A stretch of DNA of 12,710 bases from a virus (lineage: Duplodnaviria; Heunggongvirae; Uroviricota; Caudoviricetes). Positions within the stretch are counted from its first letter, which is position 1. Each line of letters starts with the position of its first letter. Under the pieces are notes generated by a model. The model saw only the letters and a program-made list of their open reading frames with translations. It did no database searches and was not told the origin of the DNA. The stretch lies in the IMG/VR virus record IMGVR_UViG_2529292985_000033, one strand, 5' to 3'. Made by a program: the position numbers and the translations under genes. Below, piece after piece: positions 1 to 12,710 of the stretch.

Positions 1-966
1 ATGACCAATAATCCCCCTTCAGCACAGATTAAGCCCGGCGAGTATGGTTTCCCCCTCAAGTTAAAAGCCCGCTATGACAACTTTATTGGCGGCGAATGGG
101 TAGCCCCTGCCGATGGTGAGTATTACCAGAACCTGACGCCGGTGACTGGGCAGCTGCTGTGCGAAGTGGCGTCTTCGGGCAAACGAGACATCGATCTGGC
201 GCTAGATGCTGCGCACAAAGTGAAAGATAAATGGGCGCACACCTCGGTGCAGGATCGCGCGGCGATTCTGTTTAAGATTGCCGATCGAATGGAACAAAAC
301 CTCGAGCTGTTAGCGACAGCTGAAACCTGGGATAACGGCAAACCCATTCGCGAAACCAGTGCTGCCGACGTGCCGCTGGCGATTGATCATTTTCGCTATT
401 TCGCCTCGTGTATTCGGGCGCAGGAAGGTGGGATCAGTGAAGTTGATAGCGAAACCGTGGCCTATCATTTCCATGAACCGTTAGGCGTGGTGGGGCAGAT
501 TATCCCGTGGAACTTCCCGCTGCTGATGGCGAGCTGGAAAATGGCTCCCGCGCTGGCGGCGGGCAACTGTGTGGTGCTGAAACCCGCACGTCTTACCCCG
601 CTTTCTGTACTGCTGCTAATGGAAATTGTCGGTGATTTACTGCCGCCGGGCGTGGTGAACGTGGTCAATGGCGCAGGTGGGGAAATTGGCGAATATCTGG
701 CGACCTCGAAACGCATCGCCAAAGTGGCGTTTACCGGCTCAACGGAAGTGGGCCAACAAATTATGCAATACGCAACGCAAAACATTATTCCGGTGACGCT
801 GGAGTTGGGCGGTAAGTCGCCAAATATCTTCTTTGCTGATGTGATGGATGAAGAAGATGCCTTTTTCGATAAAGCGCTGGAAGGCTTTGCACTGTTTGCC
901 TTTAACCAGGGCGAAGTTTGCACCTGTCCGAGTCGTGCTTTAGTGCAGGAATCTATCTACGAACGC
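1..966 (+). pseudogene. aldB: aldB 5' fragment (aldehyde dehydrogenase B), interrupted after codon 322 by IS1
   Basis: Translation from position 1 matches my recollection of E. coli AldB up to ...[10 protein letters not shown]. From 967 the frame continues into the IS1 terminal repeat ([26 protein letters not shown]), which is not AldB sequence. Confidence 0.9.
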
Positions 967-981
967 GGTAATGACTCCAAC

Positions 982-1485
982 TTACTGATAGTGTTTTATG
1001 TTCAGATAATGCCCGATGACCTTGTCATGCAGCTCCACCGATTTTGAGAACGACAGTGACTTCCGTCCCAGCCTTGCCAGATGTTGTCTCAGATTCAGAT
1101 TATGTCGCTCAATGCGCTGAGTGTAACGCTTGCTGATAACGTGCAGCTTTCCCTTCAGGCGTGATTCATACAGCGGCCAGCCATCCGTCATCCATACCAC
1201 GACCTCAAAGGCCGACAGCAGGCTCAGAAGACGCTCCAGTGTGGCCAGAGTGCGTTCACCGAAGACGTGCGCCACAACCGTCCTCCGTATCCTGTCATAC
1301 GCGTAAAACAGCCAGCGCTGACGTGATTTAGCACCGACGTAGCCCCACTGTTCGTCCATTTCAGCGCAGACAATCACATCACTGCCCGGTTGTATGCGCG
1401 AGGTTACCGACTGCGGCCTGAGTTTTTTAAGTGACGGAAAACCGTGTTGAGGCCAACGCCCATAATGCGTGCACTGGCGCGACAT
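982..1485 (-). CDS. insB: IS1 transposase InsB-frame ORF (iso-IS1 variant)
   Basis: 167-aa ORF with recognisable IS1 InsB sequence (…[21 protein letters not shown]…[52 protein letters not shown]…). Confidence 0.85.
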
Positions 1486-1567
1486 CCGACGCCATTCATG
1501 GCCATATCAATGATTTTCTGGTGCGTACCGGGCTGAGAGGCGGTGTAAGTGAACTGTAGTTGCCATG
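1404..1567 (-). pseudogene. insA: IS1 insA, 5'-truncated by the IS2 junction
   Basis: Encodes …[51 protein letters not shown], the C-terminal part of InsA. The Cys-rich N-terminus is absent and the apparent N-terminus of the track ORF lies inside IS2. Confidence 0.8.
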
Positions 1568-1578
1568 TGGATTTGCCC

Positions 1579-2484
1579 CTATATTTCCAGACATCTGTTA
1601 TCACTTAACCCATTACAAGCCCGCTGCCGCAGATATTCCCGTGGCGAGCGATAACCCAGCGCACTATGCGGATGCCATTCGTTATAATGCTCGAACGCCT
1701 CTGCAAGGTTCTTTGCTGCCGTTAACTCGTCTGGTTTGGGCATGATACTGATGTAGTCACGCTTTATCGTTTTCACGAAGCTCTCTGCTATTCCGTTACT
1801 CTCCGGACTCCGCACCGCCGTGTTCTTCGGTTCAAGTCCCAACATCCGGGCGAACTGGCGTGTTTCATTAGCCCGGTAGCATGAACCATTATCCGTCAGC
1901 CACTCCACTGGAGACGACGGAAGATCGTTGCCGAAGCGGCGTTCCACCGCTCCCAGCATGACGTCCTGTACTGTTTCACTGTTGAAGCCGCCGGTAGTCA
2001 CCGCCCAGTGCAGTGCCTCACGATCACAGCAGTCCAGCGCGAACGTGACACGCAGTCTCTCTCCGTTATCACAGCAGAACTCGAACCCGTCAGAGCACCA
2101 TCGCTGATTGCTTTCTTTCACGGCCACTCTGCCTGTATGTGCCCGTTTCGATGGCGGTACAGCAGGTTTTCGCTCAAGCAACAGCGCATTCTGGCGCATG
2201 ATCCGGTAAACACGTTTGGCATTGATCGCAGGCATACCATCAAGTTCTGCCTGTCTGCGAAGCAGCGCCCATACCCGACGATAACCATACGTGGGCAGCT
2301 CTCCGATAACATGGTGTATACGGAGAAGCACATCCGTATCATCAGTGTGACGACTGCGGCGGCCATCCATCCAGTCATCGGTTCGTCTGAGAATGACGTG
2401 CAACTGCGCACGCGACACCCGGAGACAACGGCTGACTAAGCTTACTCCCCATCCCCGGGCAATAAGGGCGCGTGCGCTATCCAC
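1579..2484 (-). CDS. insD: IS2 transposase OrfB (InsD), 301 aa
   Basis: ORF track protein matches IS2 InsD; it overlaps insC in the -1 frame as in IS3-family frameshift transposases. Confidence 0.9.
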
Positions 2485-2807
2485 TTTTTTGCCCGTCCAT
2501 ATTCAACGGCTTCTTTGAGGAGTTCATTTTCCATCGTTTTCTTGCCGAGCAGGCGCTGGAGTTCTTTAATCTGCTTCATGGCGGCAGCAAGTTCAGAGGC
2601 AGGAACAACCTGTTCTCCGGCGGCCACAGCAGTAAGACTTCCTTCCTGGTATTGCTTACGCCAGAGAAATAACTGGCTGGCTGCTACACCATGTTGCCGG
2701 GCAACGAGGGAGACCGTCATCCCCGGTTCAAAGCTCTGCTGAACAATTGCGATCTTTTCCTGTGTGGTACGCCGTCTGCGTTTCTCCGGCCCTAAGACAT
2801 CAATCAT
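2442..2807 (-). CDS. insC: IS2 OrfA (InsC), 121 aa; start taken at MIDVLGPEK
   Basis: [56 protein letters not shown]… is the HTH-containing IS2 OrfA. The track ORF extends 15 codons upstream, which I treat as non-coding. Confidence 0.9.
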
Positions 2808-2953
2808 CTGTACTCCAATGACTAGTCTAAAAACTAGTATTAAGACTATCACTTATTTAAGTGATACTGGTTGTCTGGAGATTCAGGGGGCCAGTCTACC
2901 CACTGACACTACCGGTGAGTTTAACGATACCTTCCATTTGACTGGCTCACTTT

Positions 2954-4810
2954 TTATGATGATGCCGGTGCATTTATCTCCAGCACCAGACTTTCTATCT
3001 CAACGCCATACGCTGCATTTTTGGTAATATCCGTCAGCGTCAGCGCATTCAGCCCCAGTGTCAGACTGTCTTTTATGACCTGGAATGCCGGGCCAGCCAC
3101 ACCATTCAGTTTCGGAGTAACCGTGGCACTGCCGGCGGTGAACACCAGCTCCAGCGTCTGCCAGTCGTTACTGTAATTCCCGAACTCGCCCAACTTTGTG
3201 TTTCCGGCTTTCTTGTGATGCATCAGATTCAGTTTGCCGTCTGTGGTCTGGGTGAAGAACGACATCAGGAACGGGTTACCAGTCCCGGTCATCGCCACGA
3301 CGTCAGGTAACGCTACATCGGTATACAGATAAATTCCCAGACCGAACTGGTTGTTGGTCAGTGCGCCTGACAGTCGAAACTTACAGCTCAGTCTGCCACC
3401 CCGTGTCAGCAGGGAGACTGCGTCATCCACCGGATGCATCAGGGACCAGGTTTTATTGCTCTGCTTGGTAACCTTAAACACACCATCTTCCAGCGCAACA
3501 CTGCCGCCGGTGATGGTCCAGCCCTGCGCAGCAGCCTCTCCGGCTGTCGGCAGCAGGGAGACTGTACGAACGGATGTGTCACCATCAGACGGCCCCGATG
3601 GCGTGTCGCCGCCGGGCGAGGGTTTAATCTCCGGTGCGGTACCGCTGATGAAGGCGCTGGTTCGACCAACTGCGTTCAGAATAGCGGTTGCCAGGCGATC
3701 CGAAATAATGCCCCTGCGCGCCCATGAACTGAAATGTGTCGGACGATTTGACGATACCCAATTACCATTACTACGGGATTGCGCGCCGTAATAACCTGCA
3801 TCAGCAATATCCGGGTCTTCTGCCGGTAAGTTGGTGGGCGTGTTGTTACCGTTACCGTCGGTCATGAACGGCACAAAGAAAACGTTGTCGCTCTCCCTGT
3901 TTTTGTACGCGCCGTAGACGGAGTCATACTGTGTGCCGTATGTGTTTTTCCAGTAATACGTCGTGTCGCCACAAATCCACGGTACAACTGCAGCACTGCC
4001 GCCATGGCACTGCGCGTTAAATCCGGAAAGGTCAGTACGGAACTGCTTCAGCATGGCCGTGAACAGGTCCGGTTGCTGTGCGTAGGTGGCAGCGCTCATG
4101 TCAAATTCGCCCTGCATCCAGCACACCGCCAGCAACACATTTTTCGGGTTCTTCTGTAATGCCGCTTTGGTGCGTGCGATCAGGTCCTGATATAACGGTT
4201 TACCCACACCCCAGCGTGCCGAATCCTGGCTGGCCCCCGTGTCCGCACTGAATGTCCCCTCCGCGCCCTGGGTGAATGCCGAACCACCACGACAGCATGG
4301 TACCAGCAGGATCCCCGCGTTATTCGGGATATACGGAAGCAGTTTTTTGGCAATATGTAAGCCCTGGCCGACACAGCCGTACTGCCCTTTGCTCAGGTCT
4401 GCCTTCGGATGATTCAGTGCGCTCATATCCTGAACATCATGCAGGCAGTGGTCTGCCGGAATGATGTCGTTAAATGCGCATGCTTTACCACCGGGAGTCA
4501 CTGTGTTGCGACGGGCCAGTTGCTTAATACGTGGGTGGGGCGCATCGTAAGAATCCGGAAGCGGAAGCCCTTCACCGTAAGCCATGGCATTGGATTGCCC
4601 GGCCAGTACGATGACGTAGTACCACTCCGGCTCAGTTGCACCACTGACGACCACATCACCTTCTGCTGCAATCGCCTGCATCAGGGTATAAGGGGTTATG
4701 GCCACCGGACTACCAAACGGCTGCCAGCCCTCTTTCAGTTTATGTGTCAGCTTTTCCGCAAGATCTGACGGCGACGCCGCCCTGACAACATCATAGTGTT
4801 TAAATGCCAT
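2954..4810 (-). CDS. nanS-p: Prophage-type sialate O-acetylesterase (NanS-p-like; N-terminal DUF1737-like region plus SASA/SGNH-type esterase domain)
   Basis: Contains the GQSN block (…VLAGQSNAMAYGEG…) typical of sialate O-acetylesterases, at a length (~620 aa) and position matching the nanS-p genes of Stx-type phages. Start placed at MAFKHYDVV (4810), which has a GGTGGAAAG SD-like sequence; the track start at 4825 has none. Confidence 0.75.
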   Translation of the reverse strand: MAFKHYDVVRAASPSDLAEKLTHKLKEGWQPFGSPVAITPYTLMQAIAAEGDVVVSGATEPEWYYVIVLAGQSNAMAYGEGLPLPDSYDAPHPRIKQLARRNTVTPGGKACAFNDIIPADHCLHDVQDMSALNHPKADLSKGQYGCVGQGLHIAKKLLPYIPNNAGILLVPCCRGGSAFTQGAEGTFSADTGASQDSARWGVGKPLYQDLIARTKAALQKNPKNVLLAVCWMQGEFDMSAATYAQQPDLFTAMLKQFRTDLSGFNAQCHGGSAAVVPWICGDTTYYWKNTYGTQYDSVYGAYKNRESDNVFFVPFMTDGNGNNTPTNLPAEDPDIADAGYYGAQSRSNGNWVSSNRPTHFSSWARRGIISDRLATAILNAVGRTSAFISGTAPEIKPSPGGDTPSGPSDGDTSVRTVSLLPTAGEAAAQGWTITGGSVALEDGVFKVTKQSNKTWSLMHPVDDAVSLLTRGGRLSCKFRLSGALTNNQFGLGIYLYTDVALPDVVAMTGTGNPFLMSFFTQTTDGKLNLMHHKKAGNTKLGEFGNYSNDWQTLELVFTAGSATVTPKLNGVAGPAFQVIKDSLTLGLNALTLTDITKNAAYGVEIESLVLEINAPASS

Positions 4811-5069
4811 GGTTCTTTCCACCATCTGAAAAATGATTCTTTAAAATACCTGACATGTAATACAGAAAAAAACAAAACCATACCTTAAATAAAAACCTCA
4901 TCATCAAGCAGATATGCATGGATAAACTACAAGACGAGATATAAACCACCATGCATTTAAATAAACAATAAACAACATCAGAAAAATAATTCTGCTCTAT
5001 GGTTTACAATCAAAAATATCATTTATACTTTTCAGAACATCACCAGCAAGACATAAACAAGGAAACTAA

Positions 5070-5405
5070 ATGAAGTGGATTGTGATTGATACAGTTATCC
5101 AGCCATCATGCGGAATATCTTTTTCAGTCATATGGAGTAAAATAAAATTAATAATCTGGTATCAATCGGATGCTTTCTTACCTCCTGAAAGTATATTTAC
5201 ACTGACTCACACAGGCATCATGCTCAATAACAAAGTGCTACCTGTAACCATTTACAACGTAGTGCCATTCAATAAAACATTCTGGAATTTAATCAAAAAC
5301 AGCCAGGAATGCCCTACAAATACAGATAACGTATTGAATGAATGCTTTAATAACCGTTGCACTCTGCAAATATGTCCTTATGGACTAAAACAACAAAGTC
5401 CATAA
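5070..5405 (+). CDS. Hypothetical 111-aa protein, AT-rich candidate moron ORF, opposite in orientation to all phage genes
   Basis: ATG at 5070 is preceded by AAGGA (5059-5063) with 6-nt spacing. It is the only ORF of 60 aa or more with an ATG start in the 4826-5830 segment. I recognise no similarity; the I/N/K-rich composition could be an artefact of AT-rich DNA. Confidence 0.35.
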
Positions 5406-5425
5406 GGAGTTTACTCACATCTGAC

Positions 5426-5461
5426 AAAATCAATATAAACAGCCCCTCCGGAGAGGGGCTG
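5426..5461 (-). terminator. Intrinsic terminator-like hairpin (9-bp stem CAGCCCCTC/GAGGGGCTG, 4-nt loop) followed on the minus strand by a U-rich tract
   Basis: Perfect inverted repeat at 5440-5448 / 5453-5461. The plus strand has an A-rich tract at 5426-5439, so the minus-strand RNA reads hairpin then UUUAUAUUGAUUUU. Confidence 0.5.
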
Positions 5462-5830
5462 GAGAGTGGCGCTATGTGCCATTGCATGGTGCCGGGTGCC
5501 TCCCGGTAAATTCAGCCTGTCTACTGAATTTGCATGTTCTCTGGATCATACACTTTGCCAGATGCCCCGCCGCTGAGGGGGATTCACCATGCGATGTAAT
5601 TTTTAACAAATTCTCCGGCAGCCAGACAATCATCAAGCTGTGGAATTGTGAGGTATTTAAAAATTTCAACGGGTAACTGATACCCTGCTAATCGCCTGAT
5701 GCTTTCTTTTTCAGCAACGGGAAAGCAACAACCACCACACCCGCCACCAAAACATCATCAGACAGCACCGACATTATCCGGCTGCTGAAGTCCACCATCA
5801 CCACCAGAAACAACAGGAGTGCAACCACAG

Positions 5831-5873
5831 CTGCTTAGAAGGCAATTGCTCTGTCCGGCTGAGCTAACAACGC
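5831..5873 (-). pseudogene. argO: tRNA-Arg(UCU)-like 5' fragment (acceptor, D-arm and anticodon arm only; T-arm and 3' acceptor strand missing)
   Basis: Minus-strand sequence GCGTTGTTAGCTCAGCCGGACAGAGCAATTGCCTTCTAAGCAGC folds as the 5' half of a tRNA with anticodon loop CTTCTAA. Sequence below 5831 has no T-loop or complementary acceptor strand. Gene symbol is by synteny with Stx-phage ileZ-argN-argO and is uncertain. Confidence 0.5.
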
Positions 5874-5887
5874 AGAATACCGATAAA

Positions 5888-5964
5888 TGGACCGCCATCG
5901 AGAACTCGAACCCCGCGCAACCAGCTTCGAAGGCTGGCGCTCTATCCCGATGAGCTAATGGCGG
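5888..5964 (-). tRNA. argN: tRNA-Arg, anticodon UCG (77 nt)
   Basis: Manual cloverleaf: acceptor CCGCCAT/ATGGCGG, D-stem GCTC/GAGC, anticodon stem CCAGC/GCTGG, loop CTTCGAA, T-loop TTCGAGT, 3' TCCA. Symbol by synteny only. Confidence 0.75.
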
Positions 5965-5971
5965 TATGTGA

Positions 5972-6047
5972 TGGTGGCCCTTGCTGGATTTGAACCAGCG
6001 ACCTGGCGATTATGAGTCGCTCGCTCTCACCACTGAGCTAAAGGGCC
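5972..6047 (-). tRNA. ileZ: tRNA-Ile2 (anticodon CAU, lysidine type; automatic tools may call it tRNA-Met), 76 nt
   Basis: Minus strand GGCCCTTTAGCTCAGTGGTGAGAGCGAGCGACTCATAATCGCCAGGTCGCTGGTTCAAATCCAGCAAGGGCCACCA closely resembles E. coli ileX-type tRNA, with anticodon loop CTCATAA and CCA end. Confidence 0.85.
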
Positions 6048-6087
6048 GGAAGCCGCATGATAACGACGCGTAATTAATTCTGCAATA

Positions 6088-7146
6088 TCATCCGTTCTGG
6101 CTGACTAAATCCTGTACTTCCCGAACCGTCTGCTCAAAACGTCCGGTCTCCAGCTCAACGCCAATCGCACGACGCCCGAGCGCCAGTGCCGCTTTTACCG
6201 TTGAACCTGAGTCCATAAAAAAATCTGCAACCAGGTCACCCGGACGACTGCTTGCGCTGATTATCTGCTGCAGCATTTCTGCCGGTTTTTCGCACGGATG
6301 TTTCCCGGGATAGAACTGCACCGGTTTATGTGTCCACACATCCGTGTACGGCACCTGCGCCGTCACACCAAAATACCGCCGCAGATGCTTATATTCACTC
6401 TGCAGCTCCACATACTGCCGATTCAGTGACGTATACGTATCCACCAGCTGGTGGTGGGGCTTTTCCAGTTCACCGCGCTGATGTTTCTCTTCTGCCACCC
6501 GGGCAAACAGCGACTGTAATTTCAGATAATCGCTTTCGTTCGGTAGCTGCCACTGACTGGCACTGAACCAGTGCGACACCATGTTTTTCTTTCCTGTGGC
6601 ATCTGCAATCTGTTTTGCCGTTATCCCCAGGGCCGCGCGCGCATCACGAAAGTAAGAAATCAGCGGGGCCATCACATGCTGTTTCAGTGCACTGCCCTTC
6701 GCCGCATACCCGGCATCTTTCGGACGATACGGCCCCTGATAATGTTCCGCGAACAGAATGCGCTCTGTGGCGGGGAAATACGCCCGCAGGCTTTCCTTGT
6801 TGCATCCGTTCCAGCGTCCGGACGGCTTCGCCCAGATAATATGGTTCAGCACACTGAAGCGTTCACGCATCATGATTTCGATATCAGATGCCAGGCGATG
6901 ACCACAGAACAGGTAAAGACTTCCGGCAGGTTTCAGCACCCGCCAGAACTGCGCCAGACACTGGTCCAGCCACTTCAGGTAATCATCGTCGCCCTTCCAC
7001 TGGTTATCCCAGCCCTCAGGCTTCACTTTAAAGTACGGCGGGTCCGTGACTATCAGGTCAACAGAATTTTCGGGTAACGACCAGATAAATTCCAGGCAGT
7101 CGGCGTTGATTAACTCACAACTGGATATTTTTACAGTATTAAGCAT
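6088..7146 (-). CDS. DNA methyltransferase, beta-class amino-MTase (N6-adenine or N4-cytosine), no adjacent restriction gene
   Basis: DPPY catalytic motif near the N-terminus (…DLIVTDPPYF…) and an AdoMet-binding motif near the C-terminus (…DLVADFFMDSGST…). This circular-permutation order is typical of beta-class MTases. Position between Q and the tRNA array matches Stx-type phages. Confidence 0.85.
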   Translation of the reverse strand: MLNTVKISSCELINADCLEFIWSLPENSVDLIVTDPPYFKVKPEGWDNQWKGDDDYLKWLDQCLAQFWRVLKPAGSLYLFCGHRLASDIEIMMRERFSVLNHIIWAKPSGRWNGCNKESLRAYFPATERILFAEHYQGPYRPKDAGYAAKGSALKQHVMAPLISYFRDARAALGITAKQIADATGKKNMVSHWFSASQWQLPNESDYLKLQSLFARVAEEKHQRGELEKPHHQLVDTYTSLNRQYVELQSEYKHLRRYFGVTAQVPYTDVWTHKPVQFYPGKHPCEKPAEMLQQIISASSRPGDLVADFFMDSGSTVKAALALGRRAIGVELETGRFEQTVREVQDLVSQNG

Positions 7147-7240
7147 GGATCATTAAGCCTGTCTCTGATAGGCTCATTCTGCTTTTGCGCAAAGCAGTGG
7201 GCCTGAGGTTTGCTTGTGAACCCAACGCATGAGCAGATGG

Positions 7241-7267
7241 CTGGTGGGTGCCCCTAACACCCACCAG
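7241..7267. other. Perfect 10-bp inverted repeat CTGGTGGGTG-N7-CACCCACCAG (stable hairpin, no U-tract)
   Basis: Read directly from the sequence; lies in the 150-bp leader between the small HTH ORF and the MTase start. Confidence 0.6.
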
Positions 7268-7283
7268 CCGCCCATTTACCACA

Positions 7284-7310
7284 AATAAAAAAGCCTTCAC
7301 TGCGGAAGGC
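7284..7310 (-). terminator. Intrinsic terminator-like hairpin (GCCTTC-N6-GAAGGC) followed on the minus strand by UUUUUUAUUU
   Basis: Stem at 7293-7298 / 7305-7310 with a plus-strand A-run at 7284-7292. It overlaps the stop codon of the 7297-7494 ORF. Confidence 0.55.
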
Positions 7311-7494
7311 GTCTGTAACAACCGAACTGATAGTCTGCCAGACCCGCCATAACCAGCTGGGTCAGTATTAACTGGCAGCGTTCGCGTGAAAGGTAAGTAT
7401 TCTGCGCAATCTCCCCGACTGTCGCCGGGTCGTTAACGCTTAATTCATTAAACACCACTCTGGCGGTTTCTGTCATATCCTGCTGTTTTAGCAT
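7297..7494 (-). CDS. Hypothetical 65-aa protein with HTH-like segment (…ATVGEIAQNTYLSRERCQLILTQLV…), first ORF of the late transcript
   Basis: Start chosen at MLKQQDM (ATG 7492-7494), preceded by AAGGGAAAAAGAC. The longer track ORF (to 7581) would run through the tR'-like terminator. The motif assignment is by eye only. Confidence 0.4.
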   Translation of the reverse strand: MLKQQDMTETARVVFNELSVNDPATVGEIAQNTYLSRERCQLILTQLVMAGLADYQFGCYRRLPQ

Positions 7495-7614
7495 GTCTTT
7501 TTCCCTTTTCCGGTTAACGTGACACACCAATAACTCTTGTCGAAAAAGCCAGCAAGCTGAAAGACAGGTATTCACCGCCACCAGCGCGTTTACTGTACTG
7601 ACGCGATTTCAGTC

Positions 7615-7638
7615 ATAAAAAACCCGCCAGGCGGCGGG
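7615..7638 (-). terminator. tR'-like intrinsic terminator just downstream of the late promoter
   Basis: Minus-strand RNA CCCGCC-GCCU-GGCGGG followed by UUUUUU (plus-strand A-run 7615-7622), about 45-65 nt downstream of the predicted pR' start. This matches the lambdoid pR'-tR' short-transcript arrangement. Confidence 0.65.
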
Positions 7639-7687
7639 GTGTAAAAAATCTTCTAACGTCAGGCATAAAACGCCCATCGTTAGAGCA

Positions 7688-7715
7688 AATTTACCACAGA
7701 TTCGGGAAAAATCAA
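7688..7715 (-). promoter_or_regulatory. pR'-like late promoter (-35 TTGATT, 16-nt spacer, -10 TAAATT) immediately downstream of the Q-like gene
   Basis: Minus strand reads TTGATTtttcccgaatctgtggTAAATT; lambda pR' has the same TAAATT -10. Located 6 bp after the stop of the 273-aa ORF. Confidence 0.5.
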
Positions 7716-7720
7716 CAACA

Positions 7721-8542
7721 CTATCGCGTTACCCTCTTTAACTGCCGCTCCGCCCATGCCTCTTCAATGTCAAACCGAACCACCAACGTATCGTAAAAGC
7801 GTTTCACTGATTTTTTCCACGTATCAAGCGTGATAGCACTCGTCACTTTGCATATGGCATTAAATGCCTCCGTTGATGGTAGTCTTTCACAGCCACGACC
7901 ACCACAACGCTGGCAGTCTCTGATAACAGGCATACCACGTTTTACCGACTCTTCACGATGAATGGCGACACCACGCCCACGGCAATCCTTACAGGCGGTG
8001 GAAACCTCACCCTTTCCGCCACACTCCGGACAGGCAACTTTTACCACCTCCCTGACTTTTTTCCATTCTTCCCAGTAAGACGGATACACACCTTTCGTAC
8101 ACTTTGCCCATACCGGCGGCTTACCATCCGGATACTGGACCTTGTTTGTAAAAACTACGCTTTCAATAAATTTTTCCCCATAGCAACAAGGGCACTGCTT
8201 TTTACTCGCTGCGCTGCGGGCATAATCCTCAAAAGCGTACGAAGCCATAATGCGCATCACTACCGGTTTTATTTCTGCCGGAAGTTTTCTCAACGCCGCC
8301 ACACGATCGCACCGACTGAGTGCATAATCTGCCAGTAATTCTGTTGCCCGCGCCCTGTCATTCATACTGATGCCCATTTTCCCCAGGAACGCAGAAAACC
8401 CCATCTCAGCCCGATTCTGTGTCATGCCCTGCGCGGCCATCACATCAGTGATACTCAGCGCATCTTTTGACGTTGAGGCCGATACATCGGTCAGGCCAGG
8501 GGATTTTGGGGAGTAGTATTTCGGTAAATCTTCCAGTTTCAT
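7721..8542 (-). CDS. Probable late-gene antiterminator Q-like protein (273 aa) with four CxxC pairs (zinc-ribbon-like)
   Basis: Sits immediately upstream of the pR'/tR' pair and downstream of rusA, the canonical Q position. Contains CPCCYGEK, CPECGGKGE, CKDCRGRG and CQRCGGRGCE. Its start overlaps the rusA stop (ATGA). Assignment is by synteny, not sequence recognition. Confidence 0.55.
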   Translation of the reverse strand: MKLEDLPKYYSPKSPGLTDVSASTSKDALSITDVMAAQGMTQNRAEMGFSAFLGKMGISMNDRARATELLADYALSRCDRVAALRKLPAEIKPVVMRIMASYAFEDYARSAASKKQCPCCYGEKFIESVVFTNKVQYPDGKPPVWAKCTKGVYPSYWEEWKKVREVVKVACPECGGKGEVSTACKDCRGRGVAIHREESVKRGMPVIRDCQRCGGRGCERLPSTEAFNAICKVTSAITLDTWKKSVKRFYDTLVVRFDIEEAWAERQLKRVTR

Positions 8543-8913
8543 TTTTTGACCTGCTCTTCATGCATTATGGGGTAAATCTTCACCCCCATACGTCCACCAG
8601 ATACTGGCTGACCACGAACGATATTGATTTCATCAAACTGCTCATCGTCCATTAACACTCCCGCATGCGTCAGCGCATCCAGCGGTGCTTTCAGGATATT
8701 GTCCAGGTCGCGACGACGCTTATCCGGTGGCTCTGCAATCACCTTTATCGCCAGCCTTCCGGACAGGCTTAATTTCAGCCGCTGCTGGCGAACAATAAGC
8801 GCCACAGCCCGGCGATAACGCTTTCCCTCCTCCGAGATAAAATATGTGCTGCCACGGCGTCGCCAGTAAGTGTTCACCGTCGGCGGGTAAGGTAAAACCA
8901 AATCTATGAGCAT
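8539..8913 (-). CDS. rusA: RusA-family Holliday-junction resolvase (124 aa)
   Basis: …PPDKRRRDLDNILKAPLDALTHAGVLMDDEQ… resembles the conserved acidic catalytic region of K-12 RusA (…[30 protein letters not shown]…). Confidence 0.85.
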   Translation of the reverse strand: MLIDLVLPYPPTVNTYWRRRGSTYFISEEGKRYRRAVALIVRQQRLKLSLSGRLAIKVIAEPPDKRRRDLDNILKAPLDALTHAGVLMDDEQFDEINIVRGQPVSGGRMGVKIYPIMHEEQVKK

Positions 8914-8925
8914 CAGTCACCTCTT

Positions 8926-9972
8926 TTACCCAAGCACGCCAGTTGCAAAGGCGTGATCAAGAAAACGAAAAATTAAATCAACCTGAGAACCATGCTTTTC
9001 TTCGAACGCCAGAGGATCCGCATGAAGCTCGTTGTGATGCTCCCGACACAGCGGTAGCGTGAAAATATCGTGAGATTTTGTCCCCATTCCGCCCTGACCA
9101 TGACCAATCAGGTGATGGGGATCGTCGGCTGGCTTACCACAACACGCACACGGCTGTGTCTTCACCCAGCGTGTGTATTTCTCGTTAACCCAGCGGCGAC
9201 GTTTAGGTCGTTTCATGAAAGATTCCGGAGACTCAGGATCAACGGCAATGCTGACCACCGTCTCTTCCTGTGGCGGGTTTTGCTGGTGGGCGTGAGGCAG
9301 CGGCGCAAGATTTTTTGTGCGCTGCTTCAGTATGCTGGTGGCGGTCTGCTCTCCCGGTACGATGTCGCTTTCACGGTACATTGAGCGGATTTTTTCCGCA
9401 CGCAACCCCAGCGAACGACGTAATACCGCTTCCGGTAGCGCGTCCGCCACCTGATTGCGGACCGCCCACCAGGATAATTCAGCCAGCGATAATTCCCGTT
9501 CCTGCGAGCCATTCATTGCATGGCGTATGACGTCAATCATCCATGCAGACAGGTTTTGGTGAGCAAGTTGCCCGAGTGATTCGGAGGTCTGGTCGCGCAG
9601 CTGGTTGTCGCAGTGCCAGCACAACACCATTGCGCCGGTACCATAACGGTGAATGACGGTTTCACTGTGGTGATAATCGCCGTGTGGCCACTGGCAGGAT
9701 TTAACATGGCGCAGTAACCAGTCAGACAATGCGCCAGCGCCACCAGCAGCACGAATCACTCGTTCGTCGCTGAAAGATGGCAGTAATGATTTATCCTCCG
9801 CCAGCGGCTGGCGAACGGCAGGAACGACCCCGGACGGCAGATTACGCATGCTTTTCGGTTCCGGCTCCACCAGTACCCGGGTATTGTGGAATACCGGCAT
9901 GGATTCACGGCCCGGCTTAACGATCACCAGCCCGAGTTCCGGTACCAGAACAGGTCGAAGTAATACCCGCAC
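8926..9972 (-). CDS. YdfU-like prophage protein (348 aa) with C-terminal Cys/His cluster resembling an HNH/zinc-binding motif
   Basis: Length and position (upstream of rusA and Q in the nin-like region) fit the Qin-prophage YdfU family as I recall it. C-terminus has CACCGKP…HHLIGH…CREHHNELH. Confidence 0.6.
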   Translation of the reverse strand: MRVLLRPVLVPELGLVIVKPGRESMPVFHNTRVLVEPEPKSMRNLPSGVVPAVRQPLAEDKSLLPSFSDERVIRAAGGAGALSDWLLRHVKSCQWPHGDYHHSETVIHRYGTGAMVLCWHCDNQLRDQTSESLGQLAHQNLSAWMIDVIRHAMNGSQERELSLAELSWWAVRNQVADALPEAVLRRSLGLRAEKIRSMYRESDIVPGEQTATSILKQRTKNLAPLPHAHQQNPPQEETVVSIAVDPESPESFMKRPKRRRWVNEKYTRWVKTQPCACCGKPADDPHHLIGHGQGGMGTKSHDIFTLPLCREHHNELHADPLAFEEKHGSQVDLIFRFLDHAFATGVLG

Positions 9973-9973
9973 G

Positions 9974-10252
9974 TTATCTCCAGATGCGTTGCTGGTATGT
10001 GCGGGACAGACGCGGTGGGCGTTCGGAGTAAGGAAGCCTGACGGAGATTATCCAGTGACGGTAGTCGAGGCTAAGGGCTTTTTTAACCTCGCATCCGCGC
10101 CTGCGGTAACACTGAATGAGCCATTCGGCCTGTTCTTCAGTGCATGGGGGATGCTGGTACCAGTCTGACTTAAATGCGTGAGAATACCGCTCCTGCGTGT
10201 GGGCAAGAACGGTCGAATTATCATGTTTGTAATATTTTGCGTTGCGTGCCAT
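9974..10252 (-). CDS. Hypothetical prophage protein (92 aa)
   Basis: ORF with a GGAGAA SD about 6 nt upstream of the ATG at 10252, tightly packed against the downstream gene. No family recognised. Confidence 0.55.
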   Translation of the reverse strand: MARNAKYYKHDNSTVLAHTQERYSHAFKSDWYQHPPCTEEQAEWLIQCYRRRGCEVKKALSLDYRHWIISVRLPYSERPPRLSRTYQQRIWR

Positions 10253-10318
10253 CGGTTTTCTCCGGTGGCACGGTGTTACTCAGCGGGAGTTCAGCCCCGC
10301 GCAAGATTGTAGATGAGT

Positions 10319-10570
10319 TTATTCTTCTGAAAAAGCAGAAAAGCCAGCTTTTATTCCGATCTCTTTCAATACCTGTAATGAAGTGACAAACTCACCGTCG
10401 CGCAAGATAAATCCGTCCGTCACTCGGGCATCCACAAAATTAATTAACGCAGCCCCATTTTTTTGCAAACACACAATGCGGTAATGACTAACAATATTTC
10501 CATTTTCAACGCACACAGCATAGAGGCCATCTTCACAAAAAATTTTACGCAGTTCTTCGATGTTCATCAT
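10319..10570 (-). CDS. Hypothetical 83-aa protein; size and position between hokD and the ydfU-like gene match Qin-prophage rem
   Basis: GGAAGGA SD upstream of the ATG at 10570. Assignment rests on gene order and length only; I cannot confirm sequence identity to Rem. Confidence 0.5.
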   Translation of the reverse strand: MMNIEELRKIFCEDGLYAVCVENGNIVSHYRIVCLQKNGAALINFVDARVTDGFILRDGEFVTSLQVLKEIGIKAGFSAFSEE

Positions 10571-10686
10571 CAGAATCCTTCCGGATAATTAGCTCTCCCC
10601 TTTAAGGGACCATCCCTCTTATCCCTGCGCGCTACTTAAGTATTTTTGATTCTATTCCGGCACCGTCCAGAACTTCAAATGCGTTG

Positions 10687-10717
10687 AAAATAAAAACAAA
10701 AACCCGCCGAAGCGGGT
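10687..10717 (-). terminator. Intrinsic terminator at the 3' end of the hok mRNA (stem ACCCGC/GCGGGT, loop CGAA, then U-rich tract)
   Basis: Hairpin at 10702-10717 with a plus-strand A-rich run at 10687-10701. Confidence 0.55.
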
Positions 10718-10722
10718 TAAGT

Positions 10723-10736
10723 GCGGGTGCGTTGAG
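10723..10736 (-). promoter_or_regulatory. hok mRNA 3' fbi-like element, complementary to the predicted mRNA 5' end (11102-11114)
   Basis: Plus strand GCGGGTGCGTTGAG (10723-10736) matches the reverse complement of CTCAAGCACCCGC (11102-11114) except for one bulged base, giving a ~13-bp long-range 5'/3' pairing as in the hok fbi/tac architecture. Confidence 0.5.
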
Positions 10737-10786
10737 AATGCCTGCCACATCAGAGGTGGCGAGGGATTTCTCCCTCGCCGGGTCTC

Positions 10787-10942
10787 TTACTCCTCAGGTT
10801 CGTAAGCTGTGAAGACAGCGACCTCCGTCTGGCCGGTTCGGATTCGTACCTCGCAGAGGTCTTTCCTCGTTACCAGTGCCGTCACAATGACGGTTAAACA
10901 GATGACGATCAGGGCGATTAGCATCGCCTTTTGCTGCTTCAT
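10787..10942 (-). CDS. hokD: HokD (RelF) type I toxin, 51 aa
   Basis: MKQQKAMLIALIVICLTVIVTALVTRKDLCEVRIRTGQTEVAVFTAYEPEE matches HokD as I recall it. The track ORF extends 19 codons upstream in frame to 10999. Confidence 0.9.
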   Translation of the reverse strand: MKQQKAMLIALIVICLTVIVTALVTRKDLCEVRIRTGQTEVAVFTAYEPEE

Positions 10943-11118
10943 AGCCTGCTTCTCCTTGCCTTTCGGCACGTAAGAGGCTAACCTACGTGTGTAGAGCATA
11001 GATATGGCCTCAGATTAATGTTAAGCGTCTTGCCGGACGCGTAATGTTAACTGGGGCTTTTCTCTATCTGCCTTTTGGTGTTCATGCCTGAGACAGATAG
11101 CCTCAAGCACCCGCTGCA

Positions 11119-11146
11119 ATTCTACTTAACTCTCCTTTTCCCGCAA
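11119..11146 (-). promoter_or_regulatory. Candidate hok mRNA promoter (-35 TTGCGG, 16-nt spacer, -10 TAGAAT)
   Basis: Minus strand reads TTGCGGgaaaaggagagttaagTAGAAT. The predicted start near 11112 coincides with the tac-like element and gives a transcript of about 420 nt to the terminator. Confidence 0.45.
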
Positions 11147-11153
11147 ACCGTTT

Positions 11154-11237
11154 TTATCCCCAGCGGCAAATCGAATACACCACCAGCGCCACCGCCATCG
11201 CAATTCCTACCGTTGTTAATGCTTCAGGCCAGGTCAT
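11154..11237 (-). CDS. Candidate 27-aa hydrophobic peptide (MTWPEALTTVGIAMAVALVVYSICRWG)
   Basis: Its ATG overlaps the stop of the upstream 77-aa ORF (ATGA), suggesting translational coupling. It has a single predicted transmembrane-like stretch. It is below the ORF-track size cutoff and was found by manual translation. Confidence 0.3.
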   Translation of the reverse strand: MTWPEALTTVGIAMAVALVVYSICRWG

Positions 11238-11467
11238 CGTAAAATATCCTCCACGCTTATCAGTCCGTTCCGCTCCAGATAACTCATCGCCTTATCCGGT
11301 AATTTGCAGTCTGGCTTCGCTTTCCTCAGTTGCCAGGTTAACTGCTTTACCAGCATGGTTAACTCATCGACCAGACGCTGATATCCCACTGGTTTGTATT
11401 CATGCAATTTACCGGCTGGCTCTGCTGCCAGCGATACCAGTGCGATTTCCAGAACAGCAATATCCAT
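11234..11467 (-). CDS. Hypothetical 77-aa ORF (MDIAVLEIALVSLAAEPAGKLHEYK…ISVEDILR), possibly the 3' part of a gene interrupted by IS2
   Basis: The ATG at 11465-11467 lies 3 bp from the IS2 end with no SD. The track ORF starts 10 codons further upstream, inside IS2. No family recognised. Confidence 0.45.
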   Translation of the reverse strand: MDIAVLEIALVSLAAEPAGKLHEYKPVGYQRLVDELTMLVKQLTWQLRKAKPDCKLPDKAMSYLERNGLISVEDILR

Positions 11468-11481
11468 CTTTGGATTTGCCC

Positions 11482-12387
11482 CTATATTTCCAGACATCTG
11501 TTATCACTTAACCCATTACAAGCCCGCTGCCGCAGATATTCCCGTGGCGAGCGATAACCCAGCGCACTATGCGGATGCCATTCGTTATAATGCTCGAACG
11601 CCTCTGCAAGGTTCTTTGCTGCCGTTAACCCGTCTGGTTTGGGCATGATACTGATGTAGTCACGCTTTATCGTTTTCACGAAGCTCTCTGCTATTCCGTT
11701 ACTCTCCGGACTCCGCACCGCCGTGTTCTTCGGTTCAAGTCCCAACATCCGGGCGAACTGGCGTGTTTCATTAGCCCGGTAGCATGAACCATTATCCGTC
11801 AGCCACTCCACTGGAGACGACGGAAGATCGTTGCCGAAGCGGCGTTCCACCGCTCCCAGCATGACGTCCTGTACTGTTTCACTGTTGAAGCCGCCGGTAG
11901 TCACCGCCCAGTGCAGTGCCTCACGATCACAGCAGTCCAGCGCGAACGTGACACGCAGTCTCTCTCCGTTATCACAGCAGAACTCGAACCCGTCAGAGCA
12001 CCATCGCTGATTGCTTTCTTTCACGGCCACTCTGCCTGTATGTGCCCGTTTCGATGGTGGTACAGCAGGTTTTCGCTCAAGCAACAGCGCATTCTGGCGC
12101 ATGATCCGGTAAACACGTTTGGCATTGATCGCAGGCATACCATCAAGTTCTGCCTGTCTGCGAAGCAGCGCCCATACCCGACGATAACCATACGTGGGCA
12201 GCTCTCCGATAACATGGTGTATACGGAGAAGCACATCCGTATCATCAGTGTGACGACTGCGGCGGCCATCCATCCAGTCATCGGTTCGTCTGAGAATGAC
12301 GTGCAACTGCGCACGCGACACCCGGAGACAACGGCTGACTAAGCTTACTCCCCATCCCCGGGCAATAAGGGCGCGTGCGCTATCCAC
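11482..12387 (-). CDS. insD: IS2 transposase OrfB (InsD), copy 2 (E to G substitution relative to copy 1)
   Basis: 301-aa ORF identical to copy 1 except PKPDELT to PKPDGLT. Confidence 0.9.
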
Positions 12388-12710
12388 TTTTTTGCCCGTC
12401 CATATTCAACGGCTTCTTTGAGGAGTTCATTTTCCATCGTTTTCTTGCCGAGCAGGCGCTGGAGTTCTTTAATCTGCTTCATGGCGGCAGCAAGTTCAGA
12501 GGCAGGAACAACCTGTTCTCCGGCGGCCACAGCAGTAAGACTTCCTTCCTGGTATTGCTTACGCCAGAGAAATAACTGGCTGGCTGCTACACCATGTTGC
12601 CGGGCAACGAGGGAGACCGTCATCCCCGGTTCAAAGCTCTGCTGAACAATTGCGATCTTTTCCTGTGTGGTACGCCGTCTGCGTTTCTCCGGCCCTAAGA
12701 CATCAATCAT
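12345..12710 (-). CDS. insC: IS2 OrfA (InsC), copy 2; start codon is the last codon of the window
   Basis: 121-aa ORF identical to copy 1 InsC. Confidence 0.9.

Follow-up and report, generated by a model that had tools for sequence, protein, structure and literature searches.

Features of the window

The window, which is the whole 12,710-nucleotide stretch of DNA analyzed here, is 100% identical to the draft contig AERM01000123.1 of assembly GCA_000193895.2, which belongs to Shigella dysenteriae CDC 74-1112 (PMC6397287). Its features are listed in Table 1. An aldB gene interrupted by IS1 is followed by a first IS2 element, 8572 bp of phage DNA and a second IS2, at whose IRL end the 19,228-bp contig stops exactly. 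The enclosed DNA represents the late-regulatory region of a lambdoid prophage. It forms the middle part of a larger prophage, as sister genomes carry prophage sequence on both sides of it, and one relative yielded this prophage as a provirus contig of 51.7 kb. The window carries no stx genes between the tRNAs and nanS-p.

Table 1. Features of the 12,710-nucleotide window and the matches that support them
Feature	Position	Strand	Evidence
aldB 5' part (aldehyde dehydrogenase B), interrupted by IS1	1-967	+	RefSeq 'aldB: aldehyde dehydrogenase AldB'; Pfam Aldedh
IS1 remnant, 600 of 768 bp, IRR end to inside insA	968-1567	-	terminal repeat GGTAATGACTCCAACTTACTGATAG; Pfam DDE_Tnp_IS1
IS2 copy 1, complete, 1331 bp	1568-2898	-	IRR end at 1568, IRL end at 2898
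CCCAC, half of the nanS-site target duplication (IS2 between nanS-p and holin gene)	2899-2903	.	relatives' flanks
nanS-p-type SASA carbohydrate esterase, longest ORF 623 aa	2954-4825	-	Pfam DUF1737 + SASA + DUF6645; RefSeq 'SASA family carbohydrate esterase'
PmrD/IraM-like gene, 111 aa	5070-5405	+	Pfam PmrD; RefSeq 'anti-adapter protein IraM' in E. coli relatives
STnc100-family small RNA	5431-5622	-	Rfam RF02076, 130.6 bits
Phage tRNA Arg-TCG	5888-5964	-	ARAGORN + Rfam tRNA; tRNA-Arg in RefSeq relatives
CAT-anticodon phage tRNA	5972-6047	-	ARAGORN + Rfam tRNA; tRNA-Ile in RefSeq relatives
N6/N4 DNA methyltransferase, 352 aa	6088-7146	-	Pfam N6_N4_Mtase
Q-type late antiterminator, 273 aa	7721-8542	-	Pfam Antiterm; RefSeq 'antitermination protein'
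RusA resolvase	8539-8913	-	Pfam RusA
DUF968 protein	8926-9972	-	Pfam DUF968
rem	10319-10570	-	Pfam Rem
hokD-type toxin	10787-10999	-	Pfam HOK_GEF
sok antisense RNA	10937-11112	-	Rfam sok, 117 bits
77-aa hypothetical phage gene	11234-11467	-	77 aa called in related genomes; hypothetical protein in E. coli
ATCTT, half of the target duplication of IS2 copy 2	11466-11470	.	relatives' flanks
IS2 copy 2, first 1240 of 1331 bp in window	11471-12710	-	remaining 91 bp in source contig

The initial annotation had described two IS2 copies in the same orientation around an 8.6-kb prophage fragment, and this layout was confirmed. Positions 1568-2807 and 11471-12710 form a direct repeat of 1240 comparable bases with 2 mismatches, located at offset 159 (T at 1727 in copy 1, C at 11630 in copy 2) and offset 587 (C at 2155 in copy 1, T at 12058 in copy 2). 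An identity of 99.8% over 1.24 kb far exceeds what chance would produce. Copy 1 shares 99.7% identity with an E. coli element that RefSeq names 'IS3-like element IS2 family transposase'. Its orfA and orfB genes overlap on the minus strand and share an A6G -1 frameshift site at IS2 nt 409, 6 nt ahead of the opening of the orfB frame; the RefSeq annotation of a related IS2 mentions a 'programmed frameshift'. The IS2 products matched the Pfam families HTH_Tnp_1, HTH_21, rve and rve_3. Additionally, the ends of the element, which begin with TAGACTGGCCCCC and TGGATTTGCCCC, constitute imperfect inverted repeats, their 42/41-nt alignment containing a single gap.

To the left of copy 1, the aldB open frame extends to position 1047 inside IS1 and yields a product of 348 aa, and an identical truncated product is encoded in 13 long (>1 Mb) related Shigella contigs. 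The IS1 remnant lacks the IRL-side 168 bp and contains the insB ORF at 982-1485; in relatives, an intact IS1 runs on past the point at which it breaks off in the window. Copy 1 is bordered by CCATG on the left, within the IS1 interior, and by CCCAC on the right, in phage DNA. The absence of a target duplication and the joining of a truncated IS1 to phage DNA close to the nanS-p stop, both pointed out in the initial annotation, were thus upheld (CCATG/CCCAC; 55 bp). The stop codon occupies 2954-2956, and the nanS-p product is called as 618 aa in related assemblies and in the source contig. At the other end of the phage segment, the ATG of the 77-aa gene is located 3 bp from IS2 copy 2.

IS2 insertion sites in sister genomes

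Both phage-side junctions were found in related genomes. At the nanS site, the element is separated by 55 bp from the preceding nanS-p and by 100 bp from the holin gene that follows; it stands between GACGACCCAC and CCCACTGACAC, and the corresponding empty site reads GACGACCCACTGACAC. The arrangement CCCAC-IS2-CCCAC was observed at six loci (L017, L018, L020, L021, L022 and L028). At the hok site, IS2 is positioned 3 bp before the 77-aa gene, beside hok, and the arrangement ATCTT-IS2-ATCTT was observed in L019 and L020, with CCATCTTATATG as the empty site in E. coli. Empty, single-copy sites were identified in relatives free of the IS at the position concerned (L019, L024, L025, L003 and L002). 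Among these, L019, L024 and L025 carry the hok-site IS2 and lack the nanS-site IS2, which indicates that the two elements were acquired separately.

Since each IS2 has its own 5-bp duplication in sister genomes and the empty sites also exist, the copies arrived independently; and as both insertions are common to the sister genomes, the IS2 pair did not arrive as one unit. By comparison of flanking sequences, the two elements were shown to have transposed independently, as ordinary events, and to occupy two separate intergenic sites in a lambdoid prophage. The initial annotation had proposed a comparison with genomes lacking one or both copies. Such genomes were found, and what they display is two independent insertions with intact duplications, the outcome that it had named as contrary to its own interpretation. 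Its further statement that the lysis genes had been removed was not borne out, as in five related genomes this nanS-site IS2 is followed immediately by the genes for holin, lysozyme, Rz and terminase. The window itself shows only that the lysis genes are not adjacent in the draft contig.

Origin of the unmatched flanks of copy 1

We infer that the only anomaly in the window is the outer flank of copy 1, where the IS1 interior lies beside aldB. This left join is the doubtful part of the sequence: it crosses two multi-copy repeats, it belongs to a draft contig, and it was found nowhere else. None of the 13 long (>1 Mb) related contigs sharing the aldB-IS1 fusion continues into IS2 and phage DNA, and the junction is absent from the ecoli_genomes, plasmids, genome_contigs, metagenome_contigs and viral_contigs collections and from all other loci retrieved. 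The nearest complete genome, CP026840.1 (ATCC 9753, as the strain is called in the plasmid record of the neighboring accession), shows no mismatch in 7394 bp of chromosomal flank and one in the 8572 bp of phage DNA, overall 1 SNP in 16 kb. Its IS1 is intact and leads into a truncated yiaN, its prophage is likewise intact, and its aldB locus is about 2.2 Mb from that prophage. In CP026840, PSSQ01000001 and CP026825, the relative strands of the aldB and prophage loci agree with those in the window, so one IS2 x IS2 crossover would delete rather than invert the DNA between them. On the ATCC 9753 layout, a single crossover of this kind would delete about 2.5 Mb, though the arrangement in CDC 74-1112 may differ. 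Against that layout, the join would require a 2.5-Mb deletion or several events.

The IS1 alleles at 1437, 1443 and 1479, near the junction, are the only differences from the aldB-linked IS1 of relatives, and they match a common multi-copy IS1 variant. The aldB-linked IS1 has two alternative right flanks among relatives, with CP026825 carrying an independent IS2 nested inside it, and is a genuine rearrangement node in this lineage. In copy 1 of IS2, the T at offset 159, near the IS1 side, is private to this copy, gives E253 in OrfB, and occurs in no relative's nanS-site IS2 within the prophage. The C at offset 587, toward the phage side, is typical of the nanS site. The SNP pattern of copy 1 amounts to a single marker per side (T159 on the IS1 side, C587 on the phage side).

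Copy 1 has flanks from two different insertion sites, namely the CCCAC half-duplication of the nanS site and the interior of IS1. Our preferred reading, with a joint probability of roughly 0.8, combines independent IS2 insertions with a swap of flanks at copy 1 within the IS2/IS1 repeats. The flanks of copy 1 would have been swapped through an exchange located within the IS2 repeat and probably within IS1 as well. The left junction would then come from another IS2 that truly abuts an IS1 interior elsewhere in the genome, and the right junction from the prophage IS2.

The most likely agent of this exchange, at around even odds, is an assembler walking or merging through 1.9 kb of multi-copy IS1 plus IS2. 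More tentatively, the exchange may have taken place in the cell through homologous recombination in successive steps, IS1 x IS1 and IS2 x IS2. The private T159 suggests that the assembler perhaps used copy-specific reads and not a repeat consensus, in which case the join would have some real support. Furthermore, the IS1-IS2 junction falls exactly at the terminal base of IS2, so the junction itself is biological. The initial annotation had attributed the arrangement to IS2-mediated deletion or recombination; the unmatched flanks of copy 1 do point to an exchange or rearrangement, whereas a simple deletion does not fit, given the loss of about 2.5 Mb that it would entail.

The assembler join and the in-cell exchange predict the same set of short junctions. 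Indirect indications of an assembler join are that the draft contig stops at an IS end, that the join is unique, and that a near-identical complete genome disagrees with it.

An alternative, which we consider unlikely, is that IS2, the 8.6-kb module and IS2 moved together as an 11.2-kb composite transposon into an IS1 beside aldB; the outermost repeats, IRR of copy 1 and IRL of copy 2, would have served as its ends, and the original prophage copy would have stayed in place. With the copies in direct orientation, IRR and IRL are correctly paired at the outer ends, and on the inner sides CCCAC and ATCTT correspond to the ancestral phage sequence that a moved unit would be expected to retain. The outer left flank would be the new target, met precisely at the IS2 tip, no 2.5-Mb deletion is required, and the contig would be expected to stop at the outer end of copy 2 if repeated IS1 sequence came next. 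However, the contig does not contain the right flank predicted by such a move, CCATG followed by the 168 bp that the IS1 remnant lacks. T159 is likewise not the allele of any relative's nanS-site IS2, the IS1 alleles differ from those of the aldB-linked IS1, and no other genome has the unit outside the prophage. In every relative, the IS2 elements reside inside an intact prophage, each with its own duplication, and some relatives have only one of them. To our knowledge, mobilization of an 11-kb composite by IS2, a copy-out/paste-in element, is not a documented behavior. That the pair constitutes a working composite transposon, which copied the late-regulatory/accessory module from the prophage into IS1 near aldB, is quite improbable. 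The cargo of the module comprises hok/sok, rusA, the Q antiterminator, the methyltransferase, two tRNAs, the STnc100 sRNA, the IraM-like gene and the nanS-p esterase, and if this account were true, it would describe a means by which phage 'moron' cargo could travel independently of the phage.

In an adjacent deletion mediated by IS2, the IRR end of the prophage IS2 would have attacked a nearby IS1 on the same molecule, with loss of the intervening DNA, including the lysis genes. Such an event would leave one original and one new flank and no target duplication, as seen at copy 1, and an IS1 does occur close by in L025, in a DUF1327 gene just after the holin gene and in the opposite orientation. 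We nevertheless regard it as very unlikely: in three related chromosomes that have both loci on one sequence, the aldB IS1 is about 2.2 Mb from the prophage and so oriented that about 2.5 Mb would be lost, and neither T159 nor the foreign IS1 alleles would be expected from a one-step event.

The possibility that copy 2 was created during assembly, by collapse or misplacement of a repeat, had been raised in the initial annotation and is hardly credible: the contig does end at the outer end of copy 2, whose sequence may in part be a consensus of IS2 reads, but the hok-side junction of TTTCCAGAACAGCAATATCCATCTT with TGGATTT occurs in eight other assemblies (L017-L022, L024 and L025), most of them megabase-scale or complete chromosomes, in six of them the opposite flank is also visible, with a target duplication, and T587 is the allele typical of the hok-site copy in 4 of 6 relatives.

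If the join is real, the prophage would be split at IS2 between nanS-p and the lysis cassette, which would be one more step of decay. As a generic expectation, direct 1.3-kb repeats could delete or amplify the module between them. A deletion of the Q-to-nanS-p module between the IS2 copies could occur in principle, and no such form was seen. For draft contigs with unmatched IS flanks, read-level linkage should be checked before a deletion is called.

Relation to known IS-associated systems

In its main features, the locus resembles simple IS2 insertions in Shigella. Its IS2 has the length of 1331 bp, the 42/41-nt ends and the A6G site, and 5-bp duplications are present in relatives. Copy 2 and the right end of copy 1 conform to this pattern, and only the left flank of copy 1 departs from it. 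IS1, IS2, IS4, IS600 and IS911 are expanded in all Shigella, with IS nested within IS, and reference chromosomes carry 229-348 IS each (PMC7373316). With hundreds of IS per chromosome, IS2 pairs around a few kilobases are to be expected. Complete genomes in the public record already contain the two insertions, and the finding is routine.

The S. dysenteriae type 1 stx region is flanked by IS600 and undergoes amplification and deletion by recombination. The amplification and deletion of this IS-flanked Shiga toxin region, which lies in a defective prophage, are reported by McDonough & Butterton 1999 as cited in PMC7819885. There, as here, direct IS repeats surround the Q-to-lysis interval of a lambdoid prophage, so that homologous recombination could delete it or amplify it in tandem; the present locus differs in that the repeats are IS2, no stx occurs between the tRNAs and nanS-p, and no deleted or amplified form was seen.

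Shigella genomes invert often, 103 of 114 reconstructed inversions being placed on Shigella branches, and recombination between repeats is the accepted cause (PMC8072062). As in IS-mediated rearrangements of this genus, copy 1 is a hybrid IS with flanks from two insertion sites. The join is, in contrast, of the deletion/duplication type and not of the inversion type when set against the three related chromosomes, and it is represented by a single draft contig. Repeat-induced chimeric contigs share several properties with the window, including a draft contig end at an IS end, a join inside multi-copy repeats, restriction to one assembly, and disagreement with a near-identical complete genome.

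Structure of the window and its source contig

Draft contig AERM01000123.1 (assembly GCA_000193895.2; 19,228 bp) matches the window at 100% identity; the assembly corresponds to Shigella dysenteriae CDC 74-1112 in a published strain table (PMC6397287). A single long direct repeat ties position 1568 onward to 11471 onward, and the layout of two equally oriented IS2 copies, together with the flanks of copy 1, was described accurately in the initial annotation. In a base-by-base comparison, the copies showed 2 mismatches in 1240 comparable positions, at IS2 offsets 159 and 587. Copy 1 is 99.7% identical to the RefSeq entry [quoted passage not shown], with the A6G slippery motif located at IS2 nt 409. 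The DNA between the copies consists of 8572 bp of lambdoid prophage carrying nearly all of its genes on the minus strand, and 55 bp separate the nanS-p stop codon from the IS2 tip. The portion of IS1 that is absent from the window comprises 168 bp (TTTTACGGCAATGAGAGC). Both elements displayed every IS2 characteristic open to testing; target duplications are present in relatives and are lacking only for copy 1 in this contig.

Features of the window, listed from left to right, with the prophage gene order read from right to left
Feature	Position	Strand or orientation	Remarks
aldB, first 967 bp			left of IS1 and copy 1
IS1, 600 bp	968 (IRR tip) to 1567		break inside insA; left of copy 1
IS2 copy 1	1568-2898	minus (orfA/orfB overlapping)	complete, 1331 bp; imperfect terminal repeats of 42/41 nt
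Esterase, nanS-p type			leftmost prophage gene; DUF1737-SASA-DUF6645
STnc100-family sRNA	5431-5622	minus	single gene; Rfam 130 bits
CAT-anticodon tRNA	5972-6047	minus	Met per ARAGORN; tRNA-Ile in RefSeq E. coli relatives
Prophage order, first half			77-aa ORF, hok/sok, rem, DUF968, rusA, Q antiterminator
Prophage order, continuing leftward			N6/N4 methyltransferase, two tRNAs, STnc100 sRNA, IraM/PmrD-like gene (plus strand)
IS2 copy 2	11471 onward, off window end	as copy 1

The contig terminates exactly at the IRL tip of copy 2, 91 bp past the window (locus L023, 1-91), and the right flank of copy 2 is therefore absent from this assembly. Its other end starts within an Rhs-family gene, so that both ends lie in repeated DNA. 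Although both ends stop in repeats, the contig passes straight through IS1 and IS2 copy 1.

Both IS2 sites in related genomes

Relatives were retrieved as encoders of the same 352-aa methyltransferase, and most were megabase-scale or complete chromosome sequences. The sampling is biased in that the retrieval gene itself lies inside the IS2-bracketed module. Two of the loci, L020 and L021, belong to S. dysenteriae according to companion plasmid records. At the target between nanS-p and the holin gene (the nanS-site), IS2 was found at exactly the same position in L017, L018, L020, L021, L022 and the IMG/VR provirus L028. The site reads GACGACCCAC, IS2, CCCACTGACAC in these relatives, a 5-bp duplication, and the genes for holin, DUF1327, lysozyme, Rz, Nu1 and terminase are located directly behind the element. 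At the second target, beside the 77-aa gene near hok/sok (the hok-site), IS2 occupies exactly the same position in L017-L020, L022 and L024, and the same left junction is present in L021 and L025. The duplication at this site is ATCTT in L019 and L020. In L017, L018, L022 and L024 it lacks one base: the right-hand repeat reads TCTT rather than ATCTT (TA/TCTT vs TA/ATCTT), a 1-bp difference at the IS2 tip that could reflect true variation or an indel error of long-read sequencing. Beyond the hok-site IS2, the relatives continue into phage early genes, with the early-side flank sequence ATCTTATATG.

IS-free relatives contain the uninterrupted targets GACGACCCACTGACAC and CCATCTTATATG, and the prophages matched by an exact-sequence look-up of the 623-aa NanS-p ORF were all IS-free, from E. 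coli, and were used as references for the empty sites. Three loci (L019, L024 and L025) have the hok-site IS2 and lack the one at the nanS-site. The separate duplications, the empty sites and the relatives with only the hok-site element together show that the two IS2 copies are independent simple insertions into a larger prophage, common by descent. The pair did not come as a bracket, nor is the 8.6 kb a fragment in the sister genomes. The initial annotation had read the copies as bracketing a prophage fragment and had named intact duplications from two independent insertions as a refuting outcome; such duplications are what the sister genomes carry. The suggestion that copy 2 is an assembly artefact is contradicted by eight other assemblies.

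Further variation was observed along the prophage. At the STnc100 position, L017, L018, L021, L022, L024, L025 and L026 carry ~466 bp of extra DNA (L017 11513-12180), which contains a second, diverged sRNA copy at a distance of ~467 bp; a single copy is present in the window, L019 and L020, which looks like the result of a deletion between the two repeats. E. coli relatives (L002 12202-13936, L003 1990-3724) present a ~2-kb two-gene insert between hok and rem, encoding an HTH/peptidase M78 protein and a hypothetical gene, that is missing from the window (about 10570-10790) and from related Shigella-lineage loci. Copy 2 and the ATG of the 77-aa gene downstream of it are 3 bp apart, and the transposase genes of copy 2 are directed toward that gene (11467-11497, minus strand). 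An in-frame ATG in the IS2 tip lengthens the ORF to 87 aa, as called in some assemblies, and IS2 may drive read-through or fusion expression. The same backbone has been struck independently by IS2 in E. coli (L002 14812-16142; L001 6177-7507). In NCTC86 an equally oriented IS2-like element (97.3% identical) with the duplication GTCGA lies 26 bp from the hok-side site; in strain Ec-2844, IS2 separates nanS-p from the IraM-like gene and has the duplication GAAAC.

The aldB-IS1-IS2 join

In the contig, copy 1 retains the ancestral CCCAC on its right, while on its left IS1 interior beside aldB stands where relatives have the holin side. None of the 13 long (>1 Mb) related contigs with the same interrupted aldB runs on into IS2 and phage DNA. 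As an exact 37-mer, the IS1/IS2 junction is absent from genome_contigs (GTDB representatives), metagenome_contigs (JGI) and viral_contigs (IMG/VR), and it is also missing from every other locus fetched. A 120-nt query gave no contiguous match in complete E. coli genomes or PLSDB plasmids, the apparent 100% matches being two separate pieces 312-518 bp apart. The window's arrangement was sought in complete E. coli genomes and none had it; in the four best matches the same prophage backbone carries IS2, or an IS2-like element, elsewhere. The nanS-side IS2 junction had no match in genome_contigs.

The closest complete genome, CP026840.1 (strain name ATCC 9753, taken from a plasmid record with an adjacent accession), shows 0 mismatches over 7394 bp of chromosomal flank and 1 over 8572 bp of phage DNA. 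Despite this near-identity, its IS1 is intact and followed by yiaN', and its prophage is intact. In CP026840, PSSQ01000001 and CP026825 the aldB locus and the prophage are oriented to each other as they are in the window; in CP026840, ~2.2 Mb separate them. A single IS2 x IS2 crossover would therefore split the chromosome instead of inverting a segment, amounting to a ~2.5 Mb deletion or a duplication-type join.

Among related genomes, the aldB-interrupting IS1 (L007-L014 around 10968-11735) forms a node of rearrangement: behind it lies yiaN' (DctM) in L008, L009, L010 and L013, whereas L007, L011, L012 and L014 have yhjC-like LysR genes there. The CP026825 copy of this IS1 (L014) contains an independent IS2, nested at another site, in the opposite orientation and with the duplication GTCGG.

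Up to 1436, the IS1 part of the window equals the IS1 linked to aldB in relatives; beyond that it differs at 1437, 1443 and 1479, all three changes altering InsB. This InsB variant is a common multi-copy IS1 allele at many sites in related genomes, and it was dropped as a private marker. Copy 1 has a private T at offset 159 (OrfB E253), a variant whose product was not on record in a sequence look-up, and a C at offset 587, as in the nanS-site copy of the nearest relatives. Given the foreign IS1 alleles and T159, the surroundings of the junction look as though they derive from an IS1::IS2 pair different from both flanking loci. Since the junction coincides exactly with the IS2 tip, it is a real product of the transposase at some place in this genome. 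The large virulence-type plasmid of ATCC 9753 (CP026841.1, L027, 163000-166000) contains IS1, 65 bp and IS2, ordered and oriented as in the window; losing 233 bp at this place would recreate the junction, which is only a lead. Comparable IS1-IS2 neighbours with other spacings occur in S. boydii, S. flexneri and E. coli plasmids.

Origin of the join and known parallels

The mismatched flanks of copy 1 are best accounted for by an exchange inside the IS2 repeat, and apparently inside IS1 as well. We assign a probability of about 0.5 to the assembler having made this exchange, which would require one real junction elsewhere in the genome and walking or merging across 1.9 kb of collapsed repeats. 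Real multi-step recombination in the cell would agree with the high rates of IS-driven rearrangement in Shigella chromosomes (PMC8072062; PMC7373316) and with the two alternative right flanks of the aldB IS1 and its nested IS2 in one relative. It would call for no fewer than three strain-specific events after a very recent split from ATCC 9753, as well as a chromosome arrangement unlike three relatives, and we consider it less likely. Both readings, in vivo and in silico, predict the same junction set, so short junctions cannot separate them. A composite-transposon move of the whole IS2-module-IS2 unit is improbable, as T159 and the IS1 alleles speak against it. The IS2-mediated deletion proposed initially, in its one-step adjacent form, fits neither the distance nor the orientation of aldB relative to the prophage and is most improbable. 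A simple nested IS2 insertion in the aldB-linked IS1 plus one inversion was rejected on account of the strand topology of three related chromosomes and the foreign IS1 alleles.

No deleted or amplified module was seen among the relatives, sampled via a gene inside the module. The finding describes the sequence accurately and its meaning is ordinary, and doubt attaches to the quality of one draft-contig join. The gene order of the window matches the Q-to-lysis region of Stx phages, although the window is without stx genes after the tRNAs. Deletion or amplification of IS-bracketed phage segments is known for the S. dysenteriae type 1 stx region (McDonough & Butterton 1999, cited in PMC7819885). 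The content of the window is all within well-described IS biology.

Follow-up and report, generated by a model that had tools for sequence, protein, structure and literature searches.

The window, by which we mean the whole stretch of 12,710 nucleotides analysed here, contains the remnant of a lambdoid prophage between insertion sequences and, within this remnant, an AT-rich segment with a reading frame on the plus strand. From the high-numbered end downwards, its genes and features are as follows.

11471–12710: IS2 copy 2, in the same orientation as copy 1
10787–11112, minus strand: hok/sok type I toxin-antitoxin; sok RNA (RF01794, 117 bits) at 10937–11112, with a hokD-like reading frame just downstream of sok
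After hokD/sok in window order, minus strand: DUF968
After DUF968 in window order, minus strand: RusA
8542–7721, minus strand: Q-type antiterminator, 273 aa
7146–6088, minus strand: DNA methyltransferase
6047–5972, minus strand: tRNA(CAT), called Met by ARAGORN
5964–5888, minus strand: tRNA-Arg
5622–5431, minus strand: STnc100 small RNA (Rfam RF02076), full-length, 130.6 bits against a gathering threshold of 47
5440–5461, minus strand: GC-rich hairpin serving the convergent STnc100 small RNA as intrinsic terminator
5070–5405, plus strand: reading frame of 111 codons with an ATG start and a TAA stop, very probably the iraL coding sequence, encoding the RssB anti-adaptor IraL
4826–5434: AT-rich iraL module of 609 nt, about 32% GC, bounded by the esterase start codon and the STnc100 terminator
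4825–2954, minus strand: SASA/DUF1737 esterase, 623 aa
1568–2898: IS2 copy 1, directly after the esterase gene
982–1485, minus strand: IS1 transposase fragment
Within 1–1485: ExaC-like aldehyde dehydrogenase gene

The GC content is 0.30 to 0.35 over positions 4801–5400, against about 0.55 on either flank. From the esterase start (4825) up to the tRNAs (5888), the frame at 5070–5405 is the only one longer than 50 aa that begins with ATG. The remaining frames in this interval are 50 to 66 aa long and begin with TTG or GTG, with the single exception of a 50-aa frame with an ATG start on the minus strand (4800–4952). The 5070–5405 frame is on the plus strand, whereas the neighbouring phage genes (esterase, methyltransferase, Q, RusA, DUF968 and hokD) are all on the minus strand. 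Its translation contains five cysteines, C14, C81, C92, C97 and C102. In these respects the earlier note, made from the letters of the window, was accurate: it had described an AT-rich frame with five Cys codons, the only sizeable ATG-initiated one in the segment and opposite in direction to the phage genes. It had also warned that the frame might be spurious, that is, a chance product of AT-rich intergenic DNA from which no protein is made. The low GC content of the segment would agree with such an origin, as would a local Pfam scan that returned no family. However, when the 609-nt AT-rich segment was shuffled 2000 times with its dinucleotide composition preserved, the longest ATG frame had a mean length of 49 aa, and a length of 111 aa was attained in only 5 of the 2000 shuffles. 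The observed length therefore exceeds that which the composition gives by chance, contrary to the worry expressed in the note.

The protein, which had not been recognised from the sequence, is identical over 111 of 111 residues to the characterised RssB anti-adaptor IraL of the uropathogenic E. coli strain CFT073 (C_RS06710, WP_000871291.1). The two coding sequences agree at 335 of 336 nucleotides, the single difference being synonymous, and over a 655-nt module the window and the CFT073 iraL region are 98% identical. In CFT073, IraL has been described as a paralogue of IraM, 58.9% identical to it and encoded on the potB island (Hryckowian et al. 2014, mBio 5:e01043-14, PMC4045071). On that island in NC_004431.1, C_RS06710 lies between the Q/tRNA region and a holin gene, on the opposite strand. 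IraL as defined in that paper shares 95% or more of its complete coding region with CFT073 iraL, and at least 96% of the promoter and regulatory region from −100 to the transcription start site (TSS); the window gene lies above both thresholds, with two substitutions (5009 and 5036) in the latter region. The protein also scored 162 bits over residues 1–110 of 111 with the NCBIfam model NF007393 (IraM subfamily, cutoff 121), and phmmer aligned its residues 1–78 with 8twd_A, the IraM crystallised with RssB (E = 9e-32). The local hmmscan of Pfam-A gave no match for IraL or for K-12 IraM even at E ≤ 10, in conflict with precomputed Pfam tables, in which PF11183 (PmrD) is assigned to IraL and to all its relatives. 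None of the analyses made gave evidence against the identification. We conclude, with a probability of about 0.95, that the frame at 5070–5405 is the gene iraL, carried by a prophage, and that its product belongs to the IraM/IraL/RssC family, whose members are RssB anti-adaptors. Both the gene and the way it acts have been known since 2014 (PMC4045071).

A megablast search with positions 4826–5480 matched 2221 complete E. coli genomes, and the feature annotated under each match was 'anti-adapter protein IraM'. RefSeq and NCBIfam indeed give this name to every copy of iraL. Taken literally, the label would make the product IraM proper, i.e. a PhoQ/PhoP-induced anti-adaptor of Mg2+ starvation that binds both domains of RssB. 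This is the role of K-12 IraM (YcgW/ElbA; PDB 8twd), the RssB anti-adaptor of Mg2+ starvation, with which IraL shares family, fold, the target RssB, the contacts to the RssB N-terminal domain and four C-terminal cysteines. A second feature that might speak for IraM proper is a PhoP-box-like direct repeat, TGTTTATTGTTTATTTA, on the minus strand at 4958–4974, which lies 63–79 nt upstream of the TSS and has one mismatch to KGTTTA-N5-KGTTTA. However, the search that found it gave one match where 2.45 were expected, and at least one match arose in 179 of 200 shuffles, so that the repeat is not above chance level. Moreover, the identity of the window gene to K-12 iraM (b1160) is only 62% at the amino acid and 69% at the nucleotide level, against a threshold of at least 95% for IraM sensu stricto, and IraL has four additional C-terminal residues. 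No homology was seen when the upstream regions of iraL and K-12 iraM were aligned, which agrees with the view that the two genes are regulated differently (PMC4045071). The surroundings differ as well: K-12 iraM is found at the flank of e14 next to ycgX, the window gene in a lambdoid late region. [quoted passage not shown] The gene thus has each testable property of IraL and lacks the sequence identity, upstream region and chromosomal context of IraM sensu stricto, despite the RefSeq label, and we regard IraM proper as a very improbable assignment. The name 'IraM' on copies of iraL masks a paralogue with distinct regulation and a distinct mode of RssB binding.

The comparison with iraM also bears on whether the frame is translated at all. 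By the method of Nei and Gojobori, iraL and K-12 iraM differ with pS 0.68 and pN 0.22 (dN/dS 0.14), and their differences fall 27, 17 and 55 times at the first, second and third codon positions, so that the third position accounts for 55 of 99. Among 86 copies of iraL, 12 nucleotide alleles were distinguished. Their polymorphic sites were 8 synonymous and 2 non-synonymous, and neither indels nor stop codons were present, the frame being whole in 86 of 86. As this set consists mostly of the best 80 of 253 viral-contig matches, chosen by protein identity, its polymorphism count is biased toward identical proteins. In a less biased sample, 30 genomes spread among the 1446 that bear the coding sequence, 29 had a full-length, intact annotated gene and one a partial match. 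Of the 5426 complete E. coli genomes, 1446 contained the coding sequence, 1440 of them at near full length, and 4 sequenced phages and 253 IMG/VR contigs had it as well; the protein of the window is the commonest variant (85 of 87 copies). The reading frame is under purifying selection. In addition, the identical protein has been purified and binds RssB (PMC4045071). The conservation pattern together with this published biochemistry refutes a chance origin of the frame, which retains practically no probability. One further sequence, L013 (32% identical by tblastn), was tried as a family member in the protein alignments and dropped, having 4 stop codons across the matched stretch.

The signals for expression of the gene lie upstream of it, on the plus strand.

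5003–5008: TTTACA, candidate −35 hexamer, 15-nt spacer to TATACT, assignment uncertain
5024–5029: TATACT, −10 hexamer, ending 7 nt before the homologous TSS
5037: TSS by homology to that of CFT073 iraL, giving a 5′ UTR of 33 nt
5059–5063: AAGGA, Shine-Dalgarno sequence, 6-nt spacer to the ATG

[quoted passage not shown] Since the window reads ACATCACCAGCAAGACATAAACAAGGAAACTA from position 5037 and so matches the RACE end, the homologous TSS is at 5037 and the leader is 33 nt long. The earlier note had pointed to the AAGGA sequence 6 nt before the start codon, which is where we found it, and had proposed TTTACA and TATACT as a −35/−10 pair. The second half of this proposal stands, in view of the distance of TATACT from the homologous TSS; TTTACA as −35 is doubtful, because the spacer would be only 15 nt. 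For the same reason the pair was absent from the list given by a consensus promoter scan, which admitted spacers of 16–18 nt. An alternative −35 element, GGTTTA at 5001–5006, would have a spacer of 17 nt. Among 86 loci, 14 leader alleles were distinguished. All 14 agree in TATACT, in the sequence around the TSS and in AAGGA, and TTTATA or TTTAAT is found at the −35 position in some of the loci. A point mutation in the −35 element has been mentioned for the second iraL copy of JJ1886 (PMC4045071). Relative to the promoter and leader of CFT073, the window carries substitutions at 5009, 5036, 5051 and 5067. Three of these four are shared by the commonest leader allele (50 of 86 loci), which differs from the window at 5051 only, and the leader of one locus, L091, is identical to that of the window. 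Judged from its sequence, the promoter is of the sigma-70 type and is iraL's own.

At the other end of the gene, a terminator scan placed the hairpin at 5440–5461, 35 nt past the iraL stop codon, on the minus strand; its stem has 9 pairs, of which 7 are GC, and TTTATATT follows it. It is kept in nearly all of the 86 loci compared. The scan gave no canonical plus-strand terminator 3′ of iraL. The hairpin may also end iraL transcripts, though the plus strand has no T-run after it. Because the small RNA is convergent and its terminator lies so close behind the iraL stop, any read-through from iraL would be antisense to STnc100.

A model of the protein was built with AF2 on an alignment of 13 sequences. 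Its mean pLDDT was 63, which is moderate; the core had values of about 58–81 per 10-residue block, and residues 79–111 were below 50. The model contains seven strands and a helix at 69–76, with the strands and helix of IraM in its core. In a Foldseek search of the PDB, 8twd_A came first (E = 2.6e-7, TM 0.68), followed by the PmrD structures 4hn7 and 2jso. The structure prediction that had been proposed as a check on the frame therefore gave a core of moderate confidence whose best match is an IraM. By this model and the match to 8twd_A, the core of IraL is a small PmrD-like β-barrel with antiparallel strands, a β-hairpin and one helix, and a resemblance to PmrD is also reported in the paper on the IraM structure (PMC10844676). 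The same paper names 14 residues of IraM, in three clusters, as contacts to RssB (PMC10844676). Ten of the 14 are identical in IraL. [quoted passage not shown] The intact set of N-terminal-domain contacts agrees with the two-hybrid assay, in which IraL bound the N-terminal domain alone.

From these data and the published work a chain of events can be proposed. First, iraL would be transcribed from its own sigma-70-type promoter (TATACT, TSS at 5037), on the opposite strand and independently of the Q-dependent late operon. For the window this step is drawn from conservation of the promoter; in CFT073 the promoter was located by 5′ RACE and by complementation with a −100 to +33 fragment (PMC4045071). 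Secondly, the 111-aa protein folds as a PmrD-like β-barrel (residues 1–78) with a Cys-rich tail, as its homology to PDB 8twd and the AF2 model show. Thirdly, IraL would bind the response-regulator-like adaptor RssB, mainly via the N-terminal receiver domain of the latter; for the identical protein, binding to RssB was demonstrated by co-purification and by two-hybrid assay (PMC4045071). RssB would then no longer hand sigma-S (RpoS) to ClpXP, and because RpoS could not be delivered to this protease, its half-life and level would go up in exponential growth. This last step was demonstrated with deletion mutants: loss of iraL in CFT073 shortened the log-phase half-life of RpoS from about 5 min to about 2.5 min, and its loss in Shigella sonnei lowered RpoS. 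In K-12, a fragment that starts at −100 and includes the whole gene raised log-phase RpoS (PMC4045071). In the source of the window, iraL is probably expressed and active.

It had been supposed in the earlier note that the frame is an independently expressed moron with its own promoter and Shine-Dalgarno sequence in the cargo slot of the phage. The first part has been borne out, the frame being iraL, whose TSS has been mapped in CFT073. The gene has the marks of a phage moron: it sits in a discrete insert of 32% GC against about 55% around it, and it has a promoter with a mapped TSS, with no dedicated plus-strand terminator found. The second part holds for the region, which is the cargo region of a lambdoid prophage, but not for the exact position. 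In VT1-Sakai, an Stx1 phage, an STnc100-like segment (75% identical) follows stx1B, and an unrelated GC-rich spacer of 232 nt separates this segment from the esterase gene. Because of this order, iraL, though within the cargo region, comes one sRNA gene after the position of stx. In the window, the 609-nt iraL module takes the place of that 232-nt spacer between the STnc100-type small RNA and the esterase. Throughout lambdoid prophages iraL constantly has the Q/tRNA region on one side and the esterase/lysis genes on the other, and its orientation is the same despite different Q alleles; the arrangement also recurs in the four sequenced phages and the 253 IMG/VR contigs.

Like the known morons of lambdoid late regions (stx, bor, lom), iraL is an AT-rich insert downstream of Q which has its own promoter, is expressed in the lysogen and alters the physiology of the host; unlike them, it runs against the late operon. 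Within its own family, it is closest to CFT073 iraL, which occupies the same place, flanked by the Q/tRNA region and the lysis cassette, in the same opposite orientation. The two loci differ in the esterase gene, which is intact in the window and reduced to a DUF1737 stub in CFT073, in the four promoter and leader substitutions given above, and in the cutting of the window prophage by IS2. RssC of Salmonella belongs with IraL and IraM in the family described in the literature, the paper giving 49.3% identity between rssC and iraL (PMC4045071); it is restricted to Salmonella. PmrD (PF11183) is more distant. It is a connector protein that protects phospho-PmrA, and it resembles IraL in being a small β-barrel protein that binds the receiver domain of a response regulator. 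In contrast, its identity to IraL is about 15%, its target is PmrA and not RssB, and the tail with four cysteines is absent from it. Taken together, iraL is a moron of lysogenic conversion, by which a prophage rewires the general stress response of its host: through IraL it raises RpoS in active growth, with altered stress resistance as the outcome in uropathogenic E. coli and Shigella.

Only a remnant of the prophage is present in the window: IS2 copy 1 cuts it right after the esterase gene, and the second IS2 lies on the other side. The two copies are 99.84% identical over 1240 nt, in direct orientation, and bracket an 8.6-kb prophage piece that includes iraL; this layout resembles a composite transposon. 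An exact-match scan of genome contigs with the IS2/esterase junction (2880–2925) gave no match; from the load of IS elements, one could guess at Shigella as the source. The aldehyde dehydrogenase gene matches positions 2–313 of a 503-position model, and as the match ends where the IS1 fragment begins, it appears to be a chromosomal gene cut short by IS1. It might be supposed, then, that the gene, though iraL by origin, is silent or of no use in its host, a passenger in a decaying, IS-ridden piece of prophage. The two IS2 copies would agree with this, as would the four substitutions relative to the promoter and leader of CFT073 and the fact that the window as a whole was found in 0 of 5426 complete E. 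coli genomes. However, the reading frame is uninterrupted and gives the commonest variant of the protein, and no change is seen in TATACT, around the TSS or in the Shine-Dalgarno sequence. The leader is a single position (5051) away from the commonest allele, and an identical leader occurs at L091. Furthermore, iraL was functional in S. sonnei (PMC4045071), which is itself an IS-rich lineage. We therefore consider a silent passenger unlikely and retain the reading of the gene as a working iraL.

Some minor observations were made on the neighbouring RNA genes. For the tRNA at 5972–6047, RefSeq annotates the homologues in other genomes as tRNA-Ile. A tRNA-Ile here would presumably be of the lysidine-modified ileZ type, which is typical of the tRNA clusters of Stx phages. 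The stretch of the STnc100 small RNA appears in other genomes as partial 'hypothetical protein' pseudogenes of RefSeq. In two intact prophages with an identical esterase (L094 and L095, about 6727–7391), the STnc100 segment is present in two copies, against one in the window, and positions 5437–5634 of the window accordingly align to two places in each.

A last point concerns the C-terminal tail of IraL. Four of its five cysteines, C81, C92, C97 and C102, lie there in the pattern C-P-x9-C-x4-C-x4-C-P-Y/H-G (residues 81–107; window 5310–5390). These four are invariant in 13 of 13 aligned family members, down to 54% identity; the fifth, C14, which lies in the crystallised core, is replaced by Ser in 6 of them. 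The C-terminal tail was removed for the sole crystal structure, in the report of which it is termed less conserved and flexible (PMC10844676). Because residues 79–111 have pLDDT below 50, the AF2 model is uninformative on whether the tail cysteines cluster. Zinc and anti-adaptor cysteines go unmentioned in the structure and mechanism papers on IraM and IraL that were searched, and the papers found when the literature was searched for IraM together with zinc and cysteine were all unrelated. The tail may thus be a minor lead that is perhaps unaddressed in print. That its four cysteines form a zinc knuckle, or else a disulfide module sensitive to redox state, in IraL and IraM is a rather doubtful proposal; if it were true, the stability or the activity of the anti-adaptor might depend on such a module, which could constitute an unrecognised metal or redox input to the control of RpoS.

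Follow-up and report, generated by a model that had tools for sequence, protein, structure and literature searches.

Gene content of the locus

The window, that is, the whole 12,710-nucleotide stretch of DNA analysed here, was 100% identical to the draft contig AERM01000123.1 (GCA_000193895.2). The ORF listing placed a methylase gene of 352 aa on its minus strand at 6088..7146, with the ATG at 7144-7146 and the stop codon at 6088-6090. This ORF fills exactly the span that a preliminary description of the same DNA had assigned to a solitary amino-methyltransferase, and it contains neither a frameshift nor an internal stop. The exact protein is on record as a methyltransferase of Shigella dysenteriae. 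Along the minus strand, the gene order upstream was IS2, sok/hokD, rem, a 92-aa ORF, a DUF968 gene, rusA and Q, and that downstream of Q was a 65-aa ORF, the methylase, tRNA(CAT), tRNA-Arg and STnc100. Beyond STnc100 lay an iraM/PmrD-like gene on the opposite strand, a SASA (NanS-p-like) esterase gene, IS2, IS1 and a truncated aldB.

The antiterminator Q (7721..8542, minus strand; 273 aa) matched PF03589 of Pfam, with a zinc-finger segment. Two hairpins on the same strand were found by the terminator scan. The first, G+C-rich and followed by a T-run (7623..7638), lies 83 nt past the Q stop codon and is a candidate tR' of the late promoter; the second, terminator-like and also with a T-run (7293..7310), lies between the 65-aa ORF and the methylase. 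The 65-aa ORF (7297..7494, minus strand) belongs to PHROG 331 and gave a weak TrmB/winged-helix match in the profile search (E=0.005). No consensus sigma-70 promoter was found in the scan of 5800-7800; a weaker TTGATT-17-TAAATT at about 7716-7688 (minus strand) was noticed by eye only and is not claimed as pR'. Directly 3' of the methylase, ARAGORN located a phage tRNA(CAT) (5972-6047, minus strand), which is followed by a phage tRNA-Arg(TCG) (5888-5964, minus strand). The former is read as Met by ARAGORN and in Stx2_EH2201, versus lysidine-modified tRNA-Ile (ileZ) in E. coli YJ4 and phiP27. The sRNA STnc100 (RF02076; 5431-5622, minus strand) was matched over its full length with 130.6 bits, in the stretch that separates the phage tRNAs from the iraM-like gene.

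Comparison by blastn with the loci of an Stx2 phage and phiP27 delimited a mosaic module (5832..7637, minus strand) made up of the tR'-like hairpin, the 65-aa ORF, the terminator, the methylase and the tRNAs. Over 5832-7637/7638, the identities were 94.6% to the Stx2a phage EH2201 and 86.5% to phiP27, and the similarity to both begins exactly at the first hairpin and stops past the tRNAs, after which stxAB comes in EH2201-type Stx phages and phiP27. The same order, Q, a 63-65-aa ORF, ~150 nt, the methylase, tRNAs or other cargo, and holin, was found in E. coli YJ4, Stx2 phages, phiP27, Pantoea and Klebsiella, and holds with Q proteins of two Pfam families. In the slot downstream of Q, stx is transcribed from pR' under Q antitermination (PMC6266700); the methylase is unmentioned in that comparative paper on pR'. 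Based on the recurring order and the analogy with stx, the leader of the late operon was accepted as the normal position of the family.

Three further features of this slot were observed. Irrespective of the Q type, the M.EcoGII-type gene is always preceded at a distance of ~150 nt by the 63-65-aa ORF in E. coli, Stx phages, phiP27, Pantoea and Klebsiella (loci L001 7210-7407, L002 7211-7408, L003 5210-5407, L012 4659-4853 and L014 4660-4851), and this ORF has a terminator-like hairpin of its own behind it; by analogy with the controller proteins of restriction-modification (R-M) systems, it could regulate the methylase or act as its partner. In phiP27 (L003), gene L22 (5623-6852), of the GIY-YIG nuclease family, lies between Q and the small ORF; neither the window nor any other relative examined has it. 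A prophage of Klebsiella michiganensis (L014 7143-8808) has AcrVA2-like and Cas1 Pfam matches in the cargo slot before holin, an unusual moron set.

The surrounding prophage is interrupted on both sides. One IS2 copy on the late side (1568..2898, minus strand) replaces the link to the holin and lysis genes, and a second, running off the window (11471..12710, minus strand), parts the hokD-Q segment from other prophage genes, which in sister genomes are Ead/Ea22-like and small ORFs. The two copies, which are 99.8% alike, run in the same direction, bracketing an 8.6-kb prophage fragment like a composite element. The copy adjoining the esterase gene is absent from the sister Shigella genomes L006 and L011, in which the prophage around the same methylase allele is more complete and includes genes for holin, lysozyme, Rz and terminase, indicating that the allele is older than some of the decay. 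No repressor (cI), N or replication (O/P) genes were seen on either side of the segment, and the prophage is therefore regarded as a remnant. Since this IS-bracketed remnant is without an early regulatory region, expression of a late transcript in this host is doubtful. Thus, the placing of the gene on the late transcript in the preliminary description agrees with the family slot downstream of Q and with the two hairpins, but is doubtful as to expression here.

At the upstream margin, a type I toxin-antitoxin pair (10787-11112, minus strand), consisting of a Hok/Gef ORF (PF01848, E=2.9e-23) and an Rfam sok match of 117 bits, directly adjoins the IS2 insertion; it is the hokD locus of Qin-like prophages. 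At the other margin, the aldehyde dehydrogenase gene aldB (window 1-1604) is cut to 348 codons by an IS1 that abuts IS2 and whose insA/insB ORFs lie at 982-1604, and according to the gene list of L010 the prophage fragment is joined via IS elements to the chromosomal aldB, Fe-ADH and selB region.

An orphan methylase of the M.EcoGI/M.EcoGII family

The methylase product matched the PF01555 N6_N4_Mtase profile over aa 29-340 (E=3.6e-42), a similarity too strong to be chance, as well as the PADLOC model MTase_II (Type II methyltransferase, E=1e-164) and PHROG 'DNA methyltransferase' families. The catalytic and adenine-binding motif IV, DPPY, is intact at aa 35-38 (7033..7044, minus strand), where it had been clearly recognised before; it conforms to (D/N/S)PP(Y/F/W), and among 106 aligned homologues D35 was invariant while P36, P37 and Y38 were each at least 90% conserved. 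The protein has the class I Rossmann-like methyltransferase fold. As DPPY (aa 35) comes before motif I (aa 308), its domain order, motif IV, target recognition domain (TRD), motif I, is that of the beta class and the reverse of the Dam-type alpha-class order, in which FxGxG is N-terminal and DPPY C-terminal to the TRD. This order and the PF01555 match uphold the earlier assignment to the beta-class amino-methyltransferases.

The stretch between the two motifs had been described as an insert of ~150 aa to which no role could be assigned. It corresponds to the ordinary beta-class TRD and linker, which have already been modelled for M.EcoGII, and is predicted from secondary structure to be all-alpha over about aa 136-262 (6361..6729 for aa 140-262, minus strand), with helices in the AF2 model at 146-158, 160-173, 177-184, 187-194, 204-220 and 231-255. 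The peptide quoted from it in the preliminary description, ATGKKNMVSHWF...EKPHH, lies at aa 183-232 (window 6451-6600). In beta-class enzymes, the TRD separates the half bearing motifs IV-VIII from that bearing motifs X-I (PMC7544214). M.EcoGII was described as a Rossmann domain (1-134 and 260-349) with a four-helix-bundle TRD containing a helix-turn-helix (HTH) at 160-237, and its charged flexible linker was proposed as the source of base-independent nucleic-acid binding (PMC11551740). When modelled alone, the TRD of the window protein gave a lambda-repressor-like HTH bundle followed by a long helix and matched XRE/lambda-repressor HTH folds, so that the predicted architecture has both the HTH four-helix bundle and the charged helical linker of M.EcoGI/M.EcoGII. 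Secondary structure and alignment put the HTH core at aa 177-194 (AKQIADATGKKNMVSHWF; 6565..6618, minus strand), followed by a conserved SQWxLP segment, in whose region H, Q, W and P are conserved (alignment A2). The helix that follows the TRD consists in many distant homologues of tandem charged heptad-like repeats, e.g. LRREYEDLRREYEDLRRPF, in up to 5-6 copies; the repeat number varies between these homologues, and the version in the window protein is non-repetitive.

The window protein was 93.7% identical over 349 aa to M.EcoGII as printed in supplement 5 of PMC11551740, a close identity over the full length; the value was computed from this machine-read text rather than from GenBank EGT69837.1, and because of its OCR errors can only be an underestimate. 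The methylase gene of phage 1720a-02, named by Murray et al. as a carrier of a very similar methyltransferase (PMC5778455), was 95.2% identical at the nucleotide level along its entire length. Between M.EcoGI and M.EcoGII, the identity is 95% (PMC5778455), with 16 of 349 residues different, and the window protein is about equally close to M.EcoGII. These identities place it in the characterised M.EcoGI/M.EcoGII family rather than make it a new enzyme. M.EcoGII, a 349-aa beta-class enzyme from a cryptic prophage of E. coli O104:H4 C227-11, methylates adenine in any context in dsDNA, ssDNA, RNA and hybrids, is unexpressed in the lysogen, and is toxic or deleterious when expressed constitutively (PMC5778455). 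It elutes as a dimer (PMC11551740), and prophage methylases are listed as 'M.EcoGI/GII, nonspecific' in Table 3 of PMC6602927. The relaxed specificity suggested in the preliminary description therefore applies at the level of the family, M.EcoGII having none. That description had also counted identity with a well-characterised enzyme against its own proposal, and such an identity is what was found, the M.EcoGI/M.EcoGII family being both characterised and in commercial use. M.EcoGII is sold as an enzyme and serves as a chromatin-footprinting reagent.

Two other candidates were set aside. M.EcoGIX was rejected as the identity of the window protein, being plasmid-borne and single-strand specific (PMC7736820). 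The 'adenine DNA methyltransferase' gene disrupted by IS629 in an O157 Stx2a phage (PMC4587872) lies at phage position 2456, outside the Q-stx region, and apparently corresponds to the MT-A70 gene that is the subject of PMC10810198, which differs in family and locus.

The neighbours of the methylase are Q, the 65-aa ORF, the two tRNAs, the sRNA, the IraM/PmrD-like gene and the SASA esterase gene. None of the five neighbouring products tested matched a PADLOC defence or nuclease model, which supports the earlier statement that the methylase is solitary, with no endonuclease gene adjacent as would be expected of a Type II R-M system. Further, no cognate endonuclease gene was found within the prophage segment or in the relatives' loci in E. 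coli, an Stx2 phage, Pantoea and Klebsiella. The gene is thus an orphan on a lambdoid prophage, in the context hokD, rem, DUF968, rusA, Q, methyltransferase, tRNAs and SASA esterase.

A glycine-to-aspartate substitution in motif I

The SAM-binding motif I (aa 308-316; 6199..6225, minus strand) reads DFFMDSGST in alignment with homologues instead of DFFMGSGST (aa 305-316, L-V-A-D-F-F-M-D-S-G-S-T), with Asp in place of the first Gly of FxGxG. The SAM-binding loop typical of the beta class is thus replaced by F-M-D-S-G, although F310, S313, G314 and T316 are retained. The preliminary description had called a FxxDxFxGSGST-like motif clear, which fits the close relatives with DFFMGSGST but not the window protein. 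Codon 312 (6211..6213, minus strand) is GAC (Asp), versus GGC or GGG (Gly) in relatives, and G312D corresponds to a single G>A transition (GGC>GAC) relative to E. coli YJ4. Compared with this nearest E. coli copy (98.8% nucleotide identity), the gene has five synonymous codon changes, and outside the variable C-terminal tail only two non-synonymous ones, R22W (CGG>TGG) and G312D. The allele at locus L001 stops three codons before that of the window.

Conservation at this position was then compared among homologues. In 120 close cluster representatives, residue 312 was Gly in 119 and Asp in none, and it was the only departure of the window protein from residues conserved at 95% or more. In full-length representatives at 33-69% identity, Gly was found in 113 of 114, again with no Asp, the sole non-Gly case being a protein with a non-homologous C-terminus; the second Gly of the motif was less conserved (89/114) than Gly312. 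Overall, 232 of the 234 aligned homologues carry Gly at 312, a conservation like that of the catalytic Asp, and both exceptions have divergent or non-homologous C-termini. Consistently, pairwise alignments placed D312 opposite Gly in M.BceJIV, RsrI, CcrM, MboIIA and M1.HpyAVI (G197 in the last), and Gly occupied the first-Gly position of motif I in every solved beta-class structure aligned.

Of 5426 complete E. coli genomes, 1979 gave a megablast match to the methylase gene, which covered 80% or more of its length in 1917 of them, and the best identity was 98.8%; the gene was also matched in 38 phage records, mostly of Stx2 phages. A 61-nt query centred on codon 312 matched 493 complete E. coli genomes at 500 places, always at 98.4% (one mismatch) and never exactly. 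In contrast, D312 and W22 were found in all eight Shigella loci fetched. In the sequence collection, 64 blocks are indexed for the exact protein, from which 24 contigs were examined, and the allele in several Shigella genomes differs by one synonymous change only. The absence of exact E. coli matches, together with D312 in 8/8 Shigella loci, indicates that the change is real and lineage-specific.

The functional importance of this Gly is known from related enzymes. In M1.HpyAVI, the G197A change revealed the residue to be crucial for AdoMet binding, and the authors of that study noted that EcoKI and EcoP15I lose AdoMet binding altogether when this Gly is mutated (PMC5173035). The motif I change G177D of EcoKI affected cofactor binding (PMC2647291). 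By analogy, the charged and bulkier Asp312 should at least cripple AdoMet binding, and the window copy is probably an inactive allele of the M.EcoGII type. A motif substitution visible on alignment was the other finding that the preliminary description had counted against an active enzyme, and G312D, at the first Gly of FxGxG, is such a substitution. Some residual activity is nevertheless possible, since the ORF is full-length, DPPY and the other conserved residues are intact, and the changes are few.

Interpretation and comparison with known methyltransferases

Taken together, the gene is best read as an allele of an M.EcoGII-type late-operon methylase whose frame is complete but whose product is catalytically dead or crippled, retained within a prophage remnant riddled with IS elements; we assign this reading a probability of roughly three in four. 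Its ancestor would have been an orphan beta-class N6-adenine methylase of lambdoid prophages, encoded by the first large gene of a Q-dependent late operon. The wild-type enzyme is silent in the lysogen; on induction, it would methylate adenines in any context, and the progeny DNA would thereby escape adenine-sensitive restriction. The HTH bundle with its long basic helix may hold nucleic acid without reading the bases. In this copy, the G>A transition has produced G312D in the SAM-binding loop, so that AdoMet would no longer be bound properly, and, with the prophage cut by IS2 and IS1 and its early region not in view, the relic would also not be normally expressed.

A tolerated Asp312, leaving a fully functional orphan enzyme of no or relaxed specificity that protects phage DNA, is unlikely. 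The open full-length frame with DPPY and the remaining motif I residues retained, the persistence of the allele in several Shigella genomes with one synonymous difference, and an AF2 model that is confident around motif I would be compatible with such an enzyme, although AF2 is insensitive to single substitutions. However, Gly312 is as conserved as the catalytic Asp (232/234, without a single Asp), even a Gly>Ala change cripples AdoMet binding in an FMGSG enzyme while Gly>Asp affects cofactor binding in EcoKI, and Asp would put a side chain and a negative charge into a tight loop that packs against AdoMet.

Another reading overlaps with the preferred one as to inactivity, but holds that G312D was selected, either because it detoxifies an enzyme deregulated after the IS2 insertions or because it yields a dominant-negative partner of other copies. 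The deleterious effect of constitutive M.EcoGII (PMC5778455) and its elution as a dimer (PMC11551740) speak for it, as do the transcription of the IS2 at 11471-12710 in the same direction as hokD, Q and the methyltransferase and the frame having stayed open despite the motif I change. Beta-class enzymes work as dimers. Two terminator-like hairpins, however, still precede the methylase, Shigella genomes are known to gather inactivating changes through drift, and a single missense change cannot tell selection from drift, which together make this reading quite unlikely. Its most specific form, in which G312D is a safety catch, i.e. a SAM-binding-dead but folded, dimer-forming and DNA-binding protein fixed after IS2 had uncoupled the gene from repressor control, is very unlikely; if true, the protein would be a dominant-negative inhibitor of other M.EcoGII-type copies or a methylation-independent nucleic-acid binder. 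Finally, that the methylase is the modification half of an R-M system with an unrecognised endonuclease is extremely improbable, since, despite the PADLOC label 'MTase_II' of the family and the GIY-YIG gene of phiP27, no nuclease-like ORF lies beside it here or in the E. coli, Stx2 phage, Pantoea and Klebsiella loci, and the M.EcoGII prototype is an orphan whose lack of sequence specificity is incompatible with a cognate Type II endonuclease.

With the M.EcoGII family already characterised, little in the preferred reading, a dead or crippled allele, is new: the family, fold, TRD, orphan status, silence in the lysogen and biochemistry of the M.EcoGII type are published. The natural motif I substitution in a Shigella lineage is the only item without a counterpart in the literature searched, and most simply it means gene decay. 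Annotation pipelines label the Shigella gene 'site-specific DNA-methyltransferase', whereas the prototype of the family lacks site specificity and this allele is, judging from its motif I, probably inactive. As a natural motif I mutant, the allele could be paired with a D312G revertant to probe the SAM loop of the M.EcoGII scaffold cleanly. In addition, the conserved placement among Q, the 65-aa ORF, the methylase, stx or other cargo and the lysis genes fits silence in the lysogen and synthesis only on induction.

Among known enzymes, M.EcoPA8orf6770P resembles the window protein in being annotated as an 'adenine methyltransferase' in Stx prophages. It belongs to the MT-A70 family and methylates 16S rRNA with its partner PNB-2 (PMC10810198), and differs in its DPPW motif, its locus near the integrase end, its need for a partner subunit and its unrelated architecture. 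M1.HpyAVI, the beta-class N6A methyltransferase of Helicobacter pylori (PDB 5HEK/5HFJ), shares ~30% identity with the window protein and has the motif FMGSG, but its TRD is small and disordered rather than an HTH bundle, and it lies in a chromosomal R-M context rather than in a phage late operon. M.BceJIV and CcrM (GANTC/GTWWAC-type regulators; 8URK, 6PBD) and M.MboIIA (1G60) are sequence-specific, with a different or absent TRD architecture, and only ~200-220 of the 352 residues superpose on them.

The phage-borne relatives are much closer. Stx2_EH2201, 1720a-02, Stx2a_WGPS2 and phiP27, in which gene L24 is the 'DNA methylase', share the same module with 84-95% nucleotide identity over the whole gene. 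In the copies of Stx2 phages and phiP27, the motif I Gly is retained and stxAB comes next, whereas the stx slot of the window holds only the sRNA STnc100 and the iraM-like gene, in a prophage that is an IS-bounded remnant. The closest likeness is to M.EcoGII itself, which shares with the window protein the order DPPY, TRD, FxGxG, the HTH-bundle TRD and the charged helical linker, and with the gene the orphan status and the location on a lambdoid prophage. The window protein differs from it by FMDSG (G312D) versus FMGSG, by R22W, by a length of 352 versus 349 aa including the C-terminal tail, and by ~17-20 further differences, most of which fall in the helix that follows the TRD (aa 234-265).

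Follow-up and report, generated by a model that had tools for sequence, protein, structure and literature searches.

A winged-helix protein gene, a structured RNA spacer and an M.EcoGII-family methyltransferase gene form a conserved cassette behind a predicted lambda-type late promoter

The head of the late operon in the window, the whole 12,710-nt stretch of Caudoviricetes DNA analyzed here, is of the lambda type by sequence, comprising a gene of the lambda-Q family, a lambda-like pR' with a sigma-70 pause element, a predicted terminated leader RNA of ~65 nt and the terminator tR'. Downstream of tR' is a conserved, mobile cassette of three parts, in which a folded RNA spacer separates the genes for a winged-helix protein and for a methyltransferase of the M.EcoGII family. 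In lambdoid phages across the Enterobacterales, the cassette follows pR'-tR' and precedes the lysis or stx genes. We propose, at about even confidence, that it is a multilayer gate that holds a toxic methyltransferase and releases it late in lytic growth, with the winged-helix protein as its dedicated controller. The methyltransferase is probably kept silent until lytic growth.

Every feature described here lies on the minus strand, and all the elements listed in the initial annotation are present, in order from 7720 down to 7237. The Q antiterminator gene (7721..8542; Pfam PF03589, E = 3.9e-51) encodes a 273-aa protein of the lambda-Q family whose central part carries an insertion of ~70 aa. 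It is 29% identical to lambda Q by tblastn and matches the lambda Q structure (PDB 7UBM_Q) at E = 5e-38, with residues 1-113 and 182-273 aligned. The stop codon of Q (7723-7721) falls 6 nt ahead of the -35 hexamer of a pR'-like promoter (7688..7715), which consists of TTGATT (7715-7710), a 16-nt spacer and the extended -10 element TGgTAAATT (7696-7688). Its -10 region, GGTAAATTTG, is identical to that of lambda pR', as is the pause element that follows, AACGATGGG (7673..7681). In lambda, this initial transcribed -10-like element induces the sigma-70-dependent pause that Q loading needs. Transcription would start at ~7682-7681. The pause element was also matched in SfV and in two further loci (L017 and L029), and Q homologues of SfV, Buttiauxella, Stx2_EH1910 and lambda are followed by the same layout of promoter and pause element. 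The window contains the composite pattern a single time, and 200 shuffles contained none. A generic sigma-70 scan called no promoter between 6900 and 8000; the pR'-like site has 8 of 12 consensus matches.

The predicted terminated leader RNA, whose ends we infer at 7617 and 7682, has a 5' hairpin, an AU-rich linker and a terminator, and folds with an energy of -23.3 kcal/mol (z = -3.06); Rfam at permissive thresholds returned no family for this short pR' RNA. The tR'-like intrinsic terminator (7617..7638) reads CCCGCC-GCCU-GGCGGG followed by U6, a stem of six G-C pairs closed by the loop GCCU. Four terminator-like sites are present in the region, versus 1.1 expected. Nearly all related loci have a comparable terminator ahead of the cassette, and tR' is the exact point at which homology blocks in other phages begin. 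The claim that a pR'/tR' pair immediately follows a Q-like gene thus appears, at the level of sequence, to be correct: a lambda-Q homologue is succeeded by a promoter and pause element matching pR' and then by an intrinsic terminator.

This head resembles the pR'-qut-6S RNA-tR' arrangement of lambda in its Q family, its -10 region and its pause element, and it appears analogous to the lambda 6S RNA and StxS (PMC7547250) in having a short, intrinsically terminated leader RNA with late genes downstream. The leader RNA is shorter, however, at ~65 nt; its lambda counterpart measures 194 nt and StxS 258 nt. Unlike lambda pR', the promoter has a 16-nt spacer and an extended -10 element, and the sequence between -35 and -10, the site of the lambda Q-binding element, differs. 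The ~70-aa insertion likewise distinguishes the Q of the window from lambda Q.

The first part of the cassette is the gene for a 65-aa protein (7297..7494; ATG at 7494, TGA at 7299-7297). It had been described as an open reading frame (ORF) with a segment resembling a helix-turn-helix (HTH), encoding an unrecognized protein. The ORF is genuine and conserved, and its coding signature places the frame under purifying selection. The predicted structure is a winged helix (pLDDT 92) of three helices and a beta-hairpin wing that superposes on known winged-helix domains, and its best structural matches are DNA-binding regulators. The protein is already catalogued, as phiP27 L23, as SfV orf47 and in PHROG family phrog_331 (E = 5.9e-37; E = 2.9e-21 for the Proteus homologue), but under function unknown. 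NCBI labels the protein "TrmB family transcriptional regulator." In Pfam the best hit, TrmB (PF01978), reached 18.5 of the 25.6 bits required, and MarR_2 and HTH_24 likewise fell below their cut-offs; NCBIfam gave no match, and a PADLOC match was insignificant. PNB-2 of phage PA8 was ruled out as the identity of this ORF, being a different gene at a different locus in a different PHROG family (phrog_1680). A search for a remnant of the small ORF in lambda found none.

The recognition helix of the protein, C(Q/E)(L/F)(I/L)LTQ(L/F/M), is near-invariant. It is co-conserved in all lineages with a motif upstream of the gene, TTGCTG-N12-AGAGTTA (7531..7555), that was matched exactly in 121 of 139 loci, the most distant lineages included, always as a single copy on the strand of the ORF. 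The motif is not sigma-70-like by the generic scan, and a sigma-54 reading fails on inspection: the conserved GG element 5 nt upstream is missing. A dimeric operator is unsupported, with a conserved palindrome likewise missing. The generic scan called no sigma-70 promoter between tR' and the ORF, which leaves an autonomous "moron" promoter for the ORF unsupported. No consensus fold emerged when the ~80 to 95 nt ahead of the ORF start were aligned, the single-sequence fold of the 122-nt ORF leader was not significant (z = +0.41), and Rfam at permissive thresholds contained no family for it. The protein has only two cysteines (C40 and C59) and no CxxC pair, and the net charge of its family ranges from -5 to +3, near-neutral to acidic and unusual for a nucleic-acid binder. 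This charge, and a leader motif that is non-palindromic and lacks a consensus fold, weigh against a role as a nucleic-acid controller.

The stop codon of the ORF runs from the final base of the loop into the 3' arm of a second intrinsic terminator, t2 (7285..7310), formed by GCCUUC-CGCAGU-GAAGGC (7310-7293) and U6 (7292-7287). The second terminator noted earlier around this stop codon is thus present in the window, but it is not a constant part of the cassette: Escherichia and Enterobacter have a strong U-tract, Salmonella and its relatives a moderate one and other lineages a weak one, and the hairpin itself is missing from Proteus and Providencia.

The third part of the cassette, at 6088..7146, encodes a 352-aa protein assigned to the beta-class N6-adenine methyltransferases of the M.EcoGII/M.EcoGI family (Pfam PF01555, E = 3.6e-42), with an N-terminal DPPY motif. 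Its assignment follows from 95% identity to the enzyme of phage 1720a-02, which has been termed very similar to M.EcoGII (PMC5778455). By itself, M.EcoGII is non-specific and fully active, in vitro as well as in vivo (PMC5778455), which indicates that the small protein is dispensable for catalysis, and non-specific methyltransferases of this kind are toxic when expressed constitutively (PMC5778455, PMC12707154). The FxGxG SAM-binding motif reads FMDSG in the window, a G312D change at a position nearly invariant in the family, and judging from this substitution the copy in the window may be inactive.

The ORF and the methyltransferase gene are linked in every lineage examined. At ~130 loci, from Escherichia to Proteus and Plesiomonas, the ORF directly precedes a non-specific adenine methyltransferase of the M.EcoGII family behind varying Q types. 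Of 34 genome loci in at least 12 genera, 32 carry the methyltransferase gene (59 to 98% identical) 142 to 153 nt after the ORF (43 to 95% identical), with differing genes upstream; the two exceptions are one locus without a methyltransferase (L020) and one whose sequence stops just inside the gene (L023). Distant ORF homologues recovered by an index-free profile search also adjoin a PF01555 methyltransferase, and the viable phages SfV and mEp460 share the order Q, terminator, ORF, methyltransferase, holin. When viral contigs were collected by their methyltransferase only, 89 of 92 proved to carry the ORF, two of the others ending at a contig edge and one being rearranged, but these searches recovered only close, E. 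coli-type relatives and therefore add little independent evidence. The ORF persists in prophages from which the methyltransferase has been deleted, such as the ST131 variant; variants without a methyltransferase are deletions with the joint inside helix P1 of the spacer. The 65-aa protein, put forward earlier as the first product of the late transcript, is the upstream half of a conserved pair rather than free-standing.

Between the two genes lies a conserved structured RNA of ~150 nt, the 5' untranslated region of the methyltransferase (7144..7280), delineated by alignment, RNAalifold and a covariance model. Its first helix, P1, is a long, near-perfect stem of 18 to 19 pairs with a conserved 4-nt bulge, made up of P1a (7275-7270/7234-7229) and P1b-c (7269-7258/7250-7239). 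The initial annotation had reported a perfect 10-bp hairpin without a U-tract at 7241-7267. The hairpin exists, but it has 12 perfect pairs (GGCTGGTGGGTG/CACCCACCAGCC, 7269-7258 with 7250-7239; -31.8 kcal/mol, z = -5.2, equaled by none of 200 shuffles) and is the tip of P1, the apical part of a larger covarying RNA. Downstream of P1, helix P2 (7222-7212/7158-7147) encloses P4 (7203-7198/7176-7171) and P5 (7197-7191/7185-7179). The methyltransferase AUG has no Shine-Dalgarno sequence, and the 12 nt that precede it are base-paired in P2.

Across the alignment, 94% of cells in the spacer pairs are paired, versus 26 to 42% in slid controls, and 9 pairs have changed on both sides, a result that none of 500 shuffles equaled; the covariance-model alignment gives 94.9% paired and 14 such pairs, and over both alignments the slid controls range from 26 to 44%. 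Three of the pairs changed on both sides are in P2, and P2, P4, P5 and the pairing of the start-codon region are as well conserved and as covarying as P1. Independent covariation events are few, since the covariation comes from few clades, mainly the Enterobacteriaceae versus the Morganellaceae. Among minimum-energy folds of eight divergent sequences, P1 formed in all eight and the translation initiation region (TIR) lay inside the P2 helix in six; forced opening cost 2.7 to 9.7 kcal/mol in all eight. The RNA also contains highly conserved unpaired stretches and a candidate alternative helix, P3 (7237-7229/7217-7209). Overall pairing of P3 is only 76%; four standard pair types occur at pair 58/84, and column 81 shows covariation with 61 as well as with 143. 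Many G-U pairs and a weak reverse-strand model score (20.7 versus 130 bits) argue that the spacer acts as a sense-strand RNA. No Rfam 15 family reached its gathering score; the only match, P26 on the wrong strand (24.2 bits versus 36), reflects the palindromic stem. A tiny upstream ORF coupled to the methyltransferase AUG was ruled out by inspection, as the in-frame stops enclose no start codon.

Two departures from this arrangement concern the spacer. In one lineage (L135-137) the ORF-methyltransferase pair is retained, and the structured RNA is replaced by a 73-nt spacer that contains a terminator as well as a normal Shine-Dalgarno sequence; the role of the protein therefore cannot depend on the spacer RNA everywhere. 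The late leader of lambda, which has no methyltransferase, keeps a P1-like hairpin between tR' and S, a probable relic of the spacer element.

How might a phage carry such an enzyme through lysogeny? Under the proposed gate, a promiscuous methyltransferase that would be toxic if constitutive would be held silent in the lysogen, and limited amounts would be released only in late lytic growth, protecting progeny DNA from restriction. At the level of transcription, a Q-modified RNA polymerase would be needed to pass tR' and, where present, t2. At the level of translation, P2 would limit initiation of the methyltransferase until P3 formed, which could displace P1a and P2 and free the start region. 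The winged-helix protein would act on conserved nucleic-acid signals, the leader motif, the spacer RNA or both. It would then be functionally comparable to Com of phage Mu, which serves mom, or to the C proteins of restriction-modification systems, while being homologous to neither. More tentatively, the spacer could represent an undescribed class of cis-regulatory RNA switch, alternating between P1a plus P2 and P3, that gates translation of the toxic methyltransferase and that the winged-helix protein, processing within P1 or a ligand would flip; combined with the small protein, it would be an independently evolved lambdoid counterpart of com-mom, and the lambda late leader its fossil. The suggestion that the small protein is a regulator or an antidefense factor was right in spirit, in that the whole cassette is most plausibly an antirestriction module with its own regulator.

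Other readings of the pair deserve consideration. The winged-helix protein could instead bind the methyltransferase itself, whether as an accessory subunit, a specificity subunit or an inhibitor, and alter its target range or restrain it, with the RNA spacer independent of the small protein; we consider this doubtful, if far from negligible. Such a role would suit a near-neutral to acidic protein that adjoins the methyltransferase even in the lineage without the RNA element. Beta-class methyltransferases are thought to act as dimers (PMC7544214), and the best Foldseek and profile matches of the protein include N-terminal winged-helix dimerization domains of SAM-dependent methyltransferases, albeit weakly (E of ~1e-3 to 0.05). 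There is also a precedent in M.ECPA8_3172P, which copurifies with the small protein PNB-2 and is redirected to 16S rRNA (bioRxiv 10.1101/2023.09.20.558713), but PNB-2 is unrelated, M.EcoGII is fully active and non-specific by itself, and a subunit would not account for the co-conservation of leader motif and ORF. The least removed from the initial annotation, and an improbable reading in our judgment, is that of an ordinary late leader with a stand-alone DNA-binding regulator or antidefense moron, an incidental hairpin and an unrelated methyltransferase. The terminator-gene-terminator layout is moron-like, the protein folds like a DNA-binding regulator and the ORF outlives deletion of the methyltransferase in the ST131 variant. 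Against this stand the near-universal linkage over 43 to 100% identity and different Q types, the joints inside P1 that mark the methyltransferase-less variants as deletions, the stretch from tR' to the ORF in which no sigma-70 promoter was detectable and the membership of the hairpin in a covarying, multihelix RNA.

The spacer, too, admits different interpretations. It might be mainly a processing or stability element, with P1 serving either as a site for RNase III or as a hairpin protecting a 3' end, so that the mRNAs of the small ORF and the methyltransferase would be separated. The length and near-perfect pairing of P1, with its conserved bulge, favor this, as does the P1-like hairpin in a lambda leader that has no methyltransferase; Daniels et al. 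reportedly mapped RNase III sites in the lambda late leader in 1988. A pure processing site would, however, need none of the pairing of P2, P4, P5 and the start region that is as conserved and covarying as P1, and we judge it unlikely that processing is the main function. Processing is nonetheless compatible with the gate, since a cut in P1 would make the 3' strand of P1a available to form P3. A metabolite riboswitch, sensing SAM or SAH for example and controlling the methyltransferase, would account for mutually exclusive covarying helices and conserved unpaired stretches ahead of a gene whose product uses SAM. This is highly improbable: the spacer has no similarity to Rfam riboswitches and no evident ligand pocket, one lineage dispenses with it, and Q already accounts for late timing.

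The gated cassette that we favor has a close counterpart in com-mom of phage Mu and in the pairing of Com with non-specific adenine methyltransferases in Mu-like prophages (PMC3299994, PMC6483171, PMC12707154). As in com-mom, and in Com with hin1523, nma1821 and hia5, a small gene lies just upstream of a toxic, late, broad-specificity adenine-modifying enzyme; the translation start of that enzyme lies within an RNA helix (here P2, as predicted), and protection from restriction is the proposed purpose. Com, however, is a zinc finger, with no relation in sequence or fold to the winged-helix protein, and the setting here, following Q and pR', is that of a lambdoid phage and not the C-dependent Pmom of Mu. 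C proteins of restriction-modification systems share with the cassette a small HTH gene that is upstream of, and cotranscribed with, a toxic partner and is preceded by a conserved motif, but they form dimers of the Xre-type HTH class and recognize palindromic C-boxes; the protein of the cassette has a winged-helix fold, and its motif is non-palindromic. In the Stx phage PA8, M.ECPA8_3172P-PNB-2 likewise joins a non-specific adenine methyltransferase to a small coexpressed protein that modifies the behavior of the enzyme (bioRxiv 10.1101/2023.09.20.558713). That pair consists of a 208-aa Dam-like methyltransferase and a 143-aa phrog_1680 protein in the early-left region, and PNB-2 has no significant similarity to the small ORF. 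M.EcoGII and M.EcoGI, from a prophage of E. coli O104:H4, are like the enzyme of the window in being beta-class with a DPPY motif and silent in lysogens, although the copy in the window differs by G312D; the M.EcoGII literature cited here treats the enzyme alone and does not describe a partner ORF, a structured leader or a site behind pR'-tR'.

M.EcoGII-type enzymes are widely used tools and are common in prophages, and how a toxic, sequence-independent methyltransferase is silenced and deployed is not addressed in the literature cited here. The cassette, whose region was matched in 2,488 of 5,426 complete E. coli genomes, offers a testable architecture for this: Q-dependent read-through, a covarying leader that covers the methyltransferase start and a dedicated partner protein of the winged-helix type. 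It also gives genomic context to phrog_331, an abundant phage family of unknown function, and provides in its spacer a candidate RNA motif new to Rfam. In Stx phages, the cassette is on the same late transcript as the stx genes, just upstream of them and of the tRNA genes, so its terminators and structures may affect expression of the toxin.

The 65-aa ORF at 7494-7297 on the minus strand, described in the initial annotation as a helix-turn-helix-like late product that could be a regulator or an anti-defence factor, is a real protein with the fold of DNA-binding regulators, but it is also one half of a conserved gene pair with the adjacent methyltransferase, and the earlier reading needs revising accordingly. 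In 32 of 34 loci drawn from one-genome-per-species contigs, the small ORF (43 to 95% identical) is followed after 142 to 153 nt by the same PF01555 methyltransferase (59 to 98% identical), and the upstream genes vary; of the other two loci, L020 is without the methyltransferase and the fetched sequence of L023 stops just inside the gene. The taxa include E. albertii, Salmonella, Kluyvera, Citrobacter, Klebsiella, Buttiauxella, Enterobacter, Proteus, Providencia, Mangrovibacter, Mixta, and Plesiomonas. Viral contigs found via the methyltransferase alone carry the small ORF and spacer in 89 of 92 cases (of the remaining three, two are cut off by the end of the contig and the third is rearranged), and about half have another type of Q. 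Distant homologues from an unbiased, index-free search share this neighborhood. The viable phages SfV and mEp460 have the order Q, terminator, small ORF, methyltransferase, and holin; in Stx phages, the next genes after the methyltransferase are those for tRNA and stx.

Conservation of the small ORF as a frame in related phages is evident from 333 homologues at E <= 1e-3 in a word-indexed search (Escherichia, Salmonella, Klebsiella, Citrobacter, Pantoea, and others) and from the differences among eleven 63-aa orthologues, which number 1389 at codon position 3 versus 362 and 326 at positions 1 and 2. By these sequence measures it is a genuine protein; the upstream in-frame extensions present in some annotations show no conservation as protein. 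When 1.84 billion representatives were searched with a profile and no index, only 84 clusters came back, all but one of them small proteins (18 to 114 aa, about 60 to 100 aa if full length), the exception being a weak match inside a 1264-aa protein. No Pfam or NCBIfam model reaches threshold, and the family corresponds to phrog_331, annotated as of unknown function, with phiP27 L23 and SfV orf47 as counterparts. Almost no variation is seen at the N-terminus, MLKQxDMT, or in helix 3, C(Q/E)(L/F)(I/L)LTQ(L/F/M); the variable parts are helix 2 and the wing, and net charge ranges from -5 to +3.

The spacer between the two genes is conserved in length and sequence in an alignment of 33 sequences, in which helices were defined by RNAalifold and manual inspection. 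Helix P1 consists of P1a and P1b-c with a 4-nt bulge between them. The perfect 10-bp hairpin of the initial annotation is present as 12 perfect pairs (7269-7258 with 7250-7239, minus strand; z = -5.2), and it is the tip of P1 (P1b-c) rather than a separate element. P2 forms over a long range between AGGUCACAAGC and GCUUACUGAUCU, the latter immediately 5' of the methyltransferase AUG, and P4 and P5 are nested within it. Standard pairs make up 94% of the cells in the MAFFT alignment, versus 26 to 42% with slid partners, and nine pairs have changes on both sides; none of 500 shuffles reached the observed values. A covariance-model alignment of 40 sequences, which leans towards the model, gave 94.9% paired and 14 both-side changes (0 of 500 shuffles). 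The arms of P1 have been compensatorily rewritten in Proteus, Providencia, Plesiomonas, and the comparison locus L139. Abundant G-U pairs and a reverse-strand model score of only 20.7 bits, versus 130 bits, indicate a sense-strand RNA. No Rfam 15 family matches the spacer.

P1 also recurs as a rearrangement joint (2860-2875 in L132 and 1395-1410 in L091). ST131 prophage variants with the small ORF and without the methyltransferase are deletions joined directly past the P1 5' arm, and homology in one viral contig begins within the 3' arm; in other phages, homology blocks also begin at the tR' hairpin.

No Shine-Dalgarno sequence precedes the methyltransferase AUG. Minimum-energy folds of eight divergent sequences contain P1 in all eight and place the initiation region within P2 in six, and forcing that region open costs 2.7 to 9.7 kcal/mol across the eight. 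An alternative helix, P3 (columns 56-64 with 78-86; window 7237-7229 with 7217-7209), is incompatible with both P1a and P2. Its pair 58/84 is found as C-G, A-U, U-A, and U-G, all four of them standard; column 81 shows covariation with 61 as well as with 143; and P3 is a perfect 9-bp helix in Plesiomonas. Together these features point to a switch but do not establish one.

All elements described in the initial annotation lie on the minus strand, and its pR'/tR' interpretation is supported. The Q gene (8542-7721; 273 aa, Pfam PF03589) encodes a product that, from its match to the solved structure of lambda Q (7UBM_Q; E = 5e-38; residues 1-113 and 182-273), is assigned to the lambda family with a central insertion. 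The insertion spans about 70 aa (residues about 114-181); a weak, below-threshold match to the DnaJ-type CXXCXGXG zinc motif (residues 171-217, E = 9.3e-6) covers the C-terminal end of the insertion and the residues that follow directly. The pR'-like promoter lies six bases past the Q TAG stop, with a -35 TTGATT (7715-7710), a 16-nt spacer, and TGgTAAATT (7696-7688), followed six bases later by the -10-like element AACGATGGG (7681-7673). The lambda record reads TTGACT-N17-TAAATT-TGACTC-AACGATGGG, so the -10 region and the downstream element are identical in both. In lambda, this downstream element causes the sigma-70-dependent pause for Q loading. A generic promoter scan did not call the site, since only 8 of 12 consensus positions agree; the composite promoter/pause pattern occurs once in the window and in none of 200 shuffles, and downstream of related Q genes this arrangement recurs in Stx2_EH1910, SfV, Buttiauxella, and further loci. 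A canonical tR'-like terminator follows at 7638-7617. The predicted RNA of about 65 nt, a 5' hairpin, AU-rich linker, and terminator (-23.3 kcal/mol, z = -3.1), is similar to lambda 6S RNA and to StxS, an Hfq-binding RNA made from the Stx-phage pR' (PMC7547250).

The second terminator proposed over the small-ORF stop codon is present in the window (7310-7285, minus strand), but it varies among lineages. Escherichia and Enterobacter have a strong U-tract, Salmonella and its relatives a moderate one, and others a weaker one; the hairpin is absent from Proteus and Providencia. Upstream of the small ORF, the motif TTGCTG-N12-AGAGTTA (7531-7555, minus strand) occurs once per locus, its orientation constant, in 121 of the 139 loci that were fetched, the most distant included. 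TTGCTG always lies 17 nt from a TA(Y) without the -7 T of the sigma-70 -10 element, which the motif does not resemble; it has no consensus RNA fold.

The window methyltransferase (6088-7146, minus strand) is 95% identical to the phage 1720a-02 enzyme, named as very similar to M.EcoGII (PMC5778455), a non-specific adenine methyltransferase that is silent in lysogens and harmful under constitutive expression (PMC5778455; PMC12707154). At codon 312 (6211-6213, minus strand) it reads FFMDSGS, versus FFMGSGS in all relatives; this G312D change hits the FxGxG motif for SAM binding and may have inactivated this copy, as would fit a decaying prophage. Two direct IS3-family copies (1568-2852 and 11471-12710; HTH_Tnp_1 and rve ORFs, 2 mismatches) flank the prophage fragment, and an aldehyde dehydrogenase gene fragment (1-1047, plus strand) lies outside the left copy. 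Downstream of the methyltransferase are tRNA-Met (6047-5972), tRNA-Arg (5964-5888), and a NanS-p-like esterase gene (4825-2954); an STnc100-family sRNA (5622-5431, 130 bits) and iraM (5070-5405, plus strand) lie between, and no stx or lysis genes occur in 2954-6047, up to the IS element. The segment 10697-11112 (minus strand) holds a hok/sok toxin-antitoxin locus (sok at 10937-11112, 117 bits; Hok ORF 10787-10999) and, beside it, a sub-threshold isrK-like match (10697-10778, 26.6 bits).

The best reading of the cassette of small ORF, spacer, and methyltransferase is that of a gated anti-restriction module. Q would let late transcription past tR', and past the second terminator where it exists; P2 would hold down methyltransferase translation, and P3 may release it. 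We infer that the small protein is a dedicated partner of the methyltransferase and favor a controller acting on conserved nucleic-acid signals, because the two features conserved across all lineages are the recognition helix of this protein and the leader motif, and because the protein folds like a DNA-binding regulator. In function, the nearest analogues are com-mom of Mu and the Com plus non-specific methyltransferase pairs of Mu-like prophages (PMC3299994; PMC6483171); membership in the Com families is excluded, Com being a zinc finger.

The main rival is that the small protein is an accessory subunit binding the enzyme itself, for which PNB-2, which binds a different phage methyltransferase, is a precedent and with which the near-neutral charge of the family agrees. 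One lineage without the RNA element (L135-137) also speaks for a subunit: Q, tR', leader motif, small ORF, and methyltransferase (60% identical) are all kept, and a 73-nt spacer (3195-3268 in these loci) with a terminator-like hairpin and a normal Shine-Dalgarno replaces the 150-nt element. The 5' arm of that hairpin resembles the P1 arm GCTGGTGG. A role of P1 in processing or stability is compatible with either a controller or a subunit.

Lambda itself (NC_001416, 45014-45145; L003 1215-1346) matches the spacer model between tR' and S with 29.6 bits (E about 1e-6 in 1.5 kb), over GUGAAAGCGGGU, a compensated P1 stem, UUUUGCCCGU, and GGUCACGAACAAA, covering the P1 and P3 region. The lambda late leader has no P4 or P5 and no trace of the small ORF or methyltransferase, and the match is probably a relic of the cassette. 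The cassette probably belongs among the regulated, toxic DNA-modification modules of phages, and the analysis, which covers sequence, fold, and covariation, adds a candidate new RNA motif and a genomic context for phrog_331.

Follow-up and report, generated by a model that had tools for sequence, protein, structure and literature searches.

In Escherichia coli K-12 the toxin gene hokD (relF) lies in the relB-relE-hokD operon of the Qin prophage. The DNA analysed here (the window, 12,710 nt, IMG/VR record IMGVR_UViG_2529292985_000033, a virus assigned to the Caudoviricetes) carries a copy of the same gene, and it raises the question whether this copy is likewise isolated or is embedded in a regulated hok/sok-type locus, as the original prediction had proposed from the bare letters. 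All of the elements named in that proposal were found at the positions given for them, and the stretch 10687-11146 very probably represents a hok/mok/sok type I toxin-antitoxin module of the hokD/hokW lineage in which no structural part is missing; it lies within a decayed lambdoid prophage, in the early-right ("nin") region. As regards membership of the hok/sok family, every sequence-level trait that was open to test was found. The locus is nevertheless an ordinary and already known one: the literature already covers the module, its folding switch and the homologue in a prophage, and E. coli strains commonly have the exact leader. The features on which the following sections draw are:

10787-10942, minus strand: hok toxin ORF (HokD, 51 aa), Pfam PF01848 HOK_GEF
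10787-10999, minus strand: mok-type ORF (70 aa), in frame with hok and sharing its stop, from the list of open reading frames
11119-11146, minus strand: hok mRNA promoter, read directly; -35 TTGCGG (11146-11141), 16-nt spacer, -10 TAGAAT (11124-11119)
10693-11112, minus strand: predicted full-length hok (hokD-type) mRNA, about 420 nt, from G11112 to the T run past the terminator, placed by position 1 of the Rfam model and the conserved 5' end
11101-11112, minus strand: tac (translational activator) element, GGGUGCUUGAGG, predicted to pair with 10725-10737 in the full-length and with 11053-11059 in the truncated RNA
11053-11059, minus strand: ucb or anti-Shine-Dalgarno box, AAGCCCC, from the folds of the full-length and 3'-truncated RNA
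10758-10779, minus strand: conserved 3' UTR hairpin, GGCGAGGGAGAAAUCCCUCGCC, from mapping the whole fold onto the alignment
10725-10737, minus strand: fbi (fold-back inhibition) element, UCUCAACGCACCC, paired with tac in the minimum-energy fold
10693-10718, minus strand: intrinsic terminator, stem 10718-10701 followed by a T run, from the terminator scan and present as a hairpin in the folds
10956-10984, plus strand: Sok promoter, read directly; -35 TTGCCT (10956-10961), 17-nt spacer, -10 TAACCT (10979-10984)
10991-11061, plus strand: predicted Sok-type antisense RNA, 71 nt, from gapless alignment to sokW of phage 933W and from its fold

Reading frames and the K-12 copy of hokD

The toxin matches the Pfam family PF01848 (HOK_GEF) with E = 2.9e-23 (81.6 bits, cutoff 22), and the protein is 100% identical to HokD of K-12. 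Its ORF is preceded by the ribosome-binding site AAGGAG at 10957-10952. The longer mok-type frame begins with an ATG at 10999-10997 behind a GAGG Shine-Dalgarno sequence (11011-11008), a region which, as TGAGG/CGAGG, is invariant in 45 aligned hok loci, and the layout of the two frames is the same as that of the annotated mokW/hokW of phage 933W. In E. coli 042 the same HokD accession (WP_000813254.1) stands behind an identical leader, and the hokD CDS is the sole annotation there. Near the C-terminus of Hok, the minus strand carries the motif UACGAA (10799-10804; Tyr47 codon UAC at 10804-10802), which is invariant in 45 of the 45 aligned hok loci. This tyrosine site is the target of A-to-I editing by TadA, which changes Tyr to Cys in hokB and, at a low level, in hokC, hokD and hokE (PMC12214031).

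Genomes of the K-12 type match the window only from 10956 to 10600. Apart from the identical 51-aa toxin, K-12 shares the hok ribosome-binding site, the 3' UTR, fbi, the terminator, rem and the DUF968 gene (ydfU) with about 98% identity from 10956 downward. Its homology, however, starts only 14 nt before the hok ATG, with the breakpoint falling in the -35 element of the Sok promoter, and the sequence upstream is devoid of the promoter, tac, ucb, the mok start, the -10 element of the Sok promoter and Sok. The place of the leader is taken by relE, directly upstream of hokD, and fbi is kept in K-12 as an orphan without its partner. When the K-12 relBE-hokD locus was searched with the Rfam model RF01794, no match was obtained. 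Conversely, the relBE-hokD (relBEF) arrangement is absent from the locus studied here, where the sequence upstream of hokD is unrelated to relE. The statement in the original prediction that K-12 hokD sits in the relBEF operon without these elements was therefore accurate (homology only from 10956, relE upstream, no match to RF01794), and the comparison with K-12 that it called for places the present copy in a different context. The truncation of the K-12 locus agrees with the report that hokD of this strain was inactivated by a genomic rearrangement (PMC12214031). A relE-hokD junction of the K-12 type (that of our reference locus L001) was also seen in Kluyvera sp. CHPC 1.2972 (L034), upstream of a HokD homologue with 70% identity; the truncated relBE-hokD form is thus not confined to E. 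coli K-12.

Promoters, folding of the hok transcript and the predicted Sok antisense RNA

The promoter-like element TTGCGG-16-TAGAAT noticed at the outset is present as described, and 933W has the identical sequence ahead of its annotated mokW/hokW. Each of the other hok loci examined carries a hexamer resembling a -10 element 6-7 nt upstream of the conserved GGG start. On the opposite strand, the -10 element of the Sok promoter ends 6 nt before the start that matches annotated sokW, and an R1-type locus carries TTGCGC-17-TATCCT at the same position of its antisense strand. A scan for consensus promoters listed neither of the two, one hexamer of each having only three of six matches; because these consensus scores are weak, we accept the hok and Sok promoters on homology, position and conservation. 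The sites that the scan did list number two, against a chance expectation of 1.0 ± 0.9. One of them, TTGAAG-18-TAGAAT (10678-10649, minus strand), is located just past the hok terminator and could be a promoter serving rem, and the other, TTAACA-18-TATGCT (11024-10995, minus strand), falls within the hok leader.

The hok transcript most likely starts at G11112, as suggested by homology with the R1-type leader and by the start of the Rfam model, and the corresponding 5' sequence GGGYGCUUGAG is conserved in the 45 hok loci. The complementarity between the two ends of the transcript involves GCGGGTGCTTGAG (11114-11102) and CTCAACGCACCCGC (10736-10723), with one bulged C. It had been claimed that the predicted start coincides with this 13-nt upstream element; the element itself is real, but a start at G11112 leaves its positions 11114-11113 probably untranscribed, which calls for a minor correction. 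At the other end the terminator stem comprises 7 bp and is G+C-rich.

In the model developed for plasmid R1, pairing of tac with fbi closes the full-length mRNA while ucb holds the mok Shine-Dalgarno sequence, and 3' trimming leads to tac/ucb pairing, by which the Shine-Dalgarno sequence is freed and Sok can bind (PMC9841398). Folding of the minus-strand RNA, which had been suggested as a check on the present locus, gave a minimum-energy structure in which the 5' end is paired with the 3' element and the molecule is closed. The fold of the 428-nt transcript has -173.8 kcal/mol, compared to -130.3 ± 5.4 for shuffled sequences (z = -8.06), and the duplex between the 12-nt 5' end and the 3' UTR has -19.2 kcal/mol, a value reached by 17 of 2,000 dinucleotide shuffles of the UTR. 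The full-length fold also contains the pairs C11013:G11051, U11012:A11052 and G11011:C11053, that is, the mok Shine-Dalgarno region is held by part of ucb. When the RNA was cut in silico at 10740 or 10745, tac paired with AAGCCCC (11059-11053), U11109 being bulged, and UGAGG (11012-11008) was left unpaired, whereas cuts at 10750 or 10755 yielded a different minimum-energy fold. Since the outcome depends on the position of the 3' cut, the modelled tac/ucb refolding is supportive, rather than proof, of a switch like the one published for R1 hok.

We gathered 64 related loci, drawing on genomes of E. coli, on plasmids and phages and, across bacteria, on a single genome for each species. The alignment comprised 45 distinct hok transcripts, which came from Escherichia, Shigella, Kluyvera, Citrobacter, Pseudocitrobacter, Photorhabdus, Pantoea and R1-type plasmids. 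Over these 45 loci the 11-bp tac/fbi helix has 91.8% of its cells paired, against 27-54% when the partners were slid, and its pair 4 is U-A in 28, C-G in 13 and U-G in 3 loci; tac is nearly invariant. Mapping of the whole minimum-energy fold onto the same alignment gave 81.6% paired cells (37-45% in the slid controls), with 52 pairs changing on both sides (24-35 in the controls). The support for tac/fbi is understated by this count, because the MAFFT register is off in the distal half of the helix for loci lacking the bulged C (Photorhabdus), so that pairs 8 and 10 seem unpaired; by eye, GGGCGCUUGAG and CUCAAGCGCCC of Photorhabdus are perfectly complementary. On the tac/ucb pairing covariation is uninformative, since ucb is invariant or nearly so in the 45 loci. 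An unrestricted RNAduplex comparison of 100 nt upstream with 170 nt downstream across loci returned long, uninformative duplexes and was abandoned in favour of the motif-anchored alignment. The fbi/tac arrangement, originally proposed from complementarity within the one sequence, is thus supported both by folding and by covariation over 45 loci.

The 3' UTR hairpin (helices 20-21 of the mapped fold) is 96-98% paired, with changes on both sides, and by analogy to the R1 model it likely forms the protective 3' end of the processed, translatable mRNA. In R1, the truncated hok mRNA loses its toxicity when bases in its last 3' stem-loop are substituted (PMC9841398). In E. coli ECMA0423 (CP178302.1, L012), a hokD gene with identical toxin has a degenerate 5' element, ATGTGGCTATGTGCC replacing GGGTGCTTGAGGCTATCTG, and hence a damaged tac; the regulatory region of this copy has decayed, and the genome holds intact copies as well.

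The predicted Sok RNA starts 7 nt after TAACCT, and its sequence complements the start codon and Shine-Dalgarno region of mok. It is predicted to fold (-30.7 kcal/mol, z = -4.28) into a long hairpin that is preceded by a 5' single-stranded tail of about 15 nt over the mok AUG and followed by a CUUUU tail. To the misc_RNA annotated as "SokW antisense RNA" in 933W it aligns without gaps, with 65 of 71 positions identical and all six differences in the first 16 nt. The suggestion that a plus-strand TTGCCT-17-TAACCT would give a Sok-like RNA across the upstream start is borne out to this extent: the promoter is present, and the predicted RNA is collinear with annotated sokW.

A search with the Rfam model RF01794 ("sok antitoxin, CssrC"), the family for which a match had been anticipated, scored 117.1 bits (gathering score 59) at 11112-10937 on the minus strand, covering the full model from 1 to 157. 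In every matching reference locus tested (R1-type, 933W, hokC, Klebsiella plasmids, Photorhabdus, Pantoea and Citrobacter; L002, L006, L007, L043, L049, L055 and L063) the match is on the hok-sense strand, extending from the 5' end of the mRNA to the hok ATG. Because it is always found on this strand, the model certifies a hok leader containing the Sok target and not the antisense RNA, for which the sokW alignment and the fold provide separate support. A conflict between the minus-strand match and a plus-strand Sok was considered and ruled out, as the orientation is the same in the R1-type locus. In general, Rfam "sok" matches should not be taken as indicating the strand of the antitoxin gene.

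Alternatively, the regulatory elements could be chance matches around an orphan hokD ORF, as in K-12 relBE-hokD, which exists without them; an equally good partner for a G+C-rich element of 12 nt did occur in those 17 of the 2,000 shuffled UTRs. This explanation is refuted by the Rfam score of 117 bits and the same-strand model matches in other loci, by the tac/fbi covariation and the conservation of the elements across genera, by their collinearity with annotated mokW/hokW/sokW and by an upstream region unrelated to relE, and we give it practically no weight.

Prophage setting and related systems

Downstream of hokD and on the same strand are found rem, a 92-aa ORF, a DUF968 (ydfU-like) gene, RusA, the antiterminator Q, a DNA methylase, two tRNAs, STnc100 and a NanS-p-like esterase, a gene context of the lambdoid early-right/late-left region as in Qin of K-12. 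The STnc100 sRNA match (130.6 bits) and the two tRNA genes (Arg-UCG and a CAU-anticodon tRNA) were located in the minus-strand segments 5431-5622 and 5888-6047, and their position downstream of the Q antiterminator is that seen in many lambdoid or Stx-type prophages.

Two copies of IS2 in direct orientation, 99.8% identical over 1240 nt (1568-2807 and 11471-12710), flank an 8.7-kb prophage remnant with hok/sok, Q and the tRNAs; the right copy extends past the end of the window. At the left end of the window a fragment of an aldehyde dehydrogenase gene (1-1047, plus strand) adjoins an IS1 transposase (982-1485, minus strand). We regard the prophage as a remnant because the IS2 pair brackets the region and because IS1 and the truncated aldehyde dehydrogenase gene lie at the left end, and the density of IS elements suggests a Shigella-like or otherwise IS-rich host. 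Disruption of the hok locus by the upstream IS2 was ruled out, since this element starts at 11471, 325 nt upstream of the -35, and all elements of the module are intact. An 87-aa ORF (11234-11497) starts within the IS2 end and has therefore a chimeric N-terminus. A hydrophobic ORF of 27 aa, MTWPEALTTVGIAMAVALVVYSICRWG (11154-11237, minus strand), terminates 7 nt ahead of the hok -35. Phage 933W, which has no annotated gene at this spot, conserves the 3' end of the ORF together with the spacer, and the product may be a small membrane protein that has escaped annotation.

Phage 933W (GenBank AF125520) and the Sakai prophage Sp5 carry hokW/mokW/sokW, the nearest named system, which is 92.7% identical over 94% of the 464-nt locus. 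The locus of 933W shares the promoter, tac, ucb, the in-frame mok, fbi, the Sok hairpin and the lambdoid phage setting. HokW differs from the HokD studied here at 4 of 51 residues, the sequence after fbi is different, the downstream neighbour is a YgiW-like gene in 933W and rem here, and the prophage in the window is a remnant. The hokW-sokW pair is a working type I toxin-antitoxin system (Takada et al., 2021, PMC8621323): both RNAs were detected on northern blots, with sokW detected in the 933W-like Sp5 prophage, mitomycin C causes sokW to fall and HokW to rise, and loss of hokW-sokW halves the release of phage after mitomycin C (PMC8621323).

With hok/sok (parB) of plasmid R1, the reference system, the locus has in common the architecture and, as predicted here, the folding switch, mok-coupled translation and a Sok antisense to the mok start, and RF01794 matches both the R1-type locus and the one described here. 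The R1 copy resides on a plasmid, whereas ours is found in a prophage. The tac sequence is GGCGC in R1 but GGGUGC in our locus, and fbi carries the compensating change. The Sok-target hairpin is extended here, and the alignment shows a toxin that has clearly diverged from that of R1. hokC/mokC (gef) and other chromosomal hok loci are alike in family, leader model and in-frame mok. Loci of the hokC type have about 80% nucleotide identity to the present one and a shorter Sok-target hairpin, and hokC occupies a core-chromosome site beside dnaJ instead of a prophage.

Proposed mode of action, activity and distribution

The mechanism that we propose is taken from the plasmid R1 model; its structural steps follow from folding in silico, and expression, processing, coupling and toxicity we infer by analogy. 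The weak promoter (11146-11119) would produce a stable mRNA of about 420 nt from G11112. In the full-length mRNA tac would pair with fbi (10725-10737) and AAGCCCC would partly hold the mok ribosome-binding site, and it is because of this closure and partial sequestration that the molecule is proposed to be neither translated nor bound by Sok. Slow 3' trimming would then remove fbi, whereupon tac would re-pair with AAGCCCC and the mok ribosome-binding site would open. Translation of mok would be coupled to that of the 51-aa membrane toxin HokD, and the short-lived antisense RNA of about 71 nt (10991-11061, plus strand) would cover the mok start and block translation for as long as it is still made. 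By analogy, the likely role of the module would be to penalise the loss or silencing of the prophage segment, or to help lysis upon induction as described for hokW-sokW. The latter may no longer apply here, since the prophage is a remnant between IS2 copies.

Whether a complete structure also means an active one has to be considered, as the chromosomal hokA, hokB and hokC loci are reported, as summarised in a preprint (bioRxiv 10.1101/2025.08.07.668861), to show neither post-segregational killing nor a response to rifampicin; completeness is therefore no guarantee of activity. The locus might accordingly be physiologically silent, with no killing on loss of Sok and no effect on the cell, and be carried as passenger DNA of the prophage remnant. 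Such silence would fit the degraded, IS-flanked state of the prophage and the promoters that are weak by consensus. It is difficult to reconcile, however, with a toxin ORF, two ribosome-binding sites, tac, ucb, fbi and a Sok hairpin that are all intact and clearly conserved, and with a leader that is 100% identical in many unrelated E. coli strains. Moreover, the close homologue hokW-sokW is active, and HokD itself is toxic when expressed, as stated in the same preprint (bioRxiv 10.1101/2025.08.07.668861). We consider a silent locus improbable for these reasons, and favour a complete module that, by analogy, is potentially active.

Among near-identical loci of the hokD/hokW type, pairwise differences peak in about 20 nt around the mok start (~11007-10990; columns ~126-150 of alignment A1). 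The same stretch constitutes the 5' recognition tail of Sok, and the six positions at which the present Sok differs from sokW all fall in it; the hok ORF and tac hardly vary. Between paralogues of a single Photorhabdus genome, too, most differences lie around the mok start and the Sok tail. This clustering is only a mildly new lead and could reflect selection for modules that do not cross-react. That diversifying selection on the tail makes each Sok specific for its own hok mRNA is a tentative idea, which we rate as possible though somewhat doubtful. If it were true, several hok/sok modules on prophages and plasmids of one cell could not protect against one another's loss.

A recent survey found hok to be enriched in prophages (bioRxiv 10.1101/2025.08.07.668861). 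The promoter and leader of the present locus (204 nt, 11146-10943) are 100% identical in E. coli 042, ABU 83972, NCTC86 and others, and of the 5,426 complete E. coli genomes 4,205 contain at least 80% of this leader, usually more than once. The rarity of a complete copy that the original prediction had implied is contradicted by these numbers, complete copies being the rule in E. coli. In the literature we found no mention of "sokD" together with "hokD", and in open-access papers the complete form seems to go without the name sokD. PGAP annotation labels the hokD ORF only, with no entries for mok, Sok or the regulatory RNA elements. The hokD gene of K-12 is a truncated exception, and the complete "hokD/sokD" form is present in most strains.

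Follow-up and report, generated by a model that had tools for sequence, protein, structure and literature searches.

The type I toxins TisB, DinQ and Ibs are short hydrophobic peptides, and type I toxin genes such as hok/sok carry a long structured leader. In the window analysed here (the whole stretch of 12,710 nucleotides, IMG/VR record IMGVR_UViG_2529292985_000033), a 27-codon open reading frame (ORF) adjoins a hok/sok cassette. The encoded 27-aa peptide is comparable in size to these toxins and, like them and Hok/Gef, short and hydrophobic. Unlike the genes of type I toxins, the ORF has neither an antisense RNA nor a promoter of its own, it is coupled to the preceding gene and has a strong Shine-Dalgarno sequence (SD), and hok is absent at nearly half of its loci.

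In the Qin prophage of Escherichia coli K-12, two ORFs (relBE) occupy the same slot directly 5′ of hokD, and the surrounding ydfU-rem-hokD backbone shares 89.5% identity with that of the window. The two ORFs of the window, however, have no similarity to RelB or RelE, and the hok gene beside them keeps the mok/sok leader and the promoter, which are lacking in K-12 hokD.

Bacterial microproteins of fewer than 50 residues act via helix packing with membrane partners (review PMC12648545). The 27-aa peptide resembles KdpF, CydX, AcrZ, MgtS and PmrR (PMC12648545), which likewise are shorter than 50 residues, form one hydrophobic helix with a small-xxx-small core and often escape annotation, but it has no significant sequence similarity to them, is phage-borne and is encoded by the last cistron of an early operon. 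The gene preceding it derives from that of a 114-aa protein whose N-terminal module (..IALASLEAEP) and C-terminal module recur in proteins labelled Ead/Ea22-like, EaA or DUF551 and which is encoded in the same accessory regions. These labels belong to mosaic accessory genes of lambdoid phages, located in the exo-xis or 'ea' region (PMC7093339, PMC10834534). In contrast to Ead/Ea22-like and DUF551 proteins, the 114-aa protein and 26 relatives have no Pfam match and fail the tests of those families. Phage N15 provides a further parallel: gp45 carries this C-terminal module at its end (71% identity across 45 aa), and its stop codon shares an ATGA with the start of an annotated micro-ORF. That micro-ORF, gp45.1, encodes an unrelated hydrophilic peptide of 18 aa (MITTRKCMPAAAVSQETK) and not a membrane peptide.

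Layout of the locus and its hok/sok neighbour

All features described below are located on the minus strand of the window. The 27-codon ORF (11154-11237), which encodes MTWPEALTTVGIAMAVALVVYSICRWG, is intact and ends with a TAA at 11156-11154. It is preceded by a 77-codon ORF (11234-11467; ATG at 11467-11465, TGA at 11236-11234), and the ATGA at 11237-11234 is common to the start of the former and the stop of the latter. The SD of the 27-codon gene, GGAGG at 11248-11252, is located within the last codons of the upstream ORF, with a spacing of 10 nt to the ATG. Both ORFs and their overlap were thus found where the preliminary description had placed them. With high confidence, we assign these 317 bases to a decayed lambdoid prophage of the Qin type, of which they contain two independent pieces, a pseudogene fragment and an intact 27-codon gene.

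A complete hok/sok cassette is present 3′ of the small ORF. The region of the hok mRNA leader and sok antisense RNA (10937-11112) matched Rfam RF01794 with 117.1 bits (E 8.5e-28), against a gathering score of 59. The ORF list and a comparison with E. coli KMi006 placed a mok frame of 70 aa at 10787-10999, enclosing a hok frame of 51 aa (ATG at 10942). The hok coding sequence within the mok frame, together with the conserved leader/sok RNA, identifies the cassette as a member of hok/sok, and the mok/hok frame does not differ from that of the HokD-annotated locus in KMi006 (WP_000813254.1). The conserved 5′ end of the hok mRNA (GGGTGCTTGAGG) is located at 11112. It is preceded by a putative hok promoter (11119-11147) with a -35-like TTTGCG (11147-11142), a 17-nt spacer and a -10 TAGAAT (11124-11119); the -35 fits at only three of six positions, and a simple promoter scan did not call this promoter. 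The -35-like hexamer begins 6 nt past the stop of the small ORF, and, with the RF01794 match, this bears out the statement in the preliminary description that the pair sits directly 5′ of the hok promoter. A terminator-like hairpin was found 3′ of hok at 10701-10718 by a computed scan. No promoter-like site was detected on the plus strand between 11100 and 11300 by the promoter scan, and the sole Rfam match, sok, belongs to the neighbouring hok.

The homology to K-12 Qin ydfU-rem-hokD extends over 8926-10956 of the window and stops 14 nt 5′ of the hok ATG, where relE-relB is located in K-12. The pair therefore does occupy the position of relBE, as had been proposed.

The upstream ORF is a gene fragment left by IS2

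The terminal repeat of IS2 (TGGATTTGCCCC) starts at 11471. The element occupies 11471-12710, is entered from the end downstream of insD and is cut by the window end; its insD frame lies at 11482-12387 and its insC frame at 12345-12710. Positions 11471-12176 are 99.7% identical to K-12 IS2E over 706 nt, and the terminal repeat, the insC/insD frames and this near-identity to a reference copy assign the element to IS2 (IS3 family).

The 77-aa ORF starts at the internal Met38 of WP_000206826.1, a hypothetical prophage protein of 114 aa, and covers its residues 38-114. An intact gene of 345 nt for this protein was recovered, without IS2, at the same place in the complete genomes of E. coli KMi006 and E7476. 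Since both intact alleles are identical to the window from AAG-ATG-GAT on, and IS2 replaces the native sequence 5′ of that point, the 77-aa ORF was decapitated by IS2, and the earlier suspicion of a 5′ truncation proved right. At the level of sequence comparison, these alignments show that the 77-codon ORF is an IS2-made pseudogene fragment of a lambdoid-prophage accessory gene. The insertion point is located between codons 36 (Y36) and 37 (K37) of the 114-codon gene, and K37 (11470-11468) is the last native codon of the truncated gene. The frame of the remnant is open for 10 more codons within IS2, and this in-frame extension (11468-11497) appeared in the mechanical call as a hybrid 87-aa ORF with its ATG at 11497. 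The missing 5′ 108 nt of the gene were looked for elsewhere in the window and not found. The exact 77-aa sequence is present on at least 1000 public contigs and clusters with the 114-aa form at 90%; the exact IS2 junction was found in none of 5426 complete E. coli genomes.

The 114-aa protein matched PHROG 660, a family without known function, in two stretches (E 8.2e-43, 147.6 bits). No Pfam family was found for it at E up to 1, nor for 27 aligned relatives at E up to 0.01, and no NCBIfam or PADLOC model was matched by it. All of its relatives are hypothetical prophage proteins from Escherichia, Shigella and Salmonella. The family is strongly modular, with an N-terminal module ending in ..IALASLEAEP, a variable middle and a nearly invariant C-terminal module of about 45 residues (ELTMLVKQL..KLPDKAM.YL.RNGLISVEDILR). 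The AlphaFold2 model of the protein is all-helical (mean pLDDT 77) and begins with a helical hairpin at residues 6-51 (pLDDT about 90), followed by a linker and C-terminal helices. In this model, the IS2 cut lies within helix 2 of the hairpin, so that helix 1 and half of helix 2 are lost. Foldseek comparison of the model with PDB and BFVD gave no match at E ≤ 0.001, only generic helical hairpins, and a PDB sequence search gave nothing below E 0.4. By BLASTP, the protein showed no similarity to lambda Ea22 (E 0.45) or K-12 RelB (E 4.7) and no alignment with RelE. The 27-aa peptide likewise matched no RelE-like profile, in agreement with the earlier statement that neither protein resembles RelB or RelE.

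The 27-codon ORF is widespread in E. coli and very probably a gene

A search with an 87-nt DNA query found 1829 copies, distributed over 1325 of the 5426 complete E. coli genomes (about a quarter), with up to five copies per genome. By tblastn, the 27-aa peptide was found in 95 phage records at 60-96% amino-acid identity, including Stx2 phages (Min27, the PA series and ArgO145) and several temperate E. coli phages; the organism breakdown listed two Salmonella phage records. When one genome per species was scanned, in-frame peptide matches were found in E. coli and Shigella flexneri. One further in-frame match was located on a 431-nt contig of a Xanthomonas assembly, which is 92.7% identical to E. 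coli DNA and probably a contaminant. A homologue of the peptide was sought and found absent in the K-12 Qin prophage, lambda, N15, ST64B, H19J, FSL SP-016 and Rac 442/2. As judged from these searches, the family appears to be young and narrow, and given this narrow range, much of the similarity could stem from recent common descent, so that the argument from conservation carries limited weight.

No RefSeq gene covers the 27-codon ORF at any of the four loci inspected, and searches of the accessible literature and of supplements to EHEC ribosome-profiling papers turned up no instance of the peptide sequence. A few database submissions label the peptide 'prophage protein'.

Conservation was analysed in 126 instances representing 51 distinct DNA versions, which were collected from other loci and from matches to a degenerate pattern in IMG/VR (MTWPEA, 46-58 nt, CRW) that demanded neither the frame nor the stop. 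As the pattern fixes MTWPEA and CRW, the conservation of those residues is partly due to ascertainment. The stop codon followed after exactly 27 codons in 123 of the 126 instances, and start and stop were nearly always fixed; the length exceptions comprised one in-frame loss of two codons and two losses of the stop with C-terminal extensions. An ATGA overlap with an upstream ORF was present in 125 of 126, and TAA, TGA and TAG were all in use at the same stop position. Minor-allele counts at the three codon positions were 38, 34 and 97 (chi-square p 2.6e-10; 17 codons outside the pattern), and pN/pS was 0.40, compared with 0.93 and 1.26 in the other sense frames, with conservative replacements among V, I, L, A and T. 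One antisense frame gave an equally low pN/pS (0.31), and the substitution test alone leaves the strand unfixed. Whichever of the three unrelated upstream gene ends described below precedes the ATG, GGAGG or a near variant was found 5′ of it, and the homology between peptide loci stopped exactly at the stop codon. The RNA fold of the ORF was no better than that of shuffled sequence (z = 0.48), and no Rfam family covered it.

A 27-codon open frame is not unusual by chance alone. Since 51 distinct DNA versions share this frame with its start and stop, these features exceed chance, and the sequence data suggest that the 27-codon ORF is very probably a real, intact and autonomous gene. Of the two doubts raised in the preliminary description, one applies and the other does not: the 77-aa ORF does represent the C-terminal part of a larger protein (PHROG 660), while the 27-aa frame is conserved.

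The peptide has a GRAVY of 1.13 and one strongly hydrophobic span, with a best 18-residue Kyte-Doolittle window of 2.18. The span is bracketed by Trp3 at one side and Tyr21/Trp26 at the other, its core holds the small-xxx-small motifs G11xxxA15 and A13xxxA17, and the single basic residue is near the C-terminus. From the computed span, we infer that the peptide is a single-pass inner-membrane microprotein; its topology in the membrane is predicted. The conserved frame and the one hydrophobic span agree with its earlier description as transmembrane-like. Conserved start, SD and stop, purifying selection and one predicted span are the marks of small membrane proteins and would place the peptide among them, with the reservations that this is a functional class and not a homology family, that the sample was ascertained by a pattern and that the antisense frame carries a mirror signal.

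Scans of the peptide against Pfam, NCBIfam, PHROG and PADLOC gave sub-threshold matches at most. Membership in DUF883_C (glycine zipper; E 0.029) and KdpF (TIGR02115; E 0.12), both far below the cut-off, and in phrog_4612 (E 0.011, sub-threshold) was rejected, and no Hok/Gef or RelE-like match was obtained in the Pfam and NCBIfam scans at E up to 1. A lipoprotein or signal peptide was also rejected: the peptide has no lipobox L-[AS]-[GA]-C, Y-S-I stands before Cys24, and only three residues follow.

The two ORFs are found with different partners

At least three unrelated types of gene end were found upstream of the peptide ORF. The end of the type in the window, ..NGLISVEDILR, was found at 84 loci, about 65% of the sampled peptide ORFs; a DUF551-type end, ..PEPPQEVNQ (..HWMPLPEPPQEVNQ), at 35 loci; and a coiled-coil end, ..NIEQEVNR (..NDLKNIEQEVNR), at 11 loci. 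Further upstream ends were single cases. The DUF551 and coiled-coil genes, although unrelated, both end in ..EVNQ/R, as the SD and its spacer (CAGGAGGTGAATCAATG) travel with the small ORF. Downstream, the hok promoter started right after the peptide stop in 65 of the 120 loci with enough downstream sequence, and the remaining contexts were many other sequences. A terminator-like hairpin was found in 41 of the 54 non-hok loci and started within about 65 nt of the stop in each listed example. Upstream and downstream classes occurred in many combinations.

The C-terminal module of the 114-aa family was in turn found with other partners. It is ATGA-coupled to gp45.1 (18 aa) in N15, to sb31 (277 aa) in ST64B, to orf588 in H19J and to an Eaa1-like gene in FSL SP-016, and in Rac 442/2 it is present without the peptide. 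Phage ArgO145 carries the 114-aa gene together with the peptide ORF in its early-left accessory region, beside a convergent toxin-antitoxin (TA) pair and without hok. As to whether the pair co-occurs elsewhere, it does so in ArgO145, and at other loci the peptide ORF stands behind DUF551 and coiled-coil ends.

The mixed upstream and downstream partners indicate that the two ORFs are independently shuffling modules and not an obligate pair. As far as these sequences tell, the 114-aa gene and the peptide ORF can move together, but neither requires the other. The pattern is the usual gene-boundary mosaicism of lambdoid accessory regions and not that of a dedicated two-gene system. The linkage of the peptide ORF to hok, at about 55-60%, leaves room for a functional tie to hok.

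Discussion

The preliminary description raised the possibility of a distinct two-gene TA or small-peptide system, which the data do not support. In a dedicated system, the ORFs would form a TA pair, or the peptide and a cognate partner, the peptide being neutralised or regulated by the helical upstream protein. Against such a system, the peptide ORF follows a DUF551-type gene at 35 loci, a coiled-coil gene at 11 and neither at others, and the C-terminal module of its supposed partner occurs without the peptide in N15, ST64B, H19J, FSL SP-016 and Rac 442/2. The ATGA coupling and the shared orientation would suit a TA pair, as would the roughly 65% of sampled peptide ORFs behind the ..NGLISVEDILR module and the joint presence of the same pair in ArgO145 and in E. 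coli prophages at different genomic positions. No RelB/RelE similarity, PADLOC match or Pfam TA domain was found. The decapitated allele beside an intact peptide ORF on at least 1000 contigs also speaks against a pair, although this is a weak point, as IS2 also took the promoter. The combinatorial contexts largely refute an obligate two-gene TA system, and a dedicated system of any of these kinds is very improbable. A stand-alone effector is less easily dismissed, although we consider it unlikely. The peptide would then damage the membrane, as a type I toxin-like or holin-like depolariser, and shut down or kill the host in lytic growth, possibly together with Hok. In size and hydrophobicity it is comparable to type I toxins, the hok promoter is immediately 3′ of its stop in 65 of 120 loci, and it would be made only from early lytic transcripts, where toxicity may be tolerable. 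Whereas type I toxin genes have a long structured leader, the ORF shows a strong, exposed SD and coupling to the gene before it, and no antisense promoter or RNA family was found over it; nor does the peptide match Hok/Gef or another toxin family, and with one basic residue only, it has no amphipathic or charged tail.

Two further explanations would deny that the 27-codon frame is the gene. The conserved 84 bases might act in cis, for instance as promoter DNA 5′ of hok, as an RNA structure or as a recombination joint, with the open frame incidental; an open frame of this length is not improbable by chance, the four inspected loci carry no RefSeq gene there, and the sequence abuts the hok promoter at many loci. 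A cis element would not account for the variation at third positions and the conservative amino-acid changes, for the start, SD and stop that are kept in contexts without any hok, or for homology that ends exactly at the stop codon. The RNA-element form of this explanation was rejected, as the fold is no better than shuffles (z = 0.48) and no Rfam match covers the ORF, and a cis element in general seems very doubtful. Still less credible is a true coding frame in antisense, such as the plus-strand 55-aa ORF at 11075-11242. In its favour are the low pN/pS of 0.31 and a frame that is open across codons 7-23 in 50 of 51 versions, but as its wobble positions fall on those of the sense frame, a mirror effect is expected. 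Its stop-to-stop limits vary with the flank (beginning at -128 to +4 nt and ending at +22 to +298 nt) and include no conserved start, its product is proline-/serine-rich and of low complexity, and it opposes all neighbouring genes. The antisense gene was rejected for its context-dependent boundaries. An intact sense-strand gene for a membrane microprotein beside an IS2-made pseudogene fragment is the explanation that we prefer; taken as a whole, with the identities weighted above the mode of action, it is probably correct.

The 27-codon gene has its own SD inside the end of the preceding gene and a start overlapping the stop of that gene. By comparison of the loci, it is usually the last cistron before a terminator or a separately promoted hok/sok, and it is oriented with the early genes. 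For the mode of action, we propose that the peptide would be translated from delayed-early phage transcripts, both by re-initiation and independently, and could enter the inner membrane as a single helix, where its small-xxx-small face may pack against a host or phage membrane protein. By analogy with known microproteins, such binding of a membrane partner is a tentative proposal, which we hold to be possible but somewhat short of an even chance. As a speculative and rather improbable extension, the 27-codon ORF might found a phage-borne family of single-pass microproteins with a specific membrane target; because a hok promoter begins 6 nt past the stop in over half of the copies, the peptide might act jointly with Hok in the inner membrane or modulate it. 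In the window, IS2 has removed the native promoter and the upstream operon, and expression could come only from read-through of the IS2 transposase genes. The promoter scan at the IS2 junction found no hybrid promoter, the ATG of the 77-codon remnant has no good SD, and the copy in the window is probably silent.

For the window itself, the outcome is mostly deflationary, as the '77-aa protein' is a pseudogene fragment and no new TA system is present. The peptide is best described as a prophage-borne small membrane protein without a Pfam or NCBIfam family, and the remainder is ordinary, an IS2-truncated gene beside a standard hok/sok. Phage mosaicism delimits the tiny gene, for the SD, start and stop pass jointly, as one module, from one unrelated neighbour to another. 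Provided that the peptide is produced, it would be an overlooked yet very common microprotein, also present in Shiga-toxin phages. Small membrane proteins of this size usually bind larger membrane proteins, so that one encoded by a phage and expressed early in the lytic cycle could reveal a host membrane function manipulated by lambdoid phages.

Insertion sequences and surrounding prophage genes

The window carries a prophage remnant that includes a NanS-like esterase gene (2954-4825, minus strand; domains DUF1737, SASA and DUF6645) and a DNA methylase gene (6088-7146, minus strand). These accompany the Q antiterminator, RusA, DUF968 and Rem genes, which form a late-regulatory region like that of Qin and Stx phages. 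At the left end, a second, complete IS2 of 1331 bp (1568-2898) has the same orientation as the IS2 at 11471 and abuts part of an IS1 transposase (982-1485) as well as a truncated gene for aldehyde dehydrogenase (1-1047). Since its flanks are CCATG and CCCAC, this copy lacks a 5-bp target duplication, and the missing duplication suggests an IS-mediated rearrangement.

At the other IS2, the frame of the remnant (the 77-codon 3' part of the 114-aa gene) runs ten codons into the IS2 end, giving a hybrid ORF of 87 aa (11234-11497, minus strand). A good Shine-Dalgarno (SD) sequence was absent at both the hybrid ORF ATG and the internal Met38 ATG. The full IS2/gene junction query was spanned in three of the 5426 complete E. 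coli genomes, at only 84.5% and with extra bases (for example, NCTC86, NZ_LR217818.1, 2571384-2571590). The annotation at these matches reads 'hypothetical protein | IS3 family transposase', and they may represent a related IS adjoining the same gene.

Database matches around the small ORF

A 431-nt contig of Xanthomonas pisi DSM 18956 displayed 92.7% identity to the E. coli region of the hok leader and the 27-aa peptide ORF; the contig most likely entered that assembly as a contaminant. A protein collection clustered at 90% identity places the 27-aa peptide in one cluster (that of P0001) with 185-aa DUF551 proteins, which do not contain the peptide sequence. The gene for these proteins precedes the peptide at many loci, and the joint cluster looks like a clustering artefact. 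Downstream, Rfam returned an isrK match below threshold (10697-10778, minus strand; 26.6 bits versus a gathering score of 50) spanning the hok 3' end and the terminator hairpin; this match probably reflects just the terminator.

Shared gene ends and shuffled modules

Unrelated genes preceding the small ORF (a DUF551-type gene, a coiled-coil gene and one other) all end in ..(E)VNQ or ..MNQ, both in the IMG/VR loci (L006-L125) and in two phage loci (L004 and L005). Their final 15-17 nt (CAGGAGGTGAATCAATG) are the SD and spacer belonging to the small ORF itself, which places the recombination joint upstream of the SD. The C-terminal module of the 114-aa protein is also found in gp45 of phage N15, where it is ATGA-coupled to gp45.1, an unrelated, annotated 18-aa ORF (2635-2691 of the N15 locus); thus, a different micro-ORF uses the same junction. 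At the intact locus of E. coli KMi006, a 55-aa gene (6883-7050, minus strand) lies directly upstream of the 114-aa gene, and the two have in common an N-terminal module, MTTITKERIE..IALASLEAEP (phrog_3323, phrog_60 and phrog_660). Adjacent accessory genes are assembled from the same shuffled modules.
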